Source: Hyaloraphidium curvatum SAG 235-1 (taxonomy: Eukaryota > Fungi > Monoblepharomycota). From it: a stretch of 64,000 bases of DNA. Positions 1 to 64,000 of this stretch are shown here, in pieces. Position numbers and translations under genes: made by a program. The notes beneath the pieces were generated by a model. That model was not told where the DNA came from. It searched no databases and saw only the letters and a program-made list of their open reading frames with translations. The DNA is taken from assembly GCA_025558095.1 (NCBI GenBank), contig JAIVFI010000023.1:248001-312000 (forward strand). The letters run 5' to 3'. The number at the start of each line of letters is the position of its first letter. The first letter of the stretch is position 1.

Positions 1-1343
1 AACCCAGAAAGGCAACGCTGCGAGACTATTCCCTGTTTTACGCCAGGAATCTGCGCTAGTTGGTGCAGCAGTTCTGTTGCACTTGACTTTGTAGGTCTTT
101 GCGATTCTTTGACCGAGTTGGGCTCTCATCCTCGGCCCGAGCCTGCAACCATCTGCGACGGATCTCTGGCGGATGTTTCTGACGTCCATGGCACCGACGG
201 TCGGCCCCAAAGCCATTTTGGGGGAGCTCGAGGTTGGTGCGTTCGAAACGGATGCACGAATGCGTGCGATCAGCTGTGCTATGTCAGGAGGTACACGAGA
301 GAAATCTGCAAGCCTTCTACTTGTGCGTCGTGGCTTTGCTGGCGCATGCAAAAGAGCCCGATGTCGCGATGGAGCTTCGAGGAGAGGCATTGGTGCACCG
401 CCTGGTTTCCCTCATCGATCCGAAGACAGTAGGTTCTTTCTGATGGGTGCGACACCTCGCGCTTACCGCCGCCGGACCTCCAAGTTGCATTACTTGTTCT
501 CGAAGCTGTCCATGGGAGAGGTTCAGCTCTTCGACGATGGCCGCAGCATCGCCTCCATGACGAGCGAGTACCATCTGCCTTTCCTTGTGAATCCCTGACC
601 TGACGGGTTTGTGCAGGAACGAGCCTTTCCTGGGACTCGTACGAGCAGCGCTGCTTCTGGGAACTCGTCCGGTGCGACCTCCTCGATCGTCAGAAAGAGA
701 TTGAACAGCTCGTCGAGCAGCTCACGGACATGGACTGGGGAGGTAAGAACAGCGATCATTTTCACGTGTGTAAGCGTCTGACGCCACGATGGGCTAGCAA
801 ACATTGAAGTCAGCGAGGGCGTCCTGCTCCTCCTGCAGAACAGCAAGCCGTCGACGGCTGTCGTCCGGGCGGTTTTGGGGAGCCCCTGCCCGGAAGCCGC
901 GCTCGACGGCGTGTCCCCGGACGCGGCCGTGCCGTTCCAGATCCTGGCGGTGAAGCAGTGGTGCCGCAACTTCCCGAAATCGTTCGTCGAGGTGCTCACG
1001 GGGCTGCTGCAAGAGGGCGTAAAGGCCGCGGAAGCGGAGCGGGCGGAGGCGGCAGCGATACCAGAGCTCGGATCGGGGGCGAGGAGACAATCCAAGGAAA
1101 TGGCTTTGCTGGAGAACGTGCTTGCGAACCTTGTACTTTGGAGGTCGATGGCGCAGCGGCTCGGTTTCCGAGGTACGTCACCGGCCCGAAACCCTTTGCT
1201 GCACTCACCAGCGCCCTCTGATTGCAGATCCCGTGCTGAGCAACGAGGGCGTTCGCACGGCCTTGCAACCGCTTCTGAGCGAGGAATCCTTCTACACGAA
1301 ATACCAACGGCTCGTAGTGGCGCTGGCTCCCCGGGCAGAGTAG
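1..1343 (+). CDS. INTS3: Integrator complex subunit 3 / SOSS-A homolog, C-terminal part (5' end outside window, multi-exon)
   Basis: Spliced exons give LVHRLVSLIDPK..LHYLFSKLSMGEVQLF..TSLSWDSYEQRCFWELV..EVSEGVLLLLQNSKPSTAVVRAVLGSPC..FQILAVKQWC..LENVLANL..ALQPLL..KYQRLVVALAPRAE*. These are colinear with metazoan INTS3 C-terminal motifs as I recall them (SLDWETFEQYCAWQLF, EALSCLLLQLRREKPSEEMVKMVLSRPC, ILRHWC). Stop at 1341-1343. Confidence 0.75.
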
Positions 1344-1632
1344 TTCGGCGAGCGTGGGACCTTAGCCACGGTGGAAAGACGGTGTGCTCGCACAGGGTTG
1401 ATGAACGAATACAGGATTGTCCAACGGCCCGACGTACAACGAATAAGTACTAACTAGATTACACGCCTCGCAGCAGAAGGAGATTGGCATCGACAGATGC
1501 TGTTGTGCGCACGTCGCCGTGCACGAGCGTCAGGAATTTGCCGGGCGTGGCCGCGGCGTGTCCGGAAGGGGGAAGGATGCGGGACCGTTGGAGCGGCTTC
1601 GGCCAGCAAGAGCTCTCCGAGGTCCTGCGGCC

Positions 1633-3314
1633 TCAGTCGGAAGACGGCTCCTCGGACGAGTCGGAGTCCGCCTCGTACGCGCCCTTCTTGGCCTGCCGCT
1701 TCTTCTCCTGCTTCTCGATCCAGTCCTTGACGAAGATGCTGGCCTTCATGAACTTTTTGCTGGCGTACTTCTTGAAAAGCGCCTCGTGCTTGTTGGGCTT
1801 GCCGAGGTAGTCGAGCATGAGGTCCACGCACGGCTTCATCTGCTCCTCGGTGTAGCCGGAGTAGTGCCTCAGGTTGGCATCCTGTGCATGCATCGCGCAC
1901 GTGAGCATTGCCATCGGACACGGCGCATGCGAGTTACGCACCCATTCCGGCCTGTCGAGCATCGTCCGCGCGAGGTAGAGGCTCGAGGCGGCGACGTTGG
2001 ACGGGGGATAGGGGAGGAACCTGTGGTCCACCAGCGCGACTTCCATGAGGTACTTGGCGAGCGTGCGGGTCTGGATGTCGTAGTTGTCGGCCTTGGAGCA
2101 CCGGCGGAGGAAGTTGAGGGGGTTGGGGTAGTGGAGGCCGAAGTCGAGGACCTGGAGGATGTAGCGCTCCGCCTTGAGGATCTCCTCGTCGGTGTAGCCA
2201 CCGTCCGCCATGTAGATGAAGTTCTGGATCGACGGCGCCATGACCTCCTCGTACTTGGACGCGATGAACATCGAGGTCAGGCCGACGAGCTGGAGCTTCT
2301 GGAGCGACACGACCCTGAGCGAGAGGAAGCGGTCGATGATGTTGATGGCCAGGAAGAGGGTCTCGGGCAGCAGCCGGAACTTGTAGTGGACCTCGATGAG
2401 CCAGTCGACGAGGATGCCGCGCATCTTCCACTGCAGGTCCTTCTGGTCCTCCATGTAGTCCGGGTTCGGCATGGTCTGGGCCTGCGCCGGTACCAAACGG
2501 TGAGCAACCGACCCGGAATGCGCGGGATGCATGCGCGGTGCACGCGCCATGCACGCATACGCACCTCGAGCTCCTGCAGGTACTCGAAGATCTCAACGAC
2601 GTACTCCGAGACCATGAGCGGGTCGCACTCGTCCCCGGCGTCCAGGTCCTCCCAGTCCCTCTCCTCCTCGACGGCCGTGCGCGCACCGGCCTCGTCCTCC
2701 TCCTCGGTCCTGGCGGCGGTCTTCTCCTTCTTGGCGGCCTTGGGAGCGTCCTTGACCGCGTCGACCATCCGCTGCTTCTTGACCTTCTGCTCGGCCTCGG
2801 GCGCGGGGCGCTTGGTGGTGGCGTTCTTTGCGGCATTCTCCTTGTCCTTGGCGGACGTCTGCGGACGGCGCAGATGGGTGAGTAACACGCGCATCCGTGG
2901 CCGGGTGGGACCCGGCCGCCACGCACGCCACGCACCTGGTGCGACTGCACGTTGCCGACCTCGCCGAGCGGCTTCCTGCCGGGGGCGGCAGCGGGCTTTG
3001 CTGCGACGGCGGGCTTTGCGGCGACGGCGGCCTTCTTTGCGAGCGGCGCGGGCGCGGCCCCGGCGTTTGCGGCCTTGGGCTGCAGCGCGGCCTTTGCGGG
3101 CGCCTTGTCTGCCAGCGCGGGCTTCAGCGCCGGCTTCTCGTGCAGCACGGCGAGCTTCTTTGCGGCGGCGGCCTTTGCCATGGGCGGCGCGGCGTTCTCG
3201 TCGCCGTCGGGCCGGTCGGTGCGGCGGGCGGCCGTGGCGCCGGTGCGCGCGCGGGTCTGCGGGCTGTCAGCGGGCGCCTGCGCGGCCACCAGGAGGGCGC
3301 ACCATGCGGAGCAT
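1633..3314 (-). CDS. G2/M B-type cyclin (Cdc13/Clb-like), multi-exon
   Basis: Destruction box RKPLGEVGN; DPLMVSEYVVEIFEYL; cyclin box MRGILVDWLIEVHYKFRLLPETLFLAINIIDRFLS..KLQLVG..ASKYEE. First exon ATG CTC CGC ATG at 3314, followed by a GT..CAG intron. Confidence 0.95.
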
Positions 3315-3625
3315 CGTGGCGGGGCCGCGGGGGGCGGGCGCGGGCGCGCGGGCGGCAGCCGCCTGTGGGCCGGCGGCCGGGGTGCGCCGGGAAGCCGCGC
3401 GGCGGCGGCGGGCAGGGAAGGCTGCAGAGAGCGCGGGCGCGGAAGGCGGAGGCGGCACCGGGCGGGGGAGCGGCGCGGTGGGCACTGTATTCGGAGTAGC
3501 GGTCTGTTGCGCGTGCGACGGGCGCGACCAAACAGTTGGGCTGCCTCCCCGGATCTCTCAAGTGTTGCCGTGCACTCGAAAGCATCTACATGCCACGCCG
3601 AAGCAAATAACTAACGCATCAATCA

Positions 3626-6600
3626 TCATAGAATCTCATCGAAAACGTTTTTCAGCACCGGCTGCCCCCGGCTCCGCGCATGCAGCCGGGACAGCGCCAT
3701 CTCGCGCTGCTTCTCAAACCGAGCATCCTCGGTCACGACGGGGACCACGCCACTCGGGCCGGTGTGCGTCGGTGTCTTGACGTTGGGCGAGGAGTTTTCC
3801 TTGTCGGGGGGTCGGCCCGTCGCCCCCGTCCGCTGCGGGGACGCATGCTCCACGAACGAGTGCATCGCGGGAGCCCCGGGCGGAAGGTCCAATATCTGAT
3901 GCGAGTTTTCGATGAGATAAAGAAGCGCGAAAATGCCGGTAGTATCAACCCACCCAGTCCCGACCGGAAAGAAAAGAGAAAAAGTCCTGGAACAGGGCTG
4001 TCGAGCCGAGCGTGGACCGGCTCCCCAGAATCAGCAGCTTCTGCCGCGCGCGCGTGACGGCCACGTTGACGCGACGCCAGTCACGGAGAAGGTCGCCGAC
4101 GTTGTTCTTGGCGTTGGACCGCACCAGCGAGATGATGATGCAGTCCTTGTCCCGGCCCTGGTACTTGTCGACAGTGTTGATTTCTAGGCCGCGCCGCCGC
4201 CGGAGCCGGTGATTGATGAGCTTCAGCTGCGAGCGGTAGGGAGAAATGACGCCGATGGATCCTTCCTCGATGCCGCAGGCCAGAAGCGCCTCGGCGATCT
4301 GGAGCGTGCCATCGCGTCAGTAGAGCCAGAACGGCTTGAGAAAGGGGAGCGAACCTGGAAAACGAGATCCGCTTCGACCTCGTTCTGCACAAGATCCCCG
4401 TGTCTGGCCTCGGTGGCAGGAACGGCATCCGTGTCAAGGAAGACAACCTTGTTTCTGCATGTCCGAGTCAGTCCGACGCTAGCAGCACACTACACGCCGA
4501 AAGACTCACTTGGGACTCAGCACGTGCTCCAACCAGCACGAAGAACCCTTTTCACCCTCCTGGCTGGGAAACCTCCTGCCCGAGCCAGGGCAGGAGGACG
4601 CGAGGGGATGCAAGTCCGCGACCCGATCGAGCCTCGGCACGTGCAAGGAGCCCTGCGCGACATCCTCGGTCCCGCAACGCAGCCGATGGTTGTAGATGAG
4701 GAAGTTGGATACAGACATGATGTCGCGGTTCATGCGGTACTGGTACTGCAGGTTGCACATCGCCTGCGGATGCGCTTCCGAAAGGCGCTTGAAGAGGCTT
4801 TCGCTGAGGCCCTCGGCCTCCGGATTTCGAATCTGCAAATCCACTTAAGCAGCTGGAGAGGGTGAAGGAGGCGAATTACCCACCACGGGAGGGAGCTGAT
4901 AGTGGTCTCCGACCAGGATGAAGGTATCTGCGTAGCGCAGCGGCCCCAGGCATGCCGGAAGGGTTATCTGCGACGCTTCGTCGACGATGCAGTAGTCGAA
5001 ACGCCGGGCGGTGAAGACGCCGCTGCCATGCATTGCCCGGTTAGGGCATGCGCTGTATGCAACACCAGACTGAACGCACTGTGTGATTGAAAGGCAGGTC
5101 GCGCCGACGACAGAGACCGATTCGTAAAACTCCCTGACGTCCCCAACCGTGCGGAAGGAGCCGTCGTAGTTGGGCGTGTGTTCCAAGACCGCGGGATGCA
5201 CCTGTCCAAGGGGTAAGCGTTTTCAACCTCGTACTTCAGCCGACGCCTTGCCTTGTCCCGGTTTCCAATGCGCGCAAAGCGCACACCCGATTCCTTCAGC
5301 TTGATAAGCACATTGTCCACCGCAGAATGCGTGTGCGATGTCAAAAAAACGGACTTGCCCTTGCCGACCAGGGCTTTGATGATTGTGGCAATCGTAGTCG
5401 TCTTGCCGGTGCCCGGCATGCCCAGAATGAGGGCATAATCGACCGCTGCTCGGAAAGTCAGGCAGCAATCGCGACGGCCAGCAGGACTCATCACGCACCG
5501 CTTGTGACTTTCTTCAGGGCCTCTCGCTGGTCCGGGTTCAACTCGTCCAGGAGCTCCCGCGGTGCCATGTCGTCAAGATCAACATTGGGCAGGAAGCGCG
5601 GCGCCCTAAGATCCACGACCAGCTCCCTCCTCTTGTGGTCGCCGTTGGAAACGAAAAGCTGGACGAGGTTGTTGCGCAGCGTGCCCATGGCTCCCTGCAT
5701 CTCGTCCTTGTCGATCCGGTACATGACCGGTTCCGCACCTCCGGCATTGCCGGCCAGCTTCTTGCCCGTTCCGCCCTCCACGTTCTCGAAGGCCGCGATG
5801 CCTTCGATGTCCTGGTTGTCAAGCGCGGAGAAATGCTCGGCTCGACCACGGTTGCCGGTCAGCGGATGGTCCAATGCGAGCGTGATTCGGCGGGTCGAGA
5901 TTTCGATGACGAAGCCGAGGCCCAGGGCGTACTGGCCGGCCTCTGTCGACACGACGACAGGGTCGCCGACGACGAACTGCGATTGAAGAAGGTTCTGCTG
6001 GCTTCCGCTCGCTTGGCTGGCGCCGGATCCGACTTCAAAGACGCAGCGGTAGCGGCTCACAGCTCCGACAATCTTGCCCCTGTCCGTTTCGCCTCCGACC
6101 AAGCGCATGTTGGGAAGACACCTGGCCGAGGGGACGAGATGAGCCCAAGTCGCGCCACCAAGCCGTGAACTACAAACCTGCCGAACTTGGCGCGCTCAGC
6201 GCTGTTGAGGTTCCAAATCTCTCGCCGATATCGTAGAGCATCCCCTTCCTCCAGGTTGATGAGCTGTTCCCACGTTTTGAAGAAACTGTCGTGCAGCGGA
6301 GTCATGTCCTTGGTCTTGTCTTGGAAGATCAGCCCGAGCCCGCTGCTGGCATCCGTGCCTTTCTCGAGAGCCTGCTGCGCCGTTAGGGGTCTCGCATGGA
6401 AACCGTGCATGGGAGCTCACCTTGTGGTAGACGGTGCATGCATCGATCGCGAAGCACCTTTGGCACTTCCGCACGTCTTGCAGCATGGGAGGCAGTTTCT
6501 TGGACTGGAGCCAGGAGGCCATCTCGTTCCGGCCCATGATTATCGACCTGAGCTCGTTGCGCGCTTTGGCGACCCTTGTCGTGTCGCCGCTCTTTGCGTA

Positions 6601-8936
6601 ATAGAGGACCCCGGAGTCGACGTCGAAACCTACAAGACGGTCAGATCTGTGAGCACCATCGAGAACACGAACTCACCGTAGCGATCCGTCATGAGCAGGG
6701 TGTACATCATGGTCTGTGCCAGATGGCTGGCCTGGTTGGACGCACCCCCGGCCTTGATCTCGAGCGGTGCCACAAAGGTGTCGGCGAGAAGCTTGGGCGC
6801 TTTCGTAACGCGGATGCACACCGAGGCGTCGATCTTGCCCTTGATGCCGAACATAGGGGACCAAATGTTCTCTTCGATGTCCAGCACCTTCCAGATCGAG
6901 AACGCTTCGGTGTGCTTCGACTTCCACGTTTGAGCAGGCTTGACAATCGGGGGACGCTGGAAAGGCGGGGACAATCAGCCTGTGGCAATCGTGTTCAATT
7001 GCACGCCGCACCGGGAAGTCGGTCAGGTACGTGCCGGCCCATTCCTTGTACGACTGCGTGAGCTGCGCCAGGTGCGCGGTCGCGGCATCCTCGCTCTGAC
7101 CCAGGAAGTAGAGCTGCTCGATCTTGTCCGCGACGACACGGTCAGTCTCCCTCGAGAGGAAATCATCCGAGTAGTCCGCCGCTCGCAGCGAGGTCTGAAT
7201 GATCTCGTGCATCATTGTGCCAAAGAGGGCGGCGACGTTGGAATCCCCGGCCCGCTTGATGCGGTCGTCGATGACGGCTTTGCGCATGCAATTTACGACT
7301 TCGGCAATCTGCGTCGAGCTGATCAGGACGTCCGGATGCAGAATCAGAAAGTTCTTGCTGTCGTTGACGACGAACTTGAGGACTTTCGAGTCGTAGCTGG
7401 GCTCGGGATCTCCGACAACGTTGATGAAATCGCCTGCGATCACAAGTCAAGAAACCAGGCAGTAAGGAGGCTGTGGCCGCTCACCAATGCCGACAGGGCT
7501 CGAGACCCAAGACTCGCGCAGCACAACGGTTGCCTCCTGACTCTCGGTCTCGTCAAACACACGCAGTATCTAGGTGTTTCGGGAAAGGCTTAAATCGCCC
7601 CACAAGCAGTCCGAGCAGTGGCTGCTCACAATATCGGAATTCCGGAACTCGCCCGCCCCATGGCTTTCGAGCACAAGGAATCGGCGAAACTTGAAAGTCT
7701 GCGAGGCATTAGCCTTGAGCTCGCCGACCGGAAATCGGGCGAACCTTTCGCGTGGGTAGCTTCTCAATGTCCTCCGCGAGCTCGGCCTCGAGATCCATGT
7801 TGGCAAGGTCGATGTCAAAGTCGAAATCAAACTCCTCGGGCGCGGCTTGCTTCTTGTCTGGCGATATCCCCTTGGCAGCGGAAGACGATCGAATGTCGGG
7901 AATCCAGGAAGTTGAGGCCGAACGCTCAAACGGACTCCGCGTCGTCTTCTTGGCCGATCGCACTGGGCTCGTTGGGACCGACGCACGTTTCGGCGTGCTG
8001 GTGAGCAGCTTCTGCGCGCGCGAAATGATGTCCGACAGCTTCGAAGCTCCCGCGCCGCCGTCCGATGGCGCTTCCTCGGGCGATTGGTTCGCCCAGTGCT
8101 GCCGCTTGGGCCGTTTGGCGCCGGCAGATTCCGGCTTCCCGGCAAAGAGATTGTCCAAGCTCAAGAAACGCTTCAGTCCGGAGCGCTTTGACGGCGTAGG
8201 GCCTGTCGCATCGACTTCGACGTCCGCATTTGGCGGACTCGGCCCGCCGCGGCTCCCTTCCTCTGTCGACGCAGCCTGCGTGGCTGGATCGCGACACGGC
8301 GTAAGGAAAAGATCAGCCAATTGCAGAGCTCGTCTCACCGGCCGTCGCCCTTATCCTGCTGGACATTTCGCGCCGCAGCTTCAGCGATGTAGGACTCGTC
8401 TTCCAGAACACGCCCGGCTTCGCCAGACCGCCGAAAGAGAGCTCTCCCAGGGGCGAGTTGGGAACAGGGAGCTCCTGCATCGCAGCCGCTGTTGACGCGG
8501 AGCGGGTGCCCGTGGGGTCCCTTTCCAGCGGAGACAGCGTCATGAGGGCGAGGGGTGGACGCCTGTCAGTGGGCTGCTCGGCATGCCCCAGCGGTAGTCC
8601 GTCCCTCGTTGGCGAAGCAGACACGGCAATGCGTCCAGCTGGTCCCAATCCCACAGATCCGAGTGCTTCCCGAGTCCCCACATTGCCTCCGCCCCGGGGT
8701 GGAGACGCCGCGGGCGGACCGGCCACTGTTCCGGGATCTTGGCGGCCGCCATGCCCCGCAACTACGTCCGAAGGCAGGGCATTGACATGAGCAGGCGGCC
8801 GCAAGAAGTTTGCCAACGACGTTTGGCCCTTGAGGCCGCCCTCGCGGGCAGAGCGCTGCGACGGTTCAGACGGCGTGGCCGCCACGAAGGCGCGGCTCCG
8901 GCTTACCTTCCGGCCGCTCGGAGCGGCGCCGCTCAT
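3626..8936 (-). CDS. DNA2: DNA2 helicase/nuclease, multi-exon
   Basis: Nuclease motifs [52 protein letters not shown] and Fe-S Cys ([11 protein letters not shown]). SF1 helicase motifs [40 protein letters not shown]. Start codon approximate. Confidence 0.95.
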
Positions 8937-9170
8937 GCTAATCACCGCATACAAATCGGCATTTGTCCGGGCGTCCTGTGCCGGAAGCGCGTTCAGCTTC
9001 GGAGAGCGATGGAGGGCATTGCGGGGTGTCGTTGTCAGATCACCCCCGAATCACGACGTGCCACCGACGCGTGGCCGCGGCGGGCAGGACTTCTGAGCAG
9101 TCAGTCGCGAATTGCGGAGCGAACGCAGGAGATCCGGAGGGCGGCGGCTCGGTTCCAGGGCCGCAAAGTC

Positions 9171-11043
9171 ATGAGCCTCGCCGCCGGAATCGAAGCCTTG
9201 AGGAAGCAGAACTATGCGGACGCGGAGAGACTCCTCACCAAAGTGTGTTGCCGGCTACGCTTTCACTCGACTTCTCTCAAGCTCCTTCGGAATGGCAGGC
9301 CCTCGCCGCCGACCCCAAGAACGTGACCATACACGACTACAGGGCGAGACTCTACATGAAACTGGATCAGCTTGACAAAGCTCTGGACGACGCGTCGTCG
9401 ATTGTGAAGCTCGAACCGGAGAACGCCCTCGTACGTCGTCGTGCCTTTTGGACCAGTCGCCGAATCTCTGACTTGCCAGCAGGGCTACGTGCGGACGGGT
9501 AGGATCCTGTGGAAAAAGAACGATAAGGAGCGGGCTTTGAAGGTGTTCCGTCTCGGGAAGACAAAAGCAACCCCTTCGGCCAGTGGGAAGTACCTCGAGG
9601 TGCGTTTGCGAGGAGTCCGCTGCACGGGGTTTCTCACTCTGATGTCGGTGCCCAAAGGAGCTGCAAAAGTGCTTCAACGATGCAGCGGCGCAGGTCAACA
9701 AGACAGCCCCGGCCGCGGCAGCTCCGTTGGCCGCTGCTGAGGTCCCCGCCGGCCCAAGTGTGGGAGACCTGCCCCCCGAAATCCTGGTGTCGGTTTTCGA
9801 CATGCTGCCCCTCAAGGATAAACTTCACTGCGTCCGTGTCTGCAAGCGCTGGCGCACTGCTGGCTTGGAGGACAAAAGGCTGTGGAGGACGTGGGACCTG
9901 GCCGCATTTGCGAAGCCCACGGGGAACCCTGCGGTGCAGCTCATTGCCACACGCGCAAAGTCCATGCTGCAGACGCTGCTGATCCCCAATGCCAAGCATC
10001 TGGACGACAAAGGCATGACCTGGCTCATGATTCAGAAATGCACTTCTCTATCGAGCTTGGCTGTGAGCGACAACACCAGGTTGTCTGCGAAATGTGTCGG
10101 ATCCGTCATCAAATTGGCGGGCTCTGCCATGCGCAGTGTAAAGCTCCATGAGCTGCGAGCCGCCGACGACGTCCTTCTCGGAGCCATGTTCCGCTTCTGC
10201 CCTCTGCTGGAGAGCCTGGAGATTTCGGGGAACTGCCCCTACACGGCGGCCGCTTTCGAAGTCAAATCCAAGGTTCCGCTTCACAGGCTATCAATCCACG
10301 GCAGTGGCACGTTCAACGACGCCGCCCTGGCCTCGCTCTTACGGTCATGCTCGCTGGAGCTTCGTGAGCTGGCCATCGTCAAGTGCAGGAACGTCACTCG
10401 ACTGTCACTCGTGAACCTCGCCAACGCCGTCAGTTTGGAGTCGCTCGAGCTGACAGAACTCGATTTCTCGGGGCCTGCCACGATATCCATCGAGGACGCT
10501 CTGCTTTCCCTCAGCGACCGTCTCAAAAGCTTGCGTACGTTTAGGGCCGGGGTCTGCAGGCAGATGACGGACCGAGGATTGGAAAACCTGCTCTCCTTTG
10601 CCGGGGAGAAAATGGTCGAGCTCGACGTGAATTACAACGGCAGGCTTGGAGATGCCGGAGCACGCGCCATTGCAACGCATTGCCGGGCGATCGAGACGCT
10701 GAACATCAGCTGGTGCCCAGGGATCACCTCCGACGCCCTCTTGGACCTCGTGCTTGCATGCGGACCGACGCTGCGCAACCTCTCCATCAAGGCCAACACC
10801 GGAGTGGGGGACGGCCTCCTGCAGACAATCTGCTCCCAGTGTCCGAGGCTGGAACGGCTAGACGTGAGCAAGTGCACATCCATCACGACCCTTGGGGTGT
10901 CTGCTTTGGCGAGATCCAAAGCCGGGGTCCCGTGGTCTTTCATATGCCTGGATGGCTGCAACCGCGTGGCATCGGAGGTTCTGCAGCTTCTGGCACAGAA
11001 CCTGAAGCGGACGGGGGGTGCGATCTCGGCAACCGCCGGGTAG
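9171..11043 (+). CDS. TPR + F-box + leucine-rich-repeat protein (Dia2/Pof3-like), 4 exons
   Basis: TPR helices (NYADAERLLTK..HDYRARLYMKLDQLDKALDDA..GYVRTGRIL), F-box DLPPEILVSVFDML..CVRVCKRWR, then Cys-containing LRRs (LNISWCPGIT, LDVSKCTSIT). Confidence 0.85.
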
Positions 11044-11120
11044 CGGGTAGTCATTCACAGGGTATAGAGGAAACAGTTAGCTAGCACTAATGCAACGGGT
11101 ATCGATAGACTCTTGTATCG

Positions 11121-12795
11121 TCAGAGGAAGGTGATCCCAAGTCCCAGGTTCCATCCCTTCCGGTACTCGTCGCCCTGTCGGACCGTCAAAGGAACGCAGA
11201 AGTTGATTTCCAGTCGCAGGATGCTGAAACGCAGCACGAAGCCTGCCCCGGCAGATGACGACGGCTGTGTTGCAACGTCCCGAATGGTATTGTGCAGACC
11301 TGGTCCAGAAAGTCAATGACAAGTCGAGGTTAGGTATGATCGCACTGACCGTTCTGCATCGCGCCCAGCCCGCCGGCATTCACGAAAATGTGTCCCTTCA
11401 GAGGCTTGTCGACGAGATATGGCAAGGGGGTGAACAGAGATATCCCTGCCGCCCAATACGCGTCGCCTCCGAGAGAATCGACTAAGGATCGATCAATGCT
11501 TGCGGAGCTTGATTTGGCCACGAGATTCCTACCACCATCCTTGGGCCCTAAGCCGTGGTATCGGAATCCTCGGACCGTCTGCGGGCCCCCCAGGAAGAAC
11601 CGGTCATTGACCCTCGACCTTTGCGCAAAGGACTGTAGAAGTCCAGCCCTCATGCCGGCCGCAATGCTGAAGCCATAACCCAGGTACTTTGCCCAGCTGC
11701 CTTCGCCTTCCCAACGAAGAAAGCGCACGCGCTCATCAGCGAGGCCCGCCGCTTCACAAGCGAGCCTGTAGTAGTGGCCCTTCGTCGGCAGAAGCGAATC
11801 GTCACGCCGATCGGCTGAAAGTGAAGCTTGGAGTGAGGATTTGAGGGTGTGACCAACTTCGTTACGGATCCTGGTGGTGGACAATCGATTGGTAAGAGGG
11901 AGGGAAGTCGAGCACAGCAGCCCAAATGACACGAACGAAAGGGAGGCATCCTGCGCAAGTTTGTGGACGTTGCGCCACGCAACATTGCCCGCCACTTCAG
12001 CGACGCTGCCAGACAGGGGCCACTGTGACGGGCGTAAACGGCGCTCGCAGTGTCGATGCAAGTGCAGAACCCACTCTGTAGCGTGCGAACGCGCCGTTCA
12101 CGAGTTCCATGTGGCTCGAATGGATCATGTGATTCCGATCCACGCGTGAAGCTCCGATCTCGAGGCGTCGATCTGGATCCACGTTCCAAGGTTTCCCGAA
12201 GACGAACTGGCACCGAGGGGAACCGTGAGCACATGGCCGGCACCAACCGCTAGGTGAGAGTTACCGAGAAGGAAGAAGACGCCGTGCTTCCGAACGGCAG
12301 GTCCGTGTCTCTGTTCAAAGCCGCTTCGGCCTCCACCCCGTACGACGCGCTGGCTTCGATCGTCTCCGCCATGCCGAAAGCGTTCCGGAAATTGACCGAG
12401 GTGTTCTGCACAATGGAGCAGCTCAGGTCCCCGTGCCCTGTCCCTGTTTGCCTCCTACTGACTAGGTTCCCGCCGGAAGTCCCGACCTCCGTCCCGGTCT
12501 TGGCCCATAGCCTCTTCCTCTCCTTCACAACCAGCGCCACATCCACCAGTTCCTCCTCCCTCTCCAAGGGTACGACTCCCCCTTTGCTGGAATCCAGCAC
12601 CACCCCGACGTCCTCAAAGATTCCCAGGCGACGCAACCGGTTCACGAGCTTCTGCGTCTCCGCCACCACGGCGCCAAGGGTGCGCGCGCGGTAGAGCGGT
12701 TCCAGGGCAATGTCGAAGAGCGATTGCGAGGTGTACTCGGCACCGGTGACGTAGACCGTGCGGACGCGGAAAGGGGAGGCGTCCTCGCCCGCCAT
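11121..12795 (-). CDS. SAM50: Mitochondrial SAM50/Tob55 (Omp85 family) outer-membrane beta-barrel, multi-exon
   Basis: POTRA region (LVNRLRRLGIFEDVGVVLDS), DRFFLGGPQTVRGF, DSLGGDAYWAAGISLFTPLP, C-terminal LRLEINFCVPL..GWNLGLGITFL*. A further upstream exon is possible. Confidence 0.9.
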
Positions 12796-13340
12796 CTGGA
12801 AACGACGATCAGTTGGGCCAGAGGAAGGGGCCACACAAACCCACTGCGGCGTACAAGCGACCCTTGATGCGAGATATCCGGGATTCCCAAACCTGGTCTC
12901 CGCGGACCGCGCCGCCCTGTTGTCGCCGGACTGGAGGCCCGCCCAGGAACGGCGAAGTGGGCGCCGTGGGAGCATCTCCGTCCCATAATGGCTTCTCGAA
13001 CTGTTCCTGAAGCTGAAACGCGCGTGGAACAAAGGGTCCGTGACCAAGGAGAGGAAAGACGCGGAGAGGCGGCGTTGGCGAACTCGACCCGCGGGACCAG
13101 ATCTTCCACGCGCCCACCTGCTCATCGAACAAGCTCGACCCTCCCAACGCGTCGCCAGAAGCCATATCGTTCCCGTCAATTGGGCTTTGCCGCCGCCCGC
13201 ATGACGGGACGCGTGTGGGGTCGTGGTTTGTGTGTTTGTCCCGGTGGCGTCCCCTCCACCGAATCATCTCGTCAGGACCGGCCTGGAGGCGCTGGAATGG
13301 CTAAATGGTCATCGCAGACGGGCATCACAAACTGAAAATA

Positions 13341-13460
13341 CAGGGAGCAACTACCGCTTCCCAAGACTGCGGCCCAGAGCCTCGACACGAGCCCCGCGGA
13401 GGGAACAGCAACTATCGCTTCCCAAAGACTGCTGCCCAGAGCCTCGACACGATCCCGCCC
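13341..13460. repeat. Imperfect ~55 bp tandem duplication of the LCL3 last codons and stop
   Basis: agcaactaccgcttcccaagactgcggcccagagcctcgacacgag versus agcaactatcgcttcccaaagactgctgcccagagcctcgacacgat. Confidence 0.9.
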
Positions 13461-14252
13461 GAGCCCGGCGCGGGCGTCAGGTCCTCTTTGTGCTCCTGGC
13501 CCGCCGCCGCGGCCCGCAGCTTGGCCTTGTGCTCTCCCGGCAGCACGATCTTGCTCTGCGACCAGATACCCCGCTTCGCCACCCTGGCGAAACGTGTCAG
13601 AGCGCGACGGGGTGGAAGAGGGAGAAGATGCCTACTTTGCTGCTTCCTCCGCGGCGAGAAGTTGTTTTTCCAAAGAGCCATACTGAGCGCCACCCTGTTT
13701 GTACACGACCGCAAGCCCCTGCTGCACCATCTCCAGGTTGATGTTCCGCCGGCGGAACCCCGTCCAATCTCGCGTCGAGACCATGCCAACAATCCTGCCG
13801 TACTGATCCTTGCTTAGGGGCTGGACCTCGACGTCCTTGCCCACGACGGCCTTTTCGAGGAAGCGCCGGGCCTCTTTGTAGAAGGGCTGCTCGGTTGCTC
13901 CGAATGCGGCTCCTTCGGGGGCGTCCACGCCCGCCAGGCGCACGTTGATCGTTCCGCCCTTGAGATCGACCTTGTCCAAGCTCCGCGGCCGCCTCCGGAA
14001 GGCTGGTACGTGGTACAGCCTCAACCCGTCCGCGTCCCCGACGCGAACAGCGACGCCGTACAAGGGCCGCTTCTTCGCAGCCATCTTCTTGACCGTGTCC
14101 TGGGTCAAGTGCTCGTGCGTCGGATACCGCGAGAATCCTTTGCGGAACGCCCCGCGGCCGTAGATGACGGCTGCTGCGGAAGCGATGCCGACAAAGCCCA
14201 GGAAGTACGCAAAATCGATATCGTCCTCCGTCCAGGTCGACGTCTTCCCCAT
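13412..14252 (-). CDS. LCL3: Staphylococcal-nuclease-family endonuclease LCL3, 2 exons
   Basis: N-terminal TM segment; VRVGDADGLRLYH, VRLAGVDAPE, DQYGRIVG, NINLEMVQQGLAVVY, AKRGIWS. Confidence 0.88.
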
Positions 14253-14518
14253 TCTGATCCGTGGACGAAGTCCCGTGCCGGGGTTCCAGATGACCGGGCA
14301 GCAACCGGGCAGAGAGGAATCCCGTTGTTCCGGCGCTCGAGCCCGGTTCCAACTCCGGCAAAGTGGTGCTGCTCCGCGACCTGCTTCCCCGACGGATAGA
14401 AGAACGGAGGGATGACGGCGCGAAGGGATTCCCCAATTTCACAGGCGGCGTCGGTTAGGGCACATCCCCGGACATTGCTCATTGATCGCCTCCCTGCCCC
14501 GACTCCCCCCGGTCCGCC

Positions 14519-15685
14519 ATGCCGTTCGGCGGGTCGCCCGGGCTGCGCACCGTCAGCGCCGCCGAGCTCGCGGCGCACCGCACGCCGCGGTCGCTGTGGG
14601 CGGTGTTCCGCGGCCGTGTTTTCGACCTGACTGCGTTCCTCGCGGATCACCCCGGCGGGCCCGACTTCATCGTCGATGCCGTGCGCGAGTGCGGCGGCGA
14701 CGTCGGCCCGCGCATGCTGGACCCGCTGCTGCACGCGCACTCGGACTCGGCCTTCGAGATGCTGGAGGGCATGTGCATCGGCGTGCTCGAGGGCGCCGAC
14801 GGCGCGAAGGGCGCCCCGCCCGCCAAGGTCCCGGCGCCGAACGCCGATTTCGACGCCCCGGAGGTTGCCCTGCGCGAGACGGCGCCGCAGCTCGGCGTGG
14901 CCTCGGCCAAGTTCGTCGACCCGGCCAAGCCCATGCTGGCGCAGGTCTTCTTCGGCAACTACTCCAAGCGCTTCTACCTTGAGCAGGTGCACATCCCGCG
15001 CCACGTCAAGGGCTCGGCGCCCATCTTCGGCAACTTCCTCGAGGCGCTGACCAAGACGCCGTGGTGGATTGTGCCCCTGGTCTGGCTGCCGTTCGGCCAG
15101 GCCCACACGGCCTACGCCGCCTGGCGCGGCCTGTCGCTGGCCGAGCTGGTCGTGTCGTGGTGCCTGGGGCTTGTCGTGTGGACCGTGATCGAGTACTCGC
15201 TGCACCGATGGCTGTTCCACATCGACCGCTTCCTCCCGGACAACCGGTACTTTTTGACCCTGCACTTCCTGATGCACGGCATCCACCACTTTCTGCCAAT
15301 GGACAAGTGGGTTTCGCGCCCCTTGGGGCCCTACGGGGCGCGTTGGAGCCGGTGGCTAACGCCGATCCTTGTTCGCAGGCAGCGCCTCGTCATGCCCCCG
15401 GCGCTCTTCACCATCCTCATGATCCCCATCTACAAACTCTTCCTCCTCGTGTTCCTCGAAACCCCGCTCGAGGCCCACGGCTACGCCGTCGGCGGGGGCA
15501 CGCTGTTTGGCTACGTGCTGTACGACTGCATGCACTACTACCTCCACCACGGCCGGGTTTGGGGGGCGTACGCGCGGGAGATGAAGGGGTACCACCTCGA
15601 CCACCACTACAAGCAGGCGGAGCGGGGGTTCGGGATCACGAGCAAGGTGTGGGACTGGGTCTGGGGTACCGGGTTCACCATCTGA
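14519..15685 (+). CDS. SCS7: Sphingolipid fatty acid 2-hydroxylase with N-terminal cytochrome b5 domain
   Basis: Cytochrome b5 FLADHPGG..HSDSA; EQVHIPRH; His boxes EYSLHRWLFH, HGIHH, HYYLHH, HLDHHY; probable in-frame intron near 15308-15378. Confidence 0.93.
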   Translation: MPFGGSPGLRTVSAAELAAHRTPRSLWAVFRGRVFDLTAFLADHPGGPDFIVDAVRECGGDVGPRMLDPLLHAHSDSAFEMLEGMCIGVLEGADGAKGAPPAKVPAPNADFDAPEVALRETAPQLGVASAKFVDPAKPMLAQVFFGNYSKRFYLEQVHIPRHVKGSAPIFGNFLEALTKTPWWIVPLVWLPFGQAHTAYAAWRGLSLAELVVSWCLGLVVWTVIEYSLHRWLFHIDRFLPDNRYFLTLHFLMHGIHHFLPMDKWVSRPLGPYGARWSRWLTPILVRRQRLVMPPALFTILMIPIYKLFLLVFLETPLEAHGYAVGGGTLFGYVLYDCMHYYLHHGRVWGAYAREMKGYHLDHHYKQAERGFGITSKVWDWVWGTGFTI

Positions 15686-15969
15686 GCGAAAAAGCGGGAG
15701 CGAACGGAAAATCTTAGAGCTGCTGAATTGTATAGACGGTGTACTGTCTACTGTTTCTAATCATGGCAATCTTTCTCTTGCCTTTGCCGCTGCGCGCTTG
15801 GCGGGGTCGCCCCGCCGTTTCGGCGGGAGGGGGAAAAGGACCGCATCAACCACTCGGCTCGGCCAGCCGCCTTAATCCCCATTCCATGCCATCAGTCCGT
15901 AAGTATCTACACAGAGCGACTGCCTCTGGCGCCCCGAGCCCATGTTCAAGCCCACCACACGCCTCCCCG

Positions 15970-17377
15970 CCGATGCACAGCTTGCCCTCGACGAAATCGG
16001 CTCGTACAGCGTAGCCAACGGGATGAAGCCCAACGTTGGACCGCGGAAGACCACGGCGCTGGTCATCAACAAGCCCGAGGGGGAGACGAGGCGGTTGACG
16101 CTCCTCGATCAGGAGGTACCCGAGGTGACGGAACAGTCACCTGGGAAAGCGAACCCGCGAACACGACGCGACGTTGACTGACCTACAGGCACGGCATGGC
16201 CGACTGATGCAGGCGTCGCGCGATTTCGCCGGGCTCTACAACGATCACCGAATTCTCCCGACCAAGATCGGCTTGTTGCTTTACCGGAGCGCGGTAACGG
16301 CTACTGGCACGTACGGCGCGGCGCTCACGGTCCAACTCCCGATAGATCCCTCCTCCTTCCTGGACGCCACCCCCACCTCCGTCAACGGCGTCCACGTCGC
16401 CAGTCTGCGGCGCTACCTCGGCCTCCCGTCGGTGGTATCGGCGGCGATCGTCTTCGGTCTGACCGGGGAGATGCCGATTGTGGTCACCGACCACATTGCG
16501 GCACTGGGGTTTTACGGGCACGTGATGAGGGTGGAGCGGGGGGACCCGGTCCGCGTGGTTTTCGAGGAGGAGCGGCGGGCGTTCGAGGAGGGGGAGACGG
16601 GGAACTTCGCGGCCTACACCCACGCCTTGCTGAAGTACTACGGCGGGCTGGAGCACTGGGCGGCGAGGACGTGCTAGAAGCAGCAGGAGGTGCGGATGAT
16701 CGTGCAGGCGTCTTTCGTGGCCAAAGTGCTGCGCCCTGCGCTTCTGAAGCATGGGAAGCTGGACTTTTGGCGCTGGCTACAGCTGGAGGACTCGGAGTGG
16801 ATCTTTGGCCGGCACCCGGTGCTGGATCTCGTGCATCGTACACAGCGGACAGCGATGCTGCGGCTCCTCACGAGCACTCATTGCCTCCGCGCGGAGACTG
16901 GCCGGCGCGAACGCAACCTCGACGGCTCCGCGGTGCCGCGCTACCAGCGGGTGTGCAATTGTGGATGGAGGATTGGTGGCACGGATGAGCATGCCGTGGA
17001 TGACGAGCTGCACCTGCTCTTCGAGTGCACGCACGTGGCTGCTTCGCGGGCGGTGCTCGTCGACCGCCTAGCGACGGTTGGGCGCACTTGGTCGCCCGCC
17101 TTGTTCAAGACGACGTGGCAGGACCCTTCGACAATGCTGGAGGATGAGCGCCTGCCCCCCCGGACTCGGAAATGGGTAGCGTCCTTCGTGGCTTCGGCCT
17201 TGAAGGTGCGCGAGAAGAAGACCGATCCGGAGCTCTGAAACGCCAAGCGGCGATGGCGAAATGGATTTGACGGAAAGGAATTGACGGCGGACACAGCGCT
17301 TTGGCGCGATAACCTAGTGGCATCGATCTACCTCGTGTATTGCGACGCCGACGGAAAATACCAGACCAGACCAGACC
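15970..17377 (+). mobile_element. 5'-truncated, degenerate non-LTR retrotransposon (LINE ORF2 C-terminal half)
   Basis: RT subdomain 6-7-like QLALDEIGSYSVANGMKPN..KT..EVTEQ/HLG with a frameshift near 16137. Also LLLYRSAV..GTYGA, LRRYLGL, an in-frame TAG at 16675, and the LINE C-terminal motif RLLTSTHCLRAETGR..PRYQRVCNC..DDELHLLFEC. 3' (CCAGA)3 tail at 17361-17375; candidate TSD cctccccg at 15962-15969 and 17376-17383. Confidence 0.85.
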
Positions 17378-17412
17378 TCCCCGTCCCTCCATCACCGCTC
17401 CCTGTCACCCGG

Positions 17413-17967
17413 TCACCGCTCGTCATCCCCCGTGCCCTGAACCGGCCGCTTCACGACGAAAAAGTCCCGATCCAACTTCGATGCGTGCCTTAGGAGGTCC
17501 GTGCCCGCGTGCTCCCTGCGCGGCGGCGCGTCGGCCAGCGGCTCGCCCTTCCAGTCCTTCTTCGGTCCGCCCCCGTCCTCCTCGTCGTCGCGCAGCCACG
17601 CGCCCTCCGCGTTGCGGCCCTCGCGCGCGAACGACACCAGCGGCTCGACGCCTCCGACGTCCGCGCCGCGCACCGAGCCGACCAGCCGCGCCAGCGCGTC
17701 GAACTCCCTCGCCAGCCGCGGCAGCTGGTCGCGCGGCACGGCGATGCCGGCGAGCTGCGCGAGGTGCGCGACGTGGTCGGCGTCGGGCGCGCGCCGCGCG
17801 TCGTCGGGCGGCAGGAAGTGCGCCGCGATGCTCCACGTCGGCGCGGGCCCGAGCGCCGCGTGCAGCCCCGCCGGCGGTCGCGGGCCCCGCCGACCCCCCG
17901 AGCCCGGAGGGGCCGCTAAGCCCGACACGCCGCGGGCTCCGCGCAGGCGGCACGCGCCCCGGATCAT
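17413..17967 (-). CDS. Mitochondrial glutamyl-tRNA(Gln) amidotransferase subunit C (GatC-like)
   Basis: Arg-rich presequence MIRGACRLRGARG; PTWSI, HVAHLAQLAGI, VRGADVGGVEPLVS, LRDDE, LLRHASKLDRDFFVV. Confidence 0.75.
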   Translation of the reverse strand: MIRGACRLRGARGVSGLAAPPGSGGRRGPRPPAGLHAALGPAPTWSIAAHFLPPDDARRAPDADHVAHLAQLAGIAVPRDQLPRLAREFDALARLVGSVRGADVGGVEPLVSFAREGRNAEGAWLRDDEEDGGGPKKDWKGEPLADAPPRREHAGTDLLRHASKLDRDFFVVKRPVQGTGDDER

Positions 17968-18038
17968 TGGCAGTTGGTCCAGGAGTGGATGTGATCGAGT
18001 CTTCGCGCCTCCGATCATTCCCTCGCACTCACACCGAA

Positions 18039-19032
18039 ATGCGGCATGTGGCGGCCGGCTTGGCCGCCGCTGCGGGCGCGTTGTACCTCGCAGCTTTGTA
18101 CGGAGCGCATCGCTTTCAGAGGGAGACGGCCGAGCTGGTGGAAAGGCTCCTTTCCGACTCTGCCGAAGCCGGAGATTCGGGGCACAACGACACGGAGAAG
18201 GATCTCCCGCCCGCCGTGGCAGAGTACCTGGCCAAGGCTGTCCCCGCATCGTCGACGTCGGCCCCGAGCTATGCCCGGATTTGGCAGCGGGGGCTCATAG
18301 CCTTGGCCCCGTCGTGGGCGTCCTTCGAGACTTGCAAGGTCGTCGCCCTGCTGCCGGGGCTGCGGAGAGGCTACGTTTGGACCTGCGTTCTGACGATGGG
18401 GGGCTTCATCAAGATTTGCATTCGCGATTCTTTGGTAAGTGGGGTCTCTCGCTGTGCGGTAGCACCGAATGACGTCCGTTGCGCTGATAGGTGAACGGGA
18501 AAGGCGAGAGCACGGGCAGCATATTGTAAGCGGCTCGCCGGTTGCTTGGGAGCTCCGTCTCACAATGCGCAACGCCAGCGGGCTGTTCTCCCTCGGCCGG
18601 ACCTACGCGACCCCGGAAGTAACCCGCTCCTCCCTCCTGCGCTACCTGGGCGAGGGGGTGTGGTCGCCGCAGGTCTACCTCCCCTCGAACGGCGCTGCCT
18701 GGGAGCCCTCGGGCGAGATCGAGGGCAAACCCGCGTACAAGGTTTCCATCCGCGATCCGACCTGCTCGACAGCGGCCGAGGCCCTCCTCACCTTCCACGC
18801 CGAGACCGGGATGCCGGAGCACTTGCTTATGCGGGACCGGCCTCGGCTCGAGGGCAAGGCGATGGTTCCGAGGGACATGGGCGCCCTGTGCTGGGAGCCG
18901 CGGGATTTTGGCGGCGTCGCGATCCCGGCCCGGCAGGAGGCGTGGTGGGTCGTGGACGGGAGGAAGGAGGTGATGTGGAAGGCGGAGATCTTTGGCATCG
19001 ACTGGGACTTTCGGTCTGGGGGCGGCAAGTAG
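18039..19032 (+). CDS. DUF6544/DUF6920-like membrane-anchored protein, 3 exons
   Basis: N-terminal TM segment; LPPAVAEYL..IWQRG..WASF..GYVW; spliced DSLVNGKGESTGSIFGLF..PEVTRSSLLRYLGEGVWSP..WEP, resembling the prokaryotic DUF6544 pattern. Introns near 18435-18490 and 18526-18578. Confidence 0.65.
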
Positions 19033-20573
19033 CCTCTTGACACGGCGACCACGAAGGGCCCCGGGAGCGGGGATTGGCGTGACTGTACTACAGACAGAAG
19101 CTAAGTCACCGGTAAACAAGTCCATGGAGAGCTCAAAGGATTAAAAGAACAGATTCATTCGCTTGATGTTTGAAGTTCTGGTCCCGCAGAAGGCATGGCC
19201 GCAGCGTTTCGCTGCTCAAGGATGCAACAGGCCAACAAAATGCCCGACCGAGGCCCAGAGCACGTGGTTCCGCGTCTTCCAAAGCAGCAGAATGAACGTA
19301 GGCCGCCGTTTTCGGGCCGCCGCGCGAGAATTCGCCGGTCCCGTAAGCGACCTCCTCCGTAGGAGCTTTACCAGCCCGGCTAGCCAAACACACCGTCGCC
19401 CTCCGGCTCTTGGTCCGGTGGCGGGCTGCCCCGGCGTCGGCCGCCTGCGCCGGGCTGCGGGGGTCGAAGGGCCCGACGCTACGCGTGTGGGAGCGGTGAG
19501 AGCGGGTCCGCCGGGTTCCGGAGAGCTGCGGCGCGCCGGGGGAGCCGAAACGGCGGCCGCCGTGCGCAGCCGCGTGGAAACAAACGCCAACGACCGTGGG
19601 AGCCTCCCTGCTTGTGCAATCCGATCTCGGTGGAGCCGGGATGGTGCCGCGCACGCCCGGTACCAGGATTCGAGCGGGCGCACGGTTTGCCGCTGGGCCG
19701 CCCGCGGCGCGCTCGGAGGCGATATCTCGCAGCCAGTGAATGCCGCCAAAAATGGAGCGAGGGGAATATTTGCCGCGGCAGACGAGTTCCACGGTGCGGG
19801 GATGCAGGGAGCGGTGACGGTGCGCTCTGCGGGCAGGAGCCGGGAGATTCGGCCCCAGCCGTCCATGGGCTTTCGAGTCATGGTCATGGTCGGCGAAGTC
19901 GGCGGGAGCCGAGCTGGGGCTCTGCGGCGCGATGTTGAAAAAAGTGGGGTGCACCGGGAAGCGGGTTTGGAACTTCGGACGCGCGGTTTCCGGCACCTGC
20001 GCCGCCGCCGCCGCGGAGCGCGTCGCGGGAGCGCTGCGTCAGCGGTGGGTGCCGGTGCTCCCGGGCCCGCAACGGGGCGGGTGCCCGCGGGGTGATTGCA
20101 GCAAACAATGGAGGTGCCTTGGCTGTGCCGGAACGCGATTTTCAAAGTCGCCGCCGGGCCTCGCCACCCCGCGGAGTAATGAGGTACCGGCCTCGGCGTG
20201 CTGCCTGCGCGGCGCGGCGGCGATCGGCCGGGAGGGAGCGCGGGGACGGGGACCCGGCCGGTGCGCTCCCGCTCTCGGGCTGCGCGCCGCCCCGCACCCT
20301 CCGCCCCGCGCCGCGGCCCCGCCGGCCGCTGCGGAGCATTTTTCGGCACCTCCTCCTGCGCGCGGCGGCCCTCCCGACCGCGCGCGGCCGCTCTACGGGC
20401 CCGGAACGGACGGGCGGCTGCGAGCCGTGCGGAACCCGGACGGATATTTAACGAGGGCGTCTGGCGGCGTCTGAGCCCCCACCGCGAACTCCAACCCGAG
20501 TGCCCAACAGCACATCGAAGTCACGAGTGACCGGTTTCTGCCCCCGCCAACACCTGCACACACCTCGATCGTT

Positions 20574-21614
20574 ATGGCCCCCGGTGGTCTGCGCCCGCCG
20601 CTCCTCGCCCTCGCGGTGCTAGCGCCAGTGTTTGGCCTGCCCGCGGCGGTCGCGGAGCAGCTGTCGCGGTTCCTCCGGACCTACGTCCTGGTGCTCATGC
20701 TCGCTGTTGGAAAGATGCAGAAAGCACGGCTCATCGCCGCGCTGCCTGCGGCCCGAGGGTTCGGCGTGCGGGGGCGCAGGGTGGTGGGGCCCCGGCCCTA
20801 CCCCCTCGCCGTCGCGCCCAAGCCCGACGGCACGCCGGACGATACCCGAACGCTGAGCCCTTGCGAATCTGTCCTCACGCTTGTGCCCTTCGGTGCTGAC
20901 GATGCGTCCCCTGCAGAGCCTGCCGCCGCCGCCGAGCCCCCCTCCCCGGTCGAGACTCTGTTCACCGAGGCGACCCCTTCCGCCCCTGTGCTCGACGCAG
21001 GCAAGCCCGTGCCCCAGCTCTCCGACCGCGACCGCCGCATCCTGGTGGCCGAGGCCGAGGACAGGGTGCGGGCTTTCGCCATTGCCGAGCGCAGGCGGCT
21101 GGAGGGCGACCCGAGGTGGCGGGTCCTCTCCGTCGACCCCGAGCACCGCCTGACCTTCGACGACCTCCGGTCGCTCGCGGCCGAGGACCAGCTCCTCATG
21201 GAGTTTGGCCTCTGGGAGGCGGTGCCGGAGTTCGACGACTGGGACCGGGACACGCTCGACCGTCGGGCCTTTGGGTCCATGTGCGACGACGCTGCGGTCA
21301 TCATCGAGCGCCGGAAGCGGGAGCAGGACCCGAGGATGACGTGGTGGGCCGTGCCCGCCGGGCTGGCCGAGGAGCTCGCCAACGAGGACTTCATCCTGGA
21401 CCACACAGGTATGGGGGACCCGTGGGCGCCCGCTAACCGCGAGCCCGTCTACAGGACGGGCGAGCCCCAACCCGACCCCGAGGCAGCCGCGATCCGCGGC
21501 CACTTCGAGTCGAGGTCGGGGCGCCGCGGGCGGCCAATCGAGGCGGTCAAGGCCAAGCTCGGGCGGGCCAAGGCCAAGGTCCAGGGCTGGGCGCGGGGGC
21601 TGAGGCGGAACTAG
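20574..21614 (+). CDS. Hypothetical protein, intronless, with hydrophobic N-terminus and an internal two-copy repeat
   Basis: 346-aa ORF with strong GC3 codon bias; repeat units IAERRRLEGDPRW..LAAEDQLLMEFG and IIERRKREQDPRM..LANEDFILDHTG. Confidence 0.6.
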   Translation: MAPGGLRPPLLALAVLAPVFGLPAAVAEQLSRFLRTYVLVLMLAVGKMQKARLIAALPAARGFGVRGRRVVGPRPYPLAVAPKPDGTPDDTRTLSPCESVLTLVPFGADDASPAEPAAAAEPPSPVETLFTEATPSAPVLDAGKPVPQLSDRDRRILVAEAEDRVRAFAIAERRRLEGDPRWRVLSVDPEHRLTFDDLRSLAAEDQLLMEFGLWEAVPEFDDWDRDTLDRRAFGSMCDDAAVIIERRKREQDPRMTWWAVPAGLAEELANEDFILDHTGMGDPWAPANREPVYRTGEPQPDPEAAAIRGHFESRSGRRGRPIEAVKAKLGRAKAKVQGWARGLRRN

Positions 21615-21936
21615 AGGCAGGAGCGGGGCTGCGGCACGGTAGCAGTAGCACTTTGTCATATGATCATTATAGACTTGCTTTACCTCACACATCCGATTTG
21701 CATGCTTATCATTGAGATGGTCCCGGTCCCCATTGTCGTCCTTGTCCAATACGTTGGCAGATTTCAGATCGGCGCATGAAGCTGATGCTCGGAGTCTGCT
21801 CGGCTGGCGCTGGTGATTGATTCGAAAGTTTGGCTCTGAGGACAGGACGCCTTGGCGACCACTCCGAATTGGCCCCCCGCCGCGGCCCAAGCGTTCTTCT
21901 TCCAGGGCAGCTGCCTCCTGGCATTGCCAAGCCAAG

Positions 21937-24043
21937 ATGGACGCGTACGAGCCGCTGGAAGTCATCGGCTCAGGTCCGCCCGCGCGCCGCACCGGGCCGG
22001 CGACAGGGCTGACGCGCCGCGGGCAGGCTCCTTCGGCATGATCAGGAAAATCAGGCGCAAATCCGACGGGAAGGTGCTCGCGAGGAAGGAGATTGACTAC
22101 CGGAAGATGAGCGACCGCGAGAAGCGGCAGCTGGTGGCCGAGGTAGCTCTGCTCGGCGACCCGTCGTTCGCGGTTACGAACACCTCGCAGGTGAACATTC
22201 TGCGCGAGCTCCGTCATCCGAACGTCGTTCGGTACTACGAGGTGGCTGCATTTTGAGCTCCTGAACCTTCTGCCATCTCATGTTGGGCTGCAGCGCTTCG
22301 TGGACCGGGAGAACTGCCTCATCTACATCGTGATGGAGTACTGCGAGGGAGGAGACCTTGCAGCCATCATCAAACGGTGCCGGAAAGAGGGGTGAATGGC
22401 CTGTCGCGTTGCGCCTGGATCCCATTGAGACATCTGCTCTGTCGCCGCTCCAGGCGGATGGTGCCGGAACACATCGTGTGGAATCTGTTCACGCAACTCG
22501 TGCTCGCCCTGCACGAATGTCACCATCCTACGCCCGGCAAAGACGGACACACACGGCAGGTCATCCTGCACAGGGACTTGAAGCCTGACAATGGTGGGTC
22601 CGACGACGTTCGACATTGGAAGCATGCGCTTACTTCTATCAACATCAGTGCTCCTCGACGCCGAGCAGAACGTCAAGCTGGGGGATTTTGGCCTTAGTAG
22701 AGTCATGGACAACCCGGAAACCGAGTTTGCCAAGACCTACGTTGGGTGCGTGTCTTTCGCGTGATGAGTTCTTTGGAACTTCATTGTTCATGCCTGCGTG
22801 CTTCAGTACCCCCTTCTACATGTCTCCGGAGCTGGTCACGGAAGCGCTCTACAATGCCAAATCGGACGTTTGGGCGCTCGGCTGCCTCATTTACGAGCTT
22901 TGCGCGCTGGAGTTTGTGTTCCCATTGTTTGGTCTCGGCGTCAACTAAATCGGCCTCCGCACAGGCCTCCGTTCCAGGCCAAGTCGCAGGCGGCACTGGC
23001 CGCGAAGATCCGCCAAGGCAAGGTTCCGGAGCTTCCGCGGCAGTACTCGAACGACCTGCGGGCGGCGATACGGGCTATGCTGCAAACAAACGTGGGAGGC
23101 TGTCAGGAGGCGGCATCATCGAAGTCTCTGACCTTTAGCTGCCAGCAACACAAGCGTCCTTCAACGGCGGAGCTCTTAAAGCTGGACCGAGTGCGGCTCG
23201 CTGTGAGGGAAAGGGAGCTTAACCAACTGTGTGTTGCACTTTGACTCGCGAACTTGCCCGAGCGCTGACCAAGTACATCGCAGGCATGCTGATCTGAAGC
23301 GGAAGGAGGCTGATCTCGCAAAGAGGGAGGAAGCATTATGCGCACGAGAGGCAAATGTGGCTGCACGGGAGAGAATGCTTGGTGGCGGACTCGGTACGCC
23401 TGCAGCATGTTGGTGGAAGTTCTCGTTTTCCCTACCCTGGCTCACTTGTCTACATCCTCACACAGCGGTGATGGACATTCCCGAAACTCCGCGGGAAAGC
23501 GCCTACCAGGCGTCACAGTCGTTCTCCGCTGCGTTCAGATCCTCAAGCAGCATCCAACCTGCGGATGCCGCCATGGCCGGTAGCGAGACTCCCGATCCGT
23601 TTGGTGTCTCGGGCATCGCCGGGGGGACTCCTGCTTCGACGGTCAACTCGACTCCGGCCGCTCGACTCTCCAAGGGAAGCAGCGATCTCGTGGACCAGAT
23701 GAGGTCGCCGGACCCCATCGACAGCGTCGTGCGCAAAGCCACCCCTTCGTCGGCATTTCTGGCGAAAGCCAAGGAGAACCGCGGGCTACACGGGGGCCGG
23801 CCGCTGGCAACGGGCAAGACGACCCCGGCGATGCCCAGCCCATTGAACCCTGCTCGCGCAAAGCCATCATCCGGCTTGGCTACCCCTGCATCCCGAGTTG
23901 GGCTTCGGACGCTCCCGCGGCACATGCAGCTGGCTTCGGCTGGTGGTTCGGCAGCGAGCTCAGCGGCCACGACACCGCTCTCGACGCTGGCGAAGCAGAT
24001 GACGCGGATGACGCTAGCAAGCCCGATGCAGATGTCTCCATGA
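21937..24043 (+). CDS. NimA/NEK2-family Ser/Thr kinase, multi-exon
   Basis: MDAYEPLEVIGSGSFG..RKEIDYRKMSDREKRQLVAEVNILRELRHPNVVRY, HRDLKPDN, KLGDFGL, GTPFYMSPE, SDVWALGC, then a coiled coil and Ser/Pro-rich tail. Confidence 0.93.
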
Positions 24044-24134
24044 TCTCCTGTCTTGTACCATTCTAGTTCTAGCATTCTATTTGTTCAAGAGATCCATCTG
24101 ACTGCTTCTCAGCAAAGAAGGTCACTTTCGTCAA

Positions 24135-26714
24135 TCACTTGTACTTTGACGTGTCCCGTCCGGCAACGAAACTGACGAACCAGTACCAGGGAATCAGCAG
24201 CTTGTTCCGGAGGGAAACGGACATAGTCAGATACGCCGATCGCCAGGTGATCCACGCCAAATAGCTCGCGGCGTACAATGTCAGCACTTCTGCGTCGCCA
24301 AAAGGATCGAGCGGACTTACCCCCGAATGCCCTTGAACCAACTGTTCTCAGGAACGTTGCGTGACAGATCGACGATGGAGCTCCAGCTGCCGAGATAGAC
24401 CATCGAGCTTGGATACGCAGGCAAGTCAGCACGAGCTCATCAGAGCCAATCAGCGACGCACCCTCTGTGACCGTAGGAAAACGGCTTCCCGGCGTCTCCT
24501 CGTCCCAAGCTGTTGAGGTGCTTGGAGAGCCAGACCGCTTTCTGGCTGGCGACCTGAGCTGTCTGCGGCAGCGGGAAGCCTTCCACCGTCGCACAGTCGC
24601 CGATCGCATAAATGCTGCCAGCCGGATCGGGTCCATCCTGCGCCGCCCGCGCTCGGCAGAAATCGTCCGTGACCAGGACTCCTCTCCGATCCTTTTCGAG
24701 CCCCAGCTTGTCCACGAGCGGATTGGGCTTGAGTCCGGTCGACCACACGCACATCCCGAAGGGAAACTCCTCGCCCGACTCCAGCACAAGCCGGTCCTCC
24801 TTCACTTCGCGGATGCGGGTCTCGGTGCGAATGTGCATGTTCTGGCGTTGGAACTTGCGGACCGCGTAGTGCGCCAGGTTCTTGTCGAAGCCGGGCAGGA
24901 TTCGCGGGGCCACGTCAAACACGGTCAGGGACGTGTGTTTGACGAGATCGGGGTAGAGCTTGTGCAGATCTTCGGCGACAAGATCGTGCAGTTCTCCGGC
25001 GAGCTCGATACCAGTCGGACCGCCTCCGACGATCGCGACCGACAGGAGGCGCCGGCGCTCGTCATCGGAAGTCACGGTGGGCTCGGCCGCTTTTTCGAAG
25101 CACGAGTAGATTCGAGAGCGAATCCTGCGCGCGTCGGGCACGTCCCGCAGCGGAATGGCGTGCTGTTCCACTCCAGGAATGCCGAACGTCTGTCCCAGGC
25201 AGCCCACAGCAACCACGAGTTTGTCGTACGACAAGCGGAACTCCTCCCCATCCCCGTCGTCGACGGTCGTCCGGCAGACCAGCGACTTGTCGGCAATGTC
25301 GAGGCCCGTTGCGCTCGCATGGTAGTACACTACGCCGGGTGCGTAGGCCCGCAGGGACTCTGTAATCGCGTTCCACTCAAGGGTTCCCACCGCAGATGAT
25401 GCATCACCTACCGCTGCGCCGCACGAAGGCTTCCACCATCCTCTCAACAGGACAAGGCAGCTTCGGATTGAGCCAAATGATGGTTCCAGCTTCGTATTTT
25501 CTATTGAGATGAGCGCCTCGCCACTGTTATTTTCGAAATCGGACGAGAAATGGCCGAGATAGCCTTGGTTCTCGAGTTCACGTGCTCTAGGTCCAACTGC
25601 CGCGCCGCCAGAGCTGGCAACGGCGGCAACATCTCCGTGCAAAACGATGGCACCTGGAATTCTGTGATTGTGATCGGGTTCAGCTGGAGCTTGCCTGTGC
25701 GAGTCGGAGAATCGCCATCGTTTTGCTGAGGGCGACTCGAATCGATTCACCGATTCGGCCGCGCTACAAATAGCCGCCCCTCCGCGTCTGCCCGCTCCCC
25801 ATCACCGTCCGCCCCGCGGAGGGGCGGCGGCGGCGTACGGCCCCGCCGGCGACGGCGGTGGTCCACGCCGTGCCTCTCGCGGTCCTTCCCCCGCGCGCCG
25901 CCGCGCAGCACGGCGGCCAGCGTGGGGGCGCGAGGGCAGGATCCCCGGCCGATCGTCAAGCGAGGAGTCGTCGTGCTGGCACGTGCGACGACATGGAGTG
26001 AGTTGCGCTGAGCTCCACATGGTCTTCATGCGGGCTCACCTTCTCCCGCCCCGCAGCCTCGCTCGCTGGAGTCGGGCGCGTCCAGGGGACGCCGCCGTCA
26101 TGTACGGCTCGGGACACTGCTGCAGGGGTTGGTCAACTGCTCCGTCGTCCGTCTTCGGCGCTGATTATGTTCTCCTTCGCAGCCTTCGACGCCCGCTATA
26201 GCTTCTGGTCCGGATGCCGGGCCTTGCCCCCATCTGGTGCCTCGAATCGCCCATTAACCTGATGGTGTATCAGCTCTGGTGGACGATGAAGGGGTGCTGG
26301 TCGGGACGGGGCGCACGGACGGGGCGGGGAGAGCGCGGATGGCATGCTGAGGAGCGTGGCGGCCGCTGACCATGGGAAGGGGAGTCGGATTGGGTGAGGG
26401 CTCTATTGACTCATGGGAGTGCTAGCTTTTGCTGTGATGTACGGATTCTGCAAAGATGATGATGCGAGCAACGGCGTGAACACGAAATAGTTCCGCGGGG
26501 ATATGGACACCACGTCGTAAAGTCTGCGGTCCAGTGAAGATGCGACCTTGAAGCCGGCCCAGCCCGTTCCGAGCACGACAACACGGGGCTTTGGAGCAGT
26601 GCTCCGTGCCAGGTCAGTGAAGTTGCGACAGCAAGGCCTTGTACGTAGAGCGGCAGACGACGCAAGCAAAGGCTTCGCCAGCCCAGCAAACGATGTTGGC
26701 AGAAGGAATCGCAT
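24135..26714 (-). CDS. Mitochondrial type II (alternative) NADH dehydrogenase, NDE/NDI family, interrupted by a ~1.06 kb insertion (possibly a disrupted allele)
   Basis: Presequence and [25 protein letters not shown], then the insertion, then [65 protein letters not shown]. Confidence 0.88.
25403..26457. mobile_element. Unclassified non-autonomous insertion with an 8-bp target-site duplication
   Basis: GATGATGC at 25395-25402 and 26458-26465. Removing the insert and one copy restores [14 protein letters not shown] in frame. No TIRs beyond ATC..GAT; the + strand end runs into GAT repeats. Confidence 0.8.
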
Positions 26715-26837
26715 TCTGCATCGCCGATTCCGAGCAAAGCAGGGGAAAATCGGGCGGCGGAAGAACTCAACGTGGCCGCGGGTCCCAGGCTTGGTGCCGT
26801 CTCAAAAGGATCATCGTAGACACCCCCTTCGTGCCAA

Positions 26838-29447
26838 ATGGCGCCAAAGCCGCTCCAGTACGAGCCTTTTGCCTCGGCAGTGGACTCCACGTTCTGGCAT
26901 GCGCTCGCCGCGCTGAAGCTGAACGTGTTCAAGCTCGACGACGCGCCTGTCCCGATCGAAGCGCGATATGGCCCCGGGAGGCTCGTGGCCAAGCAGTCAT
27001 TCGGAGATCAGGATGTGGCGTTGCCCGCACGATTATCTTTATCCGGACAGGAGGCGTTTGCTGCGGTGGACTCCGCGGATCCGGGGAGCGAGAGCACACC
27101 AGCGGACCCCGAGGATCCCCTGTCGCGGAACTGGACCCCGCTCGAGTTTGACAGCTCGGGCACGCTGCACAATAAGAACACGGTGGAGGATTTCAAGGCG
27201 GTCGACAAGGCGGCGTTGCTGAAGGAAGCTGGCGAGAAGGTCCGTCTTCCCCCCGCCTGCACCTCGAAAAAACGTCATCGAACCTCTTTCAACGGTGCAG
27301 ATGTTCTCTATCATCGCAAACGACCCCCGTGCGATCATGACCCGCCCATCGTTGCTTGTGCCATTCGTTCTCCTTACTTTCGCGGACCTCAAGAAGTTCA
27401 AGTTCTTCTTCTGGTTCGCGTTTCCCGCTTTGGTTCCGAAGGAAGCCTACACCGTCTCGCGGACAGCCTCGGTTAAGGAGGAATGGGGCCTCGTGCACCT
27501 CCAGTCCCTCCGTGAAAAGTTCTTGGCTATGCGCAAGGCCAGCGGACACGGCGATGTCGGATTCTTTCTTGTTCGGAGGCGAGGAGGTTCAGATCCGACG
27601 GACATCATTGTCGCTGCGCTTAGCGAGTACGATTCCATCCTATCGTCTCTACAGCCCGATGAAAGAGTGGGTTATGATCGCTCGCCGGTGTCGCTTCTTA
27701 GCTGACTCTCTGACGCGCCCGCGGGCACAGCTGCACCTTGGATTCGTCGATCCCTCCGGCCTTCCGCACAATCCTGGTTGGCCACTGAGGAACTTCCTCT
27801 TCTTTGCGGCCAATGTTTGGGGTCTGCGGTCGGCATCCGTCGTCTGTTTCAGGGATCTTTATGATCGACCGGACATGCCCGGAAGCGTTGTTTGCGAGGT
27901 TCAAATGAGCGAGGAGCCCGCAGGCAAGGTCTGTCCAGATGTCGTTGGATGGGAGCGCAATGCTGCAGGTCAGCTCGCGCCTCGACTGGCGGATCTGGGC
28001 CAGGTCATGGATCCGCGGCGTCTGATGGACTCTGCCGTCGACCTGAACCTTCGTCTGATGCGATGGCGGGCTGTGCCGTCACTTCGGCTGCGGGAGATTT
28101 CGGAAGCTCGCTGTCTGTTGCTTGGAGCAGGGACTCTTGGGTGCTACGTCGCCCGGACGCTGATGGGCTGGGGAGTGCGAGACATCACGTTCGTCGACTA
28201 TGGCCGTGTTTCGTACTCCAACCCCGTGCGGCAGCCGCTTTTCGAGTTCGATGATGCCAAAGGAGGTGGAAAGGAAAAGGCCAAAGCCGCCGCGGACGCC
28301 CTGAAGAGGATATACCCTGGAATGGTTGGTTGTTGCTGCATTGCCGATAATCCGTCTCATGAACCGCTTCCGAATGCTTTAGAACGCTGAAGGACACAAC
28401 CTGTCTATACCCATGCCAGGCCACCCTCCGTCGGATACTGCGAAGACGGGGGAGGAGGTGGCCAAGCTGGAGGCCTTGGTGGATGCCTGCGACGTCATTT
28501 TCCTGCTCACGGACAGCAGGGAAAGCAGATGGCTGGGAACGGTGCTTGGTCGAGCCAAGGGGAAGGTTAGTCTCGGTACCGTCTCGCCGGCAACAGTCTC
28601 ATCTTGTCCTGAAGATCGTTATCAATGCGGCGCTTGGTTTTGACTCGTATCTGGTCATGAGGCATGGCGGTCAGGCCGCGGACTCGAATCCTACGGTTGG
28701 CGGAGGAAGCCATCCGCCGGGTCTCGTCCCGGGCTCTGAGCTTGGCTGCTACTTCTGCAATGACGTCGTGGCTCCTGCAGACGTGAGTTGTTGCGTGGCT
28801 GCGCGCCCGACGTTTGACTCATCGGGACCCTCTAGTCGCTAAGCGACCGAACGCTTGACCAACAATGCACGGTAACTCGTCCGGGAGTCGCTGCGCTGGC
28901 AGGGGCGTTGGCTGCCGAGCTCCTTGTCTCTGTCGTCAACCACCCAGACGGGTAAGCGCCCAGGTGCAAGCGACCACAATTGCCGATCGGCTGACGTTGA
29001 CCGCGCCCTCCAGAATCTTCGCGCCAGCCTTCGCGTCTTCCGATCCCGCAGCGGCTGTACCTGCCAGCGCGACCACGGCGCTCGGCGTGGTGCCGCACCA
29101 GATTCGCGGGTTCCTAGGCCAGTTTTCGACCATGTCGATCGTTGGCAGACGATTCACCGAGTGTACCGCGTGCTCGGACAAGGTGAGCAGCGGATTGCGT
29201 CGGTTGACTCGAGCGGGAGCGAACCTGACCCGTTGCGGCGCAGGTCATCGAAGAGTACCTTCGCAATGGCTATGGCTTCTTCCTGAAGGCTTTCCAGGAT
29301 CCCAAGTACATCGAAGAGCTCACGGGCCTGGCGGAGCTCCACAAAGCAACGGAGGCCGCGGACGCAGGTGACTGGGACGTGGACGACGACGAAGATCCGG
29401 ACTTTGAGGACCTCGGCAGCGCGGGGGAAGCGGCCGACGAGGAATGA
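26838..29447 (+). CDS. ATG7: Autophagy E1-like enzyme ATG7, multi-exon
   Basis: [119 protein letters not shown]. Confidence 0.96.
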
Positions 29448-29565
29448 TGGTGCGGACGATTCTCCGTAGCAGGCGGGACCTCAGCAGAGAATGCTCCTCT
29501 ATATCCTCTACATCGGTGGGATGTCAAAGCGTCAGATTGTTTGCCATAGATAAGCATCCGTTTCT

Positions 29566-31166
29566 TTACGGGTGCAGGAGCACCTGCTCCTCGCCCGACT
29601 GCACCGCCTTGCTGCCAGCTTTGCCTGCAGGATATAACGAGAGGATGAGCATTGCCGGCGCCACGCCACCCGGCCGACACTCACGCTTGAGCATGTTTTC
29701 GTACGCCTTGATGCGGATGCTCTGGACCTTGATGAAGCCCTCCGAGTCCGTCGGCTCGAAGCCGCCCGCAATGTCCATGGACACGAGGTCCTTGTCGTAC
29801 AGGGAGACGGGGGAGTGGCGTCCGAGGATGCTGATGGCGCCCTTGAAGAGGCGAACTGTCGCGACGTCGTCCATCAGCTCCCAAGGCCGCAGATGAAGCG
29901 TGCCCAGGACACAACTCACGCTTGACGGTGCCATCGATGCCCTCCTGGCTCTTGTTGACCGCCGCCATGATGACGTCCCGCTCGGGCGAGAACCAGAAGC
30001 CGTTGTAGATCAGCTTGGCCAGCCGCGGGGCCAGCGTGTCCCGGAGCTCGCGGACCTCGCGGTCCATGGTCAGGCCCTCGATATCCACGTGTGCGGCGCG
30101 GAGGATGGTGCCGCCGGGGGTCTCGTAGCAGCCGCGCGACTTGACGCCGATGAAGCGGTTCTCGACAATGTCGATGCGGCCGATGCCGTGTTTCCGGCCG
30201 AGCTGGTTCAAGTACAGGAAGAGCTCGAGTGCGTCGGTTTTCACTGGCAAATCGTCCGGGCGTCAAGGAAGGTGGCACCTCGACGGGAATAGGCGTGCCC
30301 ACCGGTGCCGTCCTCGAGGTTCTTGACCTCGATCGGAACGCCGTCCTTGAAGACGATCTCGATCTTTTCCGGCGTGTTGGGCGCGTCCTCGGCGTTGGCG
30401 GTCAGCTTCCACATGCCGTCCGGGGGCGAGCAGTCGGGGTCCTCGAGGATGCCGGCCTCGAACGAGATGTGGTACAGGTTCTCATCCATGGACCAGGGGG
30501 CCTTCTTGGTCTGCACGACCGGGATGCCCTTCTCGGCGGCGTACTCGAGCAGGTCCTGGCGACCCTGGAAGCGGTTGTAGAAGGCTGGGAGGCGGTGGCG
30601 CGGTCAGAGCGTGATCCTGCCCCCATGCCCGGGAATCGGGCCCACCAGGGATGCGCCACGGGGCGATGACCTTGATCGAAGGCTGCAGCGCGTAGTAGCC
30701 CATCTCGAAGCGGACCTGGTCGTTGCCCTTGCCCGTGGCGCCGTGCGAGACAAAGTCGCAGCCCTCCTTCTGGGCGATCTCGATCTGCTTGCGCGCGATG
30801 ATGGGGCGGGCCAGCGAGGTGCCGAGCAGGTAGATGCCCTCGTACAGGCAGTTTGCCTTGACCGAGGCGAACACGGTCTCCTCGACGAACTCCTTGCGGA
30901 TGTCCTGGGGCGGCGTCAGGCGGCGCATCGCGGGCGGGGGGCGGCGTGCGCACCTCGACGTAGACCTTGACTGCGCCGCATTTCAGGCCCTTCTGGCGCG
31001 CGGCCTCGAGGTCCTCCTCCTGGCCGATGTCCGCGATGAAGCACACGACGTCGTAGCCCTCGTCGATGAGCCACGCGAGGATGCACGACGTGTCGAGCCC
31101 GCCCGAGTAGGCGAGGCACACTTTCGGGCGCTTCGCGGCGGCTCCGTTGGCGGCGGCGGCGGACAT
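29566..31166 (-). CDS. ARG1: Argininosuccinate synthase, multi-exon
   Basis: [80 protein letters not shown]. Confidence 0.97.
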
Positions 31167-31253
31167 GGCGGCGGGATCAGGGGAGAAGATAAAGGCGGTT
31201 GTGGCGGAGATTGGCAGCGTCGCCCGCTTTGCTTGCCCCCAGAACGGGCTGTG

Positions 31254-31272
31254 CTAGGTTGAGCCAACCTAG
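31254..31272. promoter_or_regulatory. Perfect 8-bp inverted repeat in the ARG1/RPS11 divergent promoter
   Basis: CTAGGTTG-agc-CAACCTAG; function is inferred only. Confidence 0.35.
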
Positions 31273-31323
31273 AATTTCTGTTCGACCTTACCCCCCCTAA
31301 CGCTCAACACCGCAACCGGCACC

Positions 31324-32279
31324 ATGGCGGAACAGGTGATTGTCGGGGGCCTGGGCACGCGGCGTGCTGAGATGGAGGGCTCAGGAGGATGCCGCGGCGT
31401 TGGAGCAGGGCCTGGGGCGCCGGGCTGCCGGCGCGGACGTCGGGCACGATTCCGTGGATCGGGCCGGGGCGGCGACGGCTGCTGGTCCTTCGCCCGAGGG
31501 ACTGGCAGTCTTCGTTGGCATCGCGCTGGACGTGCGCCCTCTCTTCTCTCGGCTCGGATGCGGTGCGGGCAGCGTCTACTGGGGACGGTCTCTGACCATT
31601 CGTCCCGGCATGTGCCTACCACCCACCTCCCCGCTCCCCGCCGCCGCTTGCGCACCGCAGGTCGAGCGCGCGTACCAGAAGCAGCCACACATCTTCCAGA
31701 ACACCAAGGCCTCCATCAAGCGTGCCTCGGCCGGCGGTGCCCACCACCAGAAGGACAAGCGGTGGTACAAGGAGGTCGGGCTGGGCTTCAAGACGCCCAA
31801 GGAGGCCAGCGAGGGCACCTACATCGACAAGAAGTGCCCCTTCACCGGCAACATCTCGATCCGCGGCAGGATCCTGACCGGGGTCATCGTCTCGACCAAG
31901 ATGAAACGCACCGTCATCCTGCGGAGAGACTACCTCCACTTCGTGCGGAAATACGACCGTTACGAGAAGAGGCATAAGAATGTGGCGGCCCACCTCAGCC
32001 CCGCGTTCATCGGTGTGGAGGAGGGCGACTCGGTGACCGTCGGCCAGTGCAGGTTGGTATCGTTGGCTCGAAGGGGCTGGACTGTACTTGGGGCCGTCCG
32101 GGGCGGTCGCGGGCGGCGATGCGGGCTCGACTCGGACGATGGAGCTGCGGGAAGGTCACGCGAAGTTCACTTGCTTACGCCTCTCCCCCGCCAGGCCTCT
32201 GTCGAAGACCGTGCGGTTCAACGTGCTGAAGGTGTCGAAGCGCGCGCAGAAGGGCGCCAAGCGGTTCGCCAAGTTCTGA
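31324..32279 (+). CDS. RPS11: 40S ribosomal protein S11 (uS17), 3 exons
   Basis: MAEQ|[49 protein letters not shown]|[17 protein letters not shown]. Introns at ~31336-31660 and ~32053-32193. Confidence 0.97.
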
Positions 32280-32350
32280 GCACTGTACAAACTGGACTGT
32301 AGATTCATTGCGGCAATATCAAGCCGAAAAACGAAAACATCCGACTCCCG

Positions 32351-34006
32351 CTACTCGTCCGCGGGGAAAAGCCACATGAGGCACCGCCAGATGCGGTGCG
32401 ACCAGTAGCGTTCGTTGTGCTGGTTGCCCCTCGCCTGGTCCCACTTGTCTTGCGGCACCCCTGCCTTCCAAAATTGCTCGTCCGATGTCCAGACCTCGTC
32501 GTCGACGTGGTACCAGAGCGACTCGCCATCGCGCCACCCGAGGCGGCGCAGCTCCCGCACGGCGAGATCGGTGGACTTTTTGTCGTCGATGCCAAAGCCG
32601 CCGATGTGGTCCGAGAGGATCCCCGAGTCCACGTAAGCCTTGAAGGGCACGCCGGTCGAAAACTCGGGGAACGAGGGCTCGATCGGCAGGTGCGGTACCG
32701 GATCGGTGGGCCGGGGTGCGGCAGGGGAATGCGGGCGGAAGGAGGCAAAAGCTGCAACAGAAGAGAGCGAGTTCACTGTCGATCGCGACGGGCGCAAATC
32801 AAAGTCCTCCGACCGCGCTGGTTCCTGGGAAACCGTCAAAGACGGAAGGTCCGTTGAAGCACCGGTCTTGCTTTCTTCCCCAGAGTTCAAGGCCTCGAAA
32901 GGCGGATGCCGCATGAAGAAGCGCTGTATGAGCCACCTTTCCTCGCGCCCGAACGCCCCGCTGATGATGCCGGCAAGGCCAAAGACGTCCGGCCGCTGCC
33001 AGCACAGGGCCGCCGACACGACGCCGCCCATCGAGCTCCCGAGCACGCCCGTGTGCCGGGGGTCCTTCAAAGTCCGGTAGTGCTTGTCCACCTGGGGCTT
33101 GAGCTCCTCGATCAGGAACCGCCGGAAGGCGTCGTACCTCGAGTCGTCGCCCGGGTGACGGAAGAAGTTGCTGACGTAGTTGGGATTATCCCGGAGCAAT
33201 TCGATGTGCCTCCTTGAATAGGGAAATGCGGGACCGCGGTACTCGTGATACCGCGACCGGGGGTGACAGTCGATGCCGACGAGGATGACTTCCCGCATGA
33301 GGCCCGCGGCGATCAGCCTGTTGCACCACGTGTCCACCTGCCAGTTGCCCCATCCGAAAGCAGCTCCGTCGCCCGACGTCGAGAACATGTTCTGCCCGTC
33401 GGTGCAATACAGAACGGGATAGCGCTTGTCCGCGGAAGTGGGTTCGTGGTAGCTCGGTGGCACCCAGATGTGCACGTGCCGTTCCCCGTGGAAGATGTGG
33501 GAGAAATAGGAGCCCTCGTACGCCATCCTGCCCGTCCGCTCGGGTTGTGACCGCCGCACGGGCTCGATGTCCACGTCAAAGGGGTCCACGAGGCCCCGCT
33601 CCCTGCGGACCGAAGTGCCCCGGCCGCTTGCATACGACGTCGGCTCCAAGTCCACGTCCATGACAGCAATGTCGTTGGTCGGATGCCCACGGGCACCCCC
33701 GTGCCCCGGCAGTCGGGGCGCCGAGCTCCGGCTCCTCGCGCCCAGGCCATGCGAATATGCCTCGGGCCCCCTGCCCCCGGCCGGCGAGTCCGCGAGCGGG
33801 CTCTTGCCCCTCCCTTCCCGGGCGTGCGACTCCGGGGACCGATGGGCGGTCCATGCCTCCGTCGGGAGCAGGTAGTGCGGCTTCGAGCCGGACTCAGATC
33901 GCGTCGTAGTCGCCGAGCGGACTTTGGGGCGTCCCGGGGGCGTCCCGCCGGGGCGCGTGACGTCCCCCGTGAGCACCGGCGGGAGCTCGATGTGCTTGGC
34001 CTTCAT
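32351..34006 (-). CDS. Alpha/beta-hydrolase, putative esterase (Fes/IroE/BesA-like), apparently intronless, with disordered N-terminus
   Basis: RHVHIWVPPSY..RYPVLYCTDGQNMF..EVILVGID..FLIEELKPQVDKHYRT..TGVLGSSMGG (GxSxG nucleophile)..YVDSG..QHNERYW. Start codon approximate. Confidence 0.85.
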   Translation of the reverse strand: MKAKHIELPPVLTGDVTRPGGTPPGRPKVRSATTTRSESGSKPHYLLPTEAWTAHRSPESHAREGRGKSPLADSPAGGRGPEAYSHGLGARSRSSAPRLPGHGGARGHPTNDIAVMDVDLEPTSYASGRGTSVRRERGLVDPFDVDIEPVRRSQPERTGRMAYEGSYFSHIFHGERHVHIWVPPSYHEPTSADKRYPVLYCTDGQNMFSTSGDGAAFGWGNWQVDTWCNRLIAAGLMREVILVGIDCHPRSRYHEYRGPAFPYSRRHIELLRDNPNYVSNFFRHPGDDSRYDAFRRFLIEELKPQVDKHYRTLKDPRHTGVLGSSMGGVVSAALCWQRPDVFGLAGIISGAFGREERWLIQRFFMRHPPFEALNSGEESKTGASTDLPSLTVSQEPARSEDFDLRPSRSTVNSLSSVAAFASFRPHSPAAPRPTDPVPHLPIEPSFPEFSTGVPFKAYVDSGILSDHIGGFGIDDKKSTDLAVRELRRLGWRDGESLWYHVDDEVWTSDEQFWKAGVPQDKWDQARGNQHNERYWSHRIWRCLMWLFPADE

Positions 34007-34205
34007 GATGCGGCGATGCTGGTGGCGAGGCGGGGGCACTCGACTTGAGATTTGGAGAGTTGTAGGACCCCTTCGCGTGCTTGCACGCGCGGGCGGCTGG
34101 AGAGACGGCCATTTTCCCGACCCTCCGCACATCGCCAAACTGCTGTAAGTTTGGACATTCGGCCCCGCTGCGAGGCGAGCCGAGACAGAGAGCCGGCAAC
34201 AGTGC

Positions 34206-35472
34206 ATGATCCGAGCCATCCCACGCGTCCTCTCGCAACCCAACACCACCGCACGCGTCAGGATGGCCAGCTCGAGCGCCGCACCCAACGGCAGCGCCCC
34301 GCAGAAGGACATACAGGGCTGGGCGTCGAACGATGGCGCGTTCCGGAGGCTGCCGTCGAGCTTCCGCAACTTCATCGAGAAGGGCGGCGAGTTCCCGCCC
34401 GAGTCGGGACGCTACCACCTCTACATCTCGCTGGCCTGGTGGGACAACCCCTCGGACGCGCCCGGAGCGATCGCGGACGCTGACCGTATCAATCAGCCCC
34501 TGGGCGCACCGCACCCTCATCGTGCGCAACCTCAAGGGCCTTCAGGACGCCATCTCGCTCTCGGTCGTGCACTGGAACATGGGCCCGCTCGGGTGGCGGT
34601 TCCTCGCCGAGGGCGAGGTGGCGGAAAAGGTCACCACCGACCCCATCTTCGGGGCCAAGCACCTCCGCGAGGTGTACTTTGCCGCCGAGCCCGAGTACGC
34701 GGGCAGGTTCACCGTCCCGGTGCTGTTCGACAAGAAGACGAAAAAGATCGTGAACAATGAGAGCTCCGAGATCATAAGGATGCTGAACGACCAGTTCGAC
34801 GAGTGGAGCTCCAAGCCGGGGCTCACGTTCTACCCCGAGGCGCTCCGTGACAAGATCGAGGCCGTGAACCCGTGGATTTACCACCAGATCAACAACGGGG
34901 TCTATCGGGTGGGCAGCGAGGGCGTTCCTCTGTCGACGTTGACGTGCTGATGCCTTGGCTTGTTCCAGAGCGGCTTCGCGACGTCCCAGGACCAGTACGA
35001 GCTCGCCTGCTTCGAGGTCTTTGAGGGGCTGGACAAGGTCGAGGCCATCCTCTCCAAGAGCGAGTTCCTCGCCGCCGACACATTTACCGAGGCAGACGTG
35101 AGGTTGTTCACCACTATCGTGAGGTTCCAGTCCGTCTACCACGGGTGCGTTGCCCACCTTCGGCGTCGCTGCTCTCAAAGCTGACGGACCCCCACAGGCA
35201 CTTCAAGTGCAACATTCGCACCATCTACGACTACCCCTCCATCCTGCGCTGGGTGAGCTTGCTCTCTTCCCCGCGAACCGCAGCGCAATCTGACGGCGTC
35301 GCTGCAGGCCCGGCGGATCTACCAGATGCCCGGCATCGGCGAGACGGTGGACCAGCAACACATCAAACATCATTACTACGAGAGCCACACCAAGATCAAC
35401 CCAACTTCGATCGTGCCGCTGGGCATGGGGCCGGACTTTAGCATGCCGGTCATTAAGCCCGGGCAGATCTGA
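34206..35472 (+). CDS. ECM4: Glutathionyl-hydroquinone reductase (Xi/omega-class GST, Ecm4/YqjG), multi-exon
   Basis: DGAFRR..SSFRNFI..FPPESGRYHLYISLACPWAHR (Cys codon formed across an intron), FTVPVLFDKKTKKIVNNESSEIIRML, INNGVY, HFKCN, HIKHHYYESH..INP. Confidence 0.95.
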
Positions 35473-35559
35473 TTCCGACTCTTTCCATTGGCACGGTGCT
35501 CCGTCCCAAGATTGTACATCTGGAAACTGCAAGATAGACGACTGCTCCCGCTGCTTTCG

Positions 35560-36630
35560 TCAGATGACAAGGCCCGTGAGGTCCACCTCGTTGCCCTCCT
35601 CGGGATTCATTCCCCAGTCAATGGCCTCGATCCTCCCGCCCGACGAAGCCACCCTCGCCTCCAAGGTCCTCGGCACGCCCGGCGCCTGGCGCTCCCACCC
35701 CGCGCGCACGGCTTCGAGCAGCATGTCCTCTGCGAGATGCAGCGTCCTGGCCCGCAGCCGATACCCCTCCCGCTTGATGGTCTCGAGGAAGCCCAGCAGG
35801 GTCAGGAAGTACGCCGCGCTCTCCTGCTGCGACGCGTTCATCCCCGGCGCCACCCCCGGCCGCGCGGGCAGCTCGTCGAACGCAAACGCCAGCCTGCCCT
35901 CCCCGCCGTCCGAGGCGGCCTCGGCGGCCAGGCCGTCCTTGAACGCGTTCCAGTCCAGCGCGACGGCGCCGGCGGGTGCCCAGCGGGCGCCGTCGTGCTC
36001 CTCGATCGCGAGCTCCAGGCGCACGCCGCGTTCCCAGAGGTCGGAGCGGGTGTCGAGGATGGGGATGATGGCGGCGACGGCCTCGGCGCCGTCGCCCTCG
36101 AAGGCGGCCAGCGGGGAGACGGCGGCGGCGGGGGCCCCGTCTGCCCCGGGCGGTGCAAGACCCCCGGGGACGTCCTCGTCCTCGATGGGCGGGGCCTGCA
36201 GCATGGCCTCGAGGGGCCCGGGTTCCTCCGCGTCCGCGGGCGACAGGGCGTCGATCCAGTGCACGTGCGTCGGCGGGTCCGGCCGCGGGCGCCGCTGCCT
36301 GCGCGCGGCGTGCAACTTCAGCCTATTTGCGCCGGCGGCGTCGTCGGGGTCCCCGGCCGACGGCGCCGGGGTCAGCGCGAGGCCGGTGCCGGCGCGCTCG
36401 GCGAGGAGGGGCCACCCGCCGAGCGGCGCGCCGCGGTCGTCGAACACGTCCAGCCGCAGTCGGAGCGCGCCGGGCCCTCCACCCAGCGCGATTTTCGCAC
36501 GCACGGTCTGCCTGAGCCTGAACACGCGCAGTTCCCGGTTGAGGTGCGCCGTCACCCGGAGGGGGAGAAACGGCGCCATCGCGTAGAGAACGTCGGGGTT
36601 CAGCGGCCCCGCCGGCTCCTCGGAGGCCAT
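35560..36630 (-). CDS. Hypothetical protein with a possible degenerate F-box-like N-terminus
   Basis: Long ORF with strong GC3 bias; PLNPDVLYAMAPFL..LNRELR resembles an F-box start. Confidence 0.5.
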   Translation of the reverse strand: MASEEPAGPLNPDVLYAMAPFLPLRVTAHLNRELRVFRLRQTVRAKIALGGGPGALRLRLDVFDDRGAPLGGWPLLAERAGTGLALTPAPSAGDPDDAAGANRLKLHAARRQRRPRPDPPTHVHWIDALSPADAEEPGPLEAMLQAPPIEDEDVPGGLAPPGADGAPAAAVSPLAAFEGDGAEAVAAIIPILDTRSDLWERGVRLELAIEEHDGARWAPAGAVALDWNAFKDGLAAEAASDGGEGRLAFAFDELPARPGVAPGMNASQQESAAYFLTLLGFLETIKREGYRLRARTLHLAEDMLLEAVRAGWERQAPGVPRTLEARVASSGGRIEAIDWGMNPEEGNEVDLTGLVI

Positions 36631-36769
36631 CGCTTTGCAAGCGGATTCGGAGGTCGCTCGGGGCGCAGCGGCAGAATGGCGGCCCGCCTGAAACTCCGTG
36701 GGCGGCGATATCTCGGTGGCGGCGACGGTTCGATCACGCCGCGCCCTCCCCAAACAGTCGGACTCCGCG

Positions 36770-37835
36770 ATGGCCGAGATCGGGCCGGCGATCCCGGCGC
36801 ACCTGCTAAGAAAGAGCAGTGACGACGGGGACGGCGGCGGCGGCTCCCCCGGGTCCGCCGACGGCATCGGCCCGCAGCTGCCCCCGTCGCTGAAGCGGAA
36901 GCTGGACGACCGCGACGCGTCGCCCCCGCCGAAACCCGCCGCGGAGGACAGCGACGACGACGACTACGCGCCCGCTCTGCCCCCGGACCTGGCCGACCGC
37001 CCCCCCGCGCCGAAACGCCGCGTCGCGGGGCCCACGCTGCCCCCCTCGGACTTGCCCGCGCCCTCCCCGGCGCAGCACCCGGCCTACGGCTACGCTGACG
37101 ACGATGACGTGGTCGGGCCCAGCGCGGCGTTTGCAGCCGCGGGCCCGGACGACGAGGAGGAGGCGCTGAGGAGGATGGAGGAGATCGACAGGCGCGCCAG
37201 GGCCGCCAAGGAGGCGGCGGAGGGGGGCCGGGGGAAGGAGGAGAAGCTGGAGAGGGGCGAGTGGATGCTGGTGCCGCCCGAGGCCAAGCGGTTGGGAAGT
37301 GGGTGGCTCCAACCGGCCCCCTCGGAGAGATCTGACCCTCTCCTTGCCGGCCCCGTTGTCGTACCCCCTCGTCGCCCCCCTTCTTCGTCTCCCTTACCTC
37401 TCCCCGTTCCTTCCTCCCCGTTCAGTGACGGTCGAGATGCAGAGCAGGGGCTTCTCCAAAACGACCAAGGAGTACGACCTGGACCGCTCGTCGTGGACCG
37501 ACACCCCCGCGGACAAGGAGCGCAAGTTCAAGGAGGAGCTGGCCTCCCGCGGCAAGAAAAAGGCCAAGGAGGAGGAGCCGCAGCTGACGATGCGGGACCT
37601 GGAGCAGGCGAAAATCGCCGAGGAGCTCAACAAGTCCCGCGGAAAGCCGCTGCTAGAGAGCCACACTTCTAGCTACGTGGGCTCCAGGGATTTCGAGAGG
37701 GACGACGCGTCCAAGCGCAAGTTCGACAGGGACAAGGACCTCGCGGCCCGGCGCATCGACCCGAAGAAGCGCCAGGACCTGATCAACAGCAGCCGCGAGC
37801 TGGACTCGAAGTTTGGGCGGGGCCAGTACCTCTGA
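36770..37835 (+). CDS. GPALPP1: GPALPP motif-containing protein (DUF3752), 2 exons
   Basis: IGPAIPAHL, IGPQLPP, YAPALPPDL, AGPTLPP, RGEWMLVPP, SSWTDTPADK, RGKPLLESH, RKFDRDKDL, LDSKFGRGQYL*. Confidence 0.88.
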
Positions 37836-37882
37836 CCAAAGGTGTATCGGGGGTATCGGCGCACATTACACGCACTAATCAA

Positions 37883-38549
37883 TCACACGTCATACTTGAG
37901 CCACATCATCCGCTGGAAGTCCTCGAAGCCTGCAAGGGGCATGAGACGGCGCCGGGTAGAGCTCGGCGAACGACCCACCTCCGACGTACTTGAGCTCGGC
38001 CTCGCCGCACCCCATGTACACGATCGGGCTCGTCCGATGGTCCTCCGCCCCATCGATCTCCTTCTTCAGCTCCACCAGCCGCTCCTGCCACTGCCCCCGG
38101 TGGTACGCCGACGCCAGCAGCCTCACGGGCGGGAACGGCCTCCCGTCCTTGTCCCTCGCGCTCTTCCTCCGCGTCCCCTGGATCCCCAGCTCCGCCTCGG
38201 CCTTCTCGCCGAGCTTCACCGCGGCGTTGAAGTACCCGCACCCGCGGTAGCCCTCCACGTTGAAGCACAGATCGGTCGACGGCGGCCCGCCCTTGCGCTT
38301 GCGCGCCGGGCGGGCCCGCGGGGGTCCCGTGGCGTTCCGACGGGACGGGAGTTCGTCGTCGTCCTCTGCCGGCGCGCCGCCGGGGTCGCCGAGCGGCGGG
38401 GAGAGGTTCTGCGAGCGCGAGGCGGCGACGTCCTCCACTTCGAGCTGCACGCTGTCGGGGGGCGGTGGCGCGCCCCGCCGGAGGACAAGGAAGAGGAGGA
38501 GGAGGACGGCGCCAGCGATCGCGGCTACCGGACGGGACCCGGCTCGCAT
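37883..38549 (-). CDS. Membrane-anchored protein with a glutaredoxin-like C-terminal domain, 2 exons
   Basis: Signal anchor AIAGAVLLLLFLVL; VEGYRGCGYFNAA..HRTSPIVY..KYVGG|FEDFQRMMWLKYDV* after an intron at ~37930-37979. Confidence 0.6.
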
Positions 38550-38675
38550 CGCGGCCTGATCGACGTCGTCGCTCGATCCGCGGTGCCGCCCATCTCAGCG
38601 CTTGCGCGATCGACCCCGCCCACACCGCCGACCGCTGAACGCCTCGTAGCCTGCGGAGGCTCCCGGCAGCTCAGA

Positions 38676-39438
38676 ATGCCGATCATCTACGCCGTCATTG
38701 CGCGGCAGGACGCCACCGTGCTCGTGGACTACGCCACCTCCACCGGCAACTTCCCTCAAATCTCCGCGCACATCCTGGAAAAGATACCCCCCGGCGACTC
38801 CAAGATGACCTTCGTCTACGACCGCTACCTGTTCCACTACATCGCCTCGGGCGGCGTGATATACATGGTCATGGCGGACGACCAGTTCGGGCGGAGGGTG
38901 CCGTTCGCGTTCCTGGAGGACGTGCGGGGCCGGTTCGAGGAAGAGTACGACGCGGGGAGGATCGAGACGGGGATCAACTTTGAGGATTTCGCGGACGTGC
39001 TGGCGGAGCGGGTGGTCGGTGTCCTCGCCGTGCCGAACGCGCGCCGCAGCTGAAACCCGGCTCTCAAGAACTACTTCAATTCGAACCCGAGCGCGGACCG
39101 CGTCCGGCAGGTGCAGAACGAGATTGACCAGGTCAAGGACGTCATGGTGTCCAACATCGAGAAGGTGCTGGAGAGGGGGGAGCGGATCGAGATCCTGGTG
39201 GACAAGACGGACACCCTGAACCAACGGTCGATCGAGTTCAAGAAACGCAGCGTCCAGCTTCGGAGACAGCAGTGGTGGAAGAACACGAGGGGTGGGCGCG
39301 TTTGGCCGTTTGCTGGCCTCGGTCGCTCATGTTCCGCACCCAGTCACGGTACTCGTATTCTTCACTGCGGTCCTCCTCCTCTACTTCCTCATCGCCGCGG
39401 GTTGCGGCCTCGACATGTCTCGTTGTCGCCATGGTTAG
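38676..39438 (+). CDS. VAMP7: Longin R-SNARE VAMP7, 3 exons
   Basis: MPIIYAVIAR..GNF..ILEKIP..KMTFVYDRYLFHY..RRVPFAFLEDV; SNARE motif VKDVMVSNIEKVLERGERIEILVDKT..WWKN; C-terminal TM segment and GCG. Confidence 0.93.
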
Positions 39439-39538
39439 CTCACAGCATCTGCATTATCTGAATGTACATCGTTCAATTGACATCACATCACGAAATCGCG
39501 GGAATCGACGCAGTCCGTGCCAAAGCCCAACAATCCGC

Positions 39539-40554
39539 CTACAGGAAGAAGCGACGCCTGTTCTTTTCCATGGCGGGTTTGTACTCAAACACCTTCTCCC
39601 CCGTGGCCAGCTCGAACGTGCCCTTCTGGAGCGACATGAGCTTCAGCGTGAACCGCGGCCCGAGCTCCTGCAGGTCCGCCCGCTTCCCGTCCTTGAAGAT
39701 GTACCGGTGCCTCCGGAAGAAGATAAAGTCCCGCTGGTTGTGGAACGTCGCCACCTGCCGCCCCTGGAATTCCGGCTGGTGCGGCATGAGCGCTGCGAAC
39801 ATGCGGCCGACGGTGTGCCCGAGCCGCGTGGAAAAGTTGTTGAGGATCAGCTCCGGCAGGTGCGCCGTCGCCCGGCCGTGCCCGTGGATCTGCTTCGAAG
39901 GCACTATGCTCGAGAGCCGGAACTGCGCCGTGGGCCCCTCGGGGAGGTGGATGACGGTAACGGTGTCTGCAGACGGCGTGTCAGCCACAACCCTCTCACA
40001 GGCGCATACTAACACGCACTCGGCACTTTTCGGTGCTCGCCGATGATGATGAGGTCCGTAAAGTCCCGCTTCTTGGCAATCTCCACCAGGTGCTTCACCA
40101 GGAACTGCTTCCCGCGCTTGACAAACTGCGCCGACGGGAAAATGTCGCAAAACTCCTTGCAAAACTCGTAGAGCTCCGCGGAGGGCTGCTTCGTGGTCGT
40201 CACGAGGATCTTGGGGGCCACGCCGTCCGTGAAGTAGGAGGCGAATTCGTCGTGCTCGATTTGCTGCAGGACCTGCAGCGAGCCCGCGCGTCAGCCCCGC
40301 ACGGCCGCCGCATATTCCAGCCGACCCACTTCCTCGTTGTCGCCGACAGGTTGGAAATCCGGGTCGTACTCGCGGGTGTTTTCGATGGTCCGGGGAACGT
40401 TGGCCGCCAGCCGTTGCTCCTTGAGCTCCGGGTGCTCCGCCTCATCCTTCTTCAGCTTCAGCCGCCGCGCCCGCTTCTCTTTGGCCTTCTCAACCTTCAG
40501 CTTATGGGCGACGAGCGACCTCTTCTGCTTGTTCCCGATTTTGGAGGTCTCCAT
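39539..40554 (-). CDS. RPF1: Ribosome production factor 1 (Brix domain), 3 exons
   Basis: IGNKQKR, VPRTIENTREYD, DEFASYF..PKILVTT, HLPEGPTAQFRLSS, PELILNNFSTRLG, QVATFHNQRDFIFFRRHRY, LQELGPRFTLKL. Confidence 0.95.
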
Positions 40555-40812
40555 GTTGGCGCCCAGGAAAAGCGGAAGAGTTGGCAGGAAACGTCCCAAG
40601 AGACCCGGAACCGCCGTCAAGGACCGGCAGGTCTTCAAGCAGGGGCAATTCTAAAGGACCCAGGTGGGAATTTGAGGCCCCGCCTGCCCCGATTGCCTCG
40701 GCGGAGGGCCACCAGTTTCGATTATTTGCAAGCGTCGTCTCCGATCACTCTGTTGGCCGAAGGTCCCCTCGTCCCGTCGAATTCGTGAGCTCGCCGGCGG
40801 GCCAGATCCGCG

Positions 40813-43800
40813 ATGGCCAACACGCACGTGCGGCGTGGCCGTGGCGGAGGCTTCCGGGGCGGTCGGGGCGGTGGCGGCCGGTCGTGGAATGACCGCCAGG
40901 CCGGTGGGGCGCCCCCGCCCCTCCCGCCCCGCGAGGCGGAAGATGGGGCCAATACGGCCGCCATCAGCGAAGGAGGATACCGCGATGATTTCGGGGACAG
41001 CGCCGCCGTGGACCGTCTGGAGGAGATTCGGCAGATTGACGCGATGGACCTGAAGATGGGCTTCGGGCGTTACTCGGACGGGCCGGAGAGGCTGGGCTGG
41101 CTTGTCAACATGCACCCGGTGAGGATCTTTCAGGATCTTTCGTTCCTCGTCGTCTCCGCGTGGCGGGTCATGTTTCTGGAGTCTGGGGCTGAACGACGCG
41201 TTCGCCTCGCAGACCACCGTCACAGACAAGGACGGGTCCAACAGCAGGGCCGCGTTGGATCTCTACTTCCTCGAGGATTCGGGAGAGCGCTTCAAGGCGA
41301 CGGTGCTGTACGAGCCTTACATCCTGCTGTGCTGCAAGGTGGACCTCCCGGACTCGCGGTGGCGTCCTGAAATGACCTTTGGCGCCAGGAAAACACCGAA
41401 GCTGACATCGAGGACTACCTCCGGCGGAAGTTCGATCGCCTCATCGTCAAGATGACGCGAATCAAGAAGGAAGACCTGGATTTGGCACGTCTCCCTCTCG
41501 GTGCCCTCTCTAGACGGCCGAGCTGACTCACGCTCGACAGAGCAACCACCTCCTCGGAATCCAGCGGACCGTGATCAAGCTCCAGTTTGCCAACGTCCGC
41601 GATCTTCTTTCTGTGCGGAAAGCGCTGCTTCCGGCCGTGATTCGGAACAAGGAGCGACGCAAGGGCGAGGAGGTTTACGGAGACAGCTTGGCTGCGAACG
41701 GGACCCTCGTCTATGAGCAGAACGGCGAGGCCAGCAAGATCGCCTCCAAGCTCAAAGGATTCTCGGACGCTCTCGACAACCTGGAGGACATTCGCGAGTA
41801 CGACGTCCCGTACTACGTGCGCGTCGCCATCGATTTGGGTAAGTTCCTCAGCGCAGTTCTGTCGTGCTCTTTCCCGAATGCTCTGCAGACTTCCGCGTAG
41901 GCCTGTGGTACAGCTGCATTGCCGACCCCTTGACGGATACCATGAGGATCTCGCGGCGGGACGACATCCTCCACCGTGCCGAACCGGTGGTTCTGGCTTT
42001 CGATATCGAGACCACCAAGAGCCCGCTCAAGTTTCCCGATGCGGAGATTGACTGCATCATGATGATTTCGTACATGATCGACGGCCAGGTGCGTTGTTTT
42101 GGAGCGATTTGTTGGCCTCGAAAGTGAACAAGATCCCCGCGGCAGGGCTATCTCATCACCAATCGCGAGATCGTGTCGGAGGACATCAACGATTTCGAGT
42201 ATACACCGAAACCGGAGTACGAAGGCCCCTTCACGGTCTTCAACGAAGAGAGCGAGGTGCGTGTGCCTGTCCTCACTTTCGGCGGGTCCTGACTCGATAC
42301 CGCGAGCAGAAGGCAGTCATAATGCGCTTCTTTGAGCACATCAGCGCTGCCCGGCCCACCGTCATCGCCACTTACAACGGTGACTTCTTCGATTGGCCTT
42401 TCGTCGAAGCCAGGGCAAAAGCAAACGGACTCGACATGTTCCAAGAGATTGGTGGGCCGCTTTCGGTGCCGCTCTCCGACAAAATCTGACGCAAAATCCG
42501 CAGGGTTCAAGAAGGATGAGCAGCAGGGCTTTTACCGCTCGACCTACGCCATCCACATGGACTGCTTCTGCTGGGTCAAGCGCGACAGTTACCTTCCCCA
42601 GGGTAGTCAGGGCCTCAAGGCCGTGACGTCGGCCAAGCTCTCGTACAACCCGATGGAACTCGATCCCGAGGACATGACTCGCTTCGCATCGGAGCAGCCG
42701 CACAAGCTCGCCCAGTACTCGGTTTCCGACGCCGTCGCCACGTACTACCTCTACATGAAATACGTCCACCCCTTCGTGTTCTCGCTCTGCAACATCATCC
42801 CTCTGAACGCCGACGACGTCCTGCGTAAAGGTTCGGGAACACTCTGCGAGATGCTCCTGATGGCAAGTTCGGCCCCCGATATAGCAAGCCTCCCTCTTAC
42901 ACTGATCTGCAGGTCCGGGCGTACAAGGCCAATGTGCTTATGCCGAACAAGCACATTGACGAGCGAGGGAAGACTTTCGAGGGCCACATCCTCGCTTCGG
43001 AGACCTACGTCGGAGGGCACGTCGAAGCGCTCGAAGCCGGCGTCTTCAGGTCGGATCTGGACACCAAGTTCCGCATTGGGGTGGAGCAAGTGGACCAGGT
43101 GAGTTGCTTGTCTACAATTGTGCTCTGCCGTTCCTCACGCCCCACTCGTACTAGCTTATCGCCGAGCTTGACCAAGCTTTGAAGTTCAGCATCGAAGTCG
43201 AAGCCAAAACGTCGATCGATCAGGTCGCAAACTACGACGAGGTCCGGCGCTCTCCACGGGCTGAAATGTGGCAAAGTCTGATTGCGAACATTGCAGGTCA
43301 AGGAAGCCATCCTGTCGCGTCTGCAGAATCTGCGCGAGACACCCAATCGGCTCGAGCGGCCCCTCATCTACCACTTGGATGTTGCGGCCATGTACCCCAA
43401 CATCATCCTCACGAACCGCTTACAGCCGGATGCAATCGTGGACGAGACCGTTTGCGCATCATGCGACTTCAACCGGCCCGGTTCCGACTGCCAGCGGGAG
43501 ATGACGTGGTCGTGGAGGGGGGAATACTACCCGGCCAAGCGAAACGAGGTCAACATGATCCGCAACGTCCTCGAGAACGAAAAGTTCAAGGGACGCTTCC
43601 CGGAGGACCCGATGAGGTCGTGGCACGAGCTGTCGGAGGCGGAGCAGCACAAGATGCTCGAAAAGCGCGTCGGAGACTACTCGACCAAGGTCTACCGCAA
43701 GAGGCACGAGAACCAGGTCATGCCGAAGCAGGCCACGGTCTGCCAGCGCGAGAACTCGTTCTACGTCGACACGGTGCGGAACTTCCGGGACCGCCGGTAC

Positions 43801-46800
43801 GAGTACAAGGGTATGCACAAGCAGTGGAAGAAGAAGGCCGACGATGCCGCCGAGAAGGGTGACCTCGTCGAGCTGGACCGCTGCAAGAAGATGGTCGTGC
43901 TGTACGACTCGCTGCAGCTCGCGCACAAGTGCATCCTCAATTCCTTCTACGGCTACGTCATGCGCAAGGGGTCGCGGTGGTACTCGATGGAGATGGCGGG
44001 CATCGTGTGCCTCACGGGGGCCACCATCATCCAGATGGCGCGGCAGGTCGTGGAGAAGATCGGCCGCCCGCTCGAGCTGGACACGGACGGCATCTGGTGC
44101 ATCCTGCCGGCGACTTTCCCCGAGAACTTCAGCTTCCAGCTGAAGAACGGCAAGAGCGTGCACATTTCGTACCCCTGCTCCATGCTCAACCACCTGGTGC
44201 ACGCCAAGTTCACCAACCACCAGTACCAGGATCTGGTGGATGCGGAGTCGTTCGAGTACCGGAAGAAGTCCGAGAACTCGATCTTCTTCGAGGTCGACGG
44301 CCCGTACCGCGCCATGATTCTGCCTTCGTCGACGGAGGAGGACAAGCTCCTCAAGAAGCGCTACGCCGTATTCAATGACGATGGGACCCTCGCTGAGCTC
44401 AAGGGGTTCGAGGTCAAGCGCAGGGGTGAGCTCAAGCTCATCAAGACCTTCCAAAGCGAGATCTTCAAGGTCTTCTTGGAGGGCGGCACGCTCAAGGAAT
44501 GCTACCAGGCTGTTGCTTCGGTCGCGGACCGCTGGTTGGATGTCCTGTGGGTTCTCCGTTCCCCCGCACGCTGCAGTCCGGCTGAACTTCTTGCAGCCAC
44601 ACGCGTGGAGCCGATCTGGACGACGAGGAGCTCATCGAGCTCATCTCGGAGAACCGCTCCATGTCCAAGACGCTCGAGGAGTACGGAGGCCAGAAGTCGA
44701 CCTCAATCAGCACGGCGAAGCGTCTCGCCGAGTTCCTCGGGGACCAGATGATCAAGGACAAGGGCCTGAACTGCCAGTTCATCATCTCGTCGAAGCCTGC
44801 CGGGATTCCTGTGTCCGATCGTGCGATTCCGGTCGTCATCTTCCAGACCGAGATGAGCGTGCGCAAGCATTACCTGAGGAAGTGGCTGCGGGATCCTTCG
44901 CTCAACGACTCGGACCTGGACATCCGCTCGATCATCGACTGGCACTACTACCTCGAGCGTTTCGGCTCCGTGATCCAGAAGCTGATCACGATCCCGGCGG
45001 CCATGCAAAAGGTGGAGAACCCCGTGCCAAGGGTCAAGCATCCAGACTGGCTGGCAAAGCGGGTCACGGCCAAGGAGGACCTGGTCAAGCAGCGCCGGAT
45101 CACCGACATGTTCGGACGTCCGTCGAACCAGGCCGGAGACGGTGCTGAGGACGTCGACATGGATGATGCGGACGAGGGCGCCGCAGCTGGAGGCGGCTCT
45201 CTGGACATGGAGGACATCGCCGGCGGAGGGAGCCAGGCGGCAAAGGCGGCCTCCCGCCTCATGCCTGCGCTCGCCAGGGTGACGAAGATGGCATCACAGC
45301 AAGGAAAGGACTCGCAGGCGCCGCCACCAGCCGTCGATCTCGGCCCGGTACCGGACATCAACGAGGACTACGGCGAATGGCTCGAGTACCAGAAGAAAAA
45401 GTGGAAGCAGCAGCGTGCCGAACGCGATCACCGGCGCCGGCTGTACGGCAAGGTGTCTGGCGGGCCGGGGTCCCGCCAGGTCTTTGGCGGCGGAGCGAAC
45501 GCTGGACGCATGTCCAAGTTCATCAAGCGCCAGGCCGAAACTCTCTTGAGGTATCCATGGCAGGTGCTGCACATTGCAGAGACGGATGTCCCCGGGGAGT
45601 ACCGGCTCTGGGCCCTCGTCGACCGCAACCTGCACTCCATCAAGGTCAACATTCCCCGGGTGTTCTACGTCAACAGCCGCATCCCCTACCCCGAGGAGAA
45701 GCTGAACGACCAGAAGAAGTACACCGTGACCCGGTGCGTGCGCACCTTGCCGCGCTCGCACAAGTGCGAGTACCTCTACGAGTTCGTCATGCCGGAATCG
45801 GTCTACCGCGAGAACGCCAAGCTCATCTCGAGCTTCGTGAGCCACCCTTCGATCGAGGGCGTCTACGAGATGCAGGTGCCGCTGCTGTACCGAGCCCTGG
45901 TCAGCCTTGGTGCGACCGTGCTGGTCGACAGCAGCCAGCGGGCCACGTACCTTAAGGACGGCATGGAGAAGGGGTTCCAGCTCAACCACCTGAGGCGGGA
46001 TGCATCCAGCAAGCCCTACGCCAACCTCATCCGCGATACCCGCAACTTCCTCAACTTCATGTTCCTCTACCACGCCGGCACCGAAACCCGGCACATCTTT
46101 GCGCTCTTGTCCACCGTTTCGAACCGCTGCCACATCTTTGTCGTCGACCGCACCAACCAGATGCCCAACGTGGGCAAAATGTACACGGACGTCAGGAATC
46201 GTGCCGCTGCGGGCGGAGACGACTCGCCGCCGGCGACTCAGGCTCCACAGTCCGAGGCCTTCCCCTACTTCGAAAGCCTGGACGTGAGGACTAACATGTT
46301 TGCGACGATGCGCGACGCCTGCAGGGCCATCCAGAAGGACGTCGTCGAGTACCAGCAGGGCCGCCACGGGCCGACGGTCGTGCTGATCCAATCGCCCCGC
46401 TCGCAACGCGAGCTCCTGGAGCACATCCCTGCCATTCACGAGTTTCCCAACCTCTCCATCCCCTCGCACCGGAAGGACAGCGACTTCCCCGCCCTCGACT
46501 GGCAGCGCTACGCCGCCAAGCGCATGGTCGGACACTTCCTCAACGTCGATCGGTGGCTGCGCGAACGCCTCGCCCTCGCGCGTTACGCCGATGTCCCTTT
46601 CTGCAACATCGAGAGCGACTTCCCGGTCTTCCTCAGCGACCTTTTCTACGCGCGCAAGCTCCGGAACAACGACATGCTCCTGTGGCTCTCCCTTTCGGAT
46701 CGGCCGGACCTCGGCGGCAGGGAGGCGGACGAGAACTTCTACTTCTCGGAGGAGCTGCAGAACCCCGAGATCAACGAGCCTGGGGCTTATGGCAACATCT

Positions 46801-48491
46801 GCGTGCAGCTCGATATTGCCAACCTCGCGGTCTCGTCCCTGCTACGGTCGAACCTGATCAACGTGCTTGAAGGGAGCACGGGTGCGGTCGGATTCGACGC
46901 CGTTTCGGCGTCGCTGGATGCGCACGTGAAGACGGGGCGGGAGGAGGAGGACCCCTCTGCCGAGGCGCAGGCGGCACTGGACCTGTCGAGCACCTCGGCG
47001 GACGCGCAGGCCATCTCGCCGCAGCACTTCCTCCTGCTCAAGAGCATGGTGCTCGAGTGGTCCTCGGACGTGTTCCGGACGCAGAGCAAGTTCGCGGACA
47101 TGATGCTGCAGAACGTTTTCCGGTGGCTGACGAGCTCGAGCGCCAAGCTCTACGACCCGGCGCTGTACGCCCTTGTGCAGGGGCTGATGCGCAAGGTCTT
47201 TGCGCAGCTGATCGGCGAGTTCAAGCGGCTGGGCTCGCAGATCGTCTTTGGCAGCTTCGAGAAGCTGGTGGTGGTGACGAGCAAGCCCGCGCTCGAGGAC
47301 GCGGTGCAGTACCTTCGCTTCCTATTGCGCAACATCCTCGCCAAGCCGCTGTTCGAGCTGCTCGAGGTGGTCCCGACGGCGTACTACGAGAACCTGCTGT
47401 GGATGGACGTGGCCAACTACGGCGGCATGCTGCGGCGCTTCCCGGACCCCGCCCAGATCGCGCCCGAGGATCTGCGGCCTCCGCCAGCGGCGGCGGCGGA
47501 CATGCACTGGAACATCAAGGAGTACCTCCCTCCGGCGGTCCAGAAGCAGTTCACCAACCTGGTCGCCGAGTTTGTCATCGAGCTCTTCAAGCGCAAGCTC
47601 CGGTGGGCCAAGAAGGGCCTCTCGCAGCAGATTCGGGAGCGCGCGGCGGTGGCGGCGGAGCAGGAGCTGGACAAGGAGAACCACCTGCAGGGCGCCCCGA
47701 CCGCGGACGGCCGGGTGCTCGGGGACGTGGAAGAGGAGGACGAGACGGCCGACACCGAGGTCCGGGCGCGGCGGCAGTACGTCTCGTCGGTGATTGCGCC
47801 CAAGCTGATGCAGCTCGTGGCGGACATCGAGAAGAACGTCAACCCGGCGGCCAACACGGCCGACAGCGAGGAGGACCGGCGGGCGGCGTCGTTCCCGCGG
47901 CTGCCGGGGTCGCACCTGGACCTGACCAACCCTGCGCTCGAGTTTGCAAAGACCGTCTGCGCTGCGCTCGCCCTGGACACGTCGATCGAGAAGCAGGTCC
48001 GCGTGCTCAAGAAGAACGCGCTGAAGCTGATCAACGTCGCCGAGTTTGCCCCCGAGGCGCGGTGGGAGAACCCGTGCGAGACGGTGCGGCTGCCGCGGGT
48101 CATCTGCGACTACTGCAACTCGTGCCGCGACCTGGACCTCTGCCGCGACCCGGCCTTCATGCCCGACCCGGGGAGCTCCGCCCCCGCGCCGTGGAAGTGC
48201 GCGTCGTGCGACGCCGAGTACGACAAGCGGGTGATCGAGGAGGCGCTGGTGGACATTGTCGCGCGGCGCATTGCCGGGTGGCAGATGCAGGACCTCGTGT
48301 GCCGCAAGTGCCGCACGGTCAAGGGGGACAACCTGTCGACGGTGTGCGAGCGGTGCGGGAACGAGCTGTGCTGCACGCAGAGCCGAGAGGACGTGATCCG
48401 CAAGACGAGGGTGCTGGCCAACATCGCCGAGCTGAAGCGGTTCGAGCTGCTGCAGATCGTGGCCAACTCGGTGCTCTCGAAGCTGGGGTAG
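40813..48491 (+). CDS. POL2: DNA polymerase epsilon catalytic subunit, multi-exon
   Basis: [16 protein letters not shown], Exo[62 protein letters not shown]-terminal CysA/CysB zinc motifs. Confidence 0.98.
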
Positions 48492-48654
48492 CGGGAAGGA
48501 TAGCGGGAAGGGGTGGTAGCGGGAAGGAGGGGAAGAAGACTGTATGTATCTGCTTGCACGAGGAACCATGCCGCCTCATGGCGCGCTGCCACCCAGGCCG
48601 ACCAGTTCCCAGCTCCATCCCCAGTGCACCCCGTCAATGTCCCCGGTCCCGCCT

Positions 48655-49170
48655 TCACCACTTTGCCTTTCGCCGTATTCTGTCCAGGATGGTTGCCTTT
48701 CGCACCATGCTGGCGTGTTCAAAGGCCCTGTCCTGCCGCGTGACGTGCGCCTTGCGCTGCGGGTGTTCCCGCCCCAGCGGCGCCAGCTGCATCACCACCG
48801 TCGGCGGCACGTCGAATTTCTTCGCCAGCTTGGTCGCTGTCCACGACACAGCGTCCTCCAGCCGCATCTGCCGCATTTTGTCGACCTCCTCGCGCGACAG
48901 CCGCTTCGTGTACGAGAAGCGGCGGCCCCAGCGGGTGGGCAGCGGCGGCGGCAGCTCAGCCAGGGGTGCGGGTGCGGGGTTCCTGTGGATGAAGAGCGAT
49001 CCGTCGTCGAGCTCGTGGCGCGGCGTGTTCGGGGGGATGTCGCGCGAGTAGTGCTTCGCGCGCGCCCATCGCGGGGCGGCGCGGTCCCGAAGCGGTGCCG
49101 CGCTCCGGGCGAGCGCGCAGAGGCCGCCAACGGGCCGCGCGAGGCCCAGGCGGGGGAGCAGAGTGGCCAT
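48655..49170 (-). CDS. Mitochondrial large-subunit ribosomal protein mL58 (yeast MrpL20-like)
   Basis: Presequence; LDDGSLFIHRNP..LPPPL..LSREEVDKMRQMRLED..WTATKLAKKFDV..RRKAKW*. Confidence 0.8.
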   Translation of the reverse strand: MATLLPRLGLARPVGGLCALARSAAPLRDRAAPRWARAKHYSRDIPPNTPRHELDDGSLFIHRNPAPAPLAELPPPLPTRWGRRFSYTKRLSREEVDKMRQMRLEDAVSWTATKLAKKFDVPPTVVMQLAPLGREHPQRKAHVTRQDRAFEHASMVRKATILDRIRRKAKW

Positions 49171-49290
49171 TTCGACTTTGCTGGTGTTCTACTACTACTC
49201 AAGAATGCGACTAACGTCGCGAGGCTTACAGCCACTCTAACTAAAACCCCCACTCACTCGACCTCAACGAAAAACCCCTGAGGCCTGTCA
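49170..49290 (-). ncRNA. Candidate Fanzor omegaRNA (scaffold overlapping the CDS 3' end and element terminus, guide running into the host flank)
   Basis: Directly downstream of the Fanzor stop. Three stems: 49260-49285 (GGCCUCA..UGAGGUC), 49221-49237 and 49207-49220 (GCGAC-GUUA-GUCGC), then (UAG)3 at 49189-49197. Boundaries are inferred. Confidence 0.55.
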
Positions 49291-52200
49291 CCGTTGTTGA
49301 GGATGGTAAACAAGAAGATCCAGAGGATGTTGAACGCTGCGCTGATGTCCCTGCTCCACATCACGTCGCAGAGCTCGCAGTCTGTAACTATAGGTCAGCT
49401 CATCCTCTCTTTCCCGCGGCGGACATACTCACATTTAACACCCCAGATCGTCTTGTTGTTCTGCAGCAACACGCACTCCCTCCCCTTGGCCTGCTTGAGC
49501 ACGGTGATGTGGCACTCCCTGCACATCCGCGAGGTTCGGAACTCGCGGACGAACGAGAGGCACAGATCCTTGCGCCAAGCCGGCAGGTGTTGGTTCTTGT
49601 GCGGGTCTTTGCCTTCCTCCTCGAGGCGCCGAAGAGATTTGACGAGCTGCGCACGAATTGATCGTTAGTGATCTCAATGAATGTTTCCAGTTCCCACGTA
49701 CCTGACGGTTCGGAGTGGGAGCCCTTCCCCGGATGTTGGTCGAAAAATTCGCGTCGCCGTATGGAAGTACGGTCCCAACATTGCTCTGAAAAGAGATCCA
49801 CTCCTTGCCGTCCTCGCCACGGATAATGCCGATCACGCCCGGCGTGCCCACTTGCTTGCCGCCTCCAGGATCATACGGCTCGACAAGCACGTTGGGCGCA
49901 AAGTAGACCTGAGCGATCGTGGCCATCGTGTGGTCTCCCCGGCGCTTGCTTGTCATGCGCAGCTGCCTGTTGGATCCCGTGGTTGAGCATGGCATTGGAC
50001 GGCAGTTGTCAAAAGCTCACCGTTCACGGTAGCGTCCGTAGTGATCTACCGATCGAGCGTCAGAACGTCGTCAGGATTCAACGAAGAGGATTCGCTCGAC
50101 CCACCCATAAGCCCGGGGAGCGTGCGCAGCATGCAGACTGCGTGCCTCTCGAACTCCTCGGGGTCCGCGGTCCGGGGCGTCGGCAGCTTCGACGACCACT
50201 CCTCGACGGAACAAGAGCGCGTGACAAAGTCCTTTTTCTCCGGATCCCAAAAGCAGGCCTCCTGTCACGATGTGGGAAGTTCAGAGATCGATTCAGGCCA
50301 CATCCCGCGCAATGGTGCTGACCTTCAGGACCCCAGCCTCCTTCCGCCACCCCTCGCGGCGCTTGTTGTTCCGCGGGATGCCCTTCGAACGCCTCACATA
50401 GTCGCTCGGACACATCCTCTCCAGCTCGTAACGCGCCGTGCCCGGCAGCATCCCAAGCTTCCTCCAGATCTCGTCGGCCTCCTCCTGGGTCTTGCCGGCG
50501 ACCCTGATAAACTTGGCGCGGCGCTGCTCGAGCAGCTCCTCGCACTGCTGCTCGGTGAGGTCGCAGGGGAGCACCTCGCCGGGGTCCAGGCGGCGCCGTC
50601 GCTGCCGCTGCTTTTCGGGCGACAAGTTGCCCATGATGGACTCGATCGACGAAAGCGACTGCTGCTTCCGCTTTGCCTCTGCGGGGTCCTTGGCCGACGG
50701 GTACTTGTACTGGCGGGTGTAGAACTTGTTGTTGTGCACCCGCGGCTCGATGTCCATCTCCTTGGCGGGGATGAGGTCCCACTTGACGATCCGCCCGTTG
50801 TCGAAGGTGTACGAGAACGTCCACTTGAAACGCCGGCCGTCGGCAAAGATCTGTGTCACTGCAGTGTTGAAGGGGTTTGGGACCAGCTTGCTCCCGGGCC
50901 GCCGCGGGTCGTCGAGCTGCAGCTGCGCCATCCTGCGAATTGCGTTGAACTGCGCCTCGGAGATGATCGCCACGGAGGTGGTAATGGCCTTGTTTCCCGG
51001 ATCCGTCGCGGGAATGAAAGGCTCCCGAATGAGGTCGTCGAATTCGAGGAGGTCCTTTGGGAGCGACTCGAGGATCCGTTCTGAACGGGGGATCAGATCA
51101 CTGTGAGGCCGCTCGAGCTCGCTGCACTCACTAGAGAGAACGCCGAACTCTTTCATCTCCTCCGCCTCCAGCTCCTCCTCGCGCAGACGTTGCTGCTGCG
51201 CAAAGTCCCGCTTCTGCTGGTCACTCAGCGGCCCTCCGGCCCTCTTCTTGGCCTCTTCCTTCTCCTCGTTCAGCAGCTTTTCCGCCGACTTTTTGACCCA
51301 TTCCACTCGCGTCATGACGAAACGGAGCTCCACGCCGTTCGACTGCACCCCGTTGATGTGGGTGATGGTCGGAGTGCCGCGCACGACACATCCGCGAAGC
51401 AGATGACTGAAGTCAGAAAGATCAAATATCCATCCGAGGTAGAAGTCGCGGTCGGCTACGAACGCCTTCCTGGCCGCGGAGACCGAGGACGATCGCGTGG
51501 GGTCGAGCTTGAGTCTGTCGGCACGAAACTGCGTTAGACGACAAAGGCGGCGGCGCGGGAACGAGCGCACCGGCAAAGCAGGTCCGAGATGGCAGAAACT
51601 TCCCGGAAGTAGAAACCAAAGCGGTGCGACACGAGCGGGGTGAGCTGCGGAATCTTGATCAAGCGCAGAGGGCGCTTCGGCCGCGAAGGTGGCGCAGGAG
51701 CCGTCCCGGATGGCTTGGCGGCCGTGGAGGCCTCCGCGGCTGGAGCGGCAGCGGGTTCGGCGGCCGCCGACGACTTTGCAAGGTTCCTTTTCGGGCCAGG
51801 CGGAGGTCCAGGGGTGCGTGCTGCGGCGCCAGCAGACTTGGCGGCGAGGCGCTCGCTGCGTTTGCGAGTGCTCTTCCCCAGGTTCTCCATGAACTCGAAC
51901 TCGTCAAAGGGGCCGCCGCCGCCCGCGTCCTGCGAATCAACCGGCACAGACGTGCCTGCTGGACCCATGTCCTCGCCGGCAATCACACGCGGCGAGACCC
52001 GCGGTTGGCCGTGGGCCTGTTCGGTGGCCGTTGCCGCGGCGGACCCTGCGGCAAGAGCTTCCGACAGACCGCCCTCCGTCGCCGTTGGCTGAGGCTTCCG
52101 AGCCTTGCGGTACTCGTCGAAGTCCTTCTTGTACTGCACCAGCGCCGGCAAGCGGGCTTTGTTGACGTCCATCAGCGCCTTGATGACGGCGGTGCGCGCG

Positions 52201-55200
52201 GGGTGCACGACGTTCCACGAGACGTCGAACTTGGACTTGGTGCGGCGATTTCCTCCGGCATCCTGTGGCGCGGGTGCCGCGGCGTTGGCTGGCGGATTAG
52301 CGCCGCCGCCAGCGGCCGCAGCCTCCCCATCTCCGTCCTCGGCCTCTGTCTCCTCTTCCTCCAAGTCCTCCATCTCCTCATCCTCCGCGTCTTCGGCATC
52401 CTCTGCTCCCTCCTGTTCATCAGCATCCGCCACCGCGCCTTCGACGGCTTCCTGGGATTGGCGATGGGCGTGAGAGTGTGGAGGGGAACGTCGGAACAAA
52501 GCGAAAGCGAACCTCTGCCTTTTTCATCCGCTTCGTTGGAACCCAGCGCGGAACGATCTGGCCCCGGTCCGCCAGCTCGCGGACCGCGAGATGTTGCTCG
52601 AGGTAGTCCGGCGCCGCCTCCAGCATGTCGAGGTATGAATACAGCGGTTGCCTGAAGCCGTCCGAGATTCCGCGCCTTGCTGCGGTGTGCGCATCCTCGA
52701 AATTCTTCCGATCGTCGCGGTAGTTTGCCTGTAGGGTCTGCAGAAGGCAGCTGATGAGGCCTTGGCCGCGGATCGGAATGCAGCAAGCTGTACTTGCCTC
52801 CCGGTGCTCCTGATCGGTGATCATCTAAAGAAGCTCGTCGTCCGAAAGCTTCTCCCAGTCCGCTCGAAACTCCGCCTGCCGAAGAACGGGTCACGCACGG
52901 CCCAAAGAACTCCGTCCCGAGCGCAGCCACCCACCGCGAGGGTCTTGAACTGCTCGATGGTCTCCGGAGTTCGACTGCCAGGCTCTTCAAAGAAAGAGAC
53001 GGCTTGCTCCTCGATCAGATGCTCGATGACGACGCGGCGCAAGGGCCACGGTGGCACGGGCAGGTACTGCGGCCTCGGCATTAGCGTTACCGTTGGCCGC
53101 GTCGAGCGCAAACCTACCATCATCTTGGCCACTCCCTCCAGTTGCTGGCGCAGCTCCGCCAGCTTTTCTTCCCCGCCCAGACGTTCGAGGACAAAGCTTC
53201 GGATCCGCTCAGCCTCGACCACCTGGTTGTCCGTGAAGACGCGTCGGCCTGTTGCAGTGCCAGCCGCGGCCTGCGCCGCAGGTTCCGCGAGGTCCCCCTC
53301 CGTCTGGTCCGCCGCGGCCTCGGCCTCGAGCTCCACCTCGTCCTCCTTGTCCTCGGCCGGTATCCGCCGCTTCTTCCTCTTCCCCGCCCTGCCGCTCGCC
53401 CCCGTGGCCTCGGCCCCGGATCCCGTGGTGCCGGCCGCCCCGCCGGCGTCGGTGGCTCTGGAGCCGACCTTTGCCTTGGCCAGGAGGAAGGCGGCACCGA
53501 GTTCCAGTTGGTGAGCCGTGAGGATCATCGAGTCCCAAAGGCAGTCCCAAATCCTCATGGATATGTGGTTCTGCGCCTTCGGCACGAAAAGGATAGCGCC
53601 GTCGGCGGTCCGCGCATCCTGGACCTTGGCGCGGATCAAGGTGCGAATATTCTTAGCCGTCTCCCAGACGACCACTCGTTTGGCATCCTTGACCAAATCG
53701 CGGACGACGGAGTCGATCACCTGCACGAAGACATGCGTCAAAGACGACGGATACCGGGAATGCGAGAATGAGCTCACAGAGCCAGACAGATGAGGTAAGT
53801 ACGACTTGCGGTCGTCCTTTCTCAGCGAGGGCAGAAACTGCTCAATCACGGTCTTGAACATGGCCTCGGCCGTCGCTCTGCGCTCGGCTGCGAAGTCGCC
53901 CGACTCGAGGCCAGCCCCGGAACGAAACGTGTCCAATCGCTTTGCGGTTTCAAACTGCAGACGGCTGGCGACTGACAGAGTGTGGTTCGGGTGAGCAGTA
54001 CTTACCGCCGCACCCAGCCGCAAGGCTTACCCATTGTCGCCATCCGCTTTACCGTTGAAAGATCAAGCACGTATGTCTCATCCGCGCTCCATCTACGCTG
54101 GAACATGCCGACCGCGAGACACAGCTCCTTGCGGAGTTTTTCCGCGTAGGTCTCGGCCTCGAATGCGTGCACAAGAATGTGGCGGAGGTGATCGTGGACC
54201 GCTGAGTTCACGGGTTTGCCGTGGGCCGTGTGAGTGATCTGTGCGAGCCACGATGGGTCAGGAAGAAGCATCCATGCAGATATTCCGACGGACCTTGGCC
54301 TCGTGCGACTTGCTGTCCTTGCCGCCGCGGATCTGGAGGTTGACGAACCGCCGGACCTTCTCGGAGCAGAAGGCGCGGTGCCTCGTGTTCTTGGCGATCG
54401 GAGCCTTCGAGGCCCCGCAGACGGTGCAGGCGCCGTCCTCGGTCCAGCACTCGGACCCGGACGACGGCGGGGCAGGACCACCGCGTTCCCCACGTCCGCC
54501 GGTATCTCGCGCAGTCCGTTCGGGGGTCGCCGGGGCGGAGGCAGAGGGCGGGGGCAGGTCCGCCGGAGCTTGCTGCTCCTCCAAAGGTGCCGGTTCCGTC
54601 GGTGTCGCCTGGCGTTGCGTGGTCGATGCAGCACCGGCCGTGTCCGGGATCGTGCGGCCGGCTTGAGAGACGGGCTTTACATCCGGCGCGTCGAGTACAA
54701 CGCCGAAGTCCACGCTTTCCGAGGCGTCCGAGAACCAGCCTGGCAGGTCCGTTAGTTGGATTCGCAACCACGATGCGCTCATTTGCCTACCGAATGATTG
54801 GGCAATCTGCCGCGCCCGAAGCCAAGCTTCTGCGTCATACAGAGCCGGAAACGCGCGTGCTTCCGGCGAGATTCCCTTCTTGCACGCAAACGTCGTCGTG
54901 ACTCGCGTGCCGAGGATAGACCTGAGCCATATGAGAGTGAGCACATGTTGCCTGCGCGAAACAGGAGACCCACCAGTTGTTGGTTCGCATCCAGTCGACG
55001 CTGTAGCCAGCGCGGATCGGCGCCGTCATCATCTCGGTCATGGATCCGAAGCCAATGATGACGTCCTGCTCCTTCAACTCCACTCCCTGGTGTCCGAGTC
55101 CCTTCCTCCATGGCTCCACGTTCTGGTTGAAGAACACGTCGGGCACCTTGAGCCTGATCTTGTCCGCGACGCTCCGATCCGTGGCAACCCAGTAGTGGTT

Positions 55201-58200
55201 CCGGGCGTTGTGCAGCTTCAGCGCAGCCTCCGGCTCGTGCGGCATCGCCAGCCGCGAGTTCTTGACGAGCTCGCCCGCCAAGGGGCTATCGCACAGGCTG
55301 CCGCCCGCATCGGGTTCAGATGAACGCCTGCAGATGCGCAGATCCACTCACTGGCACGCATGCGTCACCTCCACCTTCCCGCCGAACTCAATACCGCAGT
55401 GGATCCCGCCGCGGTCCGCGATGGAAAGTATAAGAGCGACGACGTCGCCCGGGACGGGCAGGTCCTGCAGGATTTCGCTGAAGGAGGTCCTCGGGCGGCG
55501 GAGGACGAAGGAAGCGGGTTGCTCGCTGTCGCGGCGGGAATGTGTCAGTTGCGGCTTCACTTTGGTTCGACCGGCCCTCCACCCACGCGTCGAGATCGAT
55601 GCCCTGGGCCATCATCACGTGCGCGACGCGGTCGACCGTTCTCCTCTCCTCGTCGTCGGCGGCGAGTGCCGAGAAGGTGAATAACAAATCCCGCAACGTT
55701 CGGAAATCTCGCCAACCGTACGGCCGCAGGGCATGGCGTCCGGGCTTTGCTGCGTCCGACGGCGATACGGCGACCTTCAAGGGCCGCAGAGAACGGGCTT
55801 GAAAGATGGGGAGGGTACGTAGGTCCGCGTCGGGGGATTGATGATACGGGAGGTGAGAAGTCGGGTCGAAGTCGTCCTGCACGATGGTGTCGTGTCAGCT
55901 TGCATGATGGCGAGCTGTCCCGGCGTCAACTCACGGAGTAGTCGAGCATTTCACCCTTCCAGCGGAGGTGCCAGATCCAGCACCACGCCCGCCTCCGCTC
56001 GTTTCCGCCCCTCGGCAGGAAGCTGACGACCTCGTTGAGCTTGTTGACCTTGGTCTCGGAGACGAGCAGGCGCTTGGCGGCCTCGAACGGCTGGCCGAGT
56101 CCGGGAGCACCGTCACCCCACGGTCCTTTGGACAGCAGTTGCCAGAGACCCGGCGCCGGCGGGGACCGCGGCTCGAAGAGCGCCGGCCGTTGGTGCGGGC
56201 GGTCCCGGCCGTGTTGGGGCTTGGAGTCCACCTCGATGGCCTCAGGCGGCTCGGAGCCCGTGGCGAAGCGATAGAAGCTCGTCGCTAGCTCCGCAGCCGG
56301 AATGGTATCGAGAATCTGCCGGACGCTCGGGATCGGCAGCCCGGGGACATGGCCGCCCAGAGGCTGGTGGGAATGATCAGCGTCGCCCAGTTGCGTGCCG
56401 CGAACGGTGTCACTCACGTAGGTGAAGGCGGGCGCTGCCGTGGCACCGCGGTCGACGTCCATCTGCACGCGACGCTGCGGCGTTCCTGGCGCAGGTTGCG
56501 GTTGACCTGTGGCCGAGACGACAGCGTCAGCGGCAATGCAGGAGACATGGAGGCCGAATGGCTCGCCTTCCACGGCAACGCGCTTTGCCGCCGGGGACGC
56601 GGCGCCTGGCGTCGGTTTCGGGTGCGCCGGCGATTTCCCCTTGACCGGCGTTTCACCGGTCGACATCCTGGCGTCCGCCTGCTGCTTGCGCTCCTCGTTC
56701 TTGCGGGCTTGCTTGGCGGAAGGGAGGCGACGTTGCTGGGGTGCCGCGTCAGCACATGGAGGAAAAGGCGTCGGGCATTGCTCGGAACCCACGTCGGACT
56801 TCCGGGGAGGTTGCGGCGGCACGGAGGTTATGGAGTAAGCCCCCGGCTGTCCAGGGAGCTTTGTGGTCTTCCTCTCCGCGATCCCGCCCTGGCCGATTTC
56901 GATCTTGGTGCGGGGCCCGGGAAGGTGGCCGCTGGGCGGGTTGTTGAGGTCGGGAGGTTTGTCGGGGGAGCCGACTGCGCGGGCGGCATCGTCGTAGCGG
57001 TGATACTGCGAGGGCGGGCGAGTCAGGGGTGGCATCGACCGGATGCAGCCGGCCGAGTACCAGTCGGAGGAATCGGGAAAAGTCCGTGTCTTCGTTCCGG
57101 AAGACGCGCTCGAGGCGGGTACGCTCGTTCCCTTGAAAGAACGTGGGTGCCTCGGGAAATGTCACCAACTCAAGGCACGGATGGATGCCAGCGGGGTTAA
57201 TCATCCACGAGGCGTAGATGCGGTGATACGCCGACGTGATCGCCTCCCAGCCCCGCGAAACGAACTCCTCCGCCTGCGTTCCCTCCAACCCCTCCACACG
57301 ACCATACCGATCTGCGAGGAGCTTTGCCGCGGCCTTTGCGGCGGCCTCGTCGACCTTGGGGTAGACGCTCGTGAGGCAACGGTACACGAAGCCCTGGACG
57401 GCGCCCATGGGGGCTTCCGAGATCGTTGGCGCGGGAGCCGGGGGAACGTAGTCGGCGGGAGGGTTCTGCGTGGTAGAGGTGAGATGCGCACACGGCTCCG
57501 CGCCGAACCGCTGCGGACCTTGGTGAAGGCGAGGGAAAGAACCGAGTGGTGTTCCTTGTTACCCTTGATGAGGTTCAGGACGCTCCGGAGCGGCCCCGTA
57601 TCCTCCGCGCGGAGGACCGCAGTCTTCTGGATCAGGCTGTACATCCTGTCACAGGCTTGGGCTGGCGATCGAGTCGAAGTTGCCAATACGTGCCGGTACA
57701 GGCGAAATGCCGCGCCGTACGAGCCGCAGCACATCACGACAGCCCATGAGAAACTGTTGATGGCCGCAACGTTCTTAGCCGGCGCCACCATCATCTTGAG
57801 CTTCTCGACGTCGGAGCGCAGTTCGGCGGGGACGTCCTGCTGGCGGAGGTATGCCGGCCGAATCTCGGCCGTCTGCCCCGTGACCGTCTCCCACCAAGGT
57901 CCTCCATCGGCGGCCGAGACGACGGTGCGGTCGGCGGGGTCCACGACGGCGTTCGGGTCCGGCGTGGCGTTCTGCAGTTGAGGACGGCGTGGTCATGCCG
58001 CGCCCGTGGACCACGGCAAAAGCATGCGCGAGACCCACCGCGCGCACTCGAAGGGAAAACATGGATTCGTCGAAGGAGCTGAACACCGCGCCAAAGGCCG
58101 TGAGCTGCGAATAAAAGTGCGCCTGCGGCGCGAGGTTGTGACGGAGAATCGCGTCCTTCACGGCCCTAAGCGGCTGCGGGCCCGGCGGGTGGGGGAGCAG

Positions 58201-61200
58201 GAATTCGCGGAATGCCGCGTATTCTCCGAAAAGCCTCACTATGGCCCTGCCGATCGCGAGGGCCTTTCCCGCGATCTCCTTGTCCCTCTTGGTCTTGGGG
58301 TCCGCAGATGGCGTGCCTCGAACCAACAGCACCCCAAGGAATCCGGCGTCGGCGGCCTCCTGCGGTCCGAGGGCCGTAGCTGCGGAGATCATAGGGCGTT
58401 CGGGTACTGCTCGAAGGCTCGGCCGCGGCTGGTCCGCAAGTGGGTCCCCCGCAACGTCGTCGCCGGCCGTCGGTGCCCCACCGCGCCCGCGGATGCGCAC
58501 GTGGAGCACCGTGCCGTCCGACGGCACCTCGTCGGGGTGAACGAGGCGGCCGGCCGACGTTTCGAGGCGGAAGTCGTCCACGCCGAAGTCATCTGCACCA
58601 AACGCGTCCGCTACGATCCACTGCGAGGCTTTAGGTCAGCAACATGCCGGACTGGACAGATCGGCCACGATCCTTACCTGTACGTCGAGGTAGGTGGCAG
58701 AGGCGGGGAGCGCGATTCGGTAAGTGTCGCTCGGGCCAAAGGAAACCATGATGCACTTGTCGGGACGCGCGGAGTCCGTGCCGAAGCCGTGGATCCCCGA
58801 CGGGATCGGTTGGTCCGCGGGCTGCCGCAGCAGCGCTGCCAGCTCCTTGAGGGTGCCGGGGGGGAGGTGAGGCAGGAACCGGGTACGGGACTTGTGGTGC
58901 GTTGAGGGTTTGAAGTGCGGGTCTGGGATGGCATAGTGGCTCCCGTGTGCAAACACGATGCACTCGATCACTGCGGAGGAAGCGTCGCCGTGAGATCTGG
59001 CAATACCTGGAGCATCGGGAACGCCCACCAGTCGCGATCTCGGAGAGCCGGACTTGAGGAAGCGGGGGGAGTGGTCGTCCCTGGAACCATCTCGGCTGTC
59101 CGCTGGACAAATGGCGTGGTGGCAGGGGCTGTCCGCTGGCGGCGACGAAATGCTTGACCTCGTCGGCTGGAAGCGCTGCGTCAGAACTCTGCGAGCCAAA
59201 CACAGTGCAGCGGCGCTCACGGGTGGGGTATCCTCCGCGCTCGTTTCCAAGGTCCCGCGCCGCTTTTGCCACCAGGGCAGGGACCAGGAGCTCGGGACCG
59301 ACCACTGCGGGCGGCCTGGCGTAGCGGTAAGTCCTCCAGTCGAGTCGCACCAGCCGGAATCGCGTGGCCGCGATGATCCATTTGTGGCGCTCCTCGTAGT
59401 CCAGCAAAGTGACGGGGCTTAAGGGCCGGATTGCCGGCGACGGCGTTGCCGGCATCCGAGCCAGGTAGTCCGCGGCGGCGTCGGCCTTGGCTTGCTCCTC
59501 GGCGTCCTCCCCTGACGCAGCGGCCCGCTTCCGCCGAGCTTTTTCGTTGGCTTCCTTCAGCGCCGCGGCGGCACGGGCCCGCGCCTCCACCCGAGCTTCC
59601 TCCAGCGCCGCCAACCGGTCCACCTCCGCGTCGACGGCCGCCACCGCGCCGTCCACGTCCTCCGGGCCGTCCAGCACCGCTTGCGCCCGGGCAGCGGCTG
59701 CCCTGGCCTTGGCGGCTTTGGAGGCCGCAACGTCGGCTTGCCGCCTGGCCCTACCCGCGGCCGCGATCGACGCGCGAAACTTCTCCTCGGCTGCACGGGC
59801 CTTCCGCCATTCGCGCTCCTCCGTCCAGGACTTCTCCTCCAGGCACCGCCCGAGGAGGACCCGGATCCTTTCTCGGGCCTCTTCGTCGGCGGAGGCTGCT
59901 TCGGCTTCGGCTTCCATGATTGCGTCTGCCTTCTCCTCCTCGACGCGGGCCGAAGTCTGGATCGCGTATGCCTAGATATGCGGATGCACGCCGGATTGAG
60001 AACCACGCCCGAGGCTGCAATGTCGAAGGGGACGTACCCGTGCCCGCTTGCAGCACCACCTGTCCACGTTGACCTCGCTCTGCGCCTGCCGCGCCTTGTC
60101 CTGCAGGTAAGCGGCCCAGCCGTCCCAAAAAGCAGCATCGTCCTCGGCTTCCCATACGGCCCGACGGGCGGAATCCGAAAGCAGCGCCTCTGCCTTGCGG
60201 CGGCAGCGCGCGACACCTTGCTTCACCGCATCCAGCGTCGAGCCTGTGCACGCGCCCTTGCCGAGCCCTTTACGAACGGTGAGTCGGGCCTAAAGCCATC
60301 GCGCAGGAGTGCACTACCTCTTGCCTGCTCCTCCGCCTGCCTCCTCGCCGGCGCAAAGACAGTCCGCAGGTCCTTCTTGATTCGCCGGCCACCCTCCAGT
60401 CCAGCAACGGAATCCTGCATCACCTTTGCTTGCTGCTGCATCCGCACAAAGTCTCTGTCCTGCTTGAGGCGGTCGGACGGAGCGGCGCTGGAATCGCGAG
60501 ACATGGCGGGCGTCTTGGGGCTGACCGACGTGCGCGGCGCCTGCTGCTCGACGACGAACTCGCCCGAGCGGGATCTGATGCTGCCGACCAGTTCCGCAGA
60601 TCCGTCCTCCGTTGCTCCAATCCACGCCTGGCGGAGGAAAGGGCAGGTTGGATGTGCGCCAGCGTCGACGACGTTCCGGTGCCACGTACCGCTTTGCGGT
60701 TCGAAGCCGGCGCCCTCTTCCCCTTGACCTGCTCCATCTTGAACACCCGCGCGACCTGATGCGGGTGTTTGCATGAGCTGGCCGCCGGAGCCGCGGTGCT
60801 CGGGGGTGAAACCCACCTTGTCCTCGTTGTTCGACCTGAACCCGATTAGCTGCTCGTCATCGGTGCCTCCGAGCACCGTCGCCTTGATGGTGGTCGGCTT
60901 GCTCTGTCGGATGGCAAAGGATCGCGAAGGGTCAGCTTCTCTGCCCCGCTCGTGCGACGGCCCCGCCGCCCCGTAGATCTCCGGTGCGGAAGCCCGTGAT
61001 GCCCCCACCTTTGCCTTTCCTGGCTCGTTCAACGCCCGCCGGACGGATACGCTGGCCGCCTGGCCGCCGGGCGGGCCCCGCAGCGACGCCGAAGGCTGCG
61101 CCATGGGGGCGCACGGGTTCTCGAAACAGGCGCGGCCGCGCGTCCAAACGACCCGTAGCCGACGAAGAATGGCAATAGAACGCTCCTTGACCTACGCGGA

Positions 61201-61500
61201 GCCGGCGGCGGTCCCGACGAGGCCGCGCCGAGTCGGTGGTCGGTCCGCTAAAGACGCGTCTGCCGCACAGCCGCCCTCCACGCGCCAAGTCAAAGGGCGC
61301 GGCCACTGCAAACCACACGAGCCAAAACCGAGCACGTCTCGGTCCCGAATTCAGCGAAACGCGTGTTTCCGAAGCCGCTTAGGCCTTTGCAGCCTGCGCC
61401 GGCCTGCCTCAGCCCGTCGGAGTTTGCCGAGCATCTCCCGTTCCCTACGCACGACGCTCTGGAACCCGAGATCCCGATGTTATCCCTGGCCCGAGCGCGC
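49189..61500 (-). mobile_element. Large Fanzor-carrying transposon-like insertion (far boundary undefined)
   Basis: Housekeeping genes stop abruptly about 20 nt upstream of the mL58 ATG. More than 12 kb is occupied by one Fanzor-containing gene with a hairpin/(TAG)n end. I recognised no transposase and no matching TIR or TSD within the window. Confidence 0.6.
49254..61104 (-). CDS. Giant multi-exon Fanzor1 (TnpB-like RNA-guided RuvC nuclease) with a very long N-terminal extension; one in-frame TAG at 52825-52827
   Basis: About 29 GT/GC-AG introns keep one frame. WED-like LTPLVSHRFGF and NGVQSNGVELRFV; RuvC-I IPATDPGNKAI (D at 51001-51003); SVEEWSSKLPTPRT..LMDHY; VLPYGDANF..RGRAPTP..LVKSL; RuvC-II FVREFRTSRMCREC (E at 49542-49544); CELC; RuvC-III WSRDISAAFNI (D at 49347-49349); GDRPQGF..* with stop at 49254-49256. 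The nuclease call is firm; continuity of the far N-terminal exons is less certain. Confidence 0.85.
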
Positions 61501-64000
61501 CGGATGGCCGTTCCTGCCGTGGCTGAGTGACCGGGACCCCCCTGGTCACGTCGACCGGGGGTAGCCCCGATCCGCCGACCGCGCCCCGCGCTCTACCTTC
61601 GCCGCGCGACACACCGGTGCTCCTCGGTGCCCATTTCACTCCTTTGCCTGCGAGCTCCCTGGCCGTGTTCCTTTCCACGGCGACTTCCGCCGGCGAGGCA
61701 AAGCGTCGTCCTCGCGGGATCCGAGGACGCTTCCCTTGCTCCCGACCCAAAGCGGTTTCCGCGACGAACACTGTGAAGAGGCTCCGTTGGATGGTCTCGG
61801 CAAGTTTGGATGAGAGGTAGCCGCGGCAGCCGAACTGTGCCGCGCGGCGGGGCAGCGCGCAACGCCGCCTGCGTGCGACGGCCGCCGCCGCCGCTGCGCC
61901 GGCAGCGGCAGAGCAAACTGTGCCCGCGATGCGCTGTCTTTTGCCCGCCGTGTTGGCCGGACGGTGCGGCCGCCGGATGGCCGTGGTGTTCGTCGGCGAG
62001 TCCGGCGCCCTTTTCCGCGCGCGCCAGTTCATCTCGGGTCGGGCGCCACCGATCGGAGACTGGAGACTTTCCAACGCGAAGAATGTTCACGGCGCCTTGG
62101 CACGCGCGGTGGGAGCGCGGTGGGATGGGCGAAAGGTTCGGCCGACCATCGTCTGGCGACCGCGCTCGCCCGCGGTTGATTCTTTCCGCGATCCAGGTCG
62201 ACTGTGCGCGGATTCATCCTCCTTTCCCCCCGATCGTCGTCACCGGACCTGATTACGTGACCTCGATAGCGCGGGCCCGTGGACTTGGCGTCTGGAGAGC
62301 CGGACGCTCGAAGTTGCTGGACGAGTGTGAAGTGGAGCCTATTGCTGTGTAGGAAGGCCTCCGATCGCCCATCGGTTCGCCGTTCTAGCTTTCCACGTCC
62401 ATCATCCGCCGAGATTGGCCGGCTTCGGCGCGTTCCGGGTACTGCGGGACCGTCCTCGTGTGTGAGCTGCTGCGCCTGCGAAAGAATCCGCGATACGACA
62501 AAGATTTTGTTCCATCGCCAACCGTCGCGCATCCCACAACCCCTGGCCTCTCGCGACGTCTTTGAGCCCCGGAAAGCGTGGTTCTGCCCAAGATCAGCTC
62601 CCTGCTTGCGCTGCTGGTCGCCGTCTGGGGCTGCTCTGCAGCCGCATCGCGACACGCGGGAACATGGTCTGGGGCGTGGCATCACGGCACGGCGTCGCAC
62701 CCCTCATGGCGGCAGCCCGGGACCACGTCGAACAGGACCTTGTGCTTGCCATCTGCCTTGAGCACGCACGAGACGTCCTAACTGGCGTCGAACCGAGGGA
62801 TCAGAATACCCGAAGCACGCCATTGCCGAGCAGGCACCGAGGCGCGGCGATCGCCTCGACCACTTCAGTGGTCTTCATCCCGCGCGAGTGTACGCAGAGC
62901 AAGTTATACACCTCTACAGCGGTTTCTTGCCCTTCAAGCTCGAGAAACCCCCACAGGATTGATGATGCAGGTGCTTGACCGTTTTGGCTGGCAGCATTCC
63001 CTGCCCTCATCCACCGCCAACTCAATCGATACATCCATTCCGACATCCCCGATATAATATAGCACCCAAAAACTCGTGATAACCGGGCGGACATGGTCGG
63101 GAACGTGCTGTACTTTGCCCAGTCGTTTGTTCCATCACAGGGAGTCGCGCATCTGGACGATCCCTGCAGATACAAGCACTAGCAGTACAAGCAGTACACG
63201 CTTGCTTGTTGTCATCGCCCTGACTTGCAGAATGGATCTCAATCTCCATAGCTTTTGCCGTTCGGCCGGGCAACTCCGACCCTCCCCGAAGCATGGAGTA
63301 CGTACTTCCATGCTGGGTAGATCTACAATGGCGATAGTCAGCCAAAATGCTGTTACAGACATGCTGTATCTTTTTCGGGGCCCGTGGTGGCCGCAGCTTC
63401 TCACTTTCGGCTTGTCAAGTCGTTTCCGGTCCAACTCGCGCAATTCTAGCCGCCTGCGCGCCCCTCGGCAGAAGCGGGTTCCGCTTCAGCAAACTGCATT
63501 GTGCTGCGGTCATCCTGCGTTGGTAACCGAATCTGCATTGCATTTCCCTCGCCATGCTGCTTCATGCGTCACGCATTTTGCCACACGGCTCGAACCCGTT
63601 CCTGTCTGCGCCGTTACGTGCATCAGACCTGGACAAGGCCTCCCGATGCTCGATTCTGCTGTACCGTTATGTGGACGGTCCACCTCAATGGAGGGAATGA
63701 TGGCAGGTGTCATGATCAGGCGAGGAAAACTCAAGTTGTGGTTCAGAAATCCGAGCTACCGTCCCATCTATGCGTCTTGCTTGGTGCTGCACGCCTCCTT
63801 CGATTGCGTTGTAGGCACTTGGTTGATGATTTCTTCACGTTCAATGCGGCTGGAAGCAAACTCTGGGGCATGTCAAGACTCTGGTAACGTTGCCTACGAG
63901 AGGCGGAATTGGAGGCCATGAATACGGCACTTAACGGCAAGGAAGCCAGGAATCAGTCCCAACATGGATCATAATGACGCATAAAAATGGCTTTTTGAAC

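Follow-up and report, generated by a model that had tools for sequence, protein, structure and literature searches.

A transcribed Fanzor1 gene of giant predicted size, carried by a large IS630/Tc1-mariner-type element in the fungus Hyaloraphidium curvatum

Most Fanzor1 (Fz1) proteins are 600-700 aa long, and their omega-RNAs measure 75-150 nt including the guide (PMC11423790). Fanzors are defined by a relocated RuvC-II Glu, the canonical position being taken by Gly or Pro (PMC10711439, PMC10530073). Both mariner-linked Fanzor1 genes (PMC3627910) and intron-rich Fanzors (PMC10530073) are already known. In the mariner-borne elements PGv-1 and PUl-1, a mariner-type DDE transposase is encoded at the left and Fanzor1, by a gene of its own, at the right; the interior is chimeric (PMC3627910). 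Chlamydomonas Fanzor1c, CrFNuc, which is intron-rich, multi-copy and transposon-linked, is associated with Helitron2 (PMC10530073). Restorative homing has been reviewed, and the benefit that OMEGA nucleases bring to DDE transposons is less clear (PMC13565253).

Here we analyzed a 64,000-nt stretch of one contig (C23) of Hyaloraphidium curvatum SAG 235-1, referred to as the window; C15, C12, C29, C13, C3, C5 and similar labels denote other contigs of the same genome. Unless stated otherwise, coordinates are window positions, and the element, its two genes and the host gene at its right end are all read on the minus strand. The Fanzor encoded here resembles Fanzor1 (SpuFz1, PDB 8GKH; GtFz1; PpFz1; PMC11423790) in its DPG, relocated Glu and RD residues, the Gly at the canonical Glu position, a C4 zinc finger, a candidate TDG-like WED motif, its right-end position in the element, and the best profile and fold matches of its relatives. 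Unlike these proteins, it has a core of ~1,300 codons in a frame of ~3,200, and the insertion in its RuvC exceeds the FRI domain of PpFz1 (~100 aa) in length. The element repeats the layout of PGv-1 and PUl-1, including separate genes and a chimeric interior, but is 18-20 kb long, lacks classical terminal inverted repeats (TIRs), and combines an IS630-like DD57E transposase with a giant Fanzor frame. Like CrFNuc, this Fanzor1 is intron-rich, multi-copy and linked to a transposon, but the partner is IS630/mariner rather than Helitron2. Prokaryotic TnpB and Fanzor2 (ISDra2, mimivirus L79) have a similar RuvC-zinc-finger C-terminus, but the H. curvatum element carries no IS607 or IS200 transposase, and TnpB keeps the canonical Glu. 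Our literature search retrieved no paper dealing with both Fanzor and Hyaloraphidium and none on a giant Fanzor fusion; compared with the published Fanzor literature searched, the giant size, the RuvC/REC insertions, the ~1,900-aa extension and the TIR-less ends are new.

An earlier note, made from the DNA letters alone, had proposed a Fanzor1 gene split by five introns. These introns (49382-49432, 49647-49701, 49967-50020, 50046-50104 and 50262-50322; 51-61 nt each) all have GT..AG boundaries, and their phases yield a single frame that passes through a 25-nt microexon and ends at TGA 49254-49256. Transcript data bear the junctions out. A 7,725-nt contig from X1, the single public run containing this stretch (from one study, and possibly from the source strain), shows the last three introns as joints, and for the first two, the loose ends of the contig match the adjacent exon. 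In total, 14 introns are spliced out of the contig in the interval 49967-54973, three of them from the original five; such clean skips show that X1 is RNA, its label being itself a guess. The 11 additional RNA-supported introns, reaching 54973, include an in-frame intron of 51 nt (51081-51131) and a GC-AG intron (52738-52797), so that at least 16 introns of the Fanzor gene are supported by RNA, out of ~28 in the full gene model. The public NCBI models of two H. curvatum paralogs, P0001 (from the C15 copy) and P0002 (from C12), rely on the same exons, microexon included, and canonical splice sites are kept at equivalent places in the C15 copy.

Read backward from the C-terminus, the exons contain all the motifs quoted in the earlier note. 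The last exon (49254..49381) encodes the second CxxC and the RuvC-III Asp (49347-49349), and the one before it (49433..49646) the RuvC-II Glu at its relocated position (49542-49544), six residues ahead of the first CxxC. In the exon 49702..49966, Gly (49756-49758) occupies the canonical TnpB Glu position. The microexon (50021..50045), with both joints present in the RNA contig, encodes a REC2 helix, and the next exon (50105..50261), delimited by the RNA contig and the sequence, a Fanzor1-conserved LPT..T motif. By motif scan, the exon 50323..51080 contains the RuvC-I DPG (Asp 51001-51003), a RuvC insertion of ~170 aa and the bridge helix. It is preceded by the exon 51132..51514 with an SNG motif, the putative equivalent of the Fanzor1 TDG in WED and weak on its own, and by the REC region, five exons at 51571..53720 with large low-complexity insertions, delineated by motif scan and RNA joints. 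Thus, the D-E-D triad is intact in sequence, as had been claimed, and the three residues would be expected to converge in one active site.

The hallmarks that place the protein among the Fanzors are the DPG of RuvC-I, the Glu before the first CxxC with Gly/Pro at the canonical position, and the C4 zinc finger followed by RD (RuvC-III), with an exon match at E 2e-13. In a 23-sequence motif scan, DPG was the top RuvC-I match in both the C23 and the C15 copies (z 5.2 and 5.7), and it is also kept in the paralogs P0005 (from C13) and P0006. Motif scanning also located the bridge helix in the C23 copy (z 4.7), an LLP-type REC motif near 51580-51660 (z 5.3), and the best match to the REC 'NH helix' in the exon 53118-53720 (z 3.7 in C23, 5.0 in C15). 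The WED motif, SNG in C23 and TNG in C15 and P0005, ranked first in C15 and second in C23, and hhalign gave it a weak match (E 0.025). RuvC-I is the weakest link, with a profile E of about 0.02, as for WED. These two assignments, weak as profile matches, are suggested by motif rank, by conservation, and by the order of WED, RuvC-I and bridge helix, which is correct in the C23 element.

Stronger matches came from relatives. No Pfam family exceeded its cut-off within the Fanzor frame when window ORFs and single exons were searched; PF07282 did so on P0001, which is 75% identical to the C23 copy (68-92% exon by exon). A search with P0001 retrieved 128 proteins, 2 of them unrelated cystatin-cathepsins, and a profile built from 51 of the 128, P0001 included, matched SpuFz1 at 1.5e-43, GtFz1 at 1.4e-35 and PpFz1 at 2.9e-33, far better than Fanzor2 and TnpB (1e-10 to 3e-3; Fanzor2 1.2e-10). 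The profile was required, since phmmer with P0001 alone found no match in the PDB. The predicted structure of P0001, which lacks RuvC-I (pLDDT 74), also had SpuFz1 as its best match (Foldseek E 1e-5; VIA Z 10.3 over 218 aa, rmsd 3.9); the gap to Fanzor2 is small by VIA (Z 9.1) and large by profile. In the model of P0005, the RuvC-I part had low confidence and was out of alignment. The relatives' profile, the fold of P0001 and the motif scan together bear out the Fanzor1 identity. The published spacing of 125-275 aa from the Asp to [TS][TS] (PMC3627910) is exceeded because of insertions: D and E lie 410 codons apart in the C23 copy, compared with a median of 167 in relatives and 659 in P0005. 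P0032 and P0100, of about 2,600 aa, were considered as giant relatives and discarded as cystatin-cathepsin proteins.

The gene proved much longer than first proposed. Position 54360, given in the earlier note, is not where the frame begins, nor is this an intact nuclease gene of ordinary size: the Fanzor makes up the C-terminal part of a frame of ~3,200 codons, about five times the usual size, with a premature stop specific to this copy. With RNA-supported introns, the frame is open from at least 55.3 kb to its stop, bar one TAG, and predicted introns prolong it to about 60.4-60.75 kb (3,200-3,300 codons), a conserved Met near 60441 being the likeliest start. The unaligned 3,361 nt of the RNA contig would reach about 58.7 kb under the gene model, a figure obtained by arithmetic, not by alignment. 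The N-terminal extension (53778..60755, ~1,900 codons; introns RNA-supported to 54973 and predicted beyond) matched no family or homologue in Pfam, the atlas and homologue searches by exon, within their limits of length and cluster size, and two exons tested were found in no copy other than C23 and C15. A stretch at 58477..58720, split by a predicted intron and conserved in C15, ends in RGG, a motif that we take to resemble the ubiquitin C-terminus; family and homologue searches with it gave no ubiquitin-like match.

Comparison with the C15 copy indicates that this long frame was translated and selected: the C15 counterparts of the compared exons contain no stops, a GT-AG or GC-AG intron allows an in-frame join at every modelled C15 junction, and pN/pS lies between 0.19 and 0.74 in 21 of 21 exons compared between the two copies. 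Positions 58466-62554 are 89% identical to C15, compared with about 73% or less in the rest of the gene, which suggests a recent recombination or gene conversion between the C23 and C15 copies. C13 and C15, for their part, have 5 kb in common at 95%.

In the C23 copy, this frame is interrupted by a TAG (52825..52827) that probably falls inside REC1. The X1 contig has no variant letter there, and C15 has a sense codon. Alternative decoding was rejected, given that TAG terminates the adjacent Pol epsilon gene and that sense codons occupy the position in sister copies. A second TAG lies in the transposase of this element, where the C5 copy has GAG. Because each of its two genes carries a TAG, the C23 copy is probably dead as a full-length protein and persists as a still-transcribed relic. 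The C15 copy, open at every modelled junction, is by sequence the candidate intact member. The presence of a spliced C23 mRNA despite the stop weighs against this explanation. An ATG (52822-52824) directly follows the TAG, and the 1,020 codons downstream are open with D-E-D intact, so the TAG-ATG pair might act as a working stop-restart, or be read through, such that C23 makes an active Fanzor of ~1,020 aa or of full length. We consider this improbable: neither the stop nor the Met is found in C15, and the nonsense change in the transposase, absent from C5, points to decay. Furthermore, the stop comes after the best 'NH helix' match, so that a 1,020-aa product starting at this ATG would be likely to miss part of REC1 and WED.

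The Fanzor gene occupies the right part of an IS630/Tc1-mariner-type element of about 18.1 kb that runs from 49187 to the window end at 64000 and on to about C23:315320 (window-equivalent 67320). At the left, a separate ORF (window-equivalent 64809-67257), broken by the TAG, encodes an HTH-DDE transposase with DDE_3 above cut-off, HTH_33, and an IS630-like DD57E spacing; the transpos_IS630 profile scored E 4e-9, below its cut-off. A transposase-Fanzor fusion in this element was rejected, as the transposase frame stops at window-equivalent 64809 and the region 61.2-64.8 kb is non-coding and mosaic, contains frame-breaking indels, and shows no codon periodicity. Segments of the interior at 62604-64000 recur on C5, C3, C40, C26, C21, C32 and C10, and a plus-strand ORF of 281 aa (63076-63921) has no Pfam match.

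The right end stops sharply at 49187, and there are exactly four such ends in the genome, on C23, C15, C12 and C29. The C15 element (359059-378820 of that contig, 19.8 kb) has the same layout at an unrelated site, and its similarity to the C23 element extends leftwards beyond the window. On C12, a 1.7-kb non-autonomous deletion derivative (C12:32268-33961) consists of a left end of C15 type, fused directly to the 3' half of a Fanzor, and the right end; this half (P0002) is 94% identical to that of the window, lacks RuvC-I and has an open frame. C29:418170-418231 is a solo right end of 62 nt that matches C12 at 100% identity; the 16 kb upstream contain nothing else of the element. This solo end may be an independent guide-RNA locus or a fragment captured during repair. 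No classical TIRs were found at the C23, C15 and C12 ends. C15 and C12 each carry an 8-9-bp inverted repeat placed ~20 nt inward from either end; in C23, no such repeat exceeds 6 bp. C23, C3 and C12 have TA as the last two nucleotides of the left flank, where C15 has CA, and all four right ends read TAGAA, which means either TA plus a fixed GAA or no TA duplication. A Helitron end, considered from the 3' hairpin, was discarded given the lack of a CTRR end and the IS630 transposase at the left.

Given the non-coding mosaic between the two genes, the lack of classical TIRs, and C5 and C3 copies that are alike in the left part and then diverge, the Fanzor might not be IS630 cargo at all, but a mobile unit of its own, or a domesticated gene, lying downstream of a transposase by chance. 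This seems to us slightly less probable still than restart at the ATG, because the entire layout recurs in C15, the C12 derivative joins both extremities within 1.7 kb, and the subterminal repeat is found inside both ends of C15 and C12. Moreover, a genome-wide check for paralogs turned up more than 15 other transposase-Fanzor pairs, many of them near-identical in score and about 7.3 kb apart. The proposal of a putatively programmable nuclease family in this fungus is supported, as a family, by these many IS630-plus-Fanzor pairs; the C23 copy itself is broken. Multi-copy families are found on C3, C5, C6, C7 (two), C11, C15, C28 and C35; on C4, C5, C16, C25 and C36; and on C2 (two). These families, in which the IS630 transposase lies ~7.3 kb upstream of the Fanzor C-terminus, are young, and the C23 locus represents an older, larger branch of the transposase-Fanzor radiation. 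Larger pairs are also found on C13 and C3. P0005 (C13:341094-344224), with TNG, DPG, E and D present, lies 19 kb downstream of a transposase; over 4 nt, its probable right end resembles the C23/C3 left end read as reverse complement.

Between the stop codon and the element end, 67 nt (49187..49253) are non-coding, a length that fits known Fz1 omega-RNA sizes. The last 52 nt are identical to C15 at 50 of 52 positions, compared with 55-74% identity in three introns. This segment contains two invariant hairpins, without covariation and with folding z of -0.1 to -2.4, which is not significant, and an Rfam search with it gave no match. From its conservation and position, we consider it a candidate omega-RNA scaffold, although transposase binding at the element end could explain the conservation instead. 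The adjoining 16 nt of flank (49171..49186), delimited by the point where the four copies diverge, are the predicted guide segment and at the same time the 5' leader of the mitochondrial ribosomal protein gene MRPL20 (48655..49170; Pfam MRP-L20, E 1.9e-12). The MRPL20 start codon begins 17 nt beyond the end of the element, so that its promoter or transcription start is probably within the element.

The right neighbour at 43282-48491 encodes, as read from the sequence, the catalytic subunit of DNA polymerase epsilon, and RAD51 was read as a neighbour on the left; the gene next to the element on that side is presumably UNC-50-like. On C29, positions 402084-403363 contain a tandem array of 8-9 copies of a ~151-bp unit. 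That the locus is kept for the host, its end serving as the MRPL20 promoter or leader or a Fanzor-guide complex regulating MRPL20 through the leader that doubles as predicted guide, is the least probable reading, since a guide will always match the flank it derives from, a TAM is not expected at the filled site, the catalytic residues are intact, unlike those of repressor derivatives, and it would account for the retention of the end but not of the protein.

We regard it as probable that this is a Fanzor1 on a large IS630/Tc1-mariner cut-and-paste transposon that would be retained through restorative homing, with the C23 copy now inactive and the C15 copy a candidate for an intact one. The underlying anatomy consists of the spliced mRNA, the WED/REC/RuvC/zinc-finger core, the common element ends and the separate transposase at the left end. 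By analogy with described systems, the transposase would excise the element, and the Fanzor protein would bind an RNA made of the last 50-100 nt of the element and about 15 nt of flank. The complex could then cut the empty site left by excision, beside an AT-rich TAM, and repair from the sister chromatid would copy the element back. The long N-terminal part would most likely add DNA- or chromatin-binding or regulatory modules. The non-significant folding of the end, the lack of classical TIRs, the weak profile matches of RuvC-I and WED, the purely predicted introns above 54973 and the less clear gain for DDE transposons weigh against this picture.

Public annotation misses the giant Fanzors, the P0001 and P0002 models representing the last 413-456 aa only. 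For genome editing, the protein is too large, and the window copy is probably dead. The C15 copy allows a direct test of whether so swollen a RuvC retains cleavage activity and of what the extension contributes. More tentatively, the family, intact in C15, might comprise an active RNA-guided nuclease of ~3,200 aa, its ~1,900-aa extension containing undescribed DNA- or chromatin-acting domains that are possibly released by cleavage after the ubiquitin-like RGG; we lean against this reading, but if true, it would provide a natural multi-domain OMEGA effector within a mariner lineage that has no TIRs and has had its ends reshaped into guide RNA. A spliced frame under purifying selection and five times the usual Fanzor1 size indicates how far eukaryotes have stretched OMEGA nucleases.
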